The translations under genes were made by a program, and so were the position numbers. The notes below the pieces were generated by a model, which was not told the DNA's origin, ran no database searches, and saw nothing but the letters and a program-made list of their open reading frames with translations. A stretch of 62,152 bases of DNA, the filler included, from Ionaspis alba (taxonomy: Eukaryota), in assembly GCA_964255285.1 (NCBI GenBank). It is 6 parts of 6 records of this genome, joined end to end, with 100 filler letters (N's around TTAATTAATTAA, not from the genome) between each part and the next. Parts side by side here need not be neighbours in the genome. Positions count along the whole stretch, not along the records: positions 1 to 10,373 come from CAXUUL010000610.1; 5 more parts are not named here. One strand, 5' to 3'. Of this stretch, positions 1 through 62,152 are shown piece by piece; positions within the stretch are counted from its first letter, which is position 1, and every line of letters starts with the position of its first letter.

Positions 1-522
1 CTCCCCCACCTCCCGCCCCACAGAGATCTACTCCATGCCTCCGAGCAGCATCCTCCACCGAGGCCAGACCTTCTTCGACAAGATCTATGGCAAAGTGGCG
101 AAGCGGGTGATGGGCCAGATGGATCGGTGCGGGACGGAGGATTTGGGACTGGCGGCCAGGTTGATGTATGGGTATTTGTTGAGCAATGAGGGGGTTTTGC
201 AGGCGGTGGAGACGAGTTGGGTGCTTTTGGCGGGGTTGGTGCCGCAGGATGTGAGTTTTGTTTGTTTTCTGGGTTTGGAAAGGGGAGGGGAGGGGAGAGG
301 ACAAGGGAAGAAAGGGCAATTTGCTAATGCGGGTGCTTCTGATAGGTGAATCCGCAACTCAAAGGCCATCTCAAGGGAGCATTAAATAATGGGGCTACGG
401 TTGAAGAGGTCAAGGCTGTGAGAGAGGTTGTGATTAAGATATGTGAGGCTTCGGGCATGACTAGACTGGAGGAGTCGGTACCGGGAGGTTGGGGATGGAG
501 AGGGGAGGTTGCGAATCTTTAG
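1..522 (+). CDS. 3' part of an AhpD/carboxymuconolactone decarboxylase-like protein (Pxp2-like, probably peroxisomal); 5'-truncated; intron 251-345
   Basis: Spliced translation ...LLAGLVPQD|VNPQLKGHLKGALNNGATVEEVKAVREVVIKICE...WGWRGEVANL* contains the AhpD-type QLxGHxxGALxxGAT motif. Intron is GTGAGT...GCTAAT...TAG. C-terminal -ANL is a PTS1-like tripeptide. Confidence 0.75.
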
Positions 523-3500
523 GTAGATGGATGTTTGGTGGTGAGATGGACGGACAAGGTTTGGGTTAGTGTACATATTGGTTTGGTGGTAGTGGATGGA
601 GTGGGTTGGGATGAATGTCGTTGTACCTTGTAGATATTTTGGGGTTGGTGGTGATAGTGGGGTTTGGTTTAAATGTACTGGTAATGGTACTTAAAGCGGG
701 GAGAAGATTGATGATTCTCTAAACGGTTGCGCCAGTGGTGAGAAGTTGGACGAGATAGTTAGTGGTCATTTTGCTCACTTGGAAGTGTGCGAGGGCCGAG
801 AGGTGGCTTGTGCTTGTGAAGAGGAGGCTGGAATAGACGGGAGCTTGTTGCCAAGATTTAGGGCTAGTTTGATAAACGAGGTCGATCGAGATCGGTCGAG
901 ATTGATTGTGTTTGGCGAGATGGCTGATTTGAGATTTGGGAGAAGGACCGGAGATAAGAGGATCTTGTGATCATTTGAGAAGCGTACATGGATGTCTTCT
1001 GGTCCTTGTTCTCATTCTTCGTTAGAGCGGTGATGATGAATAATAGTGATCATCATCGAGATCTGTCTTGAAAGGGCCATGTCAATAACGCCAACGCGAA
1101 CGACTGATGTGGGAGGTGGGAAGCAAGCATGTTTGTTTTGCTCTCGTCGTCAATAAATATTGAATAATGATATACCAAGTCTGTGTATCTTTTTCTCGTG
1201 TTCTCTTCTTCTTACGGCCGAAGCACTAAGTTTCCGAAGAACCCGGATGCTTGTGCAAATCAATCAATTCTCTTGAACCTAAGCTACCAGATATGATGGG
1301 CATGAGATCAAATCTGGATCGAGAACACATCTCGCCGTCCTGGTCCCATTCCCGGTGCAGAAGTGGTTCAGTTCGTCAATCCTAGCCAACTCTTCCTTCC
1401 CTTCCCCTTGGAACGCTTAGCACCCGCGCACAACACTGGGAAGTTACTTGGCGCTTTACCGGCAACGGGTAGAATATCCAAAGACAGAGATGGTGGGGTT
1501 TTGGTTGGTTGCTGGACTTTTGAAAGCTTTGACCAAAAACAGGGAGAGCCGCGGGGTTCTTCCGAAAAGAGTCTCTCAAAGCGCCAGTGGCTTGTTCTTG
1601 TGCACTGGAGCAGCAAAGCCGGAGGGCACGTCCGCCGCGCATAGTGTTTTCCATTGGCGAGGGAAGGGATGTCGGTGAACTTGATAGAGAGAGGCAGAGC
1701 GGGGAAGGCGGGTGGACAGGCAAAGGAAAAAACACAACTCTGGGCTTGTCCCGATGGATCGGTGAAGGTTGGGTGGGCAGGAATGAGGCGCCGTTCTGGA
1801 AAGTGTCATGGAACTCCCGGGTGTCTGGCTCGCGGGGCTTTTTTGGTGGAGGGTGAATGAAGAGGAGGAGCCCATGCTACTACCGTTGCTTACGCCCTGT
1901 CTCTTGGGTTAAAGGATTCTTTGGCTTCTGCTGACCTACCTTTGGTGTGAGTGAGGAAGGATGGGTCTGTCTGACTGCTGCCTTCTCGTGGCCTGGTGGC
2001 CACTCAGGCTACACCACGTTCTGCCAGCCTACTCACCGATAAGGAAGAAGGCAGCAGCCACCATTCCCGGAAAGTAGCTGAGGAAACTTGGCGGACGGGG
2101 AGATCTGCAGATTCTCGATGCGATAGTCAGAGACACGGAAGAGTGGTGAAGTCTGGGAAACTGGCGAACCAAACGTTCTTGCTTGCGCATGGTCTTTTCT
2201 TCATCGAGTTTTGTGTCAGGTCTGCTAGCCTTGGGTGTAGGTTTTGGTAGCGACTTCGACCATGAATATTGAGATAAGATGCAGCGGAGGAGACGAGCTT
2301 GAGAATAAGTTCCTCTCAGAAGTTCGTAAACTACCGAGCCAGATCTACTCCAGAAATGGGTGATAGAGGCGAGTGTCGGAGTTCTATGCTCTGGTTCTTC
2401 ACTATTTCCTTGTGCGCCCAGCCATCTCCACATTACTAACCCCTCATTCGAGAGGTTCTTGTGACCACAATTGCCAAGTTGCTTGGATATTTCTTGGTTC
2501 GTGGCTCACGAACCATTGACTCACTAGTCAACTCGACTGAAGAAAGAAATAACAATCGTCAAGAAAAGTGAATCTCACTAAACCAGAAGTTACCCCCCCA
2601 CTGGAACCATCGCATCGCATCGGGAATCGGGGATGCAACAAAAGTCTCTCGACGGCGTTCTCGTAGTCGCCGAAGCAAGAAGGCTTAGAGCCGTTAGCGC
2701 AACCACTCTATTTCCCTTTCCCGCCTAAAGGGTCTCGCCGAAAAGCGAAAAGAAGGCGGCCAGACAGACAGACAGACAAGACACACAAGAGCCTCGCGAC
2801 CATGTCCGACCGACGTATGGCAGGACTGGGATTACAGACAGAACAGTCCCACAGGGAAAGTGTGACAGACAGGCCACATAACCAAGCCTCTCATCTCCCA
2901 CTACTCGAGCCCTATGACTCCAGCATGCGTTATGGCTCGTGCTTTTTCACCGACTCTTGCCTCCCTTCTGCCATTGCACCCATAGGGCTGCCAGCAGGAA
3001 TGAACGGTCTGAACGGTGCATGCATCTACTGCATCTTGACAGTCATCCACACCTGCATCGCCGCACATCTTCCCCGTACACCATCCATTAATCAATCCGA
3101 ACTCGAGAGAGTTCGCCTATTCGGTGGAACCAATGACGCATCGTCCGCATCACATCGCATCGCGAGAAAGAATAATGCATCACATTGGCGCCTTGTGGTG
3201 GCCTTCGGGTTCGCCTTTTTTTCCCTCTCTACGCTGGTGGCCCTACGACTTTCTCCCCCTTGCCTTGTCAATTTAGGCTCATTATCATCATCATCAGACC
3301 GTTCGGGTCTTCCTATGATGCCTGTTGCCTGCGGAGGCGGTCCGCGGTGACAGATGACAGGATGTTGATTGCGCATGAAGGTTGCAACGACTGCTTCCTG
3401 TCTTGGTTTGCAACATGTTATTATTTTTTTCATATTTTCTGACTGTCCGGAATGTGCCTTTGCTTCTTGCGCTGTGAATGGACAGACAACAATAACATTC

Positions 3501-6387
3501 CATATTAGCGCAACGGCCGTAGCGTACGGTACGGTAAATACCAGCCCGGTTGTGGTTGTATTTCCTTTGGTGAGACGTTAAGAGTTGAGGAGATGAGGTA
3601 CATGAGGGTACATGGGACGATTCGGCGAATCAATCCGATCAATGGCAGATCATGAAGATGCCGTTGAAACAGGAGTCGACCGACTGTGCCATATATTCGC
3701 TTCGTCTGGGCCGGCAGAGATGCCACAGATCCTTCAGCCCTTCCAGCCCTTTCAAGCCCTACACAAGTACTCGAGCCATGAATGTAAAGAAAAACCAAAA
3801 AAAAAACCAGAGATGCAACGGGTATCCCCTGCGTGAAATTACGGCTCTCACTCGCACGTGAAGGATCGTCCCACATCCCGCACACTTGCTGCCCACACAC
3901 CCGACAGTGTGGACGAAAATCTGACAGGGACAAATGAAACGAAGGGATGGAAGGATTCCTAGGGGAGCAACACGCCCTATGCCTTGAATCTCGTGGCCGT
4001 CCCCATGTCTTTCTACGTCCATTGGCTACGAGGATTTCAATTCCGTAGTATCATCATTTCCCTGCCTCCCTTGAGATTGGTCAGTGTTGACTTCGTTCGT
4101 GTCGTCGATGACCACCTTCATGCACGTCCGTGCAAAAATTGGTTGCTCTTTTTGCAGGTACCTTTGGACACGGGGATACATTCTATCCGACCCAGACCAA
4201 TCAACTGCCCGACTGTTGAAAAGGTAAAGGGACTCTGCCAGGCCTTGCCGAGAGTTGACGTGGTGGTCAAGTACGGCGTGGCATGGTAGGGTCAAGGCAT
4301 GTTCACTTGTGCATTGATTCGACAGATATACAACAAGGCTAGACCACCGCGATGTCACCAACATCAGATTCATCTCATCGATGGTGAGGAAGGGGGAGCG
4401 AAAGGAGGTCATCGATAGATGGACCCCTTTCTTTATGCATCACTTTTCACGAGATGGCAAGGATCGTTCGACAGAATGACTGTATCAAAGTATGTAGTGT
4501 GTAGTGCGGTGAAGAATGGCATGCAGAGCAGAACAATGTCAGCAGCAGTGTCCTCGAGATCCACGGGGAACAGGATGACTGCATCTTGGAGGCTTGTGAT
4601 ACCGAAGAATAGAAGCATCGCAATTACTCATCCATCTGACAGACAACAGTGACAACACACCGACGAACGAACGAAGCGATCGAGGCAAGTAACAGAGTTG
4701 ACCGAACCGCTGGTACGATCATTGGACTACTAAAGTGATACTGTACTGTACATACCGCAAGCACCAACTAAACTTCAAATCCTTAAGCAGCGGTGTGGGT
4801 ATATTTGGTTTCGTCGGATTTGGGCACAAATCATCGTTTGGCGAGGTGCGGCGCAAGCATGCACTGCACTGCACTGCACACATCAAAGCAAAATGGGGAG
4901 CCCTGTCCACGAATAGAATTCATCCCGACACAGCCTCCAAATCTCATCGTGTTGCCCTACCGAGCCAACCAAAGCAGCCGCTGCTCCTTGAACCCTGCGC
5001 CATGAGCCGGAGCGAGATGGGGAGGATCTCTCGGGTTTGATTGGATGAGTGGCTGTCGGGGTCCCACTGGAGTGAACGTGCATGATGGCTTTCCTCTGCC
5101 CTGGTAACGGTCTAACCCGAATGGCAGTGACGGAAAAGGATAAGCGGCGATACGGGAGGCCAGGGGGGTGTGTGTGTGTTGAGTAGCGCAAGGCAGTCTT
5201 GGATTTTTGGGTTCTACTACTTGTCCCTACCCCTTCCCCCCTGGTCCCTACCCACACGCACTCCCACACCCACACCCTCCGACGACAAGCCTCGCTCTCT
5301 CCCCACTCCCACTCTCACCGCTCGAATGCCGGCTCCTTCGGCGGTGGAGCGAGCCTGCATTCTTGTGCATTCTTGTGCATTTCTCCCTACCTTCGGTCTC
5401 TCCAACCCCTGGACACGATCGTCTGCTCACCAAACACTCACCGATCAAGTCTCCCTTGATGAACGAACAGAATAGAGTCATCAGGCACAACCTCCACCAG
5501 TTTCATGCGACAAAGAGCGGAGTGAAAATGGCGGAGAAGAAGCTCGAACTCGAACAACTCGGCTAGCCTTGTCACTGCTCCTCCTGCTCCTCCTCCACCA
5601 CCACCACTTACCGGACGTACCGTCCATCCTTGCTCGCTAACTCCCTGACAGGACTAAGAGAAGTGTAAGTGAGTGAGAGAGAGATCATTGAGAGTAGTGA
5701 GAGACAAAACCAGTCACACATACATAGACCAAAGCTAAGCCCAACCCGCGCGATCGGCCAGGCCGGCGGAGGCATTTTCACCATCCCAGCCATTCTTGCC
5801 CTTCTTTCCCCCAAAAGTCGACATTGGCAGCGAACACCAAAGCGACCACAGTGTGTGTGCCTGCCCATAGGGCGACCGCCAGGATGCATCTACCGGGATG
5901 CGTGGGGAGACATGGGGCAGATGAACAGGGGCCCCCGTCCAAATCTTGTGCCCTCGAAACCCATTCAACCCCCCCCCGGCATTCCCTAAATGACTGTCTC
6001 GTTCTTGGGAGTGCTGGGCTGCTGGCTGCTGCTTGCTGCGCATGTGCTTTTCGACTATTACTACTTCGACCACAACCCACTACTACTATTACTATACTAT
6101 CCTATCCACTACCTATCACTACTACTACCACTACTCTCCCACTTCATTATAACCAGCATCATCCTCCCCCTCCTCATAGCTTTAAAGTCCGCCCCCAACC
6201 CACGCTGATCTCTGCCTTGTCTGTCTCACATCCACACCTCCTGTCCATCACTACCTCAAACGTCTTTTCCAATACCTTGATACCCGAGTGCCGGACAGCC
6301 CTCTGATCCTGCTACTACCCGCTTGAAACGTTTATCAATCTTGCTTCGGCCTCCTCGTCTCTACCTGCATCCCCGTCTCTGCTATTG

Positions 6388-6429
6388 ATGTCCTGTCGGT
6401 GTTGTACTTCCATCAGCGCTTTGCTATAA
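6388..6429 (+). promoter_or_regulatory. Upstream ORF (MSCRCCTSISALL*) in the putative leader of the C2H2 gene
   Basis: ATG at 6388, TAA at 6427-6429. It is the only ATG in exonic leader sequence between ~6050 and 6640. The transcription start is unknown. Confidence 0.45.
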
Positions 6430-6493
6430 AGTACTACGCGTCCCCTCCCCGTCCGGTCTGTTGACGGTTGCACTACTGCTCATATCACTTGAG

Positions 6494-6576
6494 GTATGTA
6501 TGCTCCCAGCCTTGTGTCGCAATCCCTATCCCCTCGAGCCTGTCTGTCTGAATGTCGCTGACCCGGCTGCTCACAG
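6494..6576 (+). other. 5'UTR intron of the C2H2 gene
   Basis: GAG|GTATGT donor at 6494, GCTGAC branch at 6557-6562, TCACAG acceptor ending at 6576, 63 nt before the ATG. Confidence 0.75.
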
Positions 6577-6639
6577 CTTCAGTCACCCGTTAGCCAACCC
6601 TATCCGTTCTACTGGCATCAGTCGTCCAGTGAAAAGGGC

Positions 6640-8970
6640 ATGGCTTTGGTCCAAAACAGCTTGAGTGATTTCGTGCTCTTCCCCCGAGACCAAACCTTCT
6701 TCGAGATGAACCAAGACGACAGCAACGCGCAGTTCCAATACTGCCTGAATCCAGACCTACAACAGGAGTTCGACATGAGCCAATCCACCTTCGACTCCTT
6801 CCAGGGTCTCAGTGCCTTCGCACCCACCGAACAAGCCTACTTTGAGACTCCGCAACTTGTGGTGAATGGTCCGAGGGATACTCTCAAACAACCACACCAG
6901 AGATACACACCTTTGGCATCTCCATCGCTCTCCGCATCGCACTCTCTCGATCATGCTCCTTCCAACTTGTCGCACAATTCCGGTACTTCGGGCCAGAGCA
7001 CAGCCTCATCGGCCGTAGGGTCACCGTACTCTCACACCACCCACAGCCTACCAGGTCAAGAGCCATGGATGAATCCGCCTCACGGCCTGGGCATCGCTCC
7101 AGGAATCGTTCACAACGAGTATGGGACCGAGTCGTTCACTTTCCAAGGTGAGGGCGACCAGCTCAACTACGACAACGTCAAGTTCCCCGATAGCTTCGTT
7201 GGTGAGTTCAACCAGGTTTCTTCGTCGTCAAACCTCGCCAACAGCCCTGTTATGTCTTCTCCTATTTCCTATTCTTCTTCTTCTTCAATGTCTCAGTCTC
7301 TTGTTTCTGCTGTTCCGTCTCCCAATCTGGCATTGGATACCGCGATGAAAGCCCGATCGGTCACTATCGATACCATCTTGGAGGAGATGGCTGGAAACAA
7401 TCACAATTCCGGCCATATGGCTTCTCCTGTTCCTGTTGCTTCGCCATCGGCACCTGCGACAATGCGGACTGCATCGGTTCGGCGCTCGAGATCACCGGAA
7501 CAAGCTGGCCTTGCATGCATTTCACCTACGACACCTGCTTCTGCGATGGCCCAATTGCCCGGTCGCAACAGCCATACATTCATATACCGTCCAGAGTCCC
7601 GGAAACGATCCATCGGAAGCGCCGAAGGCTCCTCCGTACACCAAGGAAGTCCACCTGTTTCGAAGCGACCGGCACCAACTCCCATCTCTCCCAACGAGGC
7701 GTACAGGACTCAATTTCAATCTCCTTTCTTTAGTCAAAGCAGTGGTCGATTTGTCGCTCCATTGCAATCATCTTGTTGGTTTCCTTATGCGTCCTTTCCT
7801 TTACACTTTATGAGGCATTCTGCTGAGAATACTCTACTTCTCTCTCCTATCTCATCTTTCATATTTTACTTGCTGTCAATAGATGCTAACAGCGATCAAT
7901 CAGATCCTTCCTTGATCCAGCCATACGATATGCCCGCTCCTCCACACGCGACTCCTTCTCCCTACCAAACAACACCACAGCAATTCCATCCAGCTCCTCA
8001 CATGTTCCAGCCACCCTCTCCAGCACTATCAGACGCGTCCAGCCAGGACTCATATCGCACTGGATCCAGACAATTCCGAAGCGGGAACCAGTCTCCTTAT
8101 CTCCACAACATGACCTACCAACCCTACCCACCACCAGCCCAAGGGCGCAGACCTTCAGTCAGCTCCTTGCATTCTCGCTACTCGTCTCACGGTAGCCCTC
8201 GCTCGGCAAGCCTTGGCTATGATGAGGAAGGCAAAGAGAGATGCCGTTGCCCCAATCCCGACTGCGGTCGCTACTTCAAGGATCTCAAGGCTCATATGTT
8301 GACACACCAATCGGAACGTCCCGAAAAATGTCCGATCGTCACTTGCGAGTACCATCAAAAGGGGTTCGCTCGCAAATACGACAAGAATAGGCACACCTTG
8401 ACCCATTACAAGGGTACAATGGTCTGTGGTTTTTGTCCTGGTGGAGGCTCTCCTGCTGAGAAGAGCTTCAACCGTGCGGACGTATTCAAGCGACATTTGA
8501 CATCGGTGCATGGTGTCGAGCAAACAGCCCCCAATAGCCGCAAGAAGAGCCCCGGTCTATCATCCTCCAAGAAGTCAACCACCTCCTCTCAAGAAGCCGC
8601 CGGCAAGTGCTCCACTTGTTCCGCCATGTTCAACAACGCGCAAGACCTCTACAATCATCTCGACGACTGCATCTACGCCCAGCTCGAAAACGAAGAACCA
8701 AGCGAAGCAATCAACGAACGCCGCCTCGCCGAAGTCGCCAACGACAAAGCCGTTCACGAGACCCTAGATCGGAACATGGTTTCTTCCTCTCTACCCTCCA
8801 GCACCGAGAGCGGCGCTGGTCTGGAGGAAGAAGACGAGGAAGAAGACGACGACGACGTCGACGAAGACGCCAACGACTCCACCTGGACAGGGCCAGGCGG
8901 CATTGGCTCTCGATCCGGCAAGGGCGGCATCAAATCCACCAAGCGTAACAACAACAACAATTCGAGTTGA
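6640..8970 (+). CDS. C2H2 zinc-finger transcription factor, form ending at the first stop; intron with acceptor 7903 and donor 7202 or 7775
   Basis: Fingers CPNPDC...HMLTH, CPIVTC...HTLTH and CGFC...HLTSVH, plus CSTC...HLDDC. S/P/Q-rich N-terminus and acidic tail. GCTAAC branch at 7885-7890 and CAG at 7901-7903. Confidence 0.9.
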   Translation: MALVQNSLSDFVLFPRDQTFFEMNQDDSNAQFQYCLNPDLQQEFDMSQSTFDSFQGLSAFAPTEQAYFETPQLVVNGPRDTLKQPHQRYTPLASPSLSASHSLDHAPSNLSHNSGTSGQSTASSAVGSPYSHTTHSLPGQEPWMNPPHGLGIAPGIVHNEYGTESFTFQGEGDQLNYDNVKFPDSFVGEFNQVSSSSNLANSPVMSSPISYSSSSSMSQSLVSAVPSPNLALDTAMKARSVTIDTILEEMAGNNHNSGHMASPVPVASPSAPATMRTASVRRSRSPEQAGLACISPTTPASAMAQLPGRNSHTFIYRPESRKRSIGSAEGSSVHQGSPPVSKRPAPTPISPNEAYRTQFQSPFFSQSSGRFVAPLQSSCWFPYASFPLHFMRHSAENTLLLSPISSFIFYLLSIDANSDQSDPSLIQPYDMPAPPHATPSPYQTTPQQFHPAPHMFQPPSPALSDASSQDSYRTGSRQFRSGNQSPYLHNMTYQPYPPPAQGRRPSVSSLHSRYSSHGSPRSASLGYDEEGKERCRCPNPDCGRYFKDLKAHMLTHQSERPEKCPIVTCEYHQKGFARKYDKNRHTLTHYKGTMVCGFCPGGGSPAEKSFNRADVFKRHLTSVHGVEQTAPNSRKKSPGLSSSKKSTTSSQEAAGKCSTCSAMFNNAQDLYNHLDDCIYAQLENEEPSEAINERRLAEVANDKAVHETLDRNMVSSSLPSSTESGAGLEEEDEEEDDDDVDEDANDSTWTGPGGIGSRSGKGGIKSTKRNNNNNSS

Positions 8971-9429
8971 CAATCAACACATCCCCGAGGTGTCGTCTCG
9001 TCGCACGTCGGGGGTGGCAACTCCAGCATCACCAAACCCCCTCGCCACTCCTCCTCCTCCTCCAATCCCCCAAGCACCAGCACCACCACCCGGCGCGTGG
9101 GGCTCACCTACTCCAAAGGCGGCGTCCCGCACGTAGCCAAGGGCCGCAAAAAACGCAAACATTACCCCGTCTCCTGGGGCTGTTCGGCCGACAACATGAA
9201 GATGAAGAAGCGCGTCATGTGTGTTTATGACGGGCAGCGCAGGCTGTGGAAGGATGAGATGATGCTGGATAATGAGTTTGAGGTGCGCATGCGCTTGGGT
9301 GAGGGGGGGGCCTATGTCACCGATTTGGATGTTGCGTGTTTGGAGAAGGCGGAGGCGTTGTTGGGTGCGACGGAGGAGGAGAAGGGACCTTGGGTGAGGG
9401 AGGATGAGGGGGGGAGGGAGATGGTTTGA
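8971..9429 (+). CDS. In-frame C-terminal extension of the C2H2 protein beyond TGA 8968-8970 (candidate stop-codon readthrough product, 152 codons)
   Basis: Same frame as 6640 with no stop until 9427-9429. Encodes GLTYSKGGVPHVAKGRKKRKHYPVSWG...KKRVMCVYDGQRRLWKDEMMLDNEFEVRMRL...YVTDLDV...ATEEEKGPW. T-rich 3'UTR-like sequence starts only after 9429. Confidence 0.7.
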   Translation, partial: QSTHPRGVVSSHVGGGNSSITKPPRHSSSSSNPPSTSTTTRRVGLTYSKGGVPHVAKGRKKRKHYPVSWGCSADNMKMKKRVMCVYDGQRRLWKDEMMLDNEFEVRMRLGEGGAYVTDLDVACLEKAEALLGATEEEKGPWVREDEGGREMV

Positions 9430-10373
9430 TGATGAGGTGATGGGTTTTGGGATTGAAATATCAACAAAAAAATGGGAGTGATGTGGGGGTGTACTACTAT
9501 TTGCTGTTTATTTGGTTTTTTTTTCTGGTTCTTGTTCAGCGATGTTTGTGGAGCGATTCAATTTTTTTTTCTTTTCTTTCGTCTTTGGACTACCTTTTAC
9601 AAAGCGGGTTTTGGATCTTGATGCCAGCTTCTTTGGATTTATGATCTTATGGCTTTCATGAAGGATATGCAATTGGAGGGAAATCTATTGTCTAATGAAA
9701 GAGAGAGAGGGTGTGTGAGAGAGAGAAGGGTTCGACATCAGCAAGCACCAGCGTCTGTCTTGTTGTTCTGCGCATTTGTTGTTGAGCTCAGATCGTGTAC
9801 TTTGTTACCATGGTCCGCGCCAGGGTTACTTGTTTAGTTTTAGTTTTTAGTTGTCAGGTGCCGGTCATCTAGTTCTGTCTATCTACTACTAGCTAGTTTA
9901 GAGAGGGAAAAGCGAAAGGTTGAAGAAAAAAAAACTACCTAATGTCTCTTATTACCAACCATCATAACTCTTGATGTTGAAGTCCACTGTGCGATTGCAT
10001 CACATCGCAGAGAACCCTAAAGCAATAGAAAAAATAGAAACAAACTTCCATCACCTCGGTCAGTCACACACTCGCATGCACACCAACAACAACGTCACCA
10101 TCCTAAATTTGTCACAATCCACTTGCATGCTCGTATGACCATCATCACCACGTTGTAAGATTCGTGGATGGGAGTAAGCTCGGTATCTTCCGCCAGGAAA
10201 CAAAAAGCTTGGCACTACTTTCGAGTTATTTTAAGAACTCGATCTAGTCATAAGGCTGGTCGCTCGCCGTGCACAGCCGCACGCCGTAGCCGCCGGCACT
10301 CCCGAAATAATGCGTCAAGGAAGTGGACAGGGGTACGCGTTGAGATAGCCGAGGGTACGCGTCGCGGTGTTCC

Positions 10374-10473
10374 NNNNNNNNNNNNNNNNNNNNNNNNNNN
10401 NNNNNNNNNNNNNNNNNTTAATTAATTAANNNNNNNNNNNNNNNNNNNNNNNNNNNNNNNNNNNNNNNNNNNN
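10374..10473. other. Artificial contig spacer (44N-TTAATTAATTAA-44N)
   Basis: N runs flank a linker with stops in all six frames. Confidence 0.98.
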
Positions 10474-11466
10474 TCTCCCTCTTTCCCAAGGGCATCCTCC
10501 CAGACGGCCATATGAACTCCTTCCACGCCGGCGACGTCTACCCCGGCGACGTAAGCCCCTCTCTCCCCTCCCTCATCACCTCCCCACTAAATCCTCCATC
10601 TTTCCCCTAGTACGACCCCGCATCCCTGCAATACATGCTCGACTTCTTCCGCACCGTCGCGCAAACCATCCCCTCCAGCTCCCCCTCTCCCAGCTCCGAA
10701 ACACCCCATACGCCACATCCGACCTCAAGCGTCGAGCCCTCGATCCCCGGGTCGGCGCGGGACATGCTCCAGGACCGGGCGGGGATTATTGTCCTGCGCG
10801 AGGATCTGGATTTCTATGCCATTCCCCCCAAAGCGGAGATCGAGCAGCCGGAGATGATCGAGGTGAAGCGCGCGGCGGGACGGGCGTTGTTGGCGCAGGA
10901 TGGGATTTTTTCGGGGCTGAGGAGGAGTGAGGAGACTGGGACTACGGAACAGCATTTGATTGAGATGTTGACGGCTGGGTAGGTTTTCTTATTTTTCCTC
11001 TTCTCCTTGCTTTTTTTACTTCCCCGGAGCTCGTGGTGGTTGGTTTTAGGTGATGGTCCCGGGAATTGTGCTGATGCTGGATAGTGGGTTCAATAATGAT
11101 GATACGTGGGGCCATCGTGCCGGCGAGCCAAATAAGGCGGTTATTTGCAGTCTGGCGCTTGCAAGACTGCGCACGGATATCAGGGGTGGGAGCTCGGAGC
11201 TGGCGAATAGTAATGCGGTGGGCATGGCGCAGAAGCTGTTGTTGTTTTGGCGGAAACCGGCGAGGAGGTGTTGGTGGGAGGGAATCGAATTGGAGAATGT
11301 GGAAGGGGTGGAGGGGGGGAAGTTGAAGGTTTGGATACGGAGGGTTTGGACTTTGGAGATGGTGAGTTCTTTTGTTTTTTATTTTCCCCGTTGCTTTGGT
11401 GCTGGAATTGTGCGTCGAGAAATTTGTGGCTGACTTCTTGATTAGAGTGTTATAGGACTGCGTTAG
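10474..11466 (+). CDS. WHI2: Whi2-like growth regulator/phosphatase activator, 5'-truncated; introns 10551-10610, 10979-11084, 11362-11445
   Basis: YDPASLQYMLDFF, IIVLREDLDFY, EQHLIEMLTAGGF, KLLLFWRKPARRCWW and KVWIRRVWTLEMSVIGLR* are characteristic Whi2 motifs. Splice sites are canonical. Confidence 0.88.
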
Positions 11467-11791
11467 ATGGATTGGGAAAAGTTGGGAGGTGGATATGTTT
11501 AATGGCACAGGATAGCGAGCGCTGTATGCGTTACTTTGTTGTGCGGGTCTGTGGACTGGAAGCGTAGAAAGGCAGCGATTATACATAGTGCGGCATTTGT
11601 TTACCTTTGAAAAGCTCTGCCTTTCATGGATAGGCAGGAAGTCTTAGCTAGGTCCGATAGCATTTCTCAAAATCCAAGTCTTATAGCCTGTCTTACTCTA
11701 CTCTCGTACTGAGCTCTTCACATTCGTCGTATAGACTCGAGTGGTTTCAAGATATGGTCTCATTTTTCCACTTCTTGGCACAACTCGATGT

Positions 11792-14052
11792 TTACTCATC
11801 CTCACTATCACTACCATCTCCAAAGATAGCTCGAAACACAGCTTCACCCGGCCTCTCCTTCTCCAGAGCCTCATTCCTCTCAGGATCAACAACCACCCTC
11901 TCCACCTCCTCAACCTTTACCCCCTCTCCGCCAAGCATTCCTCTCTCCAACTTCAAAGCCTCCATCTCCCTCTCTCCCACAAGTTCCAACTTTCCCTTCC
12001 TCTCCCCCTCCCTACTCTCCGCAGTCTGGAACCCACCATATTGGAACCTGCTCCCAAATCCTCCTACATCCACGCCCGTCCCTGCACTCCTCGCCGCAGC
12101 ACCACCACTCTGCGCCCCAGCCTCTCCCTCCGGCATAACGTGCTCCGGCACCCTGACATTAAACCTCTTACAAAGCAACCTACTCGGATAAAAAACCTTC
12201 ACCTCCCTCGTCAACTGCCCAAACATGCCCAACCTAGCCGCCTCCTCCGCCGGATCGCTCTTCTTCACCGGTCTAGACAACAGCTCCTCATTCTCGACTT
12301 TCACAGCCGGCGCACCCCCCGAATTCGAAGACGTGAACCGCGATGCCATCATTCCGGACATGGGCTTGAAGATCGTGGCCGAGTGTGCGAATTCCCGCAT
12401 TTCGTTCGCCCAGTCCTCGTCGCTGGTGCCCGGAGCGCGATCGGGGAGGCCGGGGCGTATGTTCGCGGAGATGGAGAGGAAGGTTAGGTAGCGGGCGCGT
12501 TTGGTAGCGTCGGTTGCGTAGGGGGTCCAGCCTGTGGAGGCCCGTGCAAGGGCTGTGGAGGCGAGGCGAGGGGAGAGGGGTGGGATGAGGGAGGAGGAAG
12601 AGGAGGTGGTGGATGGGCTTGGAGCTGGGACATAGGTGCTGGGAGGGGGTTCGGCGCCTGCGGCAGGGAGGTTTGGATTTTGGGTGGCGGTTGCGAGGCG
12701 GGCTCGGGCTGAGGGCGTGAGGTAGTCAAAAACTGACTTTGAAGGAAGGGGTGTCTCGCCGAGGAGGTTGGCGCGGGTCGTGGGATTATGGGCTGTTGCC
12801 TGGGATTGGGAGGAGGAGTTGGGAGTGTTTGAGGGTTTGGAAGATTGCGTAGATGGAGTTCTACTGGATTTCCAGTCTGCTGGGATGATCGGAGGTGGAT
12901 ACTTGGTTTCATGGTCAGGTTTGAGAGGCGTTGAGAGGATGAAGCCCGGGAGCGGCAGGCGGCCGTCGTGGCAGCGCCGGAAGCCAGTCGAGGAGGTTTT
13001 GCTCGCTTTCTTAGAAATGAAGATAGGTTTGCTGCGGAGGAGAGGGTTCGAGGATGAAGTGAGTTGCGTTTTGCTCGTTTCGAGATTGGGCTTTTTCTTC
13101 TTCTTCTTGTCCCCGCCGATGATGCGATTGTAGGAAATCTGAGGGCCCATGTGGTACGGGTCTTCGTCGTCCGAGCCGTTGTCATTGAGGATGCCAACAC
13201 CAAAACCTCCACGGCGTGCTTGAGGCCTTGGCTTCTGTTTTGCGGATTTGGAGGTGAAAGCGTCCTCTTGGTCGGATGAGGCCTGCTTAGCCTCCTTTTC
13301 AGTACCATTCGTAGAATTATCGGTTAATCGACCTTCCCCTTCGAATCCCAATCCTTTATGGTCGTTCTTGCGGACGAACGAAATCATCTTTGAGTTTTCG
13401 GGAGCAAATAGATGCGTTTCCTGGCCATCTGTGTTCCCCTTTCCGTCCTCATCATTTAGCCGCGCTTTTCTCCGTACTTTTGGGCCAACACCCTGTCCAT
13501 CCTTCCAGCCCATTTTCCGAAGCAGCTTAACCCCCATAGTATCTCCAGTGACCCTCAATATGTCCATAAAAGCTCCTTGCCGTAAAACTTCCTCCTCAGT
13601 CGACCCGATACCTGCAAAGGAATCTGACGTTGCCAATTTCTTCGATTCCTCGGCATCAGCAATATCCTCCTGGTCCATAAAGTCTTCCGGTCTCTGTTGA
13701 ACTGATTGAATATCCTTCTTTCGGTTCGATTTTGACGATACGAAGGCAGAAGGAGTCCATCCCTCCTTAGATCCAACGGTATTGAAATAACTATAGGTTC
13801 TGATCAGCGACTCGCAAATTGAAGAGAACCAAAGGATCATACTGACCCTGCACTAAAGCCGCCTGTGAAAGCTCCATGAAGTCTCTTTCGGCCCCTCTCG
13901 TCTGTGACTTCTTGTTTCCAGACCGGTACATATGATCCATCATCCCGGACCTCTGAATCAAGCGGTGGAAGCGGAGTTCCATATATCACGTACGGTGATT
14001 GCTGTGCTTGGAGGTCTGCTTCGAATGTTGCACGCGATCGTTTGTAAGCCAT
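11792..14052 (-). CDS. G-patch domain protein, GPATCH1/DUF1604 family; intron 13791-13846
   Basis: N-terminal [38 protein letters not shown]-patch [19 protein letters not shown]-terminal [13 protein letters not shown] and FRAIFGD. Confidence 0.9.
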
Positions 14053-14649
14053 AGTCAGTGACTTTCGGCATCCTTGATGGCCGCAATAATCGTCCTCGTA
14101 CGGGTTTGCTGGGTTGTTATGAGGCTGGAATGAAGCTTTCGGGCCAAGCTCGCTGGAATTGCATACCGACAGAAGATCTACAGACGCCGTATATTACACG
14201 CAATGTTATTGTAATATTCTTTGGCGGAACTAGATCAGGAAGGATCGTCCTTTGTTGGTATCCGGTCGACAAATTCAACAATATTCTAATCGATTTCGGC
14301 GGGTATATGTCACCGTCTCGATTTAAGCATAGCTCGTAGATGCCGCAACGTATCCGCGACAGCAACGTCGCTTAGCCAATGGTCATGTCGGTCCAGCCCT
14401 CTGGCCTGAGCTTTCCCAACCTCTGCACATAGCAAACAACTTCATGCTCCTGCAAACAACAGTCATTGTCTGCACCTGCCTCTTGTGAGCTCGCTATTTT
14501 TTTCAGTCACAGAGGCATTGTGGTTTCATCGCGGTTTCGAGAGCTTGACTGGGAACGTCGCAGCCTGAGCTGCTGGTGCGAGTACTTGTCCCTTACAAGG
14601 GCCTGGGAAAGGCGACCGTGATAGGCTACGATAGATGCAAAGCTCGACA

Positions 14650-17600
14650 ATGTCCGCTGCTACTACAGCTGCTCCCTCGGTGGTGCGCAGTACTTCGCGT
14701 CGCCAGCAGTCCTACAATCCTCCAGCCTCTGCAGCCTCTGAACGACACCAACGAACTCCTTCATCAACTACAAGAACGCCTACAAACCCTGTGGAGCCAC
14801 ACCGCCAAGAGTCCCAGTCTCAATCAAACGGTCGAGGTAATTCTGCATCACAGTTGTCATCCCTTGCTGGTGTAGCGCGCCGGGACTACGAAACAACGAA
14901 CCTTGCTCGCCCTCCATCATCTAGACGCAGCTCGTCGAGGGACAGATCTAGTGCCGCACCACCCTCTTACTCCCGAACGGAGTCCAATCGAGGCACACAC
15001 CGCAGTACCTCTAAATCTGGGCACGTACGGTACAGCTCAGATATGACAGGCGCTGTGGCAGCTTCCAATGGTGGTCCGACGCCTGTTGCAGCCTCAAGTT
15101 CAGGAAGATCGCAAGGCGACGGGGCTGGACGCGGAGGGCCTCCACCTGTGAAGAGAAGGACGACTATTGAGACTCAGACAGGCGAGTGGTCACTAGGCAA
15201 AACCATTGGGGCAGGAAGTATGGGGAAGGTGAAGCTGGCCAAAAATATGGAGACAAGTGAACAGGTAGGTTTGGTACACTCAATGCTTGGGAAGTTGATC
15301 AAGCCACTAATAGATTATTGTTCATTAAGGTTGCTATCAAGATTGTGCCAAGACAATCCACAGATGAACATCACAGTCCCCGAGACCGCGAACGAGCAGA
15401 CCATTCCAAGGAGATAAGAACCGCTCGAGAGGCCGCAATTGTTACACTACTCAATCATCCATATATCTGTGGAATGCGGGATGTAGTCCGCACGAACTAC
15501 CACTGGTACATGCTCTTCGAATATGTGAACGGAGGCCAGATGTTGGACTATATTATCTCTCACGGCCGACTCAAAGAGAAACAAGCCCGCAAATTCGGCC
15601 GGCAAATCGCGAGTGCCTTGGACTATTGCCATAAAAATAGTATCGTGCATAGGGATCTCAAGATTGAGAATATCCTCATAAGCAAGACAGGAGATATCAA
15701 AATTATCGATTTTGGTCTTAGTAATTTGTTTTCTCCCAGGAATCATCTGAAGACATTCTGTGGCAGTCTTTACTTTGCTGCTCCTGAACTTCTTCAGGCT
15801 AGGCAGTATACGGGACCGGAGGTGGACATCTGGAGTTTTGGGATTGTGCTATACGTCCTGGTTTGCGGCAAGGTTCCCTTTGATGATCAGAGCATGCCGC
15901 AATTGCACGCAAAGATCAAAAAGGGTCTTGTGGATTATCCGGCATGGCTGTCTGCAGGTACGTCGTTATATGGCATAATCGCTATCCCTTGGTGCTGATT
16001 TTCCGACAGAGTGCAGAAATCTAATTTCCAAAATGCTCGTTACTGACCCCAAACAACGAGCAACCCTTGCAGAGATCATGAATCATCCTTGGATCACCAA
16101 AGGCTTCAATACGCCACCAGACAACTTCTTGCCACCTCGGAAACCGCTGCAACTCCCGCTGGATGATTCAGTAGTTGAGAAGATGACAGGCTTTGACTTT
16201 GGTTCCACAGAATTTATCACCAGAGAACTGACAAAGGTGATCGAGTCGGACGAGTATCAAAATGCGGTTCGGCTCAATTCGCGAGAGCCTGAGGTCATTC
16301 CTCAAGTCGGCAGCGAGAAGAAGAGAGGGGTTTTTGACTTCTACAAACGGCGGAACTCCACCAGCAGAGACACCTTGCCAAATGCTTCGGCTGAAGCTGT
16401 GCAATTCGGATCCGACCCCGTCAACGCCTTTAGCCCTTTGATATCTATCTATTTCCTGGTCAAAGAGAAACAGGAGCGGGAACGGATGGAAGCGAATCCG
16501 GGCGCATTAAGTATCCCTAGGTCTCCTGGCGAGCAACCACTCAAGATACCCGATCTACCCGCTCCGGAGGCGGCGTATACTAATAGCGCCGCATATGAGA
16601 TGGCAGGTGAAAAGCCGACGGGAGGCCGTTCGCGACCGCGAGCGAGGACTCATGGGGAGGACGAAATCACGGAGGGTGTAAAGAAGGTTCATATTCCCAG
16701 TGGTCAAGTCTCTCCGGCTCCTATGACAACTCCTCTACCTCAGCAAGCCTCCCTGAAGAAAGAGAGTATGGCTGGAGGAATACTGCGCCGCTTGAGTACC
16801 AGAAGGAACAAGGAGTCTCCTCGTGAGCGAGTAGACACGCAACCCCCACCGTCGTTGCAATTGCAACCACCGACCGATAGCGCGACACCACCGCGAAAGA
16901 GCTTCAGCGTGCGAAGATCGCGCAATAGAGAGTCTTCATTGTCACCGATGATACACTCTGCAGGAAGTCAGCCCCATCAACCTGTGTTGTTGACACCACC
17001 TACTTCGGGAGGCATGGTATCGCGAGCTGGTAACAAAATACTTGGCCGATCAACTAGTGTCAATTCTGCAGACTATCGCCGGAAGACGCCACGCAGAGGT
17101 GTCTCCGAAGGATTACCTCCAACTTCGGCTAATGATCCTCCGCTCACGAGTGGCTCTGAGCGATCCAGCATTACCGGTCCGAAGGTGAAGATCAGTGAGC
17201 CAGCCTCGGTCGAACAAAAATCTGATCTCAATTCTCGCATTCCATCGACACGAACGAAGTCTCTTGGCCACGCTAGACGCGAAAGCATCCAAGCACGTCG
17301 TGCACGACGAGACGAAACGAGACAGTCAAATGTGCCAGAAGAAACTGACCAAGAGATGGGTGTTGGCGATGACTTGACTGATCAAGAGCAAAGTGGCGAG
17401 CCCATGAAACCTGTCTATCTCAAAGGGCTGTTCAGCGTATCAACCACAAGCAACAAGCCATTGCCGGTCATCAGGGCAGACATCATAAGAGTATTGAAGC
17501 AACTGGGCGTCAACTACACGGAAATCAGAGGAGGATTTAGCTGCCGCCACGCTCCCAGTATTGAGTTAGGTCGGAACGACGAGAAGAGCCCGGCAAGTCC

Positions 17601-17997
17601 CGATCGTCGTAGTTTTGCAAGTCCCAACCACCGACGGCGGATCAGTTTTGGTGGTTTCATGGGAGGCGGTGATCGCGACAGAGATGAGATTCGCGAAACA
17701 GAAAAATCACCTCATGTCCCTCGATCTGCTTCCCGACGACGTGGACCGGATGCGAGTTTTACAAATTCTGATGATTCCGAGGAAGACTTGCGACGACGTC
17801 CTACCAACAGACCTGCCGGTGAAACCAGCACTCATGTGGAGAGTGATCTTGGAGATAGCATGGTTCTGAAGTTCGAAATCTTCATCGTTAAGGTCCCTCT
17901 CTTTTCGCTGCACGGCATTCAGTTCAAGAAGGTGGCTGGTGGAACATGGCAGTATAAGAACATGGCGCAGAAGGTGCTGGATGCATTGAGATTGTGA
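14650..17997 (+). CDS. KIN1: Kin1/PAR-1/MARK serine/threonine kinase with C-terminal KA1 domain; introns 15265-15329, 15958-16009 (alternative ATG at 14635)
   Basis: [36 protein letters not shown]1 domain [41 protein letters not shown]. Confidence 0.95.
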
Positions 17998-18671
17998 GAG
18001 GACTATGTTGGGTGAATTTGAGCGGTATTGAGCGTCTGTATCATTATTATCATGGAGGAGGTTAGGTAGGCACATGCTATGAATGCTTCATGTTACGAAT
18101 TTCCTTTTGGTAGTGGAGCAGAATTGCAGCAACGAAAAACTTTGGTATGATGTGAACTTTTGTAATTACCTACCCGCTGGTATATTTTATACATGATGAT
18201 GAGAAGATCAGAAACCCATCTAGGACGTCGTTATATACCTCATCTTCCATGTATTAGAGCCATCAACCCATCTCCTAATATACCAGGTCATACTTCACTG
18301 GCAGTTGTCTATTGTTGTTCATGATATGAGAATTTAGAGACAACAATGCCATTGACACTAGTCCTTAGGGCAGTTATAAGCGAGAAAGTCCCGACTGTCC
18401 GGACAGGGGCAAGGCTTGGCTCTAAAGCAGCTAGGACAAGGATTGAATTGACCCTCCACTTTCCGTGTCTCTCTCCGCGCCTTAATCCCAAACCTCGACT
18501 GTGAATCAAGCGGCGGCCGATCTTCCCCCCCACGCAAACCTTCCTCATTTACTGCAAACATGTCAACCAGATGATAACATCCCCCGATCACCTACTTACT
18601 ACCTACCGTCTACACCATCTTCCTCGACTAATCGCTGCCCTCCTCTTCGTAGGCGGCATATCACGCCAGAC

Positions 18672-20000
18672 ATGCTATCTTCTTCCCAGCACGTCTTTTC
18701 ACATCAACACCAATACCAAGCCGAACCCAGCTGGCTACACCAGCAGCAACAACAGCAGCAGCAGCAACAACAACAACAACACCATCATCAGCAACAGCAT
18801 CAGAACCAGATCAGCCATCAAGATGCTCGAGCCCAAGCAGCGGCTGCTGTTGCTGCTGCGGCCCAGCAGAACCACTACAATAGGATAGCGGCGAGCAATA
18901 ACAACAACAACAACAATAATAATAATAACAATGGCCATGCTCATGGTGGACACGGAATGGGCTCAGATGTGTCCATGGCTAATGGCTTGGACGGGAATTT
19001 TACAGACGAGTTCAGACGGGTCCTGGGCTGGGTTGCCGAGTTGTTGAACGGGAACTCGAGAGAGACAGCCCTGATGGAGTTGAGCAAGAAGAGAGAACAA
19101 GTGTCGGAACTGGCTCTCATCATCTGGCATTCATTTGGTGGGTGGAGGGACTTGCAAGTGCTCGTGATCGTTACTAACGTGCCTGACTAGGTGTCATGAC
19201 TTCCCTGCTCCAAGAAATCATTTCTGTCTATCCTCTCCTCAACCCTTCTCAACTCACCGCCGCTGCTTCGAACAGAGTCTGCAACGCGCTGGCGCTTCTA
19301 CAATGTGTGGCCTCACACAATGAGACAAGAGCACTCTTCCTGCATGGTAGATAATGCCCGTGCACCCACAAAGCCTTGTTCTGACTTTAGACGCTAGCAC
19401 ACATCCCACTATTCCTCTACCCGTTCCTCAACACCACATCGAAATCTCGACCTTTTGAATACCTACGTCTGACATCTCTCGGTGTGATTGGTGCTTTGGT
19501 GAAGAATGACTCGACGGAAGTCATCAATTTCCTGCTGACGACCGAGATCATCCCTCTATGTCTTCGCATTATGGAGACCGGATCTGAGCTGAGCAAGACT
19601 GTGGCTATCTTCATTGTGCAGAAGATCCTCCTCGATGATCTTGGCTTGGGATATATCTGTCATACCTACGAACGATTCTACGCTGTTGGAACGGTCTTGA
19701 GTAATATGGTCACGCAATTGGTTGAGCAGCAAACTGTGCGTCTGCTGAAGCACGTGGTGCGATGTTTCTTGAGGTATGTTGATCGCTAGCGACTGATACT
19801 CGATCTAATTAATGTCATCCAGACTAAGCGACAACGCCAGAGCTCGAGAGGCTCTCCGACAATGTCTTCCCGAACCCCTAAGAGACGCAACATTTTCCTC
19901 AGTTCTCCGAGACGACGCAGCGACCAAGAGGTGTTTGGCTCAGCTTCTGATCAACCTCTCCGACAATGTCGTCGACACAGCCAATAATTCAGGGATGTGA
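18672..20000 (+). CDS. RCD1: Rcd1/Caf40/CNOT9 subunit of CCR4-NOT; introns 19138-19190, 19347-19397, 19774-19822
   Basis: [85 protein letters not shown]. Confidence 0.95.
18741..18932 (+). repeat. CAG/CAA, CAC/CAT, GCN and AAC/AAT triplet tracts encoding polyQ/H/A/N in the Rcd1 N-terminus
   Basis: Directly visible triplet runs. Confidence 0.9.
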
Positions 20001-20760
20001 ACGGTTGAGAAGTGGGTAAAATTGCACAAAGCACCTTTCGAAGTAGAAGTGGATCCATAGAAACCTCCGTTCCTCGAATGGATGACGGATTGTACAACAA
20101 ACAAACAAACAAAGCATCGCATCAACGTCTAGCGCGGTGGAAGGGGGGCCAGTACGGTTATGATACAGAGATACCAATTTCCTTTTGCGTGCAACGCCTG
20201 GTGGTGCAAACAAAACGACTCTGCTATTTTCGCGACGATGGTATCTGAAAGAAGGAAGGAAGGAAAAGCACGCTATTGATCATCGGCACGTTCACTCTCG
20301 GCGTTTGTTATTTTCTCTTTCTTGGATTCTGAGGTGGTTGTCATGCTTTTGACTGGCCATCCTTTTTCGTGCTTGCTTGCTGGCTGGCTGCAAGGATTTA
20401 CCTGGAGGGGGATTTATAGAAGCAAGATCCGGTTCTATGTTGATATGTTCTTTTAACTTATGGGATTGTTTTCGCTGGGGCGAATTGGGGGAAGGCAGGG
20501 AAGGGAGGGATTATGTACCTTATTGCTTTGTAGACTCGTTCATGATACCACCTTGTTGCCTTTTGCGCCTCTTTCGCCACACTGGTTTCTGCTGATCCAA
20601 CGGAATTGCCGATGGCCGCCGTAGACATTGTCGTCAACGTACCGGACCCAGAACCCGTCATCGAAACCACCAATTGACCTACCCCCAAATCAGCTCACAA
20701 CCTTCCCAGCCACTGACCGCAACGGACAAACTCACCGAAGCAGTCACCCCCTCCCCCACC

Positions 20761-20860
20761 NNNNNNNNNNNNNNNNNNNNNNNNNNNNNNNNNNNNNNNN
20801 NNNNTTAATTAATTAANNNNNNNNNNNNNNNNNNNNNNNNNNNNNNNNNNNNNNNNNNNN
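20761..20860. other. Artificial contig spacer
   Basis: 44N-TTAATTAATTAA-44N. Confidence 0.98.
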
Positions 20861-21357
20861 GCGACCACGGGCTTCCATCATTCTTCCCATTCTTTCGTGG
20901 GGGGAGAGGGGGGAGAGATGGGCTGAGGATGGGGAGGGGACGAGGTAGGATGGGTGAATTTGGTAGGCGTGGAGGAGGAGGAGGAGGCTGGGAAGATTTC
21001 AGCGATAGTTCCGACTTTTCCGATTTCTCTGACTTTTCCGATGTCTCTGACTTTTCCGATGGGAGTTCTGATGAGGGTTTATTCGGTAGAGGAGGCCGAG
21101 ACAGGGGAATGGGACCTTTCAGTCGGGCAGGGATGGCTGTTAGGATGTATAGAGGAGACCGTGCCACCCTGGGCAGGGATGGAAGGGGTGGATTTGGAGG
21201 GGGCGGGAGAATGGGCGGACATGGAAGAGGTGGGTTCGGCGCGGCAGAGGCAGGAGGATGGCACCCTGCGGATGAGCATCGGCACCTGGGAGGGAATGAC
21301 GTTTGGACGAACTTGCACGCTGACGAGATATTGAGGGGGGATCGCCGACGTCGATGA
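20861..21357 (+). CDS. 3' end of an RG/RGG-rich low-complexity protein with DFS repeats, 5'-truncated at the spacer
   Basis: Open frame from the contig edge to TGA at 21357. Many RGG/GR motifs and a 9-nt tandem repeat (DFSDSSDFSDFSDFSDVSDFSD) at ~20995-21066. Confidence 0.5.
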
Positions 21358-24300
21358 GTGGGAATCAAGAATTTTTGAGGATTGGTGCATCCAGATGCTT
21401 GTTAATGGGCATGTTGGTACAGTGCAGCGGGCACCGATTGCTTGCCCGACGAACAGTTGATAGCTTCTCAGCGTGCGGGTAAGCCCATAGTGTACTCAAA
21501 ATTGTTGACAAGATTGATCGAGCATGCGGGCCATGCTTCTCCCTGGTAACCCTCCACAGTGAATATGACCAGTACAATAATATTAGTACTGCGACGTGGA
21601 ATGCTTGATTAACCCGGTTCCTGAATTCAAAGGGTTAGGACCAGCGAAGCTGGCAGAAGACTATGAGGAACGAGCACGTGTGGTAAGATCTACAGCCGAA
21701 GTTACCTTGCAGTAGCTGTCTGAGCAAGGCAGAAGTCCCAATTTCTCGTTTGATGTTCCAAGTTTAGCTACCTTGCCGGATTCAAATGTTTTGCATGATG
21801 TTCAATTCTGAGCTTTAACGTATGATAGCCGAGTTCTCCAGACCCTTCCTCAATGGCTACCATGTCGTACATGTTAAACATTGCTTCGCGAAATAGGTAA
21901 TAATCATAAGCACTACAACCTCAAATTAAAGATTACTACAAACCAGAAGATTATGCAAAGCAAGTAGTATGTCGCAAATAGTGGTTGGACCTCTCGGTTG
22001 GAGGCGTCTGCGCAATTGGTACGGTGCAAACAAATTTGATGCTACCATGCAGGTCAGAGGCGAAGAATGCAGCTAGACGCACAATGGTACCATTGCTATG
22101 AAACAGTAGCTCAGGACATCATAATAATAATAGCTAAAGCTCAGCAATAGCACCCTGTTATCTTAACGCAGGCATGAATCTGTTCTCGTTTCTTGTTTAG
22201 GGATCAATCCAAACAAATCGATGTTTTGAGGGGCTTGGAGGTGAGACTATTCATTTCCTCCGTATGTGACTACCTCTTGTAGAAGGGAGAGGCATTGGAC
22301 CGGTGCAGATTTTAGTAAGCTCGGTCTTATCGCCGATACACTGGCTCCGCTCGATCAAAGACGAATGATTCGTCTTGGTCCAGTCAAGATAACGCTTGGA
22401 GGGAAACGAGTATAGGCGATAGCAAAGCCACCACATCGATTCCAGAGTCGCCAAGCGGTAGAATGGCTATCAGGGATTCCCAGGATTGCTGGCTGCTGCA
22501 GTGGATGTCATGCTGGCGACTTCGGCGCGTCTGAGAATAGAGAGAGTTCGAGATGCAGGAAAGACGAAATCAAGAAGAAAAGAGACTAAGGGAAAGCAAG
22601 TCTAGAATGCAGATAAATGATTGGAACAGAGGCAGGCAGAGACACAAATGAGCGACGGGGTACAGTCCCACGGAAAGTTTGGATCAATGGCGACAGAATA
22701 CCCGAAGTCAGCATTGTTTGGATATTAAGACGAATCACTATGTCCGATCCATCTCATCAACGGCAGGCAAATAAGGCTGGCGTGGTCGTGGTGGAAAGTA
22801 GTGAGTAAGGTGTTGACTCGCGCCTTGATAGTTTAGGCTGGCAAGATGATACAGCTCGTGGTTTTCCGGCAACGGTATTGAATCCCGCCTCTCCCACCGG
22901 TTTGGATTTTGGCAAGAATTATGCTTGTATAAAATATGAGGATCAAAAGGCTTGATAAGGTGACGAGGGTTCCCCGGTCCATCCCCTTTTGCTGGTGATT
23001 GTGGCTATCCCATAGCTAATGTGACAAGAACGACACAATGGACATATCAGGAAGTTTCAAGCATGTTTGTGACAGAACATGTGAAAAGTAGAAAGGAAGC
23101 CAGTGGACGCGGTATAGACCGGGTTGAGGAGGAAGCGTTTCTTCGGGATCATAGTTGATTCGAGGGCTGCAACGCGTGGAACTCAAGAGTTCAGCAGAGC
23201 TACCATAGTGAGCACTCGCAGCTGTTCGGACGACTATCGATTTGACAGTCGCCGCTTACTTCTCCCCCGTGCTACCCCAGAGACCACGAGGACCACGAGA
23301 CAAAGTCGTGGTGGAATTATCGTTTCACCAACGGGAGCAATCTAAGTTAGAAAGGGGATGCGATTCCGTTCGCATTATCCATACTAAGTAAGGGTCTCCG
23401 ACAACTGTAAATCCATCCCGAGATGTAGAGCAGAGCAGGTAAGCAAGAATAATGATCAGGAGGAGAGTTATCAAGGTTGATGGCGACATCCTTCACACAC
23501 GAACACCAGACGGAGGTTTAGGGACCTTGCCTAGCTAAGCTGCCTCCGGCTTTAATGCCTATCATTCTTCCCGCTCCCCAGCGAACCGGCAAGGAGTCCT
23601 GCGACGGTCAACCACGAGCGAGCCAGCTATTCCCACCGGGGGCATCCCGAGGAATAGGGGGATCAGTCGCACCAATCGGTCACCTGCAAGCCCGTCAAGC
23701 CCGCTCAAGCCCCCGCGATCCCCCCTGTGCACGGATCTCGCTGCCGAGTGCCCCCGCCGGGAGGCCCTTGATCGGCGACCTGTTGGCCACGTGCAATTAC
23801 TGGGTACGATAGTGGGGTCGGAGGATAGCCCGTGCTCTCGAAACAAACCGTCGAAAGAAGGAGAAAGGGAACGGTCGCTTTCCAAGAAACTACCGCTTTT
23901 GTTGTAGAATTCATTCGCCCCATTCTTCTGTGGAGGCGGTCGTTTTCAGGGTCTACCCATCATCTAATCTATATGCGACCCGCCAGGAGGCATTTTATTG
24001 TCCGAATATCAATTGATTGCAATTGCACCCCGTTGGCTGATTACGATGTGATTCCAATGTGATTCCAGTCTCACGACTATGCCGTGCTCGCTCATCCACG
24101 AGTGCGTCGTACGAGAAGGCTCCTTCAGATCTCACGATATTGCCGGTTGCCTAATGGTCATCTACGCAATGCCGTATCGCTCTGGGCTTCTAGACAAAGA
24201 AAGACCTGCGGAATGTTCCATCCCTCGTGGGCGGTGCTGTCAATACGAAGGATGGAGGGTGACTGGACGTGGGCACCATTCGTCGTGAAGGGCCTTCTTC

Positions 24301-25274
24301 TATTTCAACTCAAGCGGTATAGTGGTTCTCCGTCACGGGAGCGCCGGCTCTTATCAGAAACAAAGCGGCGAGGGAGAAGGGAAAGCTATCCGTGATATTC
24401 ATGCTGCTTCATCTTTTCCCTTCACTCACACCCTGGTCAGACAGATTTCAGGAGCCACCCCCAATGGGATTGACTGTGATGGAATAGTGTGCAGTCCATT
24501 CCCTTCCTTCGCAAACTCTTGAGTGTGCGCCGTGCCTCGTTGATTTGTTTCGACAAGCGATCCTTCGTGGACAATCAGTAGGTAGGATTATGCAGGATTA
24601 GCTCATCGTGCACCGGACCCAGCCGTTGAAGGCGCAAAACTGTGAGCCGTACGGCAGCCCCATGCGGGCAGCCATTTTCTTCGTTCATGCACACCAGAAA
24701 TACCTTCGGAGCAGTGATCTTCGAATCTGTGTGTGTCGTTTGCCCGCGTTACATTCACGACCAAGGCTAAAACACCAACACGACCTCAGCGCAATGCCTT
24801 TCCAGACGAGTCGCATTGGCCGCGCCCCGTTACTGACTGCTTTCTGCCACGTGAATGGCGGCGGAGGGAAGAAGAGGAAGGGAAGATATGGGTGGACGAT
24901 TATGCTGCCAGAGTCGCCGACGACCTAGCCCCATCTATGTCAGGTAAGACTGCTCATGCGGAATACAAATGGTGTACATGGTGTTTCATGCAGTCGGCCG
25001 CCCGCACCCACCCCTGCAGAACCTCGAATGGCAACCCCTCGAGCTCCGGCAAGCGATCCCCAAAGGTGGTAGACACTCCGAATGAACCATATCATCCCAT
25101 GTTCTCCCCCATGACCGAGCCATCTTTGCACTTGTTCCCTTTCCCCCTTCATCCGATCTGGACGTTTGCCTTTCCTTTAGTTTGTTCCAACTTTGTTTTC
25201 TTCCGTCGGCCAGGAGGTTTCGTTCTTATTGCAAGAATTGTTGCACCTTACTCCTGAACCAGTCCGATATAGAC

Positions 25275-27339
25275 ATGGCGTCGGAGTCTCCACAATTCTT
25301 GGAAGCTCCCTTCAGCGGCCATGGTCTGAACAACTATATAGCTCGTGCCACTTCACCCCGCACCGTAAGTTTCTAAAGCAAAGCAGAAGGAAAACAATTA
25401 TCCTCCATTCGCATAACTGACAAGACCCAGCCCAGTACTTCAAGACCAAGATTGACAAGAATAATGAGCGAAGAGTCTCGGACGGGGACCAGTGGGCTCT
25501 ATCATAAATGGTCCAAGTCGAGCCCTAAGACACCGAAAACTCCCAAGAGCTTCGAAGGGAAAGGAGGCGACATGGATGAGGTTGAACAAGCACGTCTTCG
25601 TGCACAACTGCCACGCTCCATGGTGTCACCAAAGCCGCTCTCATTACTGGGGATCGGCATGGGATCCAAGCATAAGGATGGATTACTGCCACGAAGAAGA
25701 AAGGAAGGCCTTTCGGATCTTTCTTTGGAGACGATGACCACGGTTCAAGAGTATCCCATGGACTCACGTAAGCGCTCTTGATGACTGATCTGTCTGAGGC
25801 ATTCACTGATAGCACCAGCAACCATACCTGGACGGCCGCCGACTAGTCGAGCACCTCGGAAGAGCCCGAAAGACAGTCCACGGTCCTCTCGCTGGGGAAG
25901 GGGGAGCTTGACACCACGCGCGACAATGGTTCAGAACAGAGAGCCTGAAGTCGATGAATATCAGCAGAGTGCCGTGCCATCGTCTGACAGTGAAGCGAGT
26001 GACATTATAGAGATCAAGCCATCTTCCGCACCCTTATCGAAGACCCTGGCTCCTCTCAAGATACCCTCAAACCAGTATATGCTTCCTGCACAGGCATATA
26101 GACCAACCTCACCTCCCCAAAGCAAAACACCTCCCCAGGTGCCTCCGAAGTCTCCCAGAACTATGTCCAGAGCATCACCTCATTCACGAACAAGTCCAAT
26201 CTCCGCAAACAGCTCGAGTTCGACCCTGCACACTGCCAACTCCTCCATGACGTCTCTCAGTGCGACCGAGGACACAGCCTTATCAGCAAAACCATGGAGT
26301 GCACCACCACGAGGATTTAGTCCTCGTGTACACCAACGAGATTTTGCTCCCGCGAGTGCGGGCACACCATCACCACTACCTTGGGTCTTAAAGCCAATGA
26401 ATGGCAGTCCCTCTAGACATGGGCGAGGAGGAATGTCTATCGACAGCAGGAGCGCACCACCGAAGACACCGAATTCCTTGAGGTCCGGCTCTGTTCCCAG
26501 CATCCCTTTTCATTCGATACCATCACAAGACGGTCAGTCAATCCAACAAGGTATTGCACAAGAGTCCTCTGTCATCAATCGCGGACGGCCTATGAAAAGG
26601 GGTGACATCTCTCTTCAACGGACGTTGAGCAGATCCGTGAAGAACGCAATCTCAATCAGCGAGAATTTCAGCGAACTACCTGTGGGCCTCCATAGATTGG
26701 TGGCTATGGATGTCATGTCACCAGAGGAGCTTCGAAGTCTCACAAGATGGGCGGAGTCGAAGGCCACGACATACCAAGTGCTATACGAAAATCATGTTTC
26801 AAACATGTCTAAAGTGAGTACAATGACTTTATAGCAAAGAAACCTCAACTGACAGAATCCAGGAACTCCATCTTCTCGACGATCGCTGCGAATATCTCCG
26901 TAGAACGTACACATCGCTCAAGGAGGGTCGGCAAGGCCTTCACGAAAGAATGATCGCCTACCTTAAAGGCTGGAGGTGTTCTTCTTTCTTGCGAGAGAAC
27001 ATGCTAAAACAAGAACTTGCGCTTACCGAACTTGATGCTTCTATCGAAGAGTGGAGAACAAAGCTGGAACGTGCAGAGGAGCGCAGAAGCCAGATTCAGA
27101 TCAAGATGCTCGAACATATCGCTGCAGCCGTGACACTCAAGGTTCCCGGGAGTCCTAATCGGTACGCCATGCAAGAAGAGCAGACACCTCCACGAAGTCC
27201 TGAAAAGGTCGATCGATCATTCAGTACTGAACGTCGCGATGTGGAATCAATCAGAGTGTATGCTGACTCGGGAGTTGCTGCTCTGCTGGCAAGCATTGAG
27301 CAAGAAATTGATATGATGGAACGAACGCCGGAAATGTGA
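25275..27339 (+). CDS. Up-regulated-during-septation (Uds1-domain) coiled-coil protein; introns 25365-25430, 25768-25818, 26814-26862
   Basis: Frame-consistent splicing gives ...MTTVQEYPMDSPTIPGRPP... and the C-terminal ELHLLDDRCEYLRRTY...LALTELDASIEEWRTKLERAEERRSQIQIKMLEHIAAAV...ESIRVYADSGVAALLASIEQEI. Confidence 0.75.
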
Positions 27340-27565
27340 TGGTTGTAACGAACATTATAAGGATGATGGCATGGCGTTGGCGGCAACTCCTTTTTACTGG
27401 TCACGGGAGTGGTCATAATTATTCTACCTTTCTTTCCATTCTTTCGATAGCCCGGTTCATTATAGAGTAGTATTCGTTTTATAGGGGTGGCTTATCAGAA
27501 CCGATTTCATGCATCTGCACGAGAACTTCTTCACAAGCAAGTCTCTCCCGCCAAAGATGGTAGAT

Positions 27566-28126
27566 TCACTGGAATTCCGAATTGTCTTGGATGTTTCCGG
27601 TCTCTCCTTCAACTTTGTGTTCTTCGACGAAGCCATCTTGGTCCTCTTTCCAGTAGGTATATCCCAAGCCAGGCTTACACGAGTCGCCACTATGATGGCT
27701 CCGTCTGCATACCCAAACTACTCCATCTAGTAGGACCTTGTCATTGACCACATACCATAATTCTTCAGGGCTCCATGGCCTCAGCGTCCTAATCGAGCCT
27801 TTCTTTTTCTGTTTCTTCGGCTTCTTAGCACTCACACCAGCGTGCTTGTTCTTCCACATTCCTCCATATTGATAGTAAGGCTTATCTGGGCCATCTTGTA
27901 CACCTCCTGACACCCGCTTCCAGCATTTACCGGTGCAGACAAAATGCCAGACCTGTGTCTCGTCTGTTCGGCAGCGGACTAGCACATCGCTGGGAGTTTG
28001 GCAAAGGTCACACGGCTTGCGGTGGGCAAGTGCTGTAATGTCTTCTTTGGATGATTTGAGGTGCTTCTCCCTGGTAAAACTCTCACTATGTGGCTCTGTA
28101 GTTTTGTCATCAGTGACAATAGTCAT
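27566..28126 (-). CDS. Small Cys-rich conserved protein (KPCDLC...FVCTGKCW...YQYGGMWKN) with a C-terminal CBM5/12 (ChtBD3)-like module
   Basis: Intronless ORF from ATG at 28126. CxxC...CxxxC motif, Lys-rich linker, then WSPEELWYVVNDKVLLDGVVWVCRRSHHSGDSCKPGLGYTYWKE. Confidence 0.7.
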   Translation of the reverse strand: MTIVTDDKTTEPHSESFTREKHLKSSKEDITALAHRKPCDLCQTPSDVLVRCRTDETQVWHFVCTGKCWKRVSGGVQDGPDKPYYQYGGMWKNKHAGVSAKKPKKQKKKGSIRTLRPWSPEELWYVVNDKVLLDGVVWVCRRSHHSGDSCKPGLGYTYWKEDQDGFVEEHKVEGETGNIQDNSEFQ

Positions 28127-28318
28127 GACTACTTTTGCAAATTTAGTAGCCAAGTACTCTGGCAGATTGTGGTCGTGGTAGTTGGTGCACAAACAGCAGT
28201 TTTACTGCACGTCACCGGAGCCCGGGATGACGCCTAGGGCTTCCCGCGAGTCCTAAATTTTTTGGAACTGTAGAGCTCCCATGCCTCATCACAAGACCTC
28301 ATAACACAACACCACAGA

Positions 28319-29193
28319 ATGATCCAACGGTCGATATTCCGTCAATCGCGAGCTCTGAGCTCAAGACTCACTCATACACCAGCCTCCTCTCCCTTCAAAT
28401 ACTACTCGCCACCACTCCGGATATCGTCCATCTCTACCCAACAATCTCCCATAGCACGATGCTATTCTACTGCGGCACCAGAAGCCAAATTAAGCAGCGA
28501 AGGAGAAGCAGAAGCCACGACGAAGGAGATCCCGCCAGCTGAAGCTGAAGACCCTCTGAAGAAAGAGTTAGAAGCTAAGAACAGAGAGATCATCGACCTG
28601 AAGGTTTGTCCGCCACACATGTTCGAATCACATCTCCCAAGCACCACGAGCTATGGTTTCTTCCAACCGACACTAACACAGTACAAAACTTAGGATAAAT
28701 ATCTCCGCTCCGTCGCCGACTTCCGCAATCTCCAAGACCGCACCAAGCGGGACATCTCTCAAGCGCGGGACTTTGCTCTCACGAAATTCGCCAAAGACCT
28801 CGTCGAAAGCATCGACAATCTTGACCGGGCCCTAACCACCGTTCCGGCCGACAAGCTCAATCAGGAGACCACAGACAAGGACCTGGCGAACTTGCACAGC
28901 GGTCTGCAAATGACGGAGAATATCTTGATGCAGACGTTGAAAAAGCACGGGCTGGAACGTTTCGATCCGAGTGAGAAGGGAGATAAGTTCGATCCGAATA
29001 TACATGAGGCGACTTTTATGACGAAAATGGAGGGGAAGGAGGATGGGAGTGTTTTCATGACGCAGCAGAAAGGATTTTTGCTTAATGGCAGAGTGATACG
29101 GGTGAGTGAACTAGGGTTGGCTAGAGCGTCCATTGAGGTGAGAATCGAGACTGACTGTTACAGGCTGCAAAAGTTGGCGTTGTAAAAAACTAA
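28319..29193 (+). CDS. MGE1: Mitochondrial GrpE co-chaperone; introns 28604-28693, 29102-29163
   Basis: Arg/Ser-rich presequence, DKYLRSVADFRNLQDRTKRD, FDPNIHEA, KGFLLNGRVIRAAKVGVVKN*. Confidence 0.95.
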
Positions 29194-29505
29194 AAGGACT
29201 CAATGATGACAAGTCTGCATTACGTCTGTATCTTATTAAGATACTTATGGCATGTCTCCCAAAGGTCATATTTCGTCGCAAACGTTGGGAGTTTTCTTAA
29301 TTGTACAAATATCGCCTCTCTCTTCCGACTGTATCTATGTCATACATCAAGTTTTTCGGTCTTCTGGTTGGGCGCTCGATGCGGAGCATCTATAGAAGTG
29401 GAATGATATCTATAATAATTGGCTAATAAGGCCCTTCTGACTTCTATGACTTCTTTGCACAAGATCTTCAAGTGCCTCTTCGAATACGCGCCCTCGATCG
29501 TCCCA

Positions 29506-31003
29506 CTATCTCAATTCAACCCCGATCTTCTCGACCAACTCTGCCCGCACTGCTTCGTGCAGCTCATTAACCTCCTCGTTCGTCAAAGTCCTCTCGAGGC
29601 TCTGATAATTGATCCTGTAACAGAGACTCTTCCTGCCAGTTTTGGGGTGTCTGAATTCATCCACAAGCTTCACATCTTCTACCAAATCACCACCCACATC
29701 TCTTACGATCTCCATAACATCGTTCTCGTGGAAATCCTGAGCATTACTCCTCCCGCCTCCACCAGCGCTGCTGCTGGAACTGCGCAACCAAAACGCGACG
29801 TCCTTGTAGCATGCTGGATACCGCGAGAAAGGCACAAACCGGGACATGCCCTTCTCAGCAGAGAACTGTGACAAGAAGCGCTGATCTTTCGACCAGAAGA
29901 GGCGTATGTCAGGGATCGAGAACAAGAGCATTGCTACACGCTCAAGACCGATGCCGAATGCCCACCCCAGTTTGTCGGGTACTCCAGCATTATTCAACAG
30001 CTCCTGCTTCGAGATACCACACCCAAGCAACTCGAGCCAGTCTCCCTGCCACCAAACCTCCAACTCCCAAGATGGGCTTGTAAATGGGAAGTACGCTTCG
30101 ATCCATCGGACTCGCAGCGGTTCTTCTCCGTCGACCACTTGGACTCCAGCAGCGATCGCAGCTTGTCGAGCCTTGGAGAAGATCTCCACCACGACTCCCT
30201 CAAGGGATCTCTTCAAATGTGCTGCAATGGCTTCAACCTCGTCCAGCCTATGATAACCTTCCTGCAAGGGGTTCCTCGTCTCGTGGACAGTGGTATTTAG
30301 GTCCTCCACGTTTAGATCATATCTTGGTAATCTTTCAACGTCATCCCACACGGCTCTGGTTATATGGCCTCCTGGCACCTCCCGCCGATCCCAAATTCTA
30401 GCTCCCTCCATCTGGTGGAAGACTGGATAATGACTGCGGTCAATGGCATCCCTCCTGTATACGTCCGCGCTGATAGTATATCCATCGCTCTCATCTTTGC
30501 GAAAGATGTCTGCCTCGTGGGCAGAAGTGTGGGTACGTAGAACGGTGTCTTTGTTGATGTAGTACGTATCTGTACGACTTCGACCTGGATGATCGGGAGG
30601 GAAGCCCAGGGAGTCAAAATTCTGAAATACAGTAACGATGGGCGAAAGGTCGTTGTAGTGAGCAAAGGTAGGAGAGGGAAAGTGCGATTCCACCAATTGG
30701 CGTGTTATCGAGATGGGATGGGAGGGTTGGAGGTGTAGCCGGCGGGAAAGAGCAGATAGGATAGAGGTGGGAACATTGGTCCAGTCATCCGTTGGGTATG
30801 TTTTGTTGTTGATGTTGATGGACGGAGCACTCGATGTAACTATGTTTGTGTGTGTTATGATTTGTTTTTGACGCAGGCTAGCAGAGCATACCTGTGGATT
30901 GATGTCGGCAATGTCGACACCTTGAATCGATCGCAGCTATCTGCCTTCCCCAAACCCTCACCACAGATTGCAGACCTCGCAATGTCCTCCCTCTACTATA
31001 CAT
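29506..31003 (-). CDS. MSF1: Mitochondrial phenylalanyl-tRNA synthetase; intron 30840-30891
   Basis: Presequence MYSRGRTLRGLQ..., NFDSLGFPPDHPGRSRTDTYY, HYPVFHQMEG, FPFTSPSWELE, GWAFGIGLERVAMLLFSIPDIRLFW, and a C-terminal FDX-ACB domain. Confidence 0.95.
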
Positions 31004-31114
31004 TGCCTTGCCTCGACTTACGGTCGCAGAGGTCGGTGATGCCGGCAGCTAAACAAAGATGAAGCGGCCGACCCAGCCCAAGAACCGAGCGGCCGGGATC
31101 TCCAGGGGACCGAC

Positions 31115-31214
31115 NNNNNNNNNNNNNNNNNNNNNNNNNNNNNNNNNNNNNNNNNNNNTTAATTAATTAANNNNNNNNNNNNNNNNNNNNNNNNNNNNNN
31201 NNNNNNNNNNNNNN
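31115..31214. other. Artificial contig spacer
   Basis: 44N-TTAATTAATTAA-44N. Confidence 0.98.
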
Positions 31215-31506
31215 CTTCCCACCCCTCCCCAAATCCCTCTACAACAACATCATGACCATCGACACCGTCTACACGCACCCTGCCTACCCCCTCGGTATCC
31301 CCGGGCCGGACGCCGACGACGCAGATGTCGGTCCGAAAGGGTTGGGCGATGTTGAGGAGGAGGTGGTGGCTTGCTTGCCGCCGGAGTGTTTGGAGGCTTT
31401 TCTGGAGGCGAGGGGAAGGGAGAAAGAGTGGAGGGGGATGTGGGGGACGGAGGCGGAGATGGCGCATAGAGGGGATGTGAGGATTACTTATTCGGGTCCT
31501 GTTTAA
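31215..31506 (+). CDS. 3' end of a hypothetical protein, 5'-truncated
   Basis: Open frame from the contig edge: FPPLPKSLYNNIMTIDTVYTHPAYPLGIPGP...LPPECLEAFLEARGREKEWRGMWGTEAEMAHRGDVRITYSGPV*. Coding-like third-position bias. Confidence 0.6.
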
Positions 31507-31896
31507 GCAGGCGGGGAGTGGGAGCGGGAAGGGCGTTTTGGGGGATACCCTGGCTTTTTTGGGCGAGGAGATCGGATGGAGGTGTGGGATTGGCTGAATG
31601 GTGAGTGCTTGGGTTCTCTTCCGCTTGATGGGGTAGAGCTTGACTTGGTGACGAAGATGTCTACTTCTACTCTGTGTTAGAGGTGAAATTAATGGTTCTT
31701 GTCTGGTTGGAAGGATCCAGCATTCGATTTCCCTTCCTTGATGATTGATAGGATCGGTTGACGCATGTAAGAAGGTTTCATGCGCCATCGTTGCAGTCAA
31801 TATTGGGTGAGTGCGGTCTCCAGGTGCCTTCCAATAGTTTATCCTCGTTGATCGGGCGGTTTCCATTTATGAGTCATGATAACTCAGAGTTTCGCG

Positions 31897-32661
31897 TTAT
31901 GTATGTGGTTTTTTCATGATAAATCCGAAATACTCAAATGTCCCAGCATCACCATCTGTGAGCACTTCAACCTCTAGGTCCCATTTCTTTCTCTTCAATA
32001 TGGGTTTCATGAAGTGAGGCTGTCGATATGTAATGTATAAGAATACGCCGCCTGGTTTGAGCACTCTCAAGACCTGATGTGTCATAAGTGGTTACGTTGA
32101 ATGATAATTCCAGAGGCTCGTCTACCTCATCAATATATTCTGAAGTGTTCTTCCGAACCTCTGGCGGCGGATCCCAGAGACTGCCGGAGATCATTGCATC
32201 CAATGTTCCTTTATCGATGGCCACTTCAAACGATTCATCTTCGAATCCATCCATGTGCCGTACGTCCATCACTCGCCAATTGACAATGTCTTGCTTCGAG
32301 ACATATCTCAAGGCCATCTCTCTAATCAACACAGGCGAAAAGTCAACGCAGACCTGGTTCCTGTAGCCCAGGGAAACCAGATCAATAGGAAGTGTCTACA
32401 ACCATAAAGAAATCAACAAATGGCGCCTCCATACGCCATGTTTGCGACGAAAGCACATACGCTATTTCCGCATCCCAAGTGTAAGGCTCGCGGACTTGGG
32501 CTTTCAGACCTTTCCGCAGGAGCTGGCAAGTATTTGGCGAGGAATGGCTTGAGATTCTCAAAGGACTTGAACCATTCATAGCTGGTTTCTTGAGTGGACG
32601 AATATCTTGCATCCCAGTATTCGACAGTGGCAAGCTCCTCCAGAGTTTTCGCATCAGCCAT
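31897..32661 (-). CDS. SAM-dependent methyltransferase, EEF1AKMT4/METTL13-N-like; two introns
   Basis: EYWDARY, YEWFKSF, motif I LHLGCGNS, VDFSPV, VMDVRHM, IDKGTLDAM, RVLKPGGVFLYITYRQPHF. Confidence 0.88.
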
Positions 32662-33211
32662 ATATATTGCCTATACGCTGCATGAATTGGGAGAGACAGC
32701 GAGCTTTGGATAGCCCACAGGATGTCGGATGAAAACAAATTTGTCGACCGCTCGACCGACTCTCAAGTAGCCTTGGTGTGGTATATCTCTCCGTATAGTA
32801 TCCGCCAAACTGAGTTGTATTACCTAGCCAAGGAGGCGCCGATTAACTCGCGCGCTAAAGATTACCTTTTACTCCCTCTCTGCTCTCCCATAGTCCCCTG
32901 TACTCTCCCATAGCGACTTCCTTCGCTTTAGCTGTTGTTGTGTTCTTGCAAGTTTCACACAAGAGCATACATTCAGCCTGTCATGAATGCTAATCAAAGA
33001 GGAAGCAATATAAACATCAATCACAATAGAAAATTGATTTCACAACATGCAGGTCTCCAATGCCAGTGTGCCTGAAGTTATGGATCTCTCTATACAGTAA
33101 CACAAAGTTCTTCACCATCTCTTTCCTCCTCCTCCTTTGGAGCCGGTTGTTCCATGATTTTGTTCCAAAGTTGAGCGCGACCATGTGCTCATTTGGCTTC
33201 CCTTCAATTAA

Positions 33212-34293
33212 TCATATATGAGGAAAGTTTTGCCATATAACAGATTCGTAAGTCGTCGTGGGCAAAGCGCGCAGACCAGCTAGTGATTCAGCAATCAAAA
33301 ACAAACGCGCCAACACATAAATCGATGTTCCCCCAAGATGAAGGATCACGGAATGTATCGAAGCGGCTGTATGAATTCTATCAGGTGTTTTAAACCAGGA
33401 TAGCATCTTTGACTGCGCCACTGTCGAAGCTTCAACCATATACGTCAACGAAAGAAAAGCGATAGTTGAGCTAGACACAAGCCAGATAATGCGCTCGGCA
33501 TTGGTAGGAAAAAAGAAATTCCAGGCGGCAAGGTGGACGGCGCCATATGCGACAACCCAAAGACGAAATACTTGCTCAATCATGATGCTCCATTGCATCC
33601 ATTGGCTCCAGTCTTCCCGGTCGCACTTTAAGGGGGTGATGCGATCACTTGATAGATGATCGACAACCTTCTTACATCGATCCTTGCCCATTCCCAATCT
33701 CCAAAGTATAGGATAATACACTGGCACTACCAGAGGTGGGGTATCAGCAAAGTCAAGCGGCGTTTTCCTATATGCTCGATCCGAATTGCTTGCTCCGGCT
33801 CTAAGAAGGATCATGTCGATGGAGATATTGGGGATGAGGAGATGCCTGCTGTCTGTATATCTGCGGGTTTCTTCCTCCAACACTCAAAAGTCGGTAGTGT
33901 GCAGGCGACAAAAGCTATGGTGGTGAGCTCCGAGGTAGTAACAGCAAGAACTTGGGTCACGCGGCCAATAAATTGTAGCACGAACCATCCGACTTGAAGG
34001 ATGGTGATGAGGCGTGTGAAACCATTGTTTTTGTCCTTGTCATGGATGTCTTGTTGGATTCTCGCAATGGTTTCCTGCGAAAANNNNNNNNNNNNNNNNN
34101 NNNNNNNNNNNNNNNNNNNNNNNNNNNNNNNNNNNNNNNNNNNNNNNNNNNNNNNNNNNNNNNNNNNNNNNNNNNNNNNNNNNAGAACGGACCAGCTGCA
34201 AAAGAAGATGGTTGACAGACAGCTCCATAAAATGCTAAAGGTGCCACGTCCATTAGGCTCGCCGACCCAGCCGTATAAGATCGTCGCATTCAT
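33212..34293 (-). pseudogene. Fungal multi-pass membrane protein (GWVxEPNGRGTxxILWSC family), interrupted by an N gap and a 1-nt frameshift near 33845
   Basis: One frame gives GWVGEPNGRGTFSILWSCLSTIFFCSWSV and DKDKNNGFTRLITILQVGWF...WRKKPADI. The -1 frame gives ILLRAG...YRKTPLDF...YGAVHLAAWNFFFPTNAERIIW...YVLARLFLIAESLAGLRALP...W..FPHI*. Confidence 0.6.
34084..34183. other. Intra-scaffold gap (100 N, no linker)
   Basis: Pure N run. The same gene family continues on both sides. Confidence 0.9.
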
Positions 34294-35356
34294 CGAAACA
34301 GACGTATTCGCGAGATTTAGTCTCGAGGCTTGCTCCGCACAGCCAGAATATATTGGGACTGAGTGAGAAGGGATCACTCGGCGGGGGGTAATGTGGTCTC
34401 AGCAAAGCTGGAATCTCTCTATTAAATACGTCAATAAGGGTTTCGAGGCCGATCGAGATTTCTCGCTTGTATTTCATAGGCAGTCGTATCCGTTATATTA
34501 TTTAAGAAGACTCGTAGAGAAATGTGGGAGGTGCCTCTCCGTATTAAATAGGAACTAAGCCGCCGCTGTAGAACGGATCGGATTCGCTGCCTGCTTGCCA
34601 TCGAGGCTGCATCTAAAGCCTTGAGGTGGGCAAGGCTCGAGGAGCATCTATTAATGCACAACAGTCTTAGGATGTGGTGGCCGTTTTTGATGGAGCATTA
34701 AGGGAGCACAGGAGACCATTGAAGTCGGCGCTACAATTAGCTTGGAACAACATGTTGGCTGTGCAAGCCCGAGGCACATCCGCAAATTTCGCTGCACCAC
34801 TAATTCGCACTCAACAAACATAAAATATTTCAACCACCTCCATTCTGCTCAATTAAATTAAATCAGAACTACAGCTTACATCTGGGTATGGGAAGAAACG
34901 TAGAACGATTTTTCATATTTTCCTAAATCTTTGCTGCGGTTGAAATTGTGAAGAAAGTACAGTGGATCGGTTTTGCAGTGCATCGAGTCCTGCAACTACG
35001 CCTCGAGCTTGGCAAAGTCATTCTGTTGTTTATTCGTCTTTCCATCTCGTTTCCTTGTGACAGCAAGCATGAGATTGCTGGTTGGCGATTGGTTCTCTCA
35101 CACATGTATGTCTCCATTAGTAGAAAGACGGGGGCGATCTTCTGCGTGCTGGAGGCACAGAAGTCCTCGTGGCCCAGTATGCTGTGTTCGGGCTTTCAGC
35201 CTCGTCAAAGTTGCCCTTATCTACCTTCATGAAGAACATCATCTTTGGTGCTCTTTTCATCAGTCTCAGGTATCAGCATACTGATTCACGTTGCTGCGAC
35301 GTCAATGAAGGGCAGGGATGTCTGCACGAAACGTTCCGCCCGCAGTTCGCCTCGAA

Positions 35357-36902
35357 ATGGTGACACCGCTTCCTGGATCGGGGACGCAGCGGACGCACAT
35401 CGACGCTCCTGCCACGACAGCAGATGATTCAGCTCGGAGCTTGCAATCAGTTGCGTCGAATACAAGCTCTGCTATTGCATCAGCAGCAGCAGCCAGTGAT
35501 GGATCACCCGCAGCGTCAAGCGAGGACTTGAATTCGCTGTCACTCTTAGAACCACAATCCTCTGCGCTTTTTCAAGCCCTCGCTCGGGTGGCTGCTGACG
35601 AAGGATCCTCGGGAACTGCGAAATCCAAACCGTTGGACTTGGACCCTCGACTATCCAGTATTATCAACGCTGTTACATGTGTGGCGGCTGCTACATACAT
35701 ATCGCAAGCTCTCAGACCTCCCTCATCACAACCGCAATCTCAACAAGATGCAAACTTCGAGACTTTCCGGCGCGCAGCCGTCGCCTCATCCCCGTCCCCA
35801 TCGCCAGCCTCATCTTCCAATCAGTCGCAAACCTCGCCCGCTAGTTCAGCTCATATGAGTTGGCGGAAACGAATCATTCAGACATGCTCGAGTTCACGAC
35901 TGACTGTGATTGTGGGATTTGTTACCCTGGGAGCATGCGCATATTACTTCTATGGGCAATACATAATAGCCCGCCGGACCTTGGATGTTGAGGTATGGAA
36001 GGACTGTCACGATCGAAAGGTTTGTAATCAGTAGCACGACGCTCCTTCCACGGTGCTTGCCGAAAGCTCTTGACAAGATGGATCGGCCATAATGACACTA
36101 ACAAGCTTTTTGATATTTATAGGATGTCCGAAATTCTTCGGTCTGCCAGCGTTATGCAGCAGTCGGATATGATACATTCGTTTCGCGAGGTCTCTTTGAA
36201 CGCTCTGGGAACGACTCCTTGAACCACTGGAACAGGCCCAACGATCAACAAGGCTCGGTCACAGCTACTAGTTCCTTCTCTTCCATCGAATTGTCCTGGA
36301 GAAAGGGCCTCGCCCTTGGTTCATTGACGATTATCATGGGCGAGGCTCTCAACTATGTTGTCTCCAAGACACACTGGCTGGTTTCAGCTTTTGTTGCGTT
36401 ACTTGCTTACGGAGCCAACTACCACATGTTAGAGAGAATGCTTGGTCACGACGTGGCAACAAAATCGGTCGTGATCAATCTCATCGGTCTCGTTGTTGCA
36501 CCAATCAGTAGCTCCGCATCAGCATGCCTGATCAGAAAGCTATCAGATTTTCTGCGTTGCCGTTACTCACCTTCCGGAAGCCTATCACAATCAAAGCGCC
36601 CCTCGAGCTCATTGTCACTCCGCGTCATCATGCTGGCACTTGTTCCTCTTCTGTTGATCCTCCCCTGGGTGCCATTTGTTGTATTGAATGCCAAACTGGA
36701 CGAATGGATTCAGCATCTTGACTCAATGCCTTACTTCGGCACGTGCTTCACTGGAGTTTCGACGTCTGTCATTATCTTCGCAGTAGCGAGGGCTATCCCG
36801 AGGAATATTCTGCACGAAGAGCAGCAGGATTGTGAGGCTCCGAGCAGAAAGGCGTCTCCTTCGGTTTCAAGGCGCAAAGATCATTTTGTTACTGCTTCCT
36901 GA
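35357..36902 (+). CDS. Hypothetical membrane protein with S/A-rich N-terminus and several TM helices; intron 36020-36122
   Basis: Two long ORFs joined in frame by GTTTGT...ACTAAC...TAG. Hydrophobic segments include LTVIVGFVTLGACAYYFY and VIMLALVPLLLILPWVPFVVL. Confidence 0.65.
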
Positions 36903-39037
36903 ACGACGTATGCTAATGCCTCCATTTGTATTCGCTTGTTGTTACACACGACACCGGAGGCCGAGAACGCAATTGGATTAGCTTCTGCTTCGTTAAGCTG
37001 CAACTCCATATCCTGGCATATGTAAGATTAGCTTCTATTCTTTGATTTTTGACTTTTGATTTTTGTTCGGATGAAGCGTGCTCGTATCAAAGCAATCCAA
37101 CTACGGATAGTGTATGGCATCCAATCGTCCCTCGGCTATTAGGCGGATGATCAAACTCAATCACCAGGGGACTGGGCTATGAAATTGGAGGTGCCGAGGC
37201 AGCATAAGAGGTTGCGGAGTGACTCGAGGGCAAGTGACGTGGTTGTGGATATAATGCATAACGAAGTACGGCCGCATGGAATCAAGTGTGTCTCTGCCTA
37301 CTCCTTTGAGAGGCGCGAACCCAATAGAGACAGAGAAGGACAGATCCATGACTTCACGCATTATGCACCTTGTAAGAGGGATGAAGAACCACTGAGCTGG
37401 TTGATCAGGAGCATCAACCATGAAGCCACTTCTACAGTACCTACTGTAGATCTATGGCTATTTTGCTTAATCAAGAGACTCGCACCAATTGAAAAGACTC
37501 CCTGCCATCCACAACCAACTTGACAGCGTAAAAGGCTACTTAGAATGCTATCTATATCCGAAAATCAGGATCATGTGAATCCACGGGTGGTGTACGTAAA
37601 TACTTTCTGAATCTATATACTTGGATATTGCTGCCTTCAATATCGAGCTATTCTAGTAAAACTCGTGACATTCAAATTCGACCCGAATTAGACACGAACA
37701 TCGTCGGCCAGTGGCGCACCGAAGCCTCCAGCGGCCACAATTAACGAATTCTAATTAACATGAGACAGGCGCAGTCAACCACGTCTCCTTTCGGTCCCAA
37801 CAATCAAATGCAGTAGCGAGTATCATTCGGTCTTCGCAAGTGGGCTTGCAGCGGACTTGACCGCGTGTTTGTTTGCATGACTCCGGGTGCGCAGGAGTTG
37901 GCAGTGCTGTTGAATCGCCCACACTCTGGACTCCCCTCGCTGAATCCCTTACTTGGGCTTGGCAGCATGAACGATCCTGTAAGGCAAAAGCATTTCGATG
38001 AAGATGGATGGTAAGACGAGACTCCAGACTGGCGATTTTTACGATGATAAATCACAACTCGGACTTAACCTACGGTCCTGTGCTACTGGATCCGTTCTGT
38101 CCGGAAGCAAAGAGGATGATGCTGCAGCAGCCTGTGTCGTCAGCACTGGTGGTGACATTCTCCGGTGCGCTGCGACAACGGACGGCCGGGGGCTTACGGG
38201 AAAGTCCAGCAGCTAAAAGCGGACCCGCTGACGATTGGCCGGAGCGGTGATTGTGGGATGTGGGATTGGCAGAATGGCACCTAAGTCCGGTATGTTTAGG
38301 GGGGTCTCGACGGGGGGGAGGGGTGCACGCAGATGAAAATTCTGTGCCTGTGCCTGTACTGCGATTGGACTCGCTTGGGTGACCGGGTTGGGGAGGTGCA
38401 AGTCAACCGCTTGACTGCGACCAACTACGCACGCGGTGACTAAAAACTGCTGGTTGCCCTCGGCCACAGCCTGAACCCCATCCATCAATCATCGCTGTCC
38501 CAAATCTCTGCTCGGTCATCCACCAATACCACCACCACCACCACAACCACCGCCCTTTTTCCTTTTCCATCCCATCTTCCCCCCTTCCATCATCGTCACC
38601 ATCATCACCACCATCCTCTCTCCCCTCTCAGCTCAATCTCCCCATCTTGTGAGCAGAACATATCCACTGTCTTACTCGCATACTACTCTCCCTCTCTTCT
38701 CCCCTTCCTTCACCGACTCCTTTAGGCCGCCGCAATTTCCCGCAAAGACAAATCACCTCGGGTAGGGAGTCGTGTCCGCAGGGTTGTGACCGTTCCTAGC
38801 GACTGTTGCAACGCCTTCACCCTTCCCGAGCTTTCAGGTGTCAGACTCATCATTCCAAGATCATCCACTCCCAGTCAAAGCATACGTGGATTCTTGCCAC
38901 TTTCTCTAGGCATCAGAAAGTCGCTCTCCTCGCATCGACCTATTTGCCGGCCCTCGACCCCTTGGCGTTTTGTTGGTCCTCTCAATACCGTTTGGTGCCA
39001 ACAACATCGCCTCTCTCAACACTGGACTATCCACCTC

Positions 39038-39055
39038 ATGGCTTCGCTCTCATAG
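39038..39055 (+). promoter_or_regulatory. Minimal uORF (MASLS*) in the long leader of the cyclin gene
   Basis: ATGGCTTCGCTCTCATAG. Only ATG found between 38521 and 39480. Confidence 0.5.
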
Positions 39056-39617
39056 AGTCTTGGTCAGGTCGACAACTACACAGTCACTCCTTACACGTTC
39101 ATCGCAATCACATCGCACCGTTGGAACGACACGAGGTCTAACGAGCTTTTCACTAAGACTTGTGTGAACTTTCGCAGTTCCTTCACGCAGCATCACCTTC
39201 CACTGTCCGGTCAGCCGTCTGCATCTTTCCGACTCACGACCAGCTACTGCAATAATTTGAGCACTCATCTTTCGCCTTCTTGTCTCTTTTCTTAGGAGCG
39301 TCTTGTTTTACTTTCACGAATCTTTGTTCTCGCAGCGTAACGATATTTTCTTCGATACGAATCCAGATTTGTACGACACGACTCTACAACACAACAATTC
39401 TTCTCGACCCAACCAGAACCATCCGCTTCGACACTCTACCTAAGTAAAGCCAGGTCAAACGCTCTCGAGATAGCGAGAAGCAGTAGGTATGTCGCATCCA
39501 GCCACTGCTCTCTGCACTCCCAACATCATCACACCACATGAGTTGACAGGACTAACATCTCTCTGCATCAGCTCATACGCTTCTTGCCTATCTCTAGGTT
39601 CCATTCAATTATCGAAG

Positions 39618-41075
39618 ATGCCTTCCTTCTATCCTAACGCCATATCTCGGCAGCTTCCGCTGACTCCACCTGAGTACTACGGACAATTCTCCAACGGCTC
39701 TGTCGCACCCGTACCGCTGCCAGTGACCAGCAACTATAGTGTCGCTGGTATCGACAATCGTTATGGGGCTGATAGAAATGACAAATATGGGTATCCCAAG
39801 CAGGTTACACATCCGCCAACTGTCCCGAGCATGCGTGTACCTACCATGAAGGAACATGACCGTCACTCGGTTTCAAGTTTCATGACTCGTCCTCATCACG
39901 AGGGTGCTTACGGACAAGGAGCAGCAACAACACTACCACCTCTTCGTATCCCAGAGCGTACCACGGAAACAGCCCACACACTGTACCAGAACCAGAGGGT
40001 GATCCGTCCCCCGGTGCAAACTCAACCAAAGGAGGAGAAAGCTTGTGGCGGAGTCGCATCACACCTTGACTACGAGTTGGAGCAGATGATTGATTTTGTG
40101 TCCGAGATGGCACAAGGGATGTATGGCTTCCTTCAATCCACCATCTGCATTGCAGACATTGACCTGTCGCAAAGTGTCCTACCAAAGACCACAGTCTCTG
40201 CCAGCTTCCGTAATTACGTCCAGGGCATTCTCAACTCGACCCGACTTCCGAGCTCAACTATCCTGCTGGGACTACATTATCTGGCAGAGCGTATGAGCAT
40301 GCTATCGGCAAGAGGCGTATACACCTCGAGCACCGGTCACCTGTACCACATGCTCACCACTGCACTTATGCTTGGCTCCAAGTTCTTGGACGATAACACG
40401 TTCCAGAATCGGTCTTGGGCTGAAGTCAGCAAGGTCCCAGTCAAAGAGCTCAATACTCTCGAATTGGAGTGGCTGCTGGACATCAAGTGGAACCTCCACA
40501 TCGACCTGTCCGATCCCAAAGGCTTCTCAGCATGGTTCCAGCGCTGGAATATGTGGCAGACGAAGAAGGTTGAGAGCACTCTGGATTCTCTCAAACTGAC
40601 TCCCTTGGATGGGACCATCAGACGGCAGCGTTCGCTCAACAAGCAGCTTCCACCCACACCGCTTTACACGCCACCCTACTCCGACTTTGCCTCCGGGCTC
40701 AGAGACCATGCTCAGAGCTACTGGCAGACTTCTCGTCAAGGCGACTGGCCATCGTACCACTCCGGCCGTGACGATCGGTCGCCTCCATCAGCACCTACGA
40801 CCGGGCCTACGACGCCTGATTGGTACGGCAGGCCAGTATCGGGATATGATCCATCGAGATACTACATTGGTCAAGTACCCAAGTCGCAGATCACTCTGTC
40901 AACCTCTATGGCTCCGACCTTCCCAAACCACTACGGTTCACTAGGTTGCGCTCCGCAATGGAACCCTTACTCCTACGACGGACATGGGATGGGATGTAGC
41001 TGTGGCTACTGCATCTCCCACAATGATCGGTACTCCATGTCTCATGGCTACAGAGTCCAGACTGTTGCTGGATGA
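39618..41075 (+). CDS. CLG1: Pho85-type cyclin, Clg1/Mug80-like; 5'UTR intron ~39487-39571
   Basis: LPLTPPEY, GGVASHLDYELEQMIDFVSEMA, and cyclin box FRNYVQGILNSTRLPSSTILLGLHYL...ALMLGSKFLDDNTFQNRSWAEVS...ELNTLELEWL. Confidence 0.85.
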   Translation: MPSFYPNAISRQLPLTPPEYYGQFSNGSVAPVPLPVTSNYSVAGIDNRYGADRNDKYGYPKQVTHPPTVPSMRVPTMKEHDRHSVSSFMTRPHHEGAYGQGAATTLPPLRIPERTTETAHTLYQNQRVIRPPVQTQPKEEKACGGVASHLDYELEQMIDFVSEMAQGMYGFLQSTICIADIDLSQSVLPKTTVSASFRNYVQGILNSTRLPSSTILLGLHYLAERMSMLSARGVYTSSTGHLYHMLTTALMLGSKFLDDNTFQNRSWAEVSKVPVKELNTLELEWLLDIKWNLHIDLSDPKGFSAWFQRWNMWQTKKVESTLDSLKLTPLDGTIRRQRSLNKQLPPTPLYTPPYSDFASGLRDHAQSYWQTSRQGDWPSYHSGRDDRSPPSAPTTGPTTPDWYGRPVSGYDPSRYYIGQVPKSQITLSTSMAPTFPNHYGSLGCAPQWNPYSYDGHGMGCSCGYCISHNDRYSMSHGYRVQTVAG

Positions 41076-41468
41076 GCAAGCTGCGCATCTGAGTATCAGC
41101 AGGATGGGCTTAGTTCTTAATTTGGTCACGCTTTGCAATAATACTGCTCGATTGGAGACACTTCTAATCTCAACAACACATCGGCTCCGCATCTCCGAGC
41201 GCTCGCCCACGACCATTTGCATCTAGATGGCTGTTCTACTTCCGGGATTCAACTCAAAAAAGCTTTCACTTTCCAAACACCGGAGCATGCTCTTTCGTGA
41301 TCGTACATACCTCTGGTTTTTCGAAATCGATTTTCCTGCGTTTAAAATTCATTCTTGTTCTAGCGAAAGGCGTCGGGCGTTCTGCATGCAACTTTGTGTT
41401 TTTTTTCTTCTCTGTTACCTTCGACTTTGATGACGACCCAAAATACCCTTCTTGTCTATACTTGCACC

Positions 41469-41568
41469 NNNNNNNNNNNNNNNNNNNNNNNNNNNNNNNN
41501 NNNNNNNNNNNNTTAATTAATTAANNNNNNNNNNNNNNNNNNNNNNNNNNNNNNNNNNNNNNNNNNNN
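41469..41568. other. Artificial contig spacer
   Basis: 44N-TTAATTAATTAA-44N. Confidence 0.98.
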
Positions 41569-43181
41569 CCACCACCACCGCCTCCTCCTCCTCCGCCGGG
41601 AATGTGGATTCCAGGGACAGAAATAAAAGTGACTTTCGGTAGGCCGCCATTGATTCCTGGCAACGTGGAGAGCACACCCGATTCTACATGACCCGAGATG
41701 GTGGTTATGATACCTTGACCAACAATTGTATGACCAGAGACCGTAGCGGTAACAATTGGAGGCGCCTTGGTTGAGCCGCTATGTTTTGGCGTAGGTGTCG
41801 GAGTGTTCTTGAGCTTTGTAGTAGCATGTGATTGGGCATGTGATTTGGACGCTGTGTCTGTAGGTTTCCCCTTATGTGAGGTGTGTGTAGGATTCGCTTC
41901 CCCAGTCTTAGTGTGGAGATCTTTAGACTTTGTGTTCTTCTTGCTGTGACTGAGAGTTGCAGAGGATTTCTCTCCTGACCGTGATGCTGTAGGCTTGGTC
42001 TTATGCGTCGTATGTGTTGAGCTTTTGGCCTTGGTCTTGATATGTGAAGTCTGCGATTTCGAATGTTTCCCTGTATGGATTGGTGCCACCGGATCTTTGG
42101 TTCCAGTCGTTGATGCCGTAGCTTTGGTGTGGTGTGATGTGCTCGATTTAACCACACCCTTCGTCCTTGTAAGTGGCTTTTGTGTTTTAGTCGATTGTGT
42201 GTGAGCGTTCGAGGCTTTCGACGACTTCTTGCCTGTGTGTGATGCCGTTGGTGACGCTTTGTGTGATGTATGGGAAGTCGTCCCGGTATGTGAATCTTGC
42301 GATTTTGAAGAGTGTGTGCTGGCCTTCGGTGCTCTTGACGACTCCTTCCCTGTTTTTGATGCCTTGGATCTCGGTTTAGAAGTCGTATGAGAGGGAACCA
42401 CTCCTTTCGTCTTCGTATGTGGCTTTTGCGTCTCCGACGGTTTATGTGTCCGTGCGGTGGACGTTGCTGACGACTTCCTTCCAATTTTGGAGGTCGTGTG
42501 TTTTGCATTGTGTGATGTCTGTACCGGGCCATCACCCTTGGTTTTGGTGAGTGACTTGGTTGCTTTGGATCGGTGGCTCGATGATCTAGGATGCGCTGCC
42601 GAAGTCTTGCGTGTCTTTGAAGCCGCAGCACTAGTTTTCTTAGCAGTTGGTGGTACGGTTACAGGGGCAGCGCCGGAGCGCTCAGGCAGGATCATCGTGA
42701 CTGGCTTGCCCTGACTGTCGACCGATAAGGCTTTCTTGCCGACTACTTTTGACCCAGCAATCGTTGTCGTCATCACCGGCGGTTTCTCATGATTAGTCTC
42801 CAAATTGTTAGCGTTATTGAGAGGAGACTACTGCCACAGAACACTTACCTCCACAATAATCAAAACCATTGTGTGTTTATTTGCTGGCGTCACGGTTGTG
42901 AGAAGGCCAGTCACTCTGGTCCCCCCGATATCCGTTGTTACAGTTTTCTCATCATGATGTGCCACACTCTTCGGAGGCGCAACCGCTTTCTGTTTTGGGC
43001 CAGACTTCTGAGGCGCTTGTTTTGGACCTTGTTTTGGTGCCTGCTGGACATGCTTTGGTGTGGCTTTCGCACTTGCTTTAGAAGCGCCATTCGCGGATGC
43101 TCTAGGTACCAGACCATTGATACCCTGCAATAGGGCAAGAAGGGCAAGAAAGAGATAGAATAACCTCTGTGTGGGAAGCAT
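41569..43181 (-). CDS. Secreted Lys/His/Ser/Thr-rich repetitive protein, 3'-truncated at the spacer; intron donor at 42848
   Basis: Signal peptide MLPTQRLFYLFLALLALLQGING. GTAAGT donor and GCTAAC branch. Exon 2 is open for >400 codons to the contig edge. Confidence 0.75.
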
Positions 43182-44453
43182 GATGACTTGATATGATCTT
43201 ATTTTTGTATGAGCATAGTTTTAGGAACGAGAGGAGAATAGAGTATAGGTAAACATTCGTATAGGGAATATGACATATCAATCCAGCCAGGGAGTCTAGA
43301 GCAGCATTCATATCTCTTATAGGGCATGCCATTTCGACGTTCAGGAGAACCAACGAACAAATCAACAAACTCTAGATATTGTCAAAAAAGAAACATTTTT
43401 GAAGGATCGGGCTGAGCATCACAAGTTTCATCATACACCAGCATCTTGCCCATTATCTGATGAAGAGCGTTGCAAGTAAAGATTAATAGACAGCAAGCCA
43501 TATACTAGCTTTGCCGTACAATAGCGGCGACAACTGCTGTTGGCTGCAGGACGCAATCCTCCCCATACTTAATCCTCTCCGTACTTGTTGGTAAAGTCTA
43601 TACAATCTGATAGTGGCAGACGGGATGTCATTGATCCGGCTTAACCAAAGTATGCAGCAGAACAAACAGACCACCAACTCAACGTTATTGCATACATCAG
43701 TTCGCCGAAGTCCTGGAAAGCCGGCAGGGGTCACCAATGTAACGTATGGGCGGAGCTCCTTGAAGTTAAGATTACACTAGAGTAATGCTTCAGGCAATGC
43801 TCTGAGCTCTCAGAGGTAGTGTAGCCGTTGAGTCGATGTCGCATGTGTACAAAGGTTTTCTGTGGGTTGGAGATGGCCATGGTGTATGCGTCGTGTAGAA
43901 GATGATTGAGGGATTATTGAGGAGCCGAGTTCCTGCCGCACATCCTTGCAGGAGACAAGCTGCAGCGGGAAGAACTGGCATTTGACGCAATTCCGGGAAC
44001 AGCGAAAGACTGTTTCTTTTTCGTGCGTTGAGAAAGTGCTGTTGTACGATCATTTCTCCATTTCGACCGAAGCTACTCGCCATCGATACAGTGCAGCCAT
44101 GCATTAGCGCGGTCAAATAGATACCAAATGGCCACTTCACACACGTTCAGCCTCTACTAGCGCGTTAGCAGGGTATCTATACTGTGCCGTACATGTTGTC
44201 TGCAGACCAGGGAAACAGCCCCCTTACAACAAGTATCACCGCAATCCTTCCAATGTTGTGCATTGAGCTTGACCATGGAGAATGGCGATGCTCAGAAATG
44301 ACAATCTTGAGGAACTTATGACCGATGTTATGGTCATGGAAACCCACACCATCGTGTACGGTGTTGGATTCTCAGTCGAGAAGGTAAGATAAAAGAGAGC
44401 CTGTAGCCGGATATCCGTTGGCAAATCTCAAGATCGGGCACGAATCACACATC

Positions 44454-45669
44454 ATGGCGTTCTTACAAAGCTTTTTTGCTCTTTGCCTCGTTTCCATTTT
44501 CTCTCGTACTATTGTTCTCGCGTTCCCTGCAAGCAATGAAGCACTCGGTAGCATGAACATTGCCGAATCGTTCGGAAACAAGGCGCTACCCTTTCTCTTT
44601 CGTCGTCAAGGAGGCGGTTGTGTACCTACAAACGACTGCTCCTGTACTGGTGGAGGTGCAGAATGTGACCTCAACATGAGCTGGCTGCAAGGTCTAGACG
44701 CATCAGGCACCGGAAAAGCTACCAAGACGACTTCTCCTAAGACCAAAGGAACTCAAAAGAGTTCGGCTACTCACAAATCTCAGAAGAGCTCTGCCGCCCA
44801 TAAGACTACTTCTTATCACGGAAAATCGCCGTCAAAGACGATCTCTCCAAAGACTTCTAAGGCTCCACAAAGTCACAAGACAACGAAACCGACCAAGACG
44901 TCTGGTGCCAACAAGCATACCACCGCTGCTGCCTCTGACCCGTTGTGTATTCCAGGGTAAGACAAGTCCCTGCAGTTCGATTCACTCTAATAGAGCTATG
45001 GAGGCTTACATATGCTAATACAGTCAAAACAACGGCGATGTCTTCGACGGCAACTGCCCAGGGAGTAAAGGCACGTACTGCGTATGCTCATCTGGTAAAG
45101 ACTATATCACCGTGCCGGCGGCTACGGGATCGAACGTTTGTCCCTATACCGCAATTCCTAAACAGCGATACACACCAGGTGTATGCCCCCCTCCACCAAC
45201 GCCAACCAAAGCTCCGCCCAAGTCTTCATCTCCGGCCCCGTCAAGTACACCACTTTCCTTACGTGTCATCGAAATCGTCTATAACAACTACTTGATGTCG
45301 AGCGGGCGTGGGCCTGCTCTGTCAAACCATGTCTGGAAAGCATGGGACATTGCCAAATCCGAGGGCTTCGATATTTGTGCCAATAACTATGTTTATCGTG
45401 GTCTCGATAACGGCGCCAAGCAGGAAAATTTGGCTCAGAATGACCAATTCCCGATCGCGATCGGTCCTTTCGACATCCAAGGTCACAAGAGTTGCAACTA
45501 CAAAGGCCCGGATCACAACACGCCCGGATCGGTCACTTGCGATGGTGGCTTTAAGATAAAATGCGCCGCTTACACGAAAGACCAGGCACAACCGCTCAGT
45601 TGTGCCACAGACATTTTCGGAGGATCCGGCGAGAATGGAGAGAGTCAGCGGTTGTATTGTAACTACTGA
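44454..45669 (+). CDS. Secreted Cys-rich protein with K/S/T-rich linker; intron 44957-45023
   Basis: Signal peptide MAFLQSFFALCLVSIFSRTIVLA, dibasic FRR|Q, 16 Cys in the mature part. GTAAGA...GCTAAT..CAG intron joins the two ORFs in frame. Confidence 0.8.
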
Positions 45670-45831
45670 TGGCGCGGTGCAAAGGCGTTTGATTATGGCG
45701 TTGGTCTTGTCTCTGCCTTTCGGATAGTGAATAGACGTGGCAGAAGTATCCATAGATGCAAAATTGTTTATCTAGATTTTGTGCTCTCCGAGCATTCTAC
45801 TGCTCACCTCTCCTCGTCATTCTGCGGGCTA

Positions 45832-47063
45832 CTAACTTCCGAGCATGCTGAGAGTGGACCGGGTGCATCCATAACAGAGTATAGAAGTCCTGGCGGGTTC
45901 ATTGTTCTCGAATTTGAGAGTATTAGAGATCTTCGCTTGATCGCCACCCCAGCCATGAATTCCCTGAGCTCCTTCCGTTACTGGTAATCCACACAATCGA
46001 CATGGTAAACTATCTTCTGCGGAAGGCAGAGCATTCAACCTACTTGAGGTCCGTACGACGTTGGCAACGATGCTCGGATAGTTCGTCTCCACGGACTCAA
46101 AGTATTGGCTCATGAGATCATCAATCGTAGTGTCTTTGGAGGATACCGAACTTTTTGGAGCCCTGGAATGCTTCGAAATCAACGATGCGAGTGGCGGGCT
46201 CGTCAAATTGGAATATAAAACAATCTCCTTCCTCAAAAGATCTCTCATAGGAAAATTGAATGATATACCATGAGGAGACGGGCCATCCGCAGTCTGCCAA
46301 GGGAGAGAATGACCCCGGCCTTTGGCCGTTTCTGCCAATGTCCTTTCTGCCAGACGTGTCGCTGAATCACCCCAAAGAATGCTCTCGCAACCATTCTCTT
46401 TGGCTAAGCCTATGATCAATCGTGTTCGAAGAACCGTGATCATGTCGGCACGGGACGAAGGTGATGGAAGGGAGGCAAGTAGCTGTTGTAAGTAGCGGGA
46501 ACCAAAATTGACTTCTGAGTCGAAACGCGCTCGTGCATCTGTGAATGGCGCTAGACCTCCATCGAGCGGATATGAGAGAAACTTAAAAACATCATCTAAT
46601 GGGGCCGTGGTAAAGGTGTATGCAGAGTACTTTTGCTTCAATCCGTCCAGGATATCCAGTGGTTCTCCCTCGCCGCCAATACTAGATTGATCGATAAACA
46701 GGACATACAGCTCATAGCCCGTGCGTTTTGTTCGCTCCAGCTGAGTTTGAAGCTGTTGATCAAGAATGTGAAGCAGGGTGATAGAGGAAGTTCCAAGCGA
46801 CAAATGAAGTAGTAGTCTTCTCGGTTGATCAGTAGAGCTACCTCGGACCTTGAAACTATCCATGCGTTTCGCCACCTTGCTTGCAACATAGTTCATAAAA
46901 CAGTCCCTTGAGTGATCGTAAGTAAGACGTTGCAGTCGGATAACAAAAGCTCCTACTTGCAAAGATCTTCAGTCCGTACAACTAGGGTAGCTGAATATAT
47001 CTGACATCGCGCACACAGTGAGTGTGGACCATCCAAGATGCCCTCCGCATGCTTGCCTGGCAT
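45832..47063 (-). CDS. NCS2: Cytoplasmic tRNA 2-thiolation protein 2 (Ctu2); intron 46907-46956
   Basis: CARC...LCKDCFMNYV, LSLGTSSITLLHIL, WGDSATRLAERTLAETAKGRG, YPSIVANVVRTSSRL, CRLC...LCYGC. Confidence 0.9.
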
Positions 47064-47393
47064 ATTTGAGTATTTTGCTTTGAATAATCCTCTAACAAGT
47101 TGATAAATACTTTCTTAAAGTATTGCCGAAAGCTCGCGAGATCGTTGGCGCTAAGGCGCGGGAGATCGACCGAGGCAGGTTTTAGAGGCGTACCCCTGTA
47201 GTTGCGACGCCGACTGCTGCGCCCAAAATATGAACGGCCTGCTCGAGTATTTCTGGCATCAGATCGGTTTTATATCACACTACTCAGTTTCCTTCTGGCT
47301 CTCTGGTCGGAAGAGTAGTCGTCCCGTTGTATGAGACAATCTCATTCTTAATCCTTCTCATAGAGACCACAGACAAGCTCCTTCGAAGCCAAA

Positions 47394-49298
47394 ATGAAGA
47401 GGTGGCTTCAAGCCATTATTGCTGCTGCTTGCCTACTTTCTACCACTGCAGCGAGCGAGCTAGAAATTGTTTGTATACCTGCGCGCGCCTTGGAATCTGG
47501 TGCTGACCGCTCCGCTAGACACAAGATGAGGCCAAACAGCAACGGTGCAATGGCATGTACAGCAAAGACTCGTGGGGAGGAAGCGTCGACCCATTCATCC
47601 TCACCAAGTTCGACAACTCGTCATATAAGGGGGATAAGGACGCGATCATAAGCTTCGTGATATTCGAGTGGCGCGATGAGGGCCTTATAGGCGTTCCTTC
47701 CAAGAATCCGGAGGATCTTCTGGTATGAGAGGACCAAGTTAACTGCCGGAGAAGCTTACTAACCTTTGGAACGATAGAAAGAGAGGATATGTTATGATGA
47801 GAACGTGAAAGCTGGACTATGCGACAAGAAACAGCTTGGCGAATTCATCCTGCAGACCAATGCATCAGACATCTCGAAGAATCCGATCATCACACAAGCT
47901 GTCAATCTGAAGGACCTGAAGCCTATCAATTACCTTGTCAAGAACACGGGATACTATTGCGTTTGGACACATGGCTTCTCGGCGGAAGAATACCGAGCGA
48001 TTGTGACGTTCAGAAATGCCTATGGAGAGCTACCCGCTGCTCAAATCGCCAAGCTTCCATTCTATGGTGGCTTGACGATAGTGTATGCAGTAATAGGAGC
48101 GTGAGTCCCAGATCTGCGATCTAAACTCTGCAGCATACTGATCATTCTAGATTCTGGGCCTTCTTATATGTACAAAACCGGCATGATATTCGTGAGCGCA
48201 TGTGACAATCGACGAAGATGCTTGGCTGACTGGAATAGTGCCGGTACAAAATTATATCACGGCAATCCTGGTTTTCTTGATCATTGAGCAAATCATGACG
48301 TGGGGTTTCTACGGTATGTCCTCCTGTTGTCCGCTCGCTAGTCGCTGTCTGACGGATCCCTAGACTATCAAAACCGACATGGCAACAACGTGGCCAATAA
48401 AGCCCTCATGATAATCACAGCAATCCTCAACGCCGGGCGCAACTCCTTCTCATTCTTCCTCCTTTTGATAGTGTGCATGGGCTACGGCGTGGTAAAAGAT
48501 AGCCTCGGGAAGACCATGACCTATGTCCGCATCCTCGCATGCACTCATTTCCTATTCGGTGTGGTGTATGGTGTAGCAAGCTTGGCAATCACGCCAGATA
48601 GTGCTGGACCGTTGGTGCTGTTGGTTATTATGCCTCTAGCTGCCACGCTCACAGCATTTTATGTCTGGACCCTCAACTCCTTGGGCCGCACAATGAAGGA
48701 CCTGCTCGATAGAAAGCAGAACGTCAAGGCAATGATGTACAAGAAGTTGTGGTGGTGCATCTTGGGCAGTATCATGGTCATCTTCGCCTTCTTCTTCTTC
48801 AACTCCTTCACCTTCGCGGAGAGGAGTTCTCCGGGATTTGTACCGAATCACTGGAAGACTCGTTGGTTCATCTTGGATGGATGGTTGAACCTGGTCTATC
48901 TATTTGATATCAGCTTCGTTGCTTATCTTTGGAGACCAACTGTCAATAACAGGAGGTTCGCGATGAGTGACGAGGTAAGTCCATGGTTCCCGCTTTATAA
49001 AGCCTACTTTTGACTCAGTGATCAGCTCGCACAAGACGACGAAGGCTTCGAGATTGCGTCCTTCGGTGGATCAGACGAGGAAGACGGTCGCTCCCCCAAA
49101 GAACGTCGTACTCCTAGTGGCGGAGACGGTGCACTGTCGCCGGTCCCTCCGAAACCGGTCAACGAGAGGCACGATAGGCACTCTCTGGACGGAGAGACCA
49201 TATTCGCGGTAGGCGAAGATGGTGATAAGTGGTCAGATGACGAGGACTCGCCAAGGGACTCGCAAGAACGAACGAAGTTGACCGGAAAGAATCTCTAA
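47394..49298 (+). CDS. PTM1: Ptm1/GPR107-type (GOST/Lung-7TM) membrane protein, multi-exon
   Basis: Signal peptide, CNGMYSKDSWGGSVDPFI, FRNAYGELPAAQIAKLPFYG, PVQNYITA, AGRNSFSFFLLLIVCMGYGVVK, WRPTVNNRRFAMSDE|LAQDDEGFE. Confidence 0.9.
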
Positions 49299-50110
49299 TG
49301 TTTTTCATCTGGTAGTGGGAGTGAAGAGAGTTCTTGTGGGCTTCGTCTGTAGGATACCATGCATAGCAAGGCGTTGAATTTGTGGCAATGTACAATCTTT
49401 CCTTCGATTCAAAACTCACGGATATTGAGGATACTACTCGTTTTCGTAACTTGCAGACTGTGGGAAGAGGAACGCCATGGTGATATCTAGCACTGCTTTG
49501 CAGGTTTCGTGCGTGGTGCTCCAGTCTGCCAAGTCCTCAGAACCCAAGCCCTAATCCCTAAAAACTTGACCATAGACTCTCGAACTTCTTTCCTCGACCA
49601 AGCTTGGGCGGTCTAACCGGTGGATTTAGGTCAAAGAGCTTTACGATCAACAGTCACGAGTCCCCTGTTCGATCTTCCACGCCATCGCGAAATATGTCCT
49701 CCTCCGTATACGAGTCCGAACACAAAACCTCGAAATAAAAGGACGTGTAAACAATACCTCTTCAAAAGAGTGGAATTCATAGAACATCCTAGGGTTGTTC
49801 GAACTTTGACTTCCGAGATCTTCTGGATCTGGTTTTGGCTTTTGGTGGTGTTAGAAATTCTTCTCGGATTTCTTCTCACGACACTATTGAAGCGACGTAG
49901 TATGAAGCACCACAGAACGAGTTAATAATAACAATAACTGAGAGAACAACGGTATCTCGCAACGCTCTCAACCGTCAGTCTATAGTGTCTCTTTAGGCAT
50001 GGAGCATTACGACACTCAGAGTTGAGCAACGGAATCGACGTTTCACTCAACTTCAGTGTCTTTGTCCTTCTATTCGTCCCGCTCAAGCTCTATTTGTTTC
50101 TTCTGCACTC

Positions 50111-51742
50111 TCAATCCTTTCTCCCTTTCTCCTTCCCCACCAAACTTCTAGCTGTCCCACACAACCACACATTCGGCCCAACATCGCTATCCTCTCCCTC
50201 TGTTTCTATGATCCCTTCTATCGCTCTTGCAACGGTCCGATTTGAGCTCACAGTCGTCCAGCCATTCACCCAGCCATAGAAAAAGACGCTCTTATTGATA
50301 TCAGTCAACTCAGCCTCAACCCTCTTCGCCACAGGCGGCAAAGTGGAAAGGTTGTACTCCCCCTTCTCGACTCTAATCGGCAGCCTCCAATCAGATGGGA
50401 TCACGTAGTCACTCATTCTCGCAAAGCCCGCCCTTAGCTCCTCAGGCGTCCTTCCCTTCCCAAACTCGCCTTCTCCGAGCATTAGTTCGGCCCGTCTCTT
50501 CTCGGTAGGCGTCCCGATCTGCTCTACGATCTCTCGCATTCTCTGGGCCGCAATCTCCGTGCAGACAAGATCCCGGTCTGCCATTGCGGGCCATAGGCTT
50601 GTTGGGAGAAGCTGTTCCTTGGATTCGATGCAGATTTGGCGACGGATGGCACGGTGGAATGTTGGTGATGGCTCGAGGGGACTGTGTGAAAGATCGGAGA
50701 CAAGAGCTAGGAGAATGGTGCAGTCGATGTTGAGGATTGGTGTGAGGTGTGCGAAGGGATCAATCAAAAGGCGGGAGAAGATTTCGTCCAGGGTCTCATA
50801 GGGGAGTTTGGTCGTCATACCATCGTCTGCATGATGTTGAGTAGATGTACCGTTCCTCAGAGGAGCGCCGAGCGAAGGGCTCATATTAGCACACTGCACT
50901 GTTGCGCCTGTTGCCCTGATTTCCGTAAGGATTTCATCGATTGCTTCTGTCCTGCCCTCCACGACCTTCGGCAATATGAATCGTATCCTAGGATGCTTAT
51001 ACCGTACCCGAACCTTGTTCGCTGCTCTTCTCAAATCGTCGGCCATCCTCAAAAGCTCCACACGATCGTCATCTTCATCACTAGAATCAACTTCTCCCCC
51101 CCCTCTCCCTAACCTATCCGATTCATGTGCTCCATTGGCATTCACTTTCCCTCCATCCTCATCTTCTCCCTCCGTGTCAGAGGCCGAGCCTCGTCCCTCC
51201 CAGCCTGCCTTAGCTTTCTCAAAGAGTAGTCTAGACTCTGTGATAGTAGAAATCTTTATCCACTCCTCTCCGTCCTGAGCCACAATATCCACCAGCGCAC
51301 ATCGTTTCCGAGGTCGTGCATTCTGCGCAGCTCTTGCTCGTGGCAGGTCCCAATAAAAGCGTTTGCTAAATAAAACCAAGCCCCTACATGACTTCGCAGC
51401 CGTCCAGACGGCTCTATAGAAGGGCAGGTTGGAGGAACGTAGAGTATGGATTGTGCGTTCGGCGTTGGGGTCTGCTTTTGCGAGCTTTGGAATATATCAG
51501 TACGATTACCTGCTTAAAAGCACAAGAGGGAGCTTACATACTCTCTCTAACGACCTTAGCTCCGATGTGACGGAGTTGCGAAACTGGCGCAGCTCGACCG
51601 TATGTTCCTTCTTGCGCTCAACCAGAAAGGCTTGAAATTGCTCAAGCTCTTTCAGCAGATCGTGACACTGTGCCAACAAACCGTCGACACTGACCGCAGG
51701 CGACGGTGCGTGACCCTGGTTCAGGTCAGTTTTATTTAGCAT
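50111..51742 (-). CDS. DUF1308 / C7orf25 (UPF0415)-like protein; intron 51485-51541
   Basis: LRSSNLPFYRAVW, VDIVAQDGEEWIKIST, LNIDCTILLALVSDLSH, REIVEQIGTPTEKRRA, TTVSSNR, ARSLVGKEK. Confidence 0.8.
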
Positions 51743-51815
51743 CGCGAATGCAGATAATCAACAAAGTTTCTAGAGCGAACGAGAAAGTGGTGATATAGGG
51801 CTTTGGATTTAGCGA

Positions 51816-51915
51816 NNNNNNNNNNNNNNNNNNNNNNNNNNNNNNNNNNNNNNNNNNNNTTAATTAATTAANNNNNNNNNNNNNNNNNNNNNNNNNNNNN
51901 NNNNNNNNNNNNNNN
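51816..51915. other. Artificial contig spacer
   Basis: 44N-TTAATTAATTAA-44N. Confidence 0.98.
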
Positions 51916-52687
51916 GGGCTGGATGGCTGGGGTGGGGTCTTTGAGGATTGTGGGCGGATGGCGGGAGAAGAGGCCTGGATTGCGTGTGGATTGCGTGCTG
52001 GGGTGAGAGATATGGTGTTATCGGGGTTTTTGGTACGACGTCGTTTGTTTGGTGCATAGTGGTTTAGGGTATGGTGTTATTGCGTGGTACAATGTCGTTT
52101 GTTTGGTGCGATCTAGGGTAAGGGTAGGGAGCATGAAACAAGGGTTACTCGCTGATACGAGCTCGAGGAGATATGAGAAGATTAGAGGATCTGGGCAGGG
52201 AGAAAGAAGCGATGAATGGTTGTCTCAAAGATCTGACATGTGATATAGATGTAGCTGGCCATTTGCGGGCTTCCCGCCCATTCTCGCGCATACAAGTCTG
52301 CGCGATGGACATTTGCTCTCTGAAGGGTTGTCAAAAAAGTCTATTTTGCGGTGGAGAATGGTGTGGGAGGAGTGATTCATGATGAAGCCAAACTCGTCAA
52401 CAATGCACTCGATGTAGGCTCACCATCACTTATTTGGTGGCCAGCTGCATGAATGAGCAATCGGTCTCGTATGGATGGCGATACCTTCGCCTAGAGCTAG
52501 TGCCAAAGTAATAGAATTATTGCTCTGACCTTCCATCATATCCAGCTCTGTAGCGGATGGCTCAAAGGGTATCTAGCGCCATTATCATCCTATGAGGCAA
52601 ATACCGTAATCCCTGCTACCATCTATAGCAAGGTAGAAGTCGCTTTCAACCACCACAAGTCGTTCCGTGACAAAAGAATCCGCCGTT

Positions 52688-55057
52688 CTAAGACGAGACA
52701 GGACCAACTTGACGTTCGGTGATATGAGTATCAAGATCGGCATACCGTAGGATCATTTCACGCTGGTATGGTGTTAGCACAACATATCTTAGTCACAGCT
52801 CCTGGAAGGAAGTGACGAACACTCTCCCTTTGCCACCCCTTTTCATTAAAAACAATGTATCTCCCACGCTCTGCATCAGCACTGATAGGTTGTGGAGCTT
52901 CGAATCCAGAATCCTTGGTCAACCAGACCTTCAGCTCCTTGTGGAAACGCCAATTACGGCTCGTCCTAGATTTCGTGAGTGCATGGTCTCGAGGTTGAAG
53001 CAAAACCACATACAGTTCTATCGCACAGACTTCCTGCATGACGTCTCTTGGCATCGAATAGAACATGTAGAACAACGTCTCGTCTGAGAAGCTAGGCATC
53101 TTCTCTTCCAGTTTATGCACATTGTCAACAGTGTAACATTGCGGGAGAGTAAAGTCGGGCTGCATTGGTCTGGTGGGGAATGATGCGAAAGGTCCACCGA
53201 AATTGGGATAAAGTGGTCTAAACAAGTTAGTTAATGGATCTCTTGTAGCTTCGGTGAGTTGCTACGAACTCAGAAGAGTTGAGGTCAAGTCCAAGCGAAG
53301 TCAGATCATGGCCTATGGCAAGACTCGACACATCAACATTCTCATTCCTAATCATCTCAAGAAGACCAGCAAGACCGTAACGATCAAGCTCGCTCATTTG
53401 CGAAAGAGGGGTTTTAGTCCGCTGCTGAGCACCGCCGGGACTGTCCGCCAGGTCGCCACTGAAACCGCTCTGATATTGTTGGGGACGAGAGGATTGGGTT
53501 TGATTCTGTAACGAAGCTTGCAAGCGTTGTTGCTCCGCAAATGAGTTAGGTTTCATGGTCATCTGAGAATCTTGTAAACTGGAGAATAAGGAGTTTTCAA
53601 TGTTGCCGTTCTGGTGTACGCTCGTCAGATTTCAATTTAGCAATACGATCCTCGATTGGGATCAACAAAGAGTAATACCGTCTTGGACTGATCTCCTGTC
53701 CCGTTCTGACCTTGCCGTAAGGCTTCCCCAGGTGTTCGCGACGTTGGGGCCCCTGGTCAAAGTCATTAGCTTTGTGGAGCTCCAAAACTTTCTCTTCCAC
53801 ATAGCACCACATACCAGACGCAAACGCCGAGGTGTTCGGGAATACTCCTGTGACCGCGCTCTGCATGACATTGCCGCGTCGATCTTGCCCAATCTCCCCG
53901 TGCCCATTTCGACCAAGGGGGGGAAAGTCGTCGATACTGCTTTGTTGAGGTTGGGTGGAGCCAGAAAGCTGGCCCATTCCACTCTGCCCACCATGACGGT
54001 AGTCGTCGACCGCGTTGCCAAGCTGGGAAGAGGGAAAGAAGGCATCATCATGCGACTGCTGTGTTGAGTCTTGACCCAGAAGACCCTGTTGCTGAGATTG
54101 AATTGAGCCGATAGCTCCTCCTTGCGTCTGCTGCGGTCTTTGGACAGGTGTGTGTTGGCTTGCACGCTGATTTGCGTTTGCCCAGACGGCTTGGCTTGGG
54201 TTCTGATATTGGGATGGTAGTACACCAGAGAGAGATGGGAATTCACTGCATTCATCAGTATCAGGATAAAACTTGGAAGACGACAAGCCCTTGGTGCCTC
54301 CACTCCTCAGATCGACACGTTTGTTTTTTCAGGTCATCTTCAGTAATTACGGTTTCGGTTAACTTACGACGGGTCTAGAGGTGTCGCTGGCTGAGAGCCA
54401 CCAAGTGTTTGCGCGAAGCTAGAGCTGGTGCCTCCTGGTGCCCTGCCCTGTTGGGTAAGGAGACCTGGCGCTCCGTTCGGTATGCCAGTGCCCCAATTCG
54501 AGGTATTCCCTTAACAGCGAGAAATCAATGCGCTTGAAGTCGACAATATGGGAAGAGCAAACAGCTTACCCATTTTGCCATTCTGTAATCGTCCCGAGTT
54601 AATTGGAGCATTTCGCGCCTGTGGTGCTTGCTGGCCTGGATATCCAACGAGACTTCGAAGAGGCTGCGGACCAGTACCTTAAGCACACTCAAGTTAGTCA
54701 AATCTATAGAGCTCTGATTTGGTGGGAGAATCAGGAATAGGAGCTCCTCAGAATGCAAAGCTCTACAGAAGAGTGACAGCCCAAGGAAAACGATCTCGAG
54801 ATCATTGTCCATGCTCTCAAGAACGGCCTAGTTAGGTGCGTTGTGAGTCGTCTGATGTTCGCAAATTCCGGACATCAGACACGCTCTTTCCCAACAATCG
54901 AATGATCTCGCCCACTAGTCTTATGTCCACATCTTCATGTTATGTGCCGACTGACCAGTATTTTCTCTAGTGTCTCAACTTCAAAGCAGATATCGAGAAG
55001 CAAGCAGAGCAGGCTGGCAGAGATGAGAAAGAAACAAGATCTACCTGGTCGATTCAT
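52688..55057 (-). CDS. NOT2: CCR4-NOT subunit Not2, multi-exon; 13-nt first exon followed by a 367-nt intron (54678-55044)
   Basis: Spliced N-terminus MNRPGTGPQPLRSLVGY...SFAQTLGGSQPATPLDPSEFPSLS. NOT2/3/5 box DRYGLAGLL...LAIGHDLTSLGLDLNS...FSDETLFYMFYSMPRDVMQE...RNWRFHKELKVWLTK. Confidence 0.9.
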
Positions 55058-55889
55058 AGCTGTAGCGGCGAGTCTCGCGGTATCGCAACAGCAGTTGTCA
55101 AGAGCTTTGTTGGAGATTAGACCTCAAAGCTTCCACGGTGGATATTGGCACGTTGAGCTGTTGATTGAAGATGTGAGGTTGAATGTCAGGCGGCGCAGGG
55201 TTAAAGCCACAATGCGGGAGCGCTATAATAAGCGAGGTCGATCTTCTAGATGTGGAGAAGCCGAGGTGGCTTACAGAGAGTCTGTGGTGTGCTCCCAATT
55301 GTTTCAGACCATCTAGGAGTCTACAATGGAGACGTCGGGTCAACCTTCACTGACATATTCTCCTATTTGCGAACAAAGTCTTCCTCACAGTAAGAGTCAA
55401 AGGTCAATGTGGCCAATCTCTAAGGTCGATGTCACAGATGCAACATTTCTAGCTGAAATTCTTATCAAAAACCACCTCTATATTGATCCTGCTCATCATC
55501 GCCTAGACAAGTGCGAAGAGTATGGGACGCCGGGAAGAGATGGTAAGTATGAAGTCTCACTGGTAGACTTTTTGTATTCAGAGTCCGCACCCAAATCTCC
55601 AACGGGCCTAGGTGTGTCTGGAAACGTTGAGGGAGATTGTAAGTCGAATGTATAAAGTGGCCTATCCAATAGATCTCTAAGTGAAGCAAAGTCCGGTAGA
55701 CGAATTTTGATGTTACGACACAGCGGAACAGGGAAGATTGCGTAGGGGAAGTAGCCGCCACCTGCATTGCGGCTCTTGAGTGTGGAACTTCTACTGGTAG
55801 AAGATTTCTTGGCAATCTCGGCTTCGATAGGACGCTACCTACAGTTTTCGGAAGCTCCAGATATCGCGACTAAGCTCATGTCATAAGCC

Positions 55890-56868
55890 ATGGCACATTC
55901 AATCAATCGAACTGGCTGTTTACTTACCCGCGATGTTCCTCCAACATTCCTCGCGCCATTGTTACTGCGCTCGAATGTCTTCACAACACCAACCTCCCAA
56001 TTCTCGACCTCCGTCGCGAGATGCCTTCGAACTCGCGACATGAGTCGAAATCGTGGAGTATCAGCACTCAGAAGAACAGGCTTGAGGTATCCGGTACAGA
56101 TGTCGAAAGAACCCCTACCGCAGCCAGTCCTAGACCCAGCAAAGAGGTCGAAAGTCAAGGTTGACCCAAACCACGGTCTTTGGGGCTTTTTCAGCAGGGA
56201 TAAAAAACCTTTGGTAAAGCCTGAAGTGGAAGCTGCGCACGGTATATCACTCTTGGGGAGACCAGATTGCAAGACTAATCGTCCATGGCCAGGTCGGTCG
56301 TGGTCAGTCGAAGAGCTTCGACATAAGTCCTTCGAAGATCTGCATTGTTTGTGGTGGGTATGTGTTCGGGAGCGCAACAGGATAGCAACTCAGAACTACG
56401 AGAGGGAACGGATGAAGGCTGGCTATGGCGAGCTTGAAGCTACTGAGAGGGATAGAGCGGTAGGATTTCCTTCCACAACATTTTTCCACCACTTGTTCGG
56501 CGCAGATAACAATGCGAACATCCTCTTGCTGACACTGGTGGCTCTCTCTTTAGGTCCGAACCACACAGCGAGCCATCAAGCATGCTCTTACAGAACGGTT
56601 CTACGCATGGGAGGACGCCAGGCGACTAGCAATGCAAGATCCGCAGATCAACCTGACTCCAGTAGAAGGCGAGACGGTGTACAATCCAGAAGATCTGGAG
56701 GTGAGCTATCTTTAGCGTGGTATTCTCTGGATGCAAGACTGATATGTGCAGGACGACGATATCCCTGACGACACTCAGGCCCCGATATCCGAAGGGAATC
56801 AAACTGCGAGCACAAGTGATATTGCACAGCCTCCTAATACAACTCGACCAACAGTGACGGTTGGATAG
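55890..56868 (+). CDS. MRPL4: Mitochondrial large-subunit ribosomal protein uL29m (MRPL4/MRPL47); three introns
   Basis: RGVSALRRTGLR, VDPNHGLWGFF, GRSWSVEELRHKSFEDLHCLWWVCVRERNRIAT, AIKHALTERFYAWEDAR. Confidence 0.9.
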
Positions 56869-57232
56869 ATGGTCATAATCTTGAAGGGTCGAATGAGACA
56901 TTTCAATGGTCTATGCATCAGGGAAGGAAAGCGCTCCTTGAAATATTCAAAGTCATCAATTTGTATACGATGTTTTAACATGTATAAACAAATATTATTG
57001 TAAATCATAATATCGGCTAGATTCCTGCAGTATGACTCTCACAATTGTTGCCATGACCCTCTAGCTGAAGAGTTTACTCCTCGGTGCCCCGGCGCCATGC
57101 AACCCTAATCTCCATTCCATTCCCGAGAGGCACCGATGACATCGGTCGAACAAATTAAGCAGGCCTCGATCCCATAGAACGACCCTATCAATATAGCGTC
57201 TGATACAACGACGTAGTATTGGAAACAAGACC

Positions 57233-58991
57233 ATGGACGAAATAGCTCCAGAATACGATGTGGTTGTCCTTGGTACAGGTAAAAAAATCCTCCACTTGTT
57301 CGAAGGATCACGGGAAGCTCACCCCTTTGCAGGCTTGACAGAATGTGTTTTGTCTGGGTAGGCCTTGGTACGTATACTAACACCATGGACCTCAAGCTAA
57401 GCTTTTCAAAAGCGTACTCAGTGTAAAGGGCAAGAAAGTCCTTCATATTGACCGCAACGACCATTACGGAGGGTTAGTACCTCCGTTTTGCCCTGTCAAG
57501 CTCTACTAACAGACGCCAGTGAAGCTGCTTCTATCAACATTGAATCTGTTCGTGTTTTACCAGAGCGATCGCAATCCTCACTGACCCTCCCAAGCTCTTC
57601 AGAAAGTATGGCAATTACCCTCAAGGGACGGAGCCATGGAAAAAGTATGGACGACTGAACGATTGGAACATCGACCTCGTACCAAAATTACTCATGTCAA
57701 ATGGCGAACTCACGAACATCCTTGTCTCGACGGACGTCACGCGGTATCTCGAGTTCAAGCAAATTGCCGGGAGCTACGTACAACAAGGGAAGGGACCTCG
57801 GGCGACGGTGGCGAAAGTTCCTTCAGATGCTGTAGAAGCCCTAAGGTCACCTCTGATGGGGATTTTCGAGAAGCGAAGAGCCAAAAAATTCCTGGAATGG
57901 GTTGGGGCGTTCAATGAGGATGATCCGGCATCCTACGGAGGTAGGCATTGGTGTGTTTTGGGGAGATGGTTCTGTCTGACTCTGGGATTAGGTCTCAATC
58001 TGAACCAGTGCACGATGAAGGAGGTCTATGATAAGTTTGGACTGGAACCCTCTACACGCGACTTCATTGGTCATTCCATGGCTCTTTACCAAACCGACGA
58101 ATACATCACCACGAGGGGCATGGCTAAAGATAGCGTGAAGCGTATCCGTCTATACGTCAATTCGATGGCCAGATATGGCAAGTCACCTTACATCTATCCT
58201 CTCTATGGTCTTGGAGAGCTTCCTCAAGGCTTTGCTCGGCTATCCGCTATTTATGGCGGCACCTACATGCTGAACACGACCATTGATGAGGTGCTCTATG
58301 ACGGACACAAGGTTTCCGGCATCAAGGCAACGATGCGGGAACGAGGAGACGAATCGGATGGCATGAAGTTCACAACGAAGACGAAGAAAATTCTTGCGGA
58401 CCCATCATACTTCCCAGGGAAAGTCCAAGTCGTCGGGCACCTCCTGAAAGCTATCTGTATTCTGACACATCCCGTTGCCAACACCGACAATAGCGACTCT
58501 GCTCAGCTCATCATCCCCCAATCGCAGGTCGGCCGCAAGAACGGTAAGTTACTCCGTCGCCGATCTTGCCAACACTTCTAATGTGCACAGATATTTACAT
58601 TGCCATCGTCTCTTCTGCCCACAATGTCTGCCCGAAAGGCTACTACATCGCCATTGTCTCCACCATCGCCGAGGGCTCTAGCAATCACCACATCGAGCTG
58701 CAAGAAGGCTTTGAGCGCTTAGGGAGAATCGAGGAGAAATTCATGGGTGCACCAATCCCCCTTTACGAACCGCTTGAGAGTGGCGTGAACGACAATATCT
58801 TTATCTCAAAGAGCTACGATGCAACGAGTCATTTTGAGACCACTACAGGTAAGTTGGATATCCGAGTGATGCCCGAACAGTGCTAATTGGTCATGATAGA
58901 CGATGTGCAGGACATTTACCGGAGAGCTGAGGGCCATGACCTCGTCGTGGAGGGCTTAAGGGAGGGAACTAATCTTGTCAGCGAGGAGTGA
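57233..58991 (+). CDS. GDI1: Rab GDP-dissociation inhibitor, multi-exon with short exons
   Basis: MDEIAPEYDVVVLGTG, KKVLHIDRNDHYGG, DWNIDLVPKLLM, YGKSPYIYPLYGLGELPQGFARLSAIYGGTYML, SYDATSHFETT. Confidence 0.96.
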
Positions 58992-59735
58992 GCATTAGAC
59001 CAGCTATGCTATATGGTTGCCGGCATTTATGCCATTTTGTTTTTCAGGTTCTGGCAGCAGCAAGATCACGAATATAAACCAAGCGTCTCTCAATGTCCAA
59101 TATGATCTCATGTGTCGTCCTGAACAGCATGACAATCAAATTTTTGTGGCTAGTCTAGATCTCAAATGCTGAAGTCATAATTTGTCACGTTTGTTAATAG
59201 CAAAAGATGAAGGAAGCCTTCAATCAGCGCCAATTCATTGGACAATCCGCCTGGAGCGTGGAACTTTCCCACTAGTAGCACTTCCCGGACCAAGTGTTTA
59301 CCTTCCCCACTGGAACCTTGTGGTACAAGTTGTCCGCGGATAGTGAATCTACTCGTCTTGAAAAGATGCGTGTTATGGAGAACCAGGGTCGGTTTCCGGG
59401 TCAGCAGAGCGGATAAGGAGGTATGACTCCACGAAATGACCATTCAGGAGGATGAAGATTGCATGCGACTTCAACATTTCGCAGCATGGGATTGGAAAAG
59501 AACAAAACGAGGTACATGAGTCAGATTTAAAGGTAGTTAATGAGGTGTGAGGCTGAAGACATATCCCCCTTCACAAGTCCTGGGTATCTGTAGGAGCAGG
59601 GCGCAAATCTGGAGCCATACATATCGGGAGAACATATTGTCAATCACGCATTGGAAGACTGATGGAGGTTATAATTCTTTCATTATGAACCCATGGTGTC
59701 CTCCAATGACAGCGCCGTTCCCATGCCCAAAGATA

Positions 59736-60090
59736 TTATGCGCCTCCCACCAATATGTTATTGACGGGTATATGTACTGCACAAGATCTATAGTCAGCAA
59801 GCGTCTATGCCACGCTCTTCACTGCTCTGCCAAAATACAATTCCAAGAAGAGACGTACTCAGTTTGACAATGTATCCGATCGCGCCCATGACCACAAAGC
59901 CCACACCCACCGCTTGGCTTATTTTTAGAAACTCCCGGCGATCAGGTTTTGTGCAGCGGTTTAGGAAGTTCTGGCCATCTCTGCCAAACATTGTTAGCTT
60001 TGCCATATGGGAAGGGCAGAACCGCTCTGGAACGTACCTGAGGAAGTCGCGAGGGGTGTCGAGGATCTCTTTCATTACAGAATCAGACAT
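59736..60090 (-). CDS. SSS1: Sec61 gamma subunit; two introns
   Basis: MSDSVMKEILDTPRDFLR|DGQNFLNRCTKPDRREFLKISQAVGVGFVVMGAIGYIVKL|IHIPVNNILVGGA*. Confidence 0.95.
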
Positions 60091-60339
60091 GGTGGTGAAT
60101 AGGGTTGAGAAAAGTCGAGAATGCGGTAATGGGAGAGAATTGAAGGGATTGAGAGGATGGTTGAGAGCTCGAGAAAGTTGCTGCCGGAGAGGAGAATGAT
60201 AATTAAATCCGCAAGCTGGTCTCTGCGCCGCGCCAGGTCTTGGCTGGCTAAAGCGCTATCACATGATTTCGAGAAATTATAATTTCAGCACGACGAGACA
60301 CATCGAATCCGTTTGATTTAAATTCCTGTTTGGCACGGT

Positions 60340-60819
60340 ATGGCCGGCATTCATACCTATCACTGCCTGTGCAGCCAGCTCCTGCTCGCAACGCCTTACG
60401 CGCTTTCTGCCTTGCCAAAACGCCAATCTCCTGCTCTAGATGGCGCACGAATCCTACCACTTGGAAAGCCGCCTACTACTCAGGATGACGAAGATATGCT
60501 TCACCCTGACGAGGCCACGGAGAGAAACCAGGATGATGAGCTAGAGAAGAATGGAAACAATGAGTCTACTGAAGTGCAATATTCTCTACTCCTCAACACA
60601 ACACTGGATCGACGCGCCGTGGTTGTGAGAAGGGAAGATGGCTTTGAGAAGCGATGGGTCAGGCGGTGCGGTCGATGCAGGACGGGAATTGGATACGTGC
60701 TGATTGGGAAGATGGAAGAGGGTGAGGGTATGGGAGTGGTCTATCTCTTAGAAGATGGCTTGGTAGCAACAGATCATTTGAAAGAAGGGGAGCAGCCGGC
60801 AAATATTCCCACAAGCTGA
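60340..60819 (+). CDS. STEEP1/CXorf56 (UPF0428)-like protein
   Basis: IHTYHCLCSQLLL...LPKR...DGARILP and VRREDGFEKRWVRRCGRCRTGIGY fit the CXorf56 pattern (YxCxC...LPxR; RRxxGxExxxRxxCxxC). Confidence 0.7.
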   Translation: MAGIHTYHCLCSQLLLATPYALSALPKRQSPALDGARILPLGKPPTTQDDEDMLHPDEATERNQDDELEKNGNNESTEVQYSLLLNTTLDRRAVVVRREDGFEKRWVRRCGRCRTGIGYVLIGKMEEGEGMGVVYLLEDGLVATDHLKEGEQPANIPTS

Positions 60820-61168
60820 GAATTGACGGCCACGGGACAACCAGTACGCGCGAACACACCCAGGGCTTAAGATTGAGCGACTGCTAAGGAAGATGTGCAA
60901 TACGAGCATCATCGAATTTCTGGCATCGGTGCATGGCGACGGCGCTCAATGGTCTTCGCGGTTGGCTTGCTATACAGAGAAACACTTCTCCTCGTGAGTA
61001 GCTTCGTGATACCACCAGAAACAAAAGTAAAGCCGAGCCTCAAAAGCCCGAACCCAGCCACCCTTTAGACTCTCTGTGGCCCTATCTGTGAAATCGAACG
61101 CCAAGCTCCAGCGGTACTGTGTAGGTATCAAATCGATCATCATCTGCAATAAAGGAATTGCAGCAGCC

Positions 61169-61888
61169 TCAATTTGCGAGAATAGTCCGAACTAGCTCTG
61201 TTGCACCGTCGTCAGCGCAATGCTACGCAGGAGAAAACACATGCGACACGTACCGGTGTAATTGATCTCCCCACTACTCGTATCCACAGCCTTCAACAGC
61301 TCATCCACTTCCTCATCACTCATCTTTTCGCCGAGATTCGTTAGGACTACGGCACTAATTCAGCTGCAAGGCGCTTGAGTAGACCATCCTAGAAATCGAA
61401 CATACTGTATCTCAATTGACCGACGCCGATGAATCCTGTCATATCTTTATCAAAGACCTGAAAACCCCGACAGTATTCTTCTGGTTCGCCAGGATCACGG
61501 AATCCACCAGGACGATTGAGGACTTTGGAGAAGGATTCGAAATCAACTGAAGGGTATGATCAGCGGCCCGTTCTCGTATATCAGGACGAGTATGCGAGAA
61601 ACATACAATCTCCACCAACACTAACTTCGAGATCTCTGATCTCCGCCAATGTGGGATTCTGTCCACAAGCTCGTAGTAAATCCCCAAGTGATTGGAGGGC
61701 AACGCGTCCATTTCCGCGCTTATCGAATAGAGCGAATGCTTCTTTATAATTAGTTGATGCCTGGAGTGAAGCATTAGCTTATGGTCACCTTGTGCGTACG
61801 AGCCTGAGCATCAGATTATGTGTGGTAAAGAGTGTTTGCAATCCGTCTCCCCACAGTAATCTTCGCGTCGAGGGACACCACTTACCAT
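61169..61888 (-). CDS. cdc4: EF-hand myosin light chain (Cdc4/Mlc1); ATG-only first exon, four introns
   Basis: ASTNYKEAFALFDKRGNGRV...LGDLLRACGQNPTLAEI, FQVFDKDMTGFIGVGQLRY, LTNLGEKMSDEEVDELLK, ELVRTILAN*. Confidence 0.93.
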
Positions 61889-62152
61889 TTTTGGAGGCTG
61901 TGATAAAGTGATAGACGATTGTTGAGGTTCCTGAGTAGCTGCAATGCAAGAGAATTGTGAGTAATGCGAATGTTCGCTGCAACTGATTGACAATGGTGAA
62001 GTTGGTTTGGGGATAGAGATTGGCGAACAGGGCTTTGAATGTTGTTCAAGAGATTTGAGGCGTTGCCCTGTGCGATGATCCGCTACAGGGGTGCTTGCCG
62101 AAGCGTACTCCAATTTCAACGTCTATCTCCTACTTCCTCTAGAAACAAACAT

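Follow-up and report, generated by a model that had tools for sequence, protein, structure and literature searches.

In the window, that is, the whole stretch of 62,152 nucleotides of Ionaspis alba DNA that was analysed, a gene encoding a fungus-specific C2H2 zinc-finger regulator has its reading frame interrupted by a UGA codon (8968-8970; all features described here lie on the plus strand), and programmed readthrough of this codon is very probably the best explanation of the arrangement, with a translation step that we infer from sequence conservation. In the proposed mechanism, the UGA would be a programmed leaky stop at which most ribosomes terminate, giving a short protein that stops soon after its zinc fingers and acidic linker. 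Some ribosomes would instead read the UGA with a near-cognate tRNA and translate another 152 codons, and the resulting long form would gain a basic KGRKKRK stretch together with the conserved C-terminal domain of the family. Two cis elements directly 3' of the stop, a tobamovirus-type hexamer (CAA-YY-A) and a 13-bp hairpin, would promote the leak, and the hairpin, beginning 9 nt past the stop, would lie roughly at the mRNA entry channel of a ribosome with the stop in its A site. Readthrough itself, its frequency, the residue inserted and a functional difference between the isoforms (for example, a DNA-binding-only form competing with the full-length form) are predictions of this mechanism; at a UGA, the inserted residue would be expected to be Trp, Cys or Arg.

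The frame starts with ATG 6640 and runs to the TGA at 8968-8970, which is followed by CAATCA (8971-8976) and, in the same frame, by the 152 open codons of the proposed readthrough extension (8971-9426). These end at a TGA (9427-9429), the first of three tandem in-frame TGA codons (9427-9435) that are read directly from the sequence as the true terminator. The initial annotation had placed the internal TGA, the CAATCA and the open extension at these coordinates, and it had correctly given the earliest in-frame ATG of the extension as 9196 and the start of a T-rich stretch as 3' of 9429. In contrast, its upstream frame of 776 codons did not stand as a protein length, because it contains an in-frame intron of 129 nt whose removal leaves a mature upstream ORF of 733 codons. 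Exon 1 (6640-7774) is an open frame from the ATG, with an N-terminal region that aligns with orthologue proteins, and removal of intron 1 (7775-7903; GTTGGT..GCTAAC..CAG) yields LQSS-Y-PSLIQ, as in orthologue models; Lecanoromycete-like loci show a gap of ~137 nt at the same place. The zinc-finger region (8243-8671), comprising three C2H2-like fingers and a C2HC-like motif, forms a near-invariant alignment block and gave weak Pfam zf-C2H2 matches (E 4.5e-4). This block fits the verbal description of NsdC (C2H2-C2H2-C2HC, mid-protein; PMC3749384), a match by description only, and the name NsdC was absent from the source names of relatives among the 240 matches listed; identity with NsdC, meaning orthology to A. 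nidulans AN4263, is a lead only. A 4644-nt contig from a public run (X1; word depth ~80) is identical to the window over 8300-9700, so that the TGA is no slip of the window assembly alone, with the reservation that X1 may be the window's own source. Contigs of two other public runs, X2 and X3, represent relatives or strains and cover the region partially; one X3 contig (151 nt, depth 2) spans 8890-9037 and carries an extra AAC after 8946 as well as one further difference.

Searches with the extension retrieved 437 relatives at E<=1e-3 (best E 5.5e-51, identity 56-79%), all of them inside full-length C2H2 orthologues, and by this similarity the extension represents the C-terminal domain conserved throughout its own C2H2 family. 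The domain itself (9100-9396; GLTYSKGG .. EEKGPW) contains many invariant alignment columns and includes the basic KGRKKRK stretch at 9139-9159. Purifying selection downstream of the stop, which the initial annotation had named as something to look for, was evident within the two stop-bearing clades, where dN/dS of the tail was 0.056 and 0.063 compared with 0.042 and 0.041 for the fingers, in estimates for which dS is saturated and the pairs kept for the tail means were 11/36, 35/55 and 39/99. Seventeen of 27 sequences have no in-frame Met between the stop and a conserved KMKM motif that provides the first conserved Met, and the 30 codons preceding this motif are conserved (pooled pN/pS 0.295). 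Just 3' of the stop, dS drops to 0.64-0.80, compared with 1.4-1.9 elsewhere, which is what an overlapping RNA element would produce. A Pfam search assigned no family to the tail. PF28332 is precomputed for all orthologues and may cover any part of the protein. An AlphaFold2 model of the tail (46-row alignment) reached a mean pLDDT of 55 and a pTM of 0.24, too poor for a structure search, and a search of the ESM Atlas gave no usable match.

Comparison with 80 orthologous metagenome loci revealed that the stop and its hexamer are conserved together. Finger region and tail are both present in 78 of these loci and share one frame in 77 of the 78. Exactly one in-frame stop occurs at the homologous position in 40 loci and none in 38, and the frame is maintained in 39 of the 40 stop loci. 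The expectation that orthologues keep an in-frame TGA followed by CARYYA at the same position was borne out in two fungal classes: all 28 distinct stop-bearing sequences, the window counted, read TGA-CAA-YY-A, with TGACAA and the final A as invariant alignment columns. Variation among the 28 is confined to CAATCA (15), CAATTA (9), CAACTA (3) and CAACCA (1), so the residue encoded by the hexamer varies (S, L or P) and the Y-Y-A pattern stays; the base 5' of the stop is T in 27 of the 28. Judged by nearest named relatives, the stop-bearing clades are Lecanoromycete-like and Dothideomycete-like; in both, the stop is the common state, and the tree requires two state changes. Within the window, the 9-mer TGACARYYA has 5 matches, where 4.92 are expected by chance, and the significance of the signal, as judged from these sequences, is one of conservation and not of motif count. 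Three annotated orthologue models, two of them from Plenodomus, carry a sense residue (G, G and W) at or beside the site, which suggests sense codons there and indicates that the stop is dispensable in some lineages.

A predicted RNA hairpin, absent from the initial annotation, starts 9 nt 3' of the stop (8980-9016), with 13 consensus pairs and one G.G mismatch between its 5' arm (8980-8993) and 3' arm (9003-9016). Over 27 distinct rows, 94.6% of 336 cells are paired, compared with 40.8-60.4% for 3' arms shifted out of register, compensatory changes occupy 17 cells on four pairs, and of 500 shuffles none equalled the observed paired fraction, number of compensatory cells or covariation score, all for a structure derived from the same, mutually related sequences. 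Two of the five hairpin measures were unexceptional, with the number of pairs showing compensatory change reached in 25 of 500 shuffles and that of further pair types in 220 of 500. The window hairpin folds at an MFE of -25.2 kcal/mol (z -2.6; 2 of 200 shuffles equally good; start at nt 13) and that of locus L064 at -25.9 (z -3.5; start at nt 13). RNAalifold recovered only the inner six pairs, L001 folds otherwise (z -0.7), and substitute hairpins are individually weak (z -2.0 in L041, -0.6 in L045 and -1.2 in L079). A covariance model of the cassette matched the window, the truncated locus L009 and every one of the 40 stop loci (three of them weakly, the other 37 strongly), but none of the 38 open loci searched. 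By this measure, the cassette travels with the stop. An Rfam scan of 8700-9700 at E<=1 returned nothing beyond three chance-level matches.

The long protein could also arise if a short spliceosomal intron removed the stop from all transcripts, or from part of them, with the long protein made from spliced and the short one from retained RNA; we consider this improbable. The initial annotation had seen no strong intron over the stop and indeed none is conserved, but it had missed the GAG ending at 8989, which pairs with GTAACA at 8945 to form the only nearby in-frame GT..AG that would remove the stop in the window (8945-8989, GTAACA..TTGAC..GAG, 45 nt). This removal would join ...STK-R-VVSSHVGGGN, much like orthologue gene models, and an AG is located 21-23 nt past the stop in all Lecanoromycete-like sequences. 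However, these AG positions belong to the hairpin and change together with the bases they pair with, and the donor varies in position and sequence in every lineage, with none fitting GTRNGT and L044 lacking any GT donor. From -120 to +40 nt, 10 of the 28 sequences contain no in-frame GT/GC..AG intron that would remove the stop, and where candidates are present, their donors and acceptors differ between lineages. Each such intron would need a length that is a multiple of three, given the frame held across the stop loci, and splicing would leave the invariant TGA-CAA-YY-A unexplained. As had been anticipated for gene predictors, annotated models of Lecanoromycete and Dothideomycete orthologues either cross the stop by introns that disagree with one another or cut the protein short, and named Pleosporales are among the fungi whose models skip the site.

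Evidence from transcripts, which covers Dothideomycete-like relatives, likewise speaks against removal of the stop from the mRNA. Contigs L040, L055 and L067 are without the canonical upstream intron of 295-500 nt (GTGAGT..CTAAC..AG) that is present in 11 of 11 other Dothideomycete-like contigs, and they contain a complete ORF from Met 1, with starts within 16 nt of one another. The same upstream intron is missing in 10 of the 11 site-covering contigs of their sample prefix, which belong to several clades, and we infer from these features that contigs of this type derive from RNA. Only L071 and L040 gave a clean pairwise DNA alignment of a cDNA-like with a genomic contig; because the other pairs were too diverged and their gaps fragmented, intron absence was read from protein-to-DNA matches. 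All three cDNA-like contigs retain the TGA, the hexamer and the hairpin, and the stop reads A, not G, in agreement with the earlier expectation that neither splicing nor editing occurs over the stop. The 45-nt candidate at 8945-8989 was rejected on its unconserved donors, the 10 sequences without a candidate and the retention of the region in these orthologous contigs.

A-to-I mRNA editing, which would convert UGA to UGG (Trp) at some developmental stage and had been raised in the initial annotation as a second route to the long protein, is disfavoured by the same contigs and appears very unlikely. In some filamentous ascomycetes, many stop codons are lost by editing during sexual development (PMC13123824), and W adjoins the site in one orthologue model. 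However, according to that source, fungal editing is biased to UAG and hairpin-loop adenosines and is documented in Sordariomycetes, whereas the stop-bearing clades here are Lecanoromycete- and Dothideomycete-like, all 28 distinct sequences have UGA, and the target A would follow a G outside any hairpin loop, 9 nt upstream of the stem. Editing would also leave the CAA-YY-A constraint unexplained. Equally hard to credit is true termination at the TGA, with a tail that either has a translation start of its own (reinitiation or internal initiation) or is decaying in a lineage-specific nonsense allele. The sense residues of the three orthologue models would fit an interchange of stop and sense states, and the tail does contain conserved Met residues (KMKMKK motif), but a tail dN/dS of ~0.06, near the finger value, and a held frame speak against decay, as does a stop that is common in two clades with only two changes on the tree, and the conserved 30 codons ahead of the first conserved Met lack a start codon in the 17 of 27 sequences mentioned above. 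The idea that the UGA is a selenocysteine codon has next to no probability. It would account for a codon that is always UGA, and the close 3' hairpin may resemble Sec redefinition elements; against it, the 1 kb scanned (8700-9700) gave no SECIS match at E<=1, and where orthologue models have a sense replacement, it is G or W and never C. We know of no Sec machinery in Ascomycota.

Programmed readthrough, the interpretation offered at the outset, was supported by each of the tests proposed there that could be run, and its proposed signal combines elements of known systems. UGA-C is a leaky context, CARYYA is also active with UGA, and structures that stimulate readthrough typically begin ~8 nt past the stop codon (PMC3542737). 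In type I viral readthrough (UAG-CAR-YYA; tobamovirus replicase and the coat-protein extensions of benyviruses and pomoviruses), the same six-base pattern is used to which variation is confined here, and benyviruses are also listed with a compact stem-loop (PMC3542737). Unlike these viruses, the present case concerns a cellular fungal gene with invariable UGA and with T, not A, before the stop; in yeast, readthrough is reportedly favoured by an A-rich 5' context (PMC3542737), whereas T precedes the stop in nearly all sequences of this family. Type II viral readthrough (alphavirus, coltivirus, furovirus) relies on UGA and an extended stem-loop ~8 nt downstream (PMC3542737), comparable to the UGA-C and the stem-loop 9 nt behind it in this gene, but here the stop is followed by CAA instead of CGG or CUA.

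Among cellular genes, the peroxisomal-targeting readthrough of fungal metabolic enzymes also uses UGA and adds a functional C-terminal part (PMC4207609). These enzymes gain a short signal from a short context, whereas the regulator would gain a 152-residue tail on a transcription factor from a hexamer and a hairpin. In yeast, CAA and CAAUUA contexts increase readthrough, and the leaky contexts of PDE2 and the BSC genes belong to the same hexamer class, likewise in a fungus (PMC4615788). Readthrough yields C-terminally extended regulators with altered activity for the Drosophila POU factor Drifter (PMC8417969) and human VDRx (PMC5868278). In contrast to these animal genes, which have other contexts, the fungal regulator has as its extension a domain that is ancestral to its family and otherwise constitutive. 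Another conserved route past a stop in filamentous ascomycetes is the stop-loss A-to-I editing of DBF2 in Sordariomycetes, but there a UAG in a hairpin loop is changed at the RNA level and a short, disordered, destabilising tail is added (PMC13123824).

Taken a step further, it seems reasonably likely that the UGA, the CAA-YY-A hexamer and the hairpin 9 nt downstream form an ancient modular cassette, older than the split between the Dothideomycete-like and Lecanoromycete-like lineages, which would set the ratio of short to full-length forms of a developmental-type regulator. The short form would consist of the DNA-binding fingers only, and the full-length form would add the basic nuclear-localisation-like stretch and the conserved C-terminal domain, so that the family domain would be conditional on the leakiness of the stop and possibly responsive to growth state. 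We found no published description of readthrough in this gene and no paper that mentions both nsdC and readthrough. To our knowledge, programmed readthrough has been described for few cellular genes of fungi, which are either metabolic enzymes or poorly conserved yeast cases; for yeast PDE2 and the BSC genes, we are aware of neither deep conservation nor a described hairpin. A conserved regulator with a full virus-like signal (leaky UGA-C, type I hexamer and spaced hairpin) that two fungal classes share, as judged from nearest named relatives, would, if true, provide the first case of deeply conserved regulatory readthrough in a fungal transcription factor. If confirmed, it would offer a system for studying how hexamer and structure cooperate on the fungal ribosome, make the family's own domain, and not an add-on, dependent on recoding, and call for correction of the Lecanoromycete and Dothideomycete orthologue models. 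Natural 'revertants', in which the stop has changed to sense or the cassette has been deleted, would then serve as evolutionary controls; in one lichen lineage (L018 and L023), the TGA, the hexamer and the 5' arm of the hairpin were lost together through a single 30-nt net deletion.

The frame opening at ATG 6640 on the + strand runs to a TGA at 8968–8970, which is directly followed by CAATCA, and then remains open for 152 codons; the earliest in-frame ATG 3' of the stop lies at 9196. The initial annotation was correct here, with two amendments. Its upstream frame does end at this TGA, but is not uninterrupted, as it contains a 129-nt in-frame intron (7775–7903, + strand; GTTGGT..GCTAAC..CAG), excision of which yields the same LQSS-Y-PSLIQ junction as in orthologue models. 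A contig from a public run was identical to the window over 8300–9700 (word depth ~80) and, although this run may be the window's own source, the TGA is therefore not peculiar to the window assembly. Matches to the 9-mer TGACARYYA in the window were at chance level (5 vs 4.92 expected). The extension closes with three tandem in-frame TGAs (9427–9435, + strand), a tight terminator compared with the single leaky TGA upstream.

A protein search with residues 777–929 of the readthrough translation alone (E ≤ 1e-3) returned 437 proteins, the best at 5.5e-51. Among the 120 matches listed, tail identity was 56–79%, every entry with a source name was fungal, and labels read C2H2, zinc-finger or 'hypothetical protein'; by sequence similarity, the extension is therefore the conserved C-terminal domain of the gene's own family. 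Fifteen orthologue models in the alignment jump from approximately '...SGKG' to 'V.SHVGGGN', skipping exactly the stretch that bears the stop in the window. Junctions across the site conflicted between models, including models of a single genus: a pair from Xylographa disagree, and three Pyrenophora models offer three different solutions, one with a change of frame. These bridging introns look forced and false, as the initial annotation had anticipated for gene predictors. Two Chaetothyriales models of ~1030 residues (P0089 and P0107) also bear PCI-type Pfam domains and look like annotator fusions of the gene with a neighbouring gene.

Scanning metagenome contigs yielded 80 loci, 78 of them with both finger region and tail, which share a frame in 77. 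Read through in that frame, 40 loci have a single stop, which lies at the homologous position, and 38 have a continuous ORF. Together with the window, the stop-bearing loci comprise 28 distinct sequences around the stop, and the in-frame stop with its CARYYA hexamer, the pairing singled out in the initial annotation, was kept throughout: all 28 have TGA followed by CAA-YY-A (CAATCA 15, CAATTA 9, CAACTA 3, CAACCA 1), with TGACAA and the final A as invariant alignment columns. The residue after Gln may be Ser, Leu or Pro, with Y-Y-A maintained throughout, so the constraint acts on RNA rather than protein. In three annotated models a sense residue stands in or next to the stop position, namely Gly in the stop column in two (MAFFT alignment) and, in a Plenodomus model, Trp one residue before 'QPTG', where the alignment is ambiguous. 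All three lie a single base change away from TGA, and such stop-to-sense turnover fits a region translated throughout.

In a rapidly built maximum-likelihood tree (91 rows), with anchor genera classes checked in the taxonomy and those of the loci inferred from the nearest named proteins only, one stop-bearing group fell with named Lecanoromycetes (support 80), where the window adjoins Xylographa and Flavoplaca, and a second with named Dothideomycetes (support 99). The stop state requires at least two changes on this tree. Two loci inside the Lecanoromycete-like clade (L018 and L023) are without the stop and, relative to their relatives, show a net 30-nt deletion in which TGA, hexamer and 5' hairpin arm are gone together; the 32 open loci that remain cluster with anchors from Eurotiomycetes and Leotiomycetes. 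Elasticomyces elasticus is a Dothideomycete; a protein labelled as this species (P0060) gave no sign of the stop and clusters among open Eurotiomycete-like sequences, outside the Dothideomycete clade. The record could be mislabelled or a contaminant, or the exception could be real.

A hairpin of 13 bp begins nine bases 3' of the stop (8980–8993 paired with 9003–9016, + strand; one G.G mismatch). Across 27 distinct rows, standard pairs occupied 94.6% of 336 cells, compared with 40.8–60.4% when the 3' partners were slid by 1–3 columns, and compensatory changes were found on 4 of the 13 pairs (17 cells). Observed paired fraction, compensatory cells and covariation score were each reached by none of 500 shuffles; two further measures were unremarkable (25/500 and 220/500). 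The window folds singly at -25.2 kcal/mol (z -2.6; 2/200 shuffles as good) and locus L064 at -25.9 kcal/mol (z -3.5). Three loci with different downstream sequence (L041, L045, L079) form a different hairpin from the same starting base, with individually weak folds (z -2.0, -0.6, -1.2), L001 folds in another way, and RNAalifold by itself returned just the six innermost pairs. As the structure was derived from the same, related sequences, these statistics are supportive and not proof. A covariance model of stop, hexamer and hairpin, built from 23 sequences, matched the window, 40/40 stop loci (37 at E ≤ 6e-12, three weakly) and the incomplete contig L009, with 0/38 open loci matched and no other match in the 62-kb window; the absence from open loci is the informative part, because training sequences match by construction. 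Synonymous divergence was lowered in the 25–30 codons after the stop (dS 0.64–0.80 vs 1.4–1.9 elsewhere in the gene), which fits an overlapping RNA element.

Within the two stop-bearing clades, dN/dS was 0.056 and 0.063 for the C-terminal domain and 0.042 and 0.041 for the finger region (saturated-dS pairs dropped; tail pairs used: 11/36, 35/55 and 39/99), bearing out the expected purifying selection downstream of the stop. No in-frame Met occurs from the stop to the conserved KMKM motif in 17 of 27 sequences, and the 30 codons just before this motif are conserved (pooled pN/pS 0.295; 276 pairs, 24 sequences, uncorrected). Judging from these patterns, translation of the tail in stop-carrying lineages would have to enter from upstream, through the stop.

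Programmed UGA readthrough at 8968–8970, as proposed in the initial annotation, is thus the likely reading, supported by comparative and orthologous-transcript evidence. Removal of the stop by splicing appears improbable. The initial annotation had seen no intron with a strong donor and CTRAC branch across the stop, and no candidate is conserved in orthologues, but it overlooked a 45-nt in-frame candidate mini-intron in the window (8945, GTAACA, to 8989, an acceptor-like GAG; + strand). Scanning for in-frame GT/GC..AG introns starting up to 120 nt upstream and ending up to 40 nt downstream, we found none that removes the stop in 10 of 28 sequences, since their homologous bases, CCCCGGGG, contain no AG; L044 had no GT donor whatever. 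In the remaining sequences, candidate donors vary in both place and sequence, none of them matching the usual fungal consensus, and the AG of Lecanoromycete-like sequences sits at hairpin positions showing covariation with their pairing partners. Three contigs of 2.9–3.2 kb (L040, L055, L067), from relatives of the window organism, each hold a complete ORF from Met 1, have 5' ends lying no more than 16 nt from a common homologous position, and precisely lack an upstream intron of 295–500 nt (GTGAGT or GTAAGT .. CTAAC .. AG, between '...PGCV' and 'DPNL...') that is present in L025 and in 11/11 further Dothideomycete-like contigs inspected. They behave like full-length cDNAs, yet retain TGA, hexamer and hairpin. 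This upstream intron was missing in 10 of 11 contigs of the same record prefix covering the site, from several clades, and present in 15 of 17 other open loci covering it. L059 is probably a fourth cDNA-like contig, with a frameshift; L064 shares the prefix, keeps the ~500-nt intron (its positions 209–710) and may derive from an unspliced transcript or from DNA contamination.

A-to-I editing of the UGA, the alternative raised in the initial annotation, is very unlikely. Fungal editing is biased to UAG and hairpin loops and documented in Sordariomycetes, according to PMC13123824, whereas every stop in this set is a UGA situated outside the loop, in fungi of other classes, and the cDNA-like contigs have A. 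A separately expressed or decaying tail seems equally far-fetched, conflicting with the conserved frame, low dN/dS and missing start codons. Selenocysteine insertion is the least credible, with no SECIS match in 8700–9700 and Gly and Trp, not Cys, as sense replacements.

Programmed readthrough also accords with published contexts. PMC3542737 gives UGA-C as leaky, has the type I motif UAG-CAR-YYA stimulating UGA readthrough too, places the start of stimulatory structures typically ~8 nt 3' of the stop and tabulates benyviruses with a type I hexamer and compact stem-loop, and PMC4615788 reports raised readthrough in yeast by CAA and CAAUUA contexts. The window's cassette, in a cellular gene, would therefore operate as a type I hexamer plus a spaced stem-loop. 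Fungal readthrough in cellular genes is known for peroxisomal isoforms of metabolic enzymes (PMC4207609), and transcription-factor readthrough isoforms in Drosophila and human (PMC8417969, PMC5868278). The regulator fits, by verbal description only, the NsdC-type fingers of PMC3749384. Our literature searches found no description of readthrough in this regulator.

Downstream of the gene, ~10400–10480 is a masked or undetermined stretch (X runs in ORF translations). Upstream of ATG 6640, a possible 5'-leader intron can be read at 6494–6577 (GTATGT .. CTGAC .. CACAG). Just 5' of the stop lies a run of AAC codons (Asn5; 8947–8958), and in public run X3 one low-depth contig has an additional AAC following 8946, making the repeat a length-variable microsatellite within the coding linker.

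Follow-up and report, generated by a model that had tools for sequence, protein, structure and literature searches.

A ZfpA/AN1500-family gene with an internal UGA

The sequence analyzed (hereafter, the window) is a 62,152-nucleotide stretch, filler included, of the Ionaspis alba assembly GCA_964255285.1, in which six parts from six records are joined end to end, with positions 1–10,373 coming from CAXUUL010000610.1. The window is of fungal origin, and its plus strand carries a gene homologous to A. nidulans AN1500. Exon 1 of this C2H2 transcription factor gene spans 6640–7201 (+), as defined by the open reading frame, its translation, and a match to a splice junction of AN1500, with the start codon inferred. 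It is followed by a 702-nt intron (7202–7903, +; GTGAGT donor, CAG acceptor) that is stop-free and in frame in this genome, is removed in cDNA-like loci (L071, L027, and L035), and is missing from the AN1500 protein. The zinc-finger region (8248–8670, +) encodes three C2H2-like fingers and one C2HC-like finger, with a weak match to Pfam zf-C2H2. The frame is open for 802 codons up to a TGA at 8968–8970 and then continues in the same phase for 152 codons.

When translated through the stop (X at the stop position), the protein has its best database relatives among C2H2 proteins of lichen-forming fungi and other Pezizomycotina, and AN1500 is listed among the matches of a search with a Eurotiales-like locus. 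The window protein and AN1500 share 45% identity over 520 columns (E 2e-129), with the alignment covering the fingers and the region past the stop, and fingers 1–3 are near-identical. We assign the gene, as judged by sequence, to the ZfpA/AN1500 family, with a finger array and a C-terminal domain homologous to AN1500. Identity with NsdC was ruled out by finger spacing: NsdC has two C-X2-C-X12-H-X3-H fingers (PMC13599534), a pattern that does not fit fingers 1 and 2 of the window (C-X4-C-X9-H-X3-H and C-X4-C-X15-H-X3-H). AN1500 is named as the orthologue of A. fumigatus ZfpA (PMC11069582), which is described as a regulator of branching, septation, and chitin (PMC10174577). The Aspergillus orthologue is also reported to control antifungal tolerance (PMC10174577, PMC11069582), azoles to shift ZfpA from the cytoplasm to the nucleus (PMC10434176), and a Monascus homologue has been described (PMC13744339). 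The available text of these four papers makes no mention of ZfpA readthrough.

Several other features were recorded along the window. The intron at 7202–7903 is stop-free and in frame in several homologues as well (e.g., L002, L030, and L042), and a peptide-like motif recurs near 7720–7780 inside it, which suggests an alternative 5' splice site or a retained-exon isoform of the same gene. The zinc-finger region has an extra 56-nt intron in the L070/L071 clade and a frame change in L014. Just before the stop, a short AAC repeat (8945–8962) encodes a poly-Asn run that is present in this genome only; the homologues end in Ser-Ser, Ser-Cys, or similar at this place. Past position 10,373 the window joins more than one contig, and the next piece carries an unrelated gene for a G-patch/DUF1604 protein (11792–13852, −).

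Conservation of the stop and its CARYYA context

A scan with the extension sequence returned 80 related loci, and in 42 of them a single in-frame stop separates the fingers from the C-terminal domain, at the site equivalent to the UGA at 8968–8970 (+), the putative leaky stop of the window. Another 33 loci are open and lack the element, and five are uninformative. Rows L067 (an out-of-frame false call) and L026, L049, L076, and L077 (contigs without a zinc finger) were dropped, whereas L074 was added on manual inspection.

All 42 stop-bearing loci, which include near-duplicates and comprise 26 distinct sequences, read TGACARYYA, and the stop is always TGA. The 9-nt spacer of the window, CAATCAACA (8971–8979, +), consists of CAA UCA (CARYYA) and three further nucleotides. 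Codon 1 after the stop is CAA in 26 of 26 distinct sequences, and codon 2 is TCA, CCA, TTA, or CTA; because the encoded amino acid varies (Ser, Pro, Leu) yet the form YYA is constant, the constraint acts on the nucleotides. Upstream in the same genes, none of 2517 codon positions (which are not independent) has an in-frame CARYYA. Among the matches listed in a separate, protein-level search with the pre-stop part, 90 of 120 shorter homologous proteins end at the equivalent place, with P0313 and P0333 counted as full-length proteins. Four other TGACARYYA matches in the window have no long flanking ORFs and were taken as chance. A genome-wide pattern made of the stop, CARYYA, and a stem start gave four matches compared to two for the control, although this pattern is tight and looser signals could escape it; three of the four lie outside this gene, where they also lack long flanking ORFs and were taken as chance.

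A hairpin downstream of the stop

The original prediction described a stem-loop after the 9-nt spacer, with 12 of 13 arm positions paired (one U-G pair, one G.G mismatch) around an 11-nt loop. Counting by hand gave exactly this structure, in which the 5' arm (8980–8992, +) pairs with the 3' arm (9004–9016, +) and encloses the loop (8993–9003, +). RNAfold, the check that had been proposed, returned the same helix as both the MFE and the centroid structure, with two further pairs within the 11-nt loop. Folding 8971–9030 gives −25.5 kcal/mol and a z of −4.17, with none of 200 shuffles folding as well, whereas the opposite strand only reaches z −1.92. For the isolated 37-mer the values are −23.6 and z −5.23, and for the longer interval 8960–9080 z is −2.62, with one of 200 shuffles folding as well. 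A longer helix between 8964–8969 and 9018–9023, part of the MFE structure for 8960–9080, was rejected, as the predicted partner of the stop varies between species. No second helix was seen, by methods that are blind to pseudoknots, and the loop varies among homologues in sequence and in length, the latter by steps of 3 nt. An Rfam search gave three chance-level matches (best E 0.18), all far under the gathering score. The sole DNA run containing this stretch has an identical TGA and hairpin at a depth of about 80, with one distant mismatch; this run may be the window's own source and is therefore not independent. The stronger evidence for the hairpin is its conservation and covariation in homologues.

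Covariation and constraint in homologous loci

The prediction had named the lack of conserved pairing in orthologues as a finding that would speak against it. The opposite was found: pairing is conserved, with compensatory changes, in loci of both the lichen-fungal and the Dothideomycete-like group. Most of the 26 distinct sequences have a predicted stem that begins at or beside +10, in some cases extended by additional outer pairs; the fold is less clean in L008, L031, and L064. Downstream of the stop, the first 60 nt have a mean z of −3.14, with z < −2 in 22 of 26 distinct sequences, compared to controls before the stop (mean z 0.12; 1 of 25 < −2), further downstream (mean z −0.48; 2 of 26 < −2), and in the linkers of 24 distinct open orthologues (mean z 0.12; 6 of 192 windows < −2). 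The open orthologues show no comparable structure.

In a MAFFT alignment of the 26 sequences, 12 pairs hold in 89.7% of cells, compared to 41–54% for slid-partner controls. Two-sided changes occur in 31 cells and affect 6 of the 12 pairs; the covariation score was reached by 0 of 500 shuffles, whereas the number of affected pairs (six) lacks significance when taken by itself, as 54 of 500 shuffles reach it. One sequence (L070), misplaced by three columns in alignment A1, was retained, so these counts are on the low side. RNAalifold, unaided, predicted 11 of the same pairs. Because relatedness inflates covariation counts, pair states were mapped on the protein tree of 23 representatives. This revealed eight double-compensatory events (pairs 1, 4, 8, and 9), eight one-sided changes that keep the pair, and 12 pair-breaking changes, five of them at the ninth pair. 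Co-change on the same branch was 5.5 compared to 1.7 for permuted partners (P 0.008), with the 3' arm anchored by best pairing, a choice that favours structure. With unconstrained anchoring, 23 of 24 representatives have 9-nt arms separated by 16, 19, 22, 25, or 28 nt; these steps of 3 nt imply that loop indels keep the frame.

Synonymous-site constraint, another check set out in advance, was evident from codon sharing, which is raised in the spacer and in both arms. Among comparisons with the same amino acid, the fraction with the same codon is 0.85 in the spacer, 0.67 in the 5' arm, and 0.78 in the 3' arm, compared to 0.42–0.57 in seven flanking regions, and the peptide encoded over the arms is only 46–52% identical. 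These results bear on the reading that the hairpin is a chance structure or a by-product of protein conservation, or that the locus is a broken gene or an assembly error. The arms encode His-Pro-Arg and Gly-Gly-Gly, and such C-rich and G-rich runs could pair on their own account; however, pairing is about 90% kept over a far more variable peptide, the compensatory changes alter amino acids, and the stop and stem recur together in two fungal classes and are missing from open orthologues. Covariation, fold controls, and tree mapping largely refute the chance reading, whose probability we regard as close to negligible, and the structure is almost certainly under selection.

The extension and its presence in the mature mRNA

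The putative readthrough extension (8971–9429, +) comprises 152 codons and ends at the TGA at 9427–9429, and its length is 129–170 codons in 25 of 26 distinct stop-bearing sequences. It contains a conserved C-terminal domain (9100–9393, +) that includes a basic cluster, KGRKKRK (9139–9159), which one might guess from its composition to be a nuclear signal. Among stop-bearing loci this domain shows 62–80% pairwise amino-acid identity while synonymous codons vary freely, and it is under purifying selection. The domain is continuous with the fingers in AN1500. It is probably the region behind the precomputed PF28332 label, which is missing from proteins that end at the stop. The extension of the window had no match in a local Pfam copy, no match to PDB sequences, and no usable match in the ESM Atlas. 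An AlphaFold model of the extension (pLDDT 65.8) has three strands plus helices; Foldseek returned no match for it at E 0.001 and the best VIA Z was 3.6, which is uninformative on the fold either way.

The C-terminal domain might instead be made by reinitiation, or the UGA might specify selenocysteine or be a sense codon in a variant genetic code. An in-frame ATG is present downstream, at 9196, and a hairpin near a UGA recalls the geometry of the bacterial SECIS. Nevertheless, in the window and in many homologues, the conserved segments GLTYSKGG and RKKRKHYPxSWG precede the first Met, in 21 of 25 cases these genes have TGA as their regular terminal stop as well, and the frame is preserved across the stop, with AN1500 forming one continuous protein. 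Neither tRNA-Sec nor SepSecS was found in the genome's own assembly, which is incomplete. We consider this group of explanations extremely unlikely.

Evidence on the mature mRNA comes from L071, a spliced, cDNA-like contig from which the three introns of the genomic locus L070 are gone; both are identical over 1102 nt, including the TGA and the hairpin. Given that introns were removed and the TGA and hairpin kept, the stop stays in the mRNA, as read from one consensus contig of one species in which a minor edited or spliced form would be hidden. Such a minor form could arise from an alternative intron that removes the stop, with TGAC or CTAAC as the branch point and the hairpin controlling the choice of acceptor. 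The TGAC, and in some loci CTAAC, do resemble the fungal branch-site consensus, the NCBI models for lichens and Pleosporales leave the stop out, and a donor-like match at −26, CTAAC at +6, and CAG at +39 occur together in 5 of 26 sequences, all from one clade. The intron of this clade-specific candidate would be 65 nt and shift the frame, however, and no splice sites are shared: a consensus donor is missing from the 150 nt upstream in 15 of 26 sequences, and a YAG from the 120 nt downstream in 5 of 26. The database models remove a different stretch in each species, the frame is intact with a single stop in all 42 loci, and L071 is unspliced here although its three real introns are removed. An alternative intron is accordingly judged highly improbable.

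Stage-specific A-to-I mRNA editing, which would convert UGA to UGG (Trp) with the hairpin as a guide, is likewise very unlikely. Stop-loss editing that uses hairpins exists in fungi (PMC13123824), and one protein, P0064, seemingly has Trp at the stop position (at the protein level only). The known system, as described for Sordariomycetes, is UAG-biased and has the edited A in a hairpin loop (PMC13123824), whereas the stop in the present set is UGA in 42 of 42 loci and lies 9 nt outside the conserved stem, with no pairing partner that is consistent across species. Moreover, the cDNA-like L071 reads TGA, and editing would leave CARYYA unexplained.

Distribution and history

In a quick tree built from an unfinished search (54 locus rows and 41 reference proteins), stop-bearing loci group with lichen fungi (Pleopsidium, Alectoria, and Psora) and Dothideomycetes (Pleosporales and Teratosphaeriaceae). 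Open loci group with Eurotiomycetes and Leotiomycetes, except for two (L054 and L068) that fall among the Dothideomycete stop-bearers. At least five changes of stop state are needed on this tree, which points to a single old origin followed by several losses or, alternatively, to repeated gain.

Four proteins (P0009, P0050, P0064, and P0306) apparently have Gly or Trp in place of the stop, at the protein level only. In these and in P0310 and P0326, the stop has seemingly been lost through a sense codon or a short deletion, with remnants of the hairpin-encoded peptide kept. These apparent stop-to-sense losses are leads only, and they may be artefacts of gene models or of the genetic code applied. 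Many NCBI models (e.g., P0004–P0021, P0036, P0043–P0045, P0053, P0066, and P0077) each delete a different stretch around the stop, which is consistent with false introns predicted to avoid the TGA. If so, the annotations of many lichen and Dothideomycete genomes would carry a wrong model of this gene, which is either cut short or mended with introns that disagree between species.

Proposed readthrough and proposed role of the hairpin

The observed element consists of UGA, CAR YYA, three nucleotides, and a stem whose basal part (8–9 bp) contains a 1x1 mismatch and whose upper part is short. Both its pairing and its position are conserved among Dothideomycete-like and lichen-forming, Lecanoromycete-like fungi. 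We hold that the stop is very probably bypassed by translational readthrough and, given readthrough, there is good reason to expect that the hairpin raises its level. The latter rests on the position of the hairpin and on viral precedent. The combined reading, in which CARYYA and the hairpin would together drive programmed UGA readthrough and yield ZfpA with or without its C-terminal domain, is likely. The original prediction had tied the hairpin to recoding as a cis element, and this gains strong support from the conserved and compensated pairing, the +10 position, and the absence of structure in stop-less orthologues.

According to this proposal, the hexanucleotide would weaken termination when the UGA is in the A site, the stem, located at the mRNA entry channel, would resist unwinding or hinder release-factor accommodation, and a near-cognate tRNA would decode the UGA in a fraction of ribosomes. 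Assuming a start at 6640 and removal of the 702-nt intron, the short ZfpA would have about 542 aa and carry the zinc fingers only, and the long ZfpA would have about 695 aa and include the basic cluster and the C-terminal domain. In Eurotiomycete and Leotiomycete relatives the long form would be constitutive.

The main alternative, which we find unlikely but give more weight than any other, is that UGA-CARYYA by itself is responsible for readthrough and that the hairpin is kept for protein binding, protection from nonsense-mediated decay, ribosome pausing, or readthrough damping. The original prediction had taken the hairpin for a second, independent element; such independence is putative, as within the locus set the stem is found only together with TGA-CARYYA. 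The reverse does not hold: 3 of 24 representatives (L008, L055, and L064) keep an intact TGA-CARYYA with a stem that is weak or outcompeted (arm pairing probability 0.21, 0.20, and 0.02), so the stem may be dispensable. In addition, the basal sequence is more invariant than pairing needs, with the U-G pair present in 15 of 26 sequences and two C-G pairs unchanged on the tree, and CARYYA was sufficient in TMV and in reporters (PMC3542737, PMC4132726). Against such a separate role, the 5' arm is locked at +10 in two fungal classes despite varying loop length, and +10 is the spacing of known stimulators (PMC3542737, PMC13517186).

If readthrough stimulated by the hairpin is accepted, a whole conserved domain of a hyphal-growth regulator would be gated by it. 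A broader and tentative possibility, less probable than not by a clear degree, is that the element is an ancient bipartite switch that sets the ratio of fingers-only to full ZfpA, is older than the split between lichen fungi and Dothideomycetes, is tuned through the hairpin by growth or stress, has been lost repeatedly as the long form became fixed, and is hidden in annotations by false introns. Such a switch would be a virus-like, structure-stimulated readthrough signal in a nuclear gene of filamentous fungi. The approximately 26 natural stem variants and the element-free lineages form a test series for 3' structures acting on termination, a mechanism that a 2012 review called unknown (PMC3542737).

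Comparison with known readthrough systems

The closest model is a hybrid signal that combines type I (CARYYA) with type II (UGA plus 3' stem-loop). The viral architecture proposed in the original prediction is retained in part: the likeness to structure-assisted viral signals stands, in this hybrid form, whereas the gammaretroviral pseudoknot is a more distant match to a UGA-C followed by an apparently simple hairpin. Because the element has UGA and not UAG, CAA and not CGG or CUA, and no UAG-G, it departs from each of types I, II, and III in one defining feature. A paper on eRF1 and readthrough in plants reportedly also contains CARYYA.

Type I signals are defined by stop-CARYYA with a stop that is usually UAG, CARYYA also stimulates UGA, and readthrough is commonly stimulated by a 3' structure that starts about 8 nt after the stop (PMC3542737). 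In a mammalian reporter, CARYYA on its own yielded about 15% readthrough, and the same study reports no conserved structure among the genes it confirmed (PMC4132726). The nearest known entry is the extension of the Benyvirus coat protein, where CARYYA occurs with a compact stem-loop (unpublished data in Table 5 of PMC3542737). The element shares with the tobamovirus-type and Benyvirus signals of type I an exact CARYYA after the stop, here with all four YYA codons in use, and a compact stem-loop that follows. It differs in having UGA in 42 of 42 loci instead of UAG, in its location in a cellular nuclear gene, and in a covarying stem fixed at +10. With type II signals (alphavirus, tobravirus, and coltivirus) it has in common the UGA, a spacer of 8–9 nt, a stable 3' stem-loop, and synonymous-site constraint, whereas the next codon is CAA as opposed to CGG or CUA and the stem is compact (about 37 nt) as opposed to extended. 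With the gammaretroviral type III the element shares the length of the spacer and a structure placed close to the mRNA entry channel; that system uses UAG-G, a purine-rich spacer, and a pseudoknot, compared to UGA-C, a CAAYYA spacer, and an apparently simple hairpin here.

In the papers covered here, fungal programmed readthrough involves short contexts with small targeting tails (PMC4207609) or A-to-I editing (PMC13123824). Peroxisomal readthrough at UGA-CUA (PMC4207609) also concerns fungal cellular genes, a UGA, and C-terminally extended isoforms; there, however, a short context leads to tails with targeting signals, whereas here CARYYA and a structure precede an extension of 130–170 aa that is a constitutive domain in other fungal classes. 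In fungal A-to-I stop-loss editing the codon is preferentially UAG and the edited A is in a hairpin loop, unlike the UGA outside the conserved stem. The Aspergillus ZfpA/AN1500 shares the zinc-finger array, the C-terminal domain, and the splice junction, but AN1500 and other Eurotiales proteins among the matches listed are continuous, without an internal stop or the element. The available text of a Zymoseptoria annotation preprint uses 'readthrough' for transcripts only. In the literature searched, largely open-access, we found no report of the element; genome-wide readthrough tables in supplements could list the gene. What the element brings together is a CARYYA hexanucleotide like that of TMV and a hairpin that covaries, both at the UGA of a chromosomal gene.
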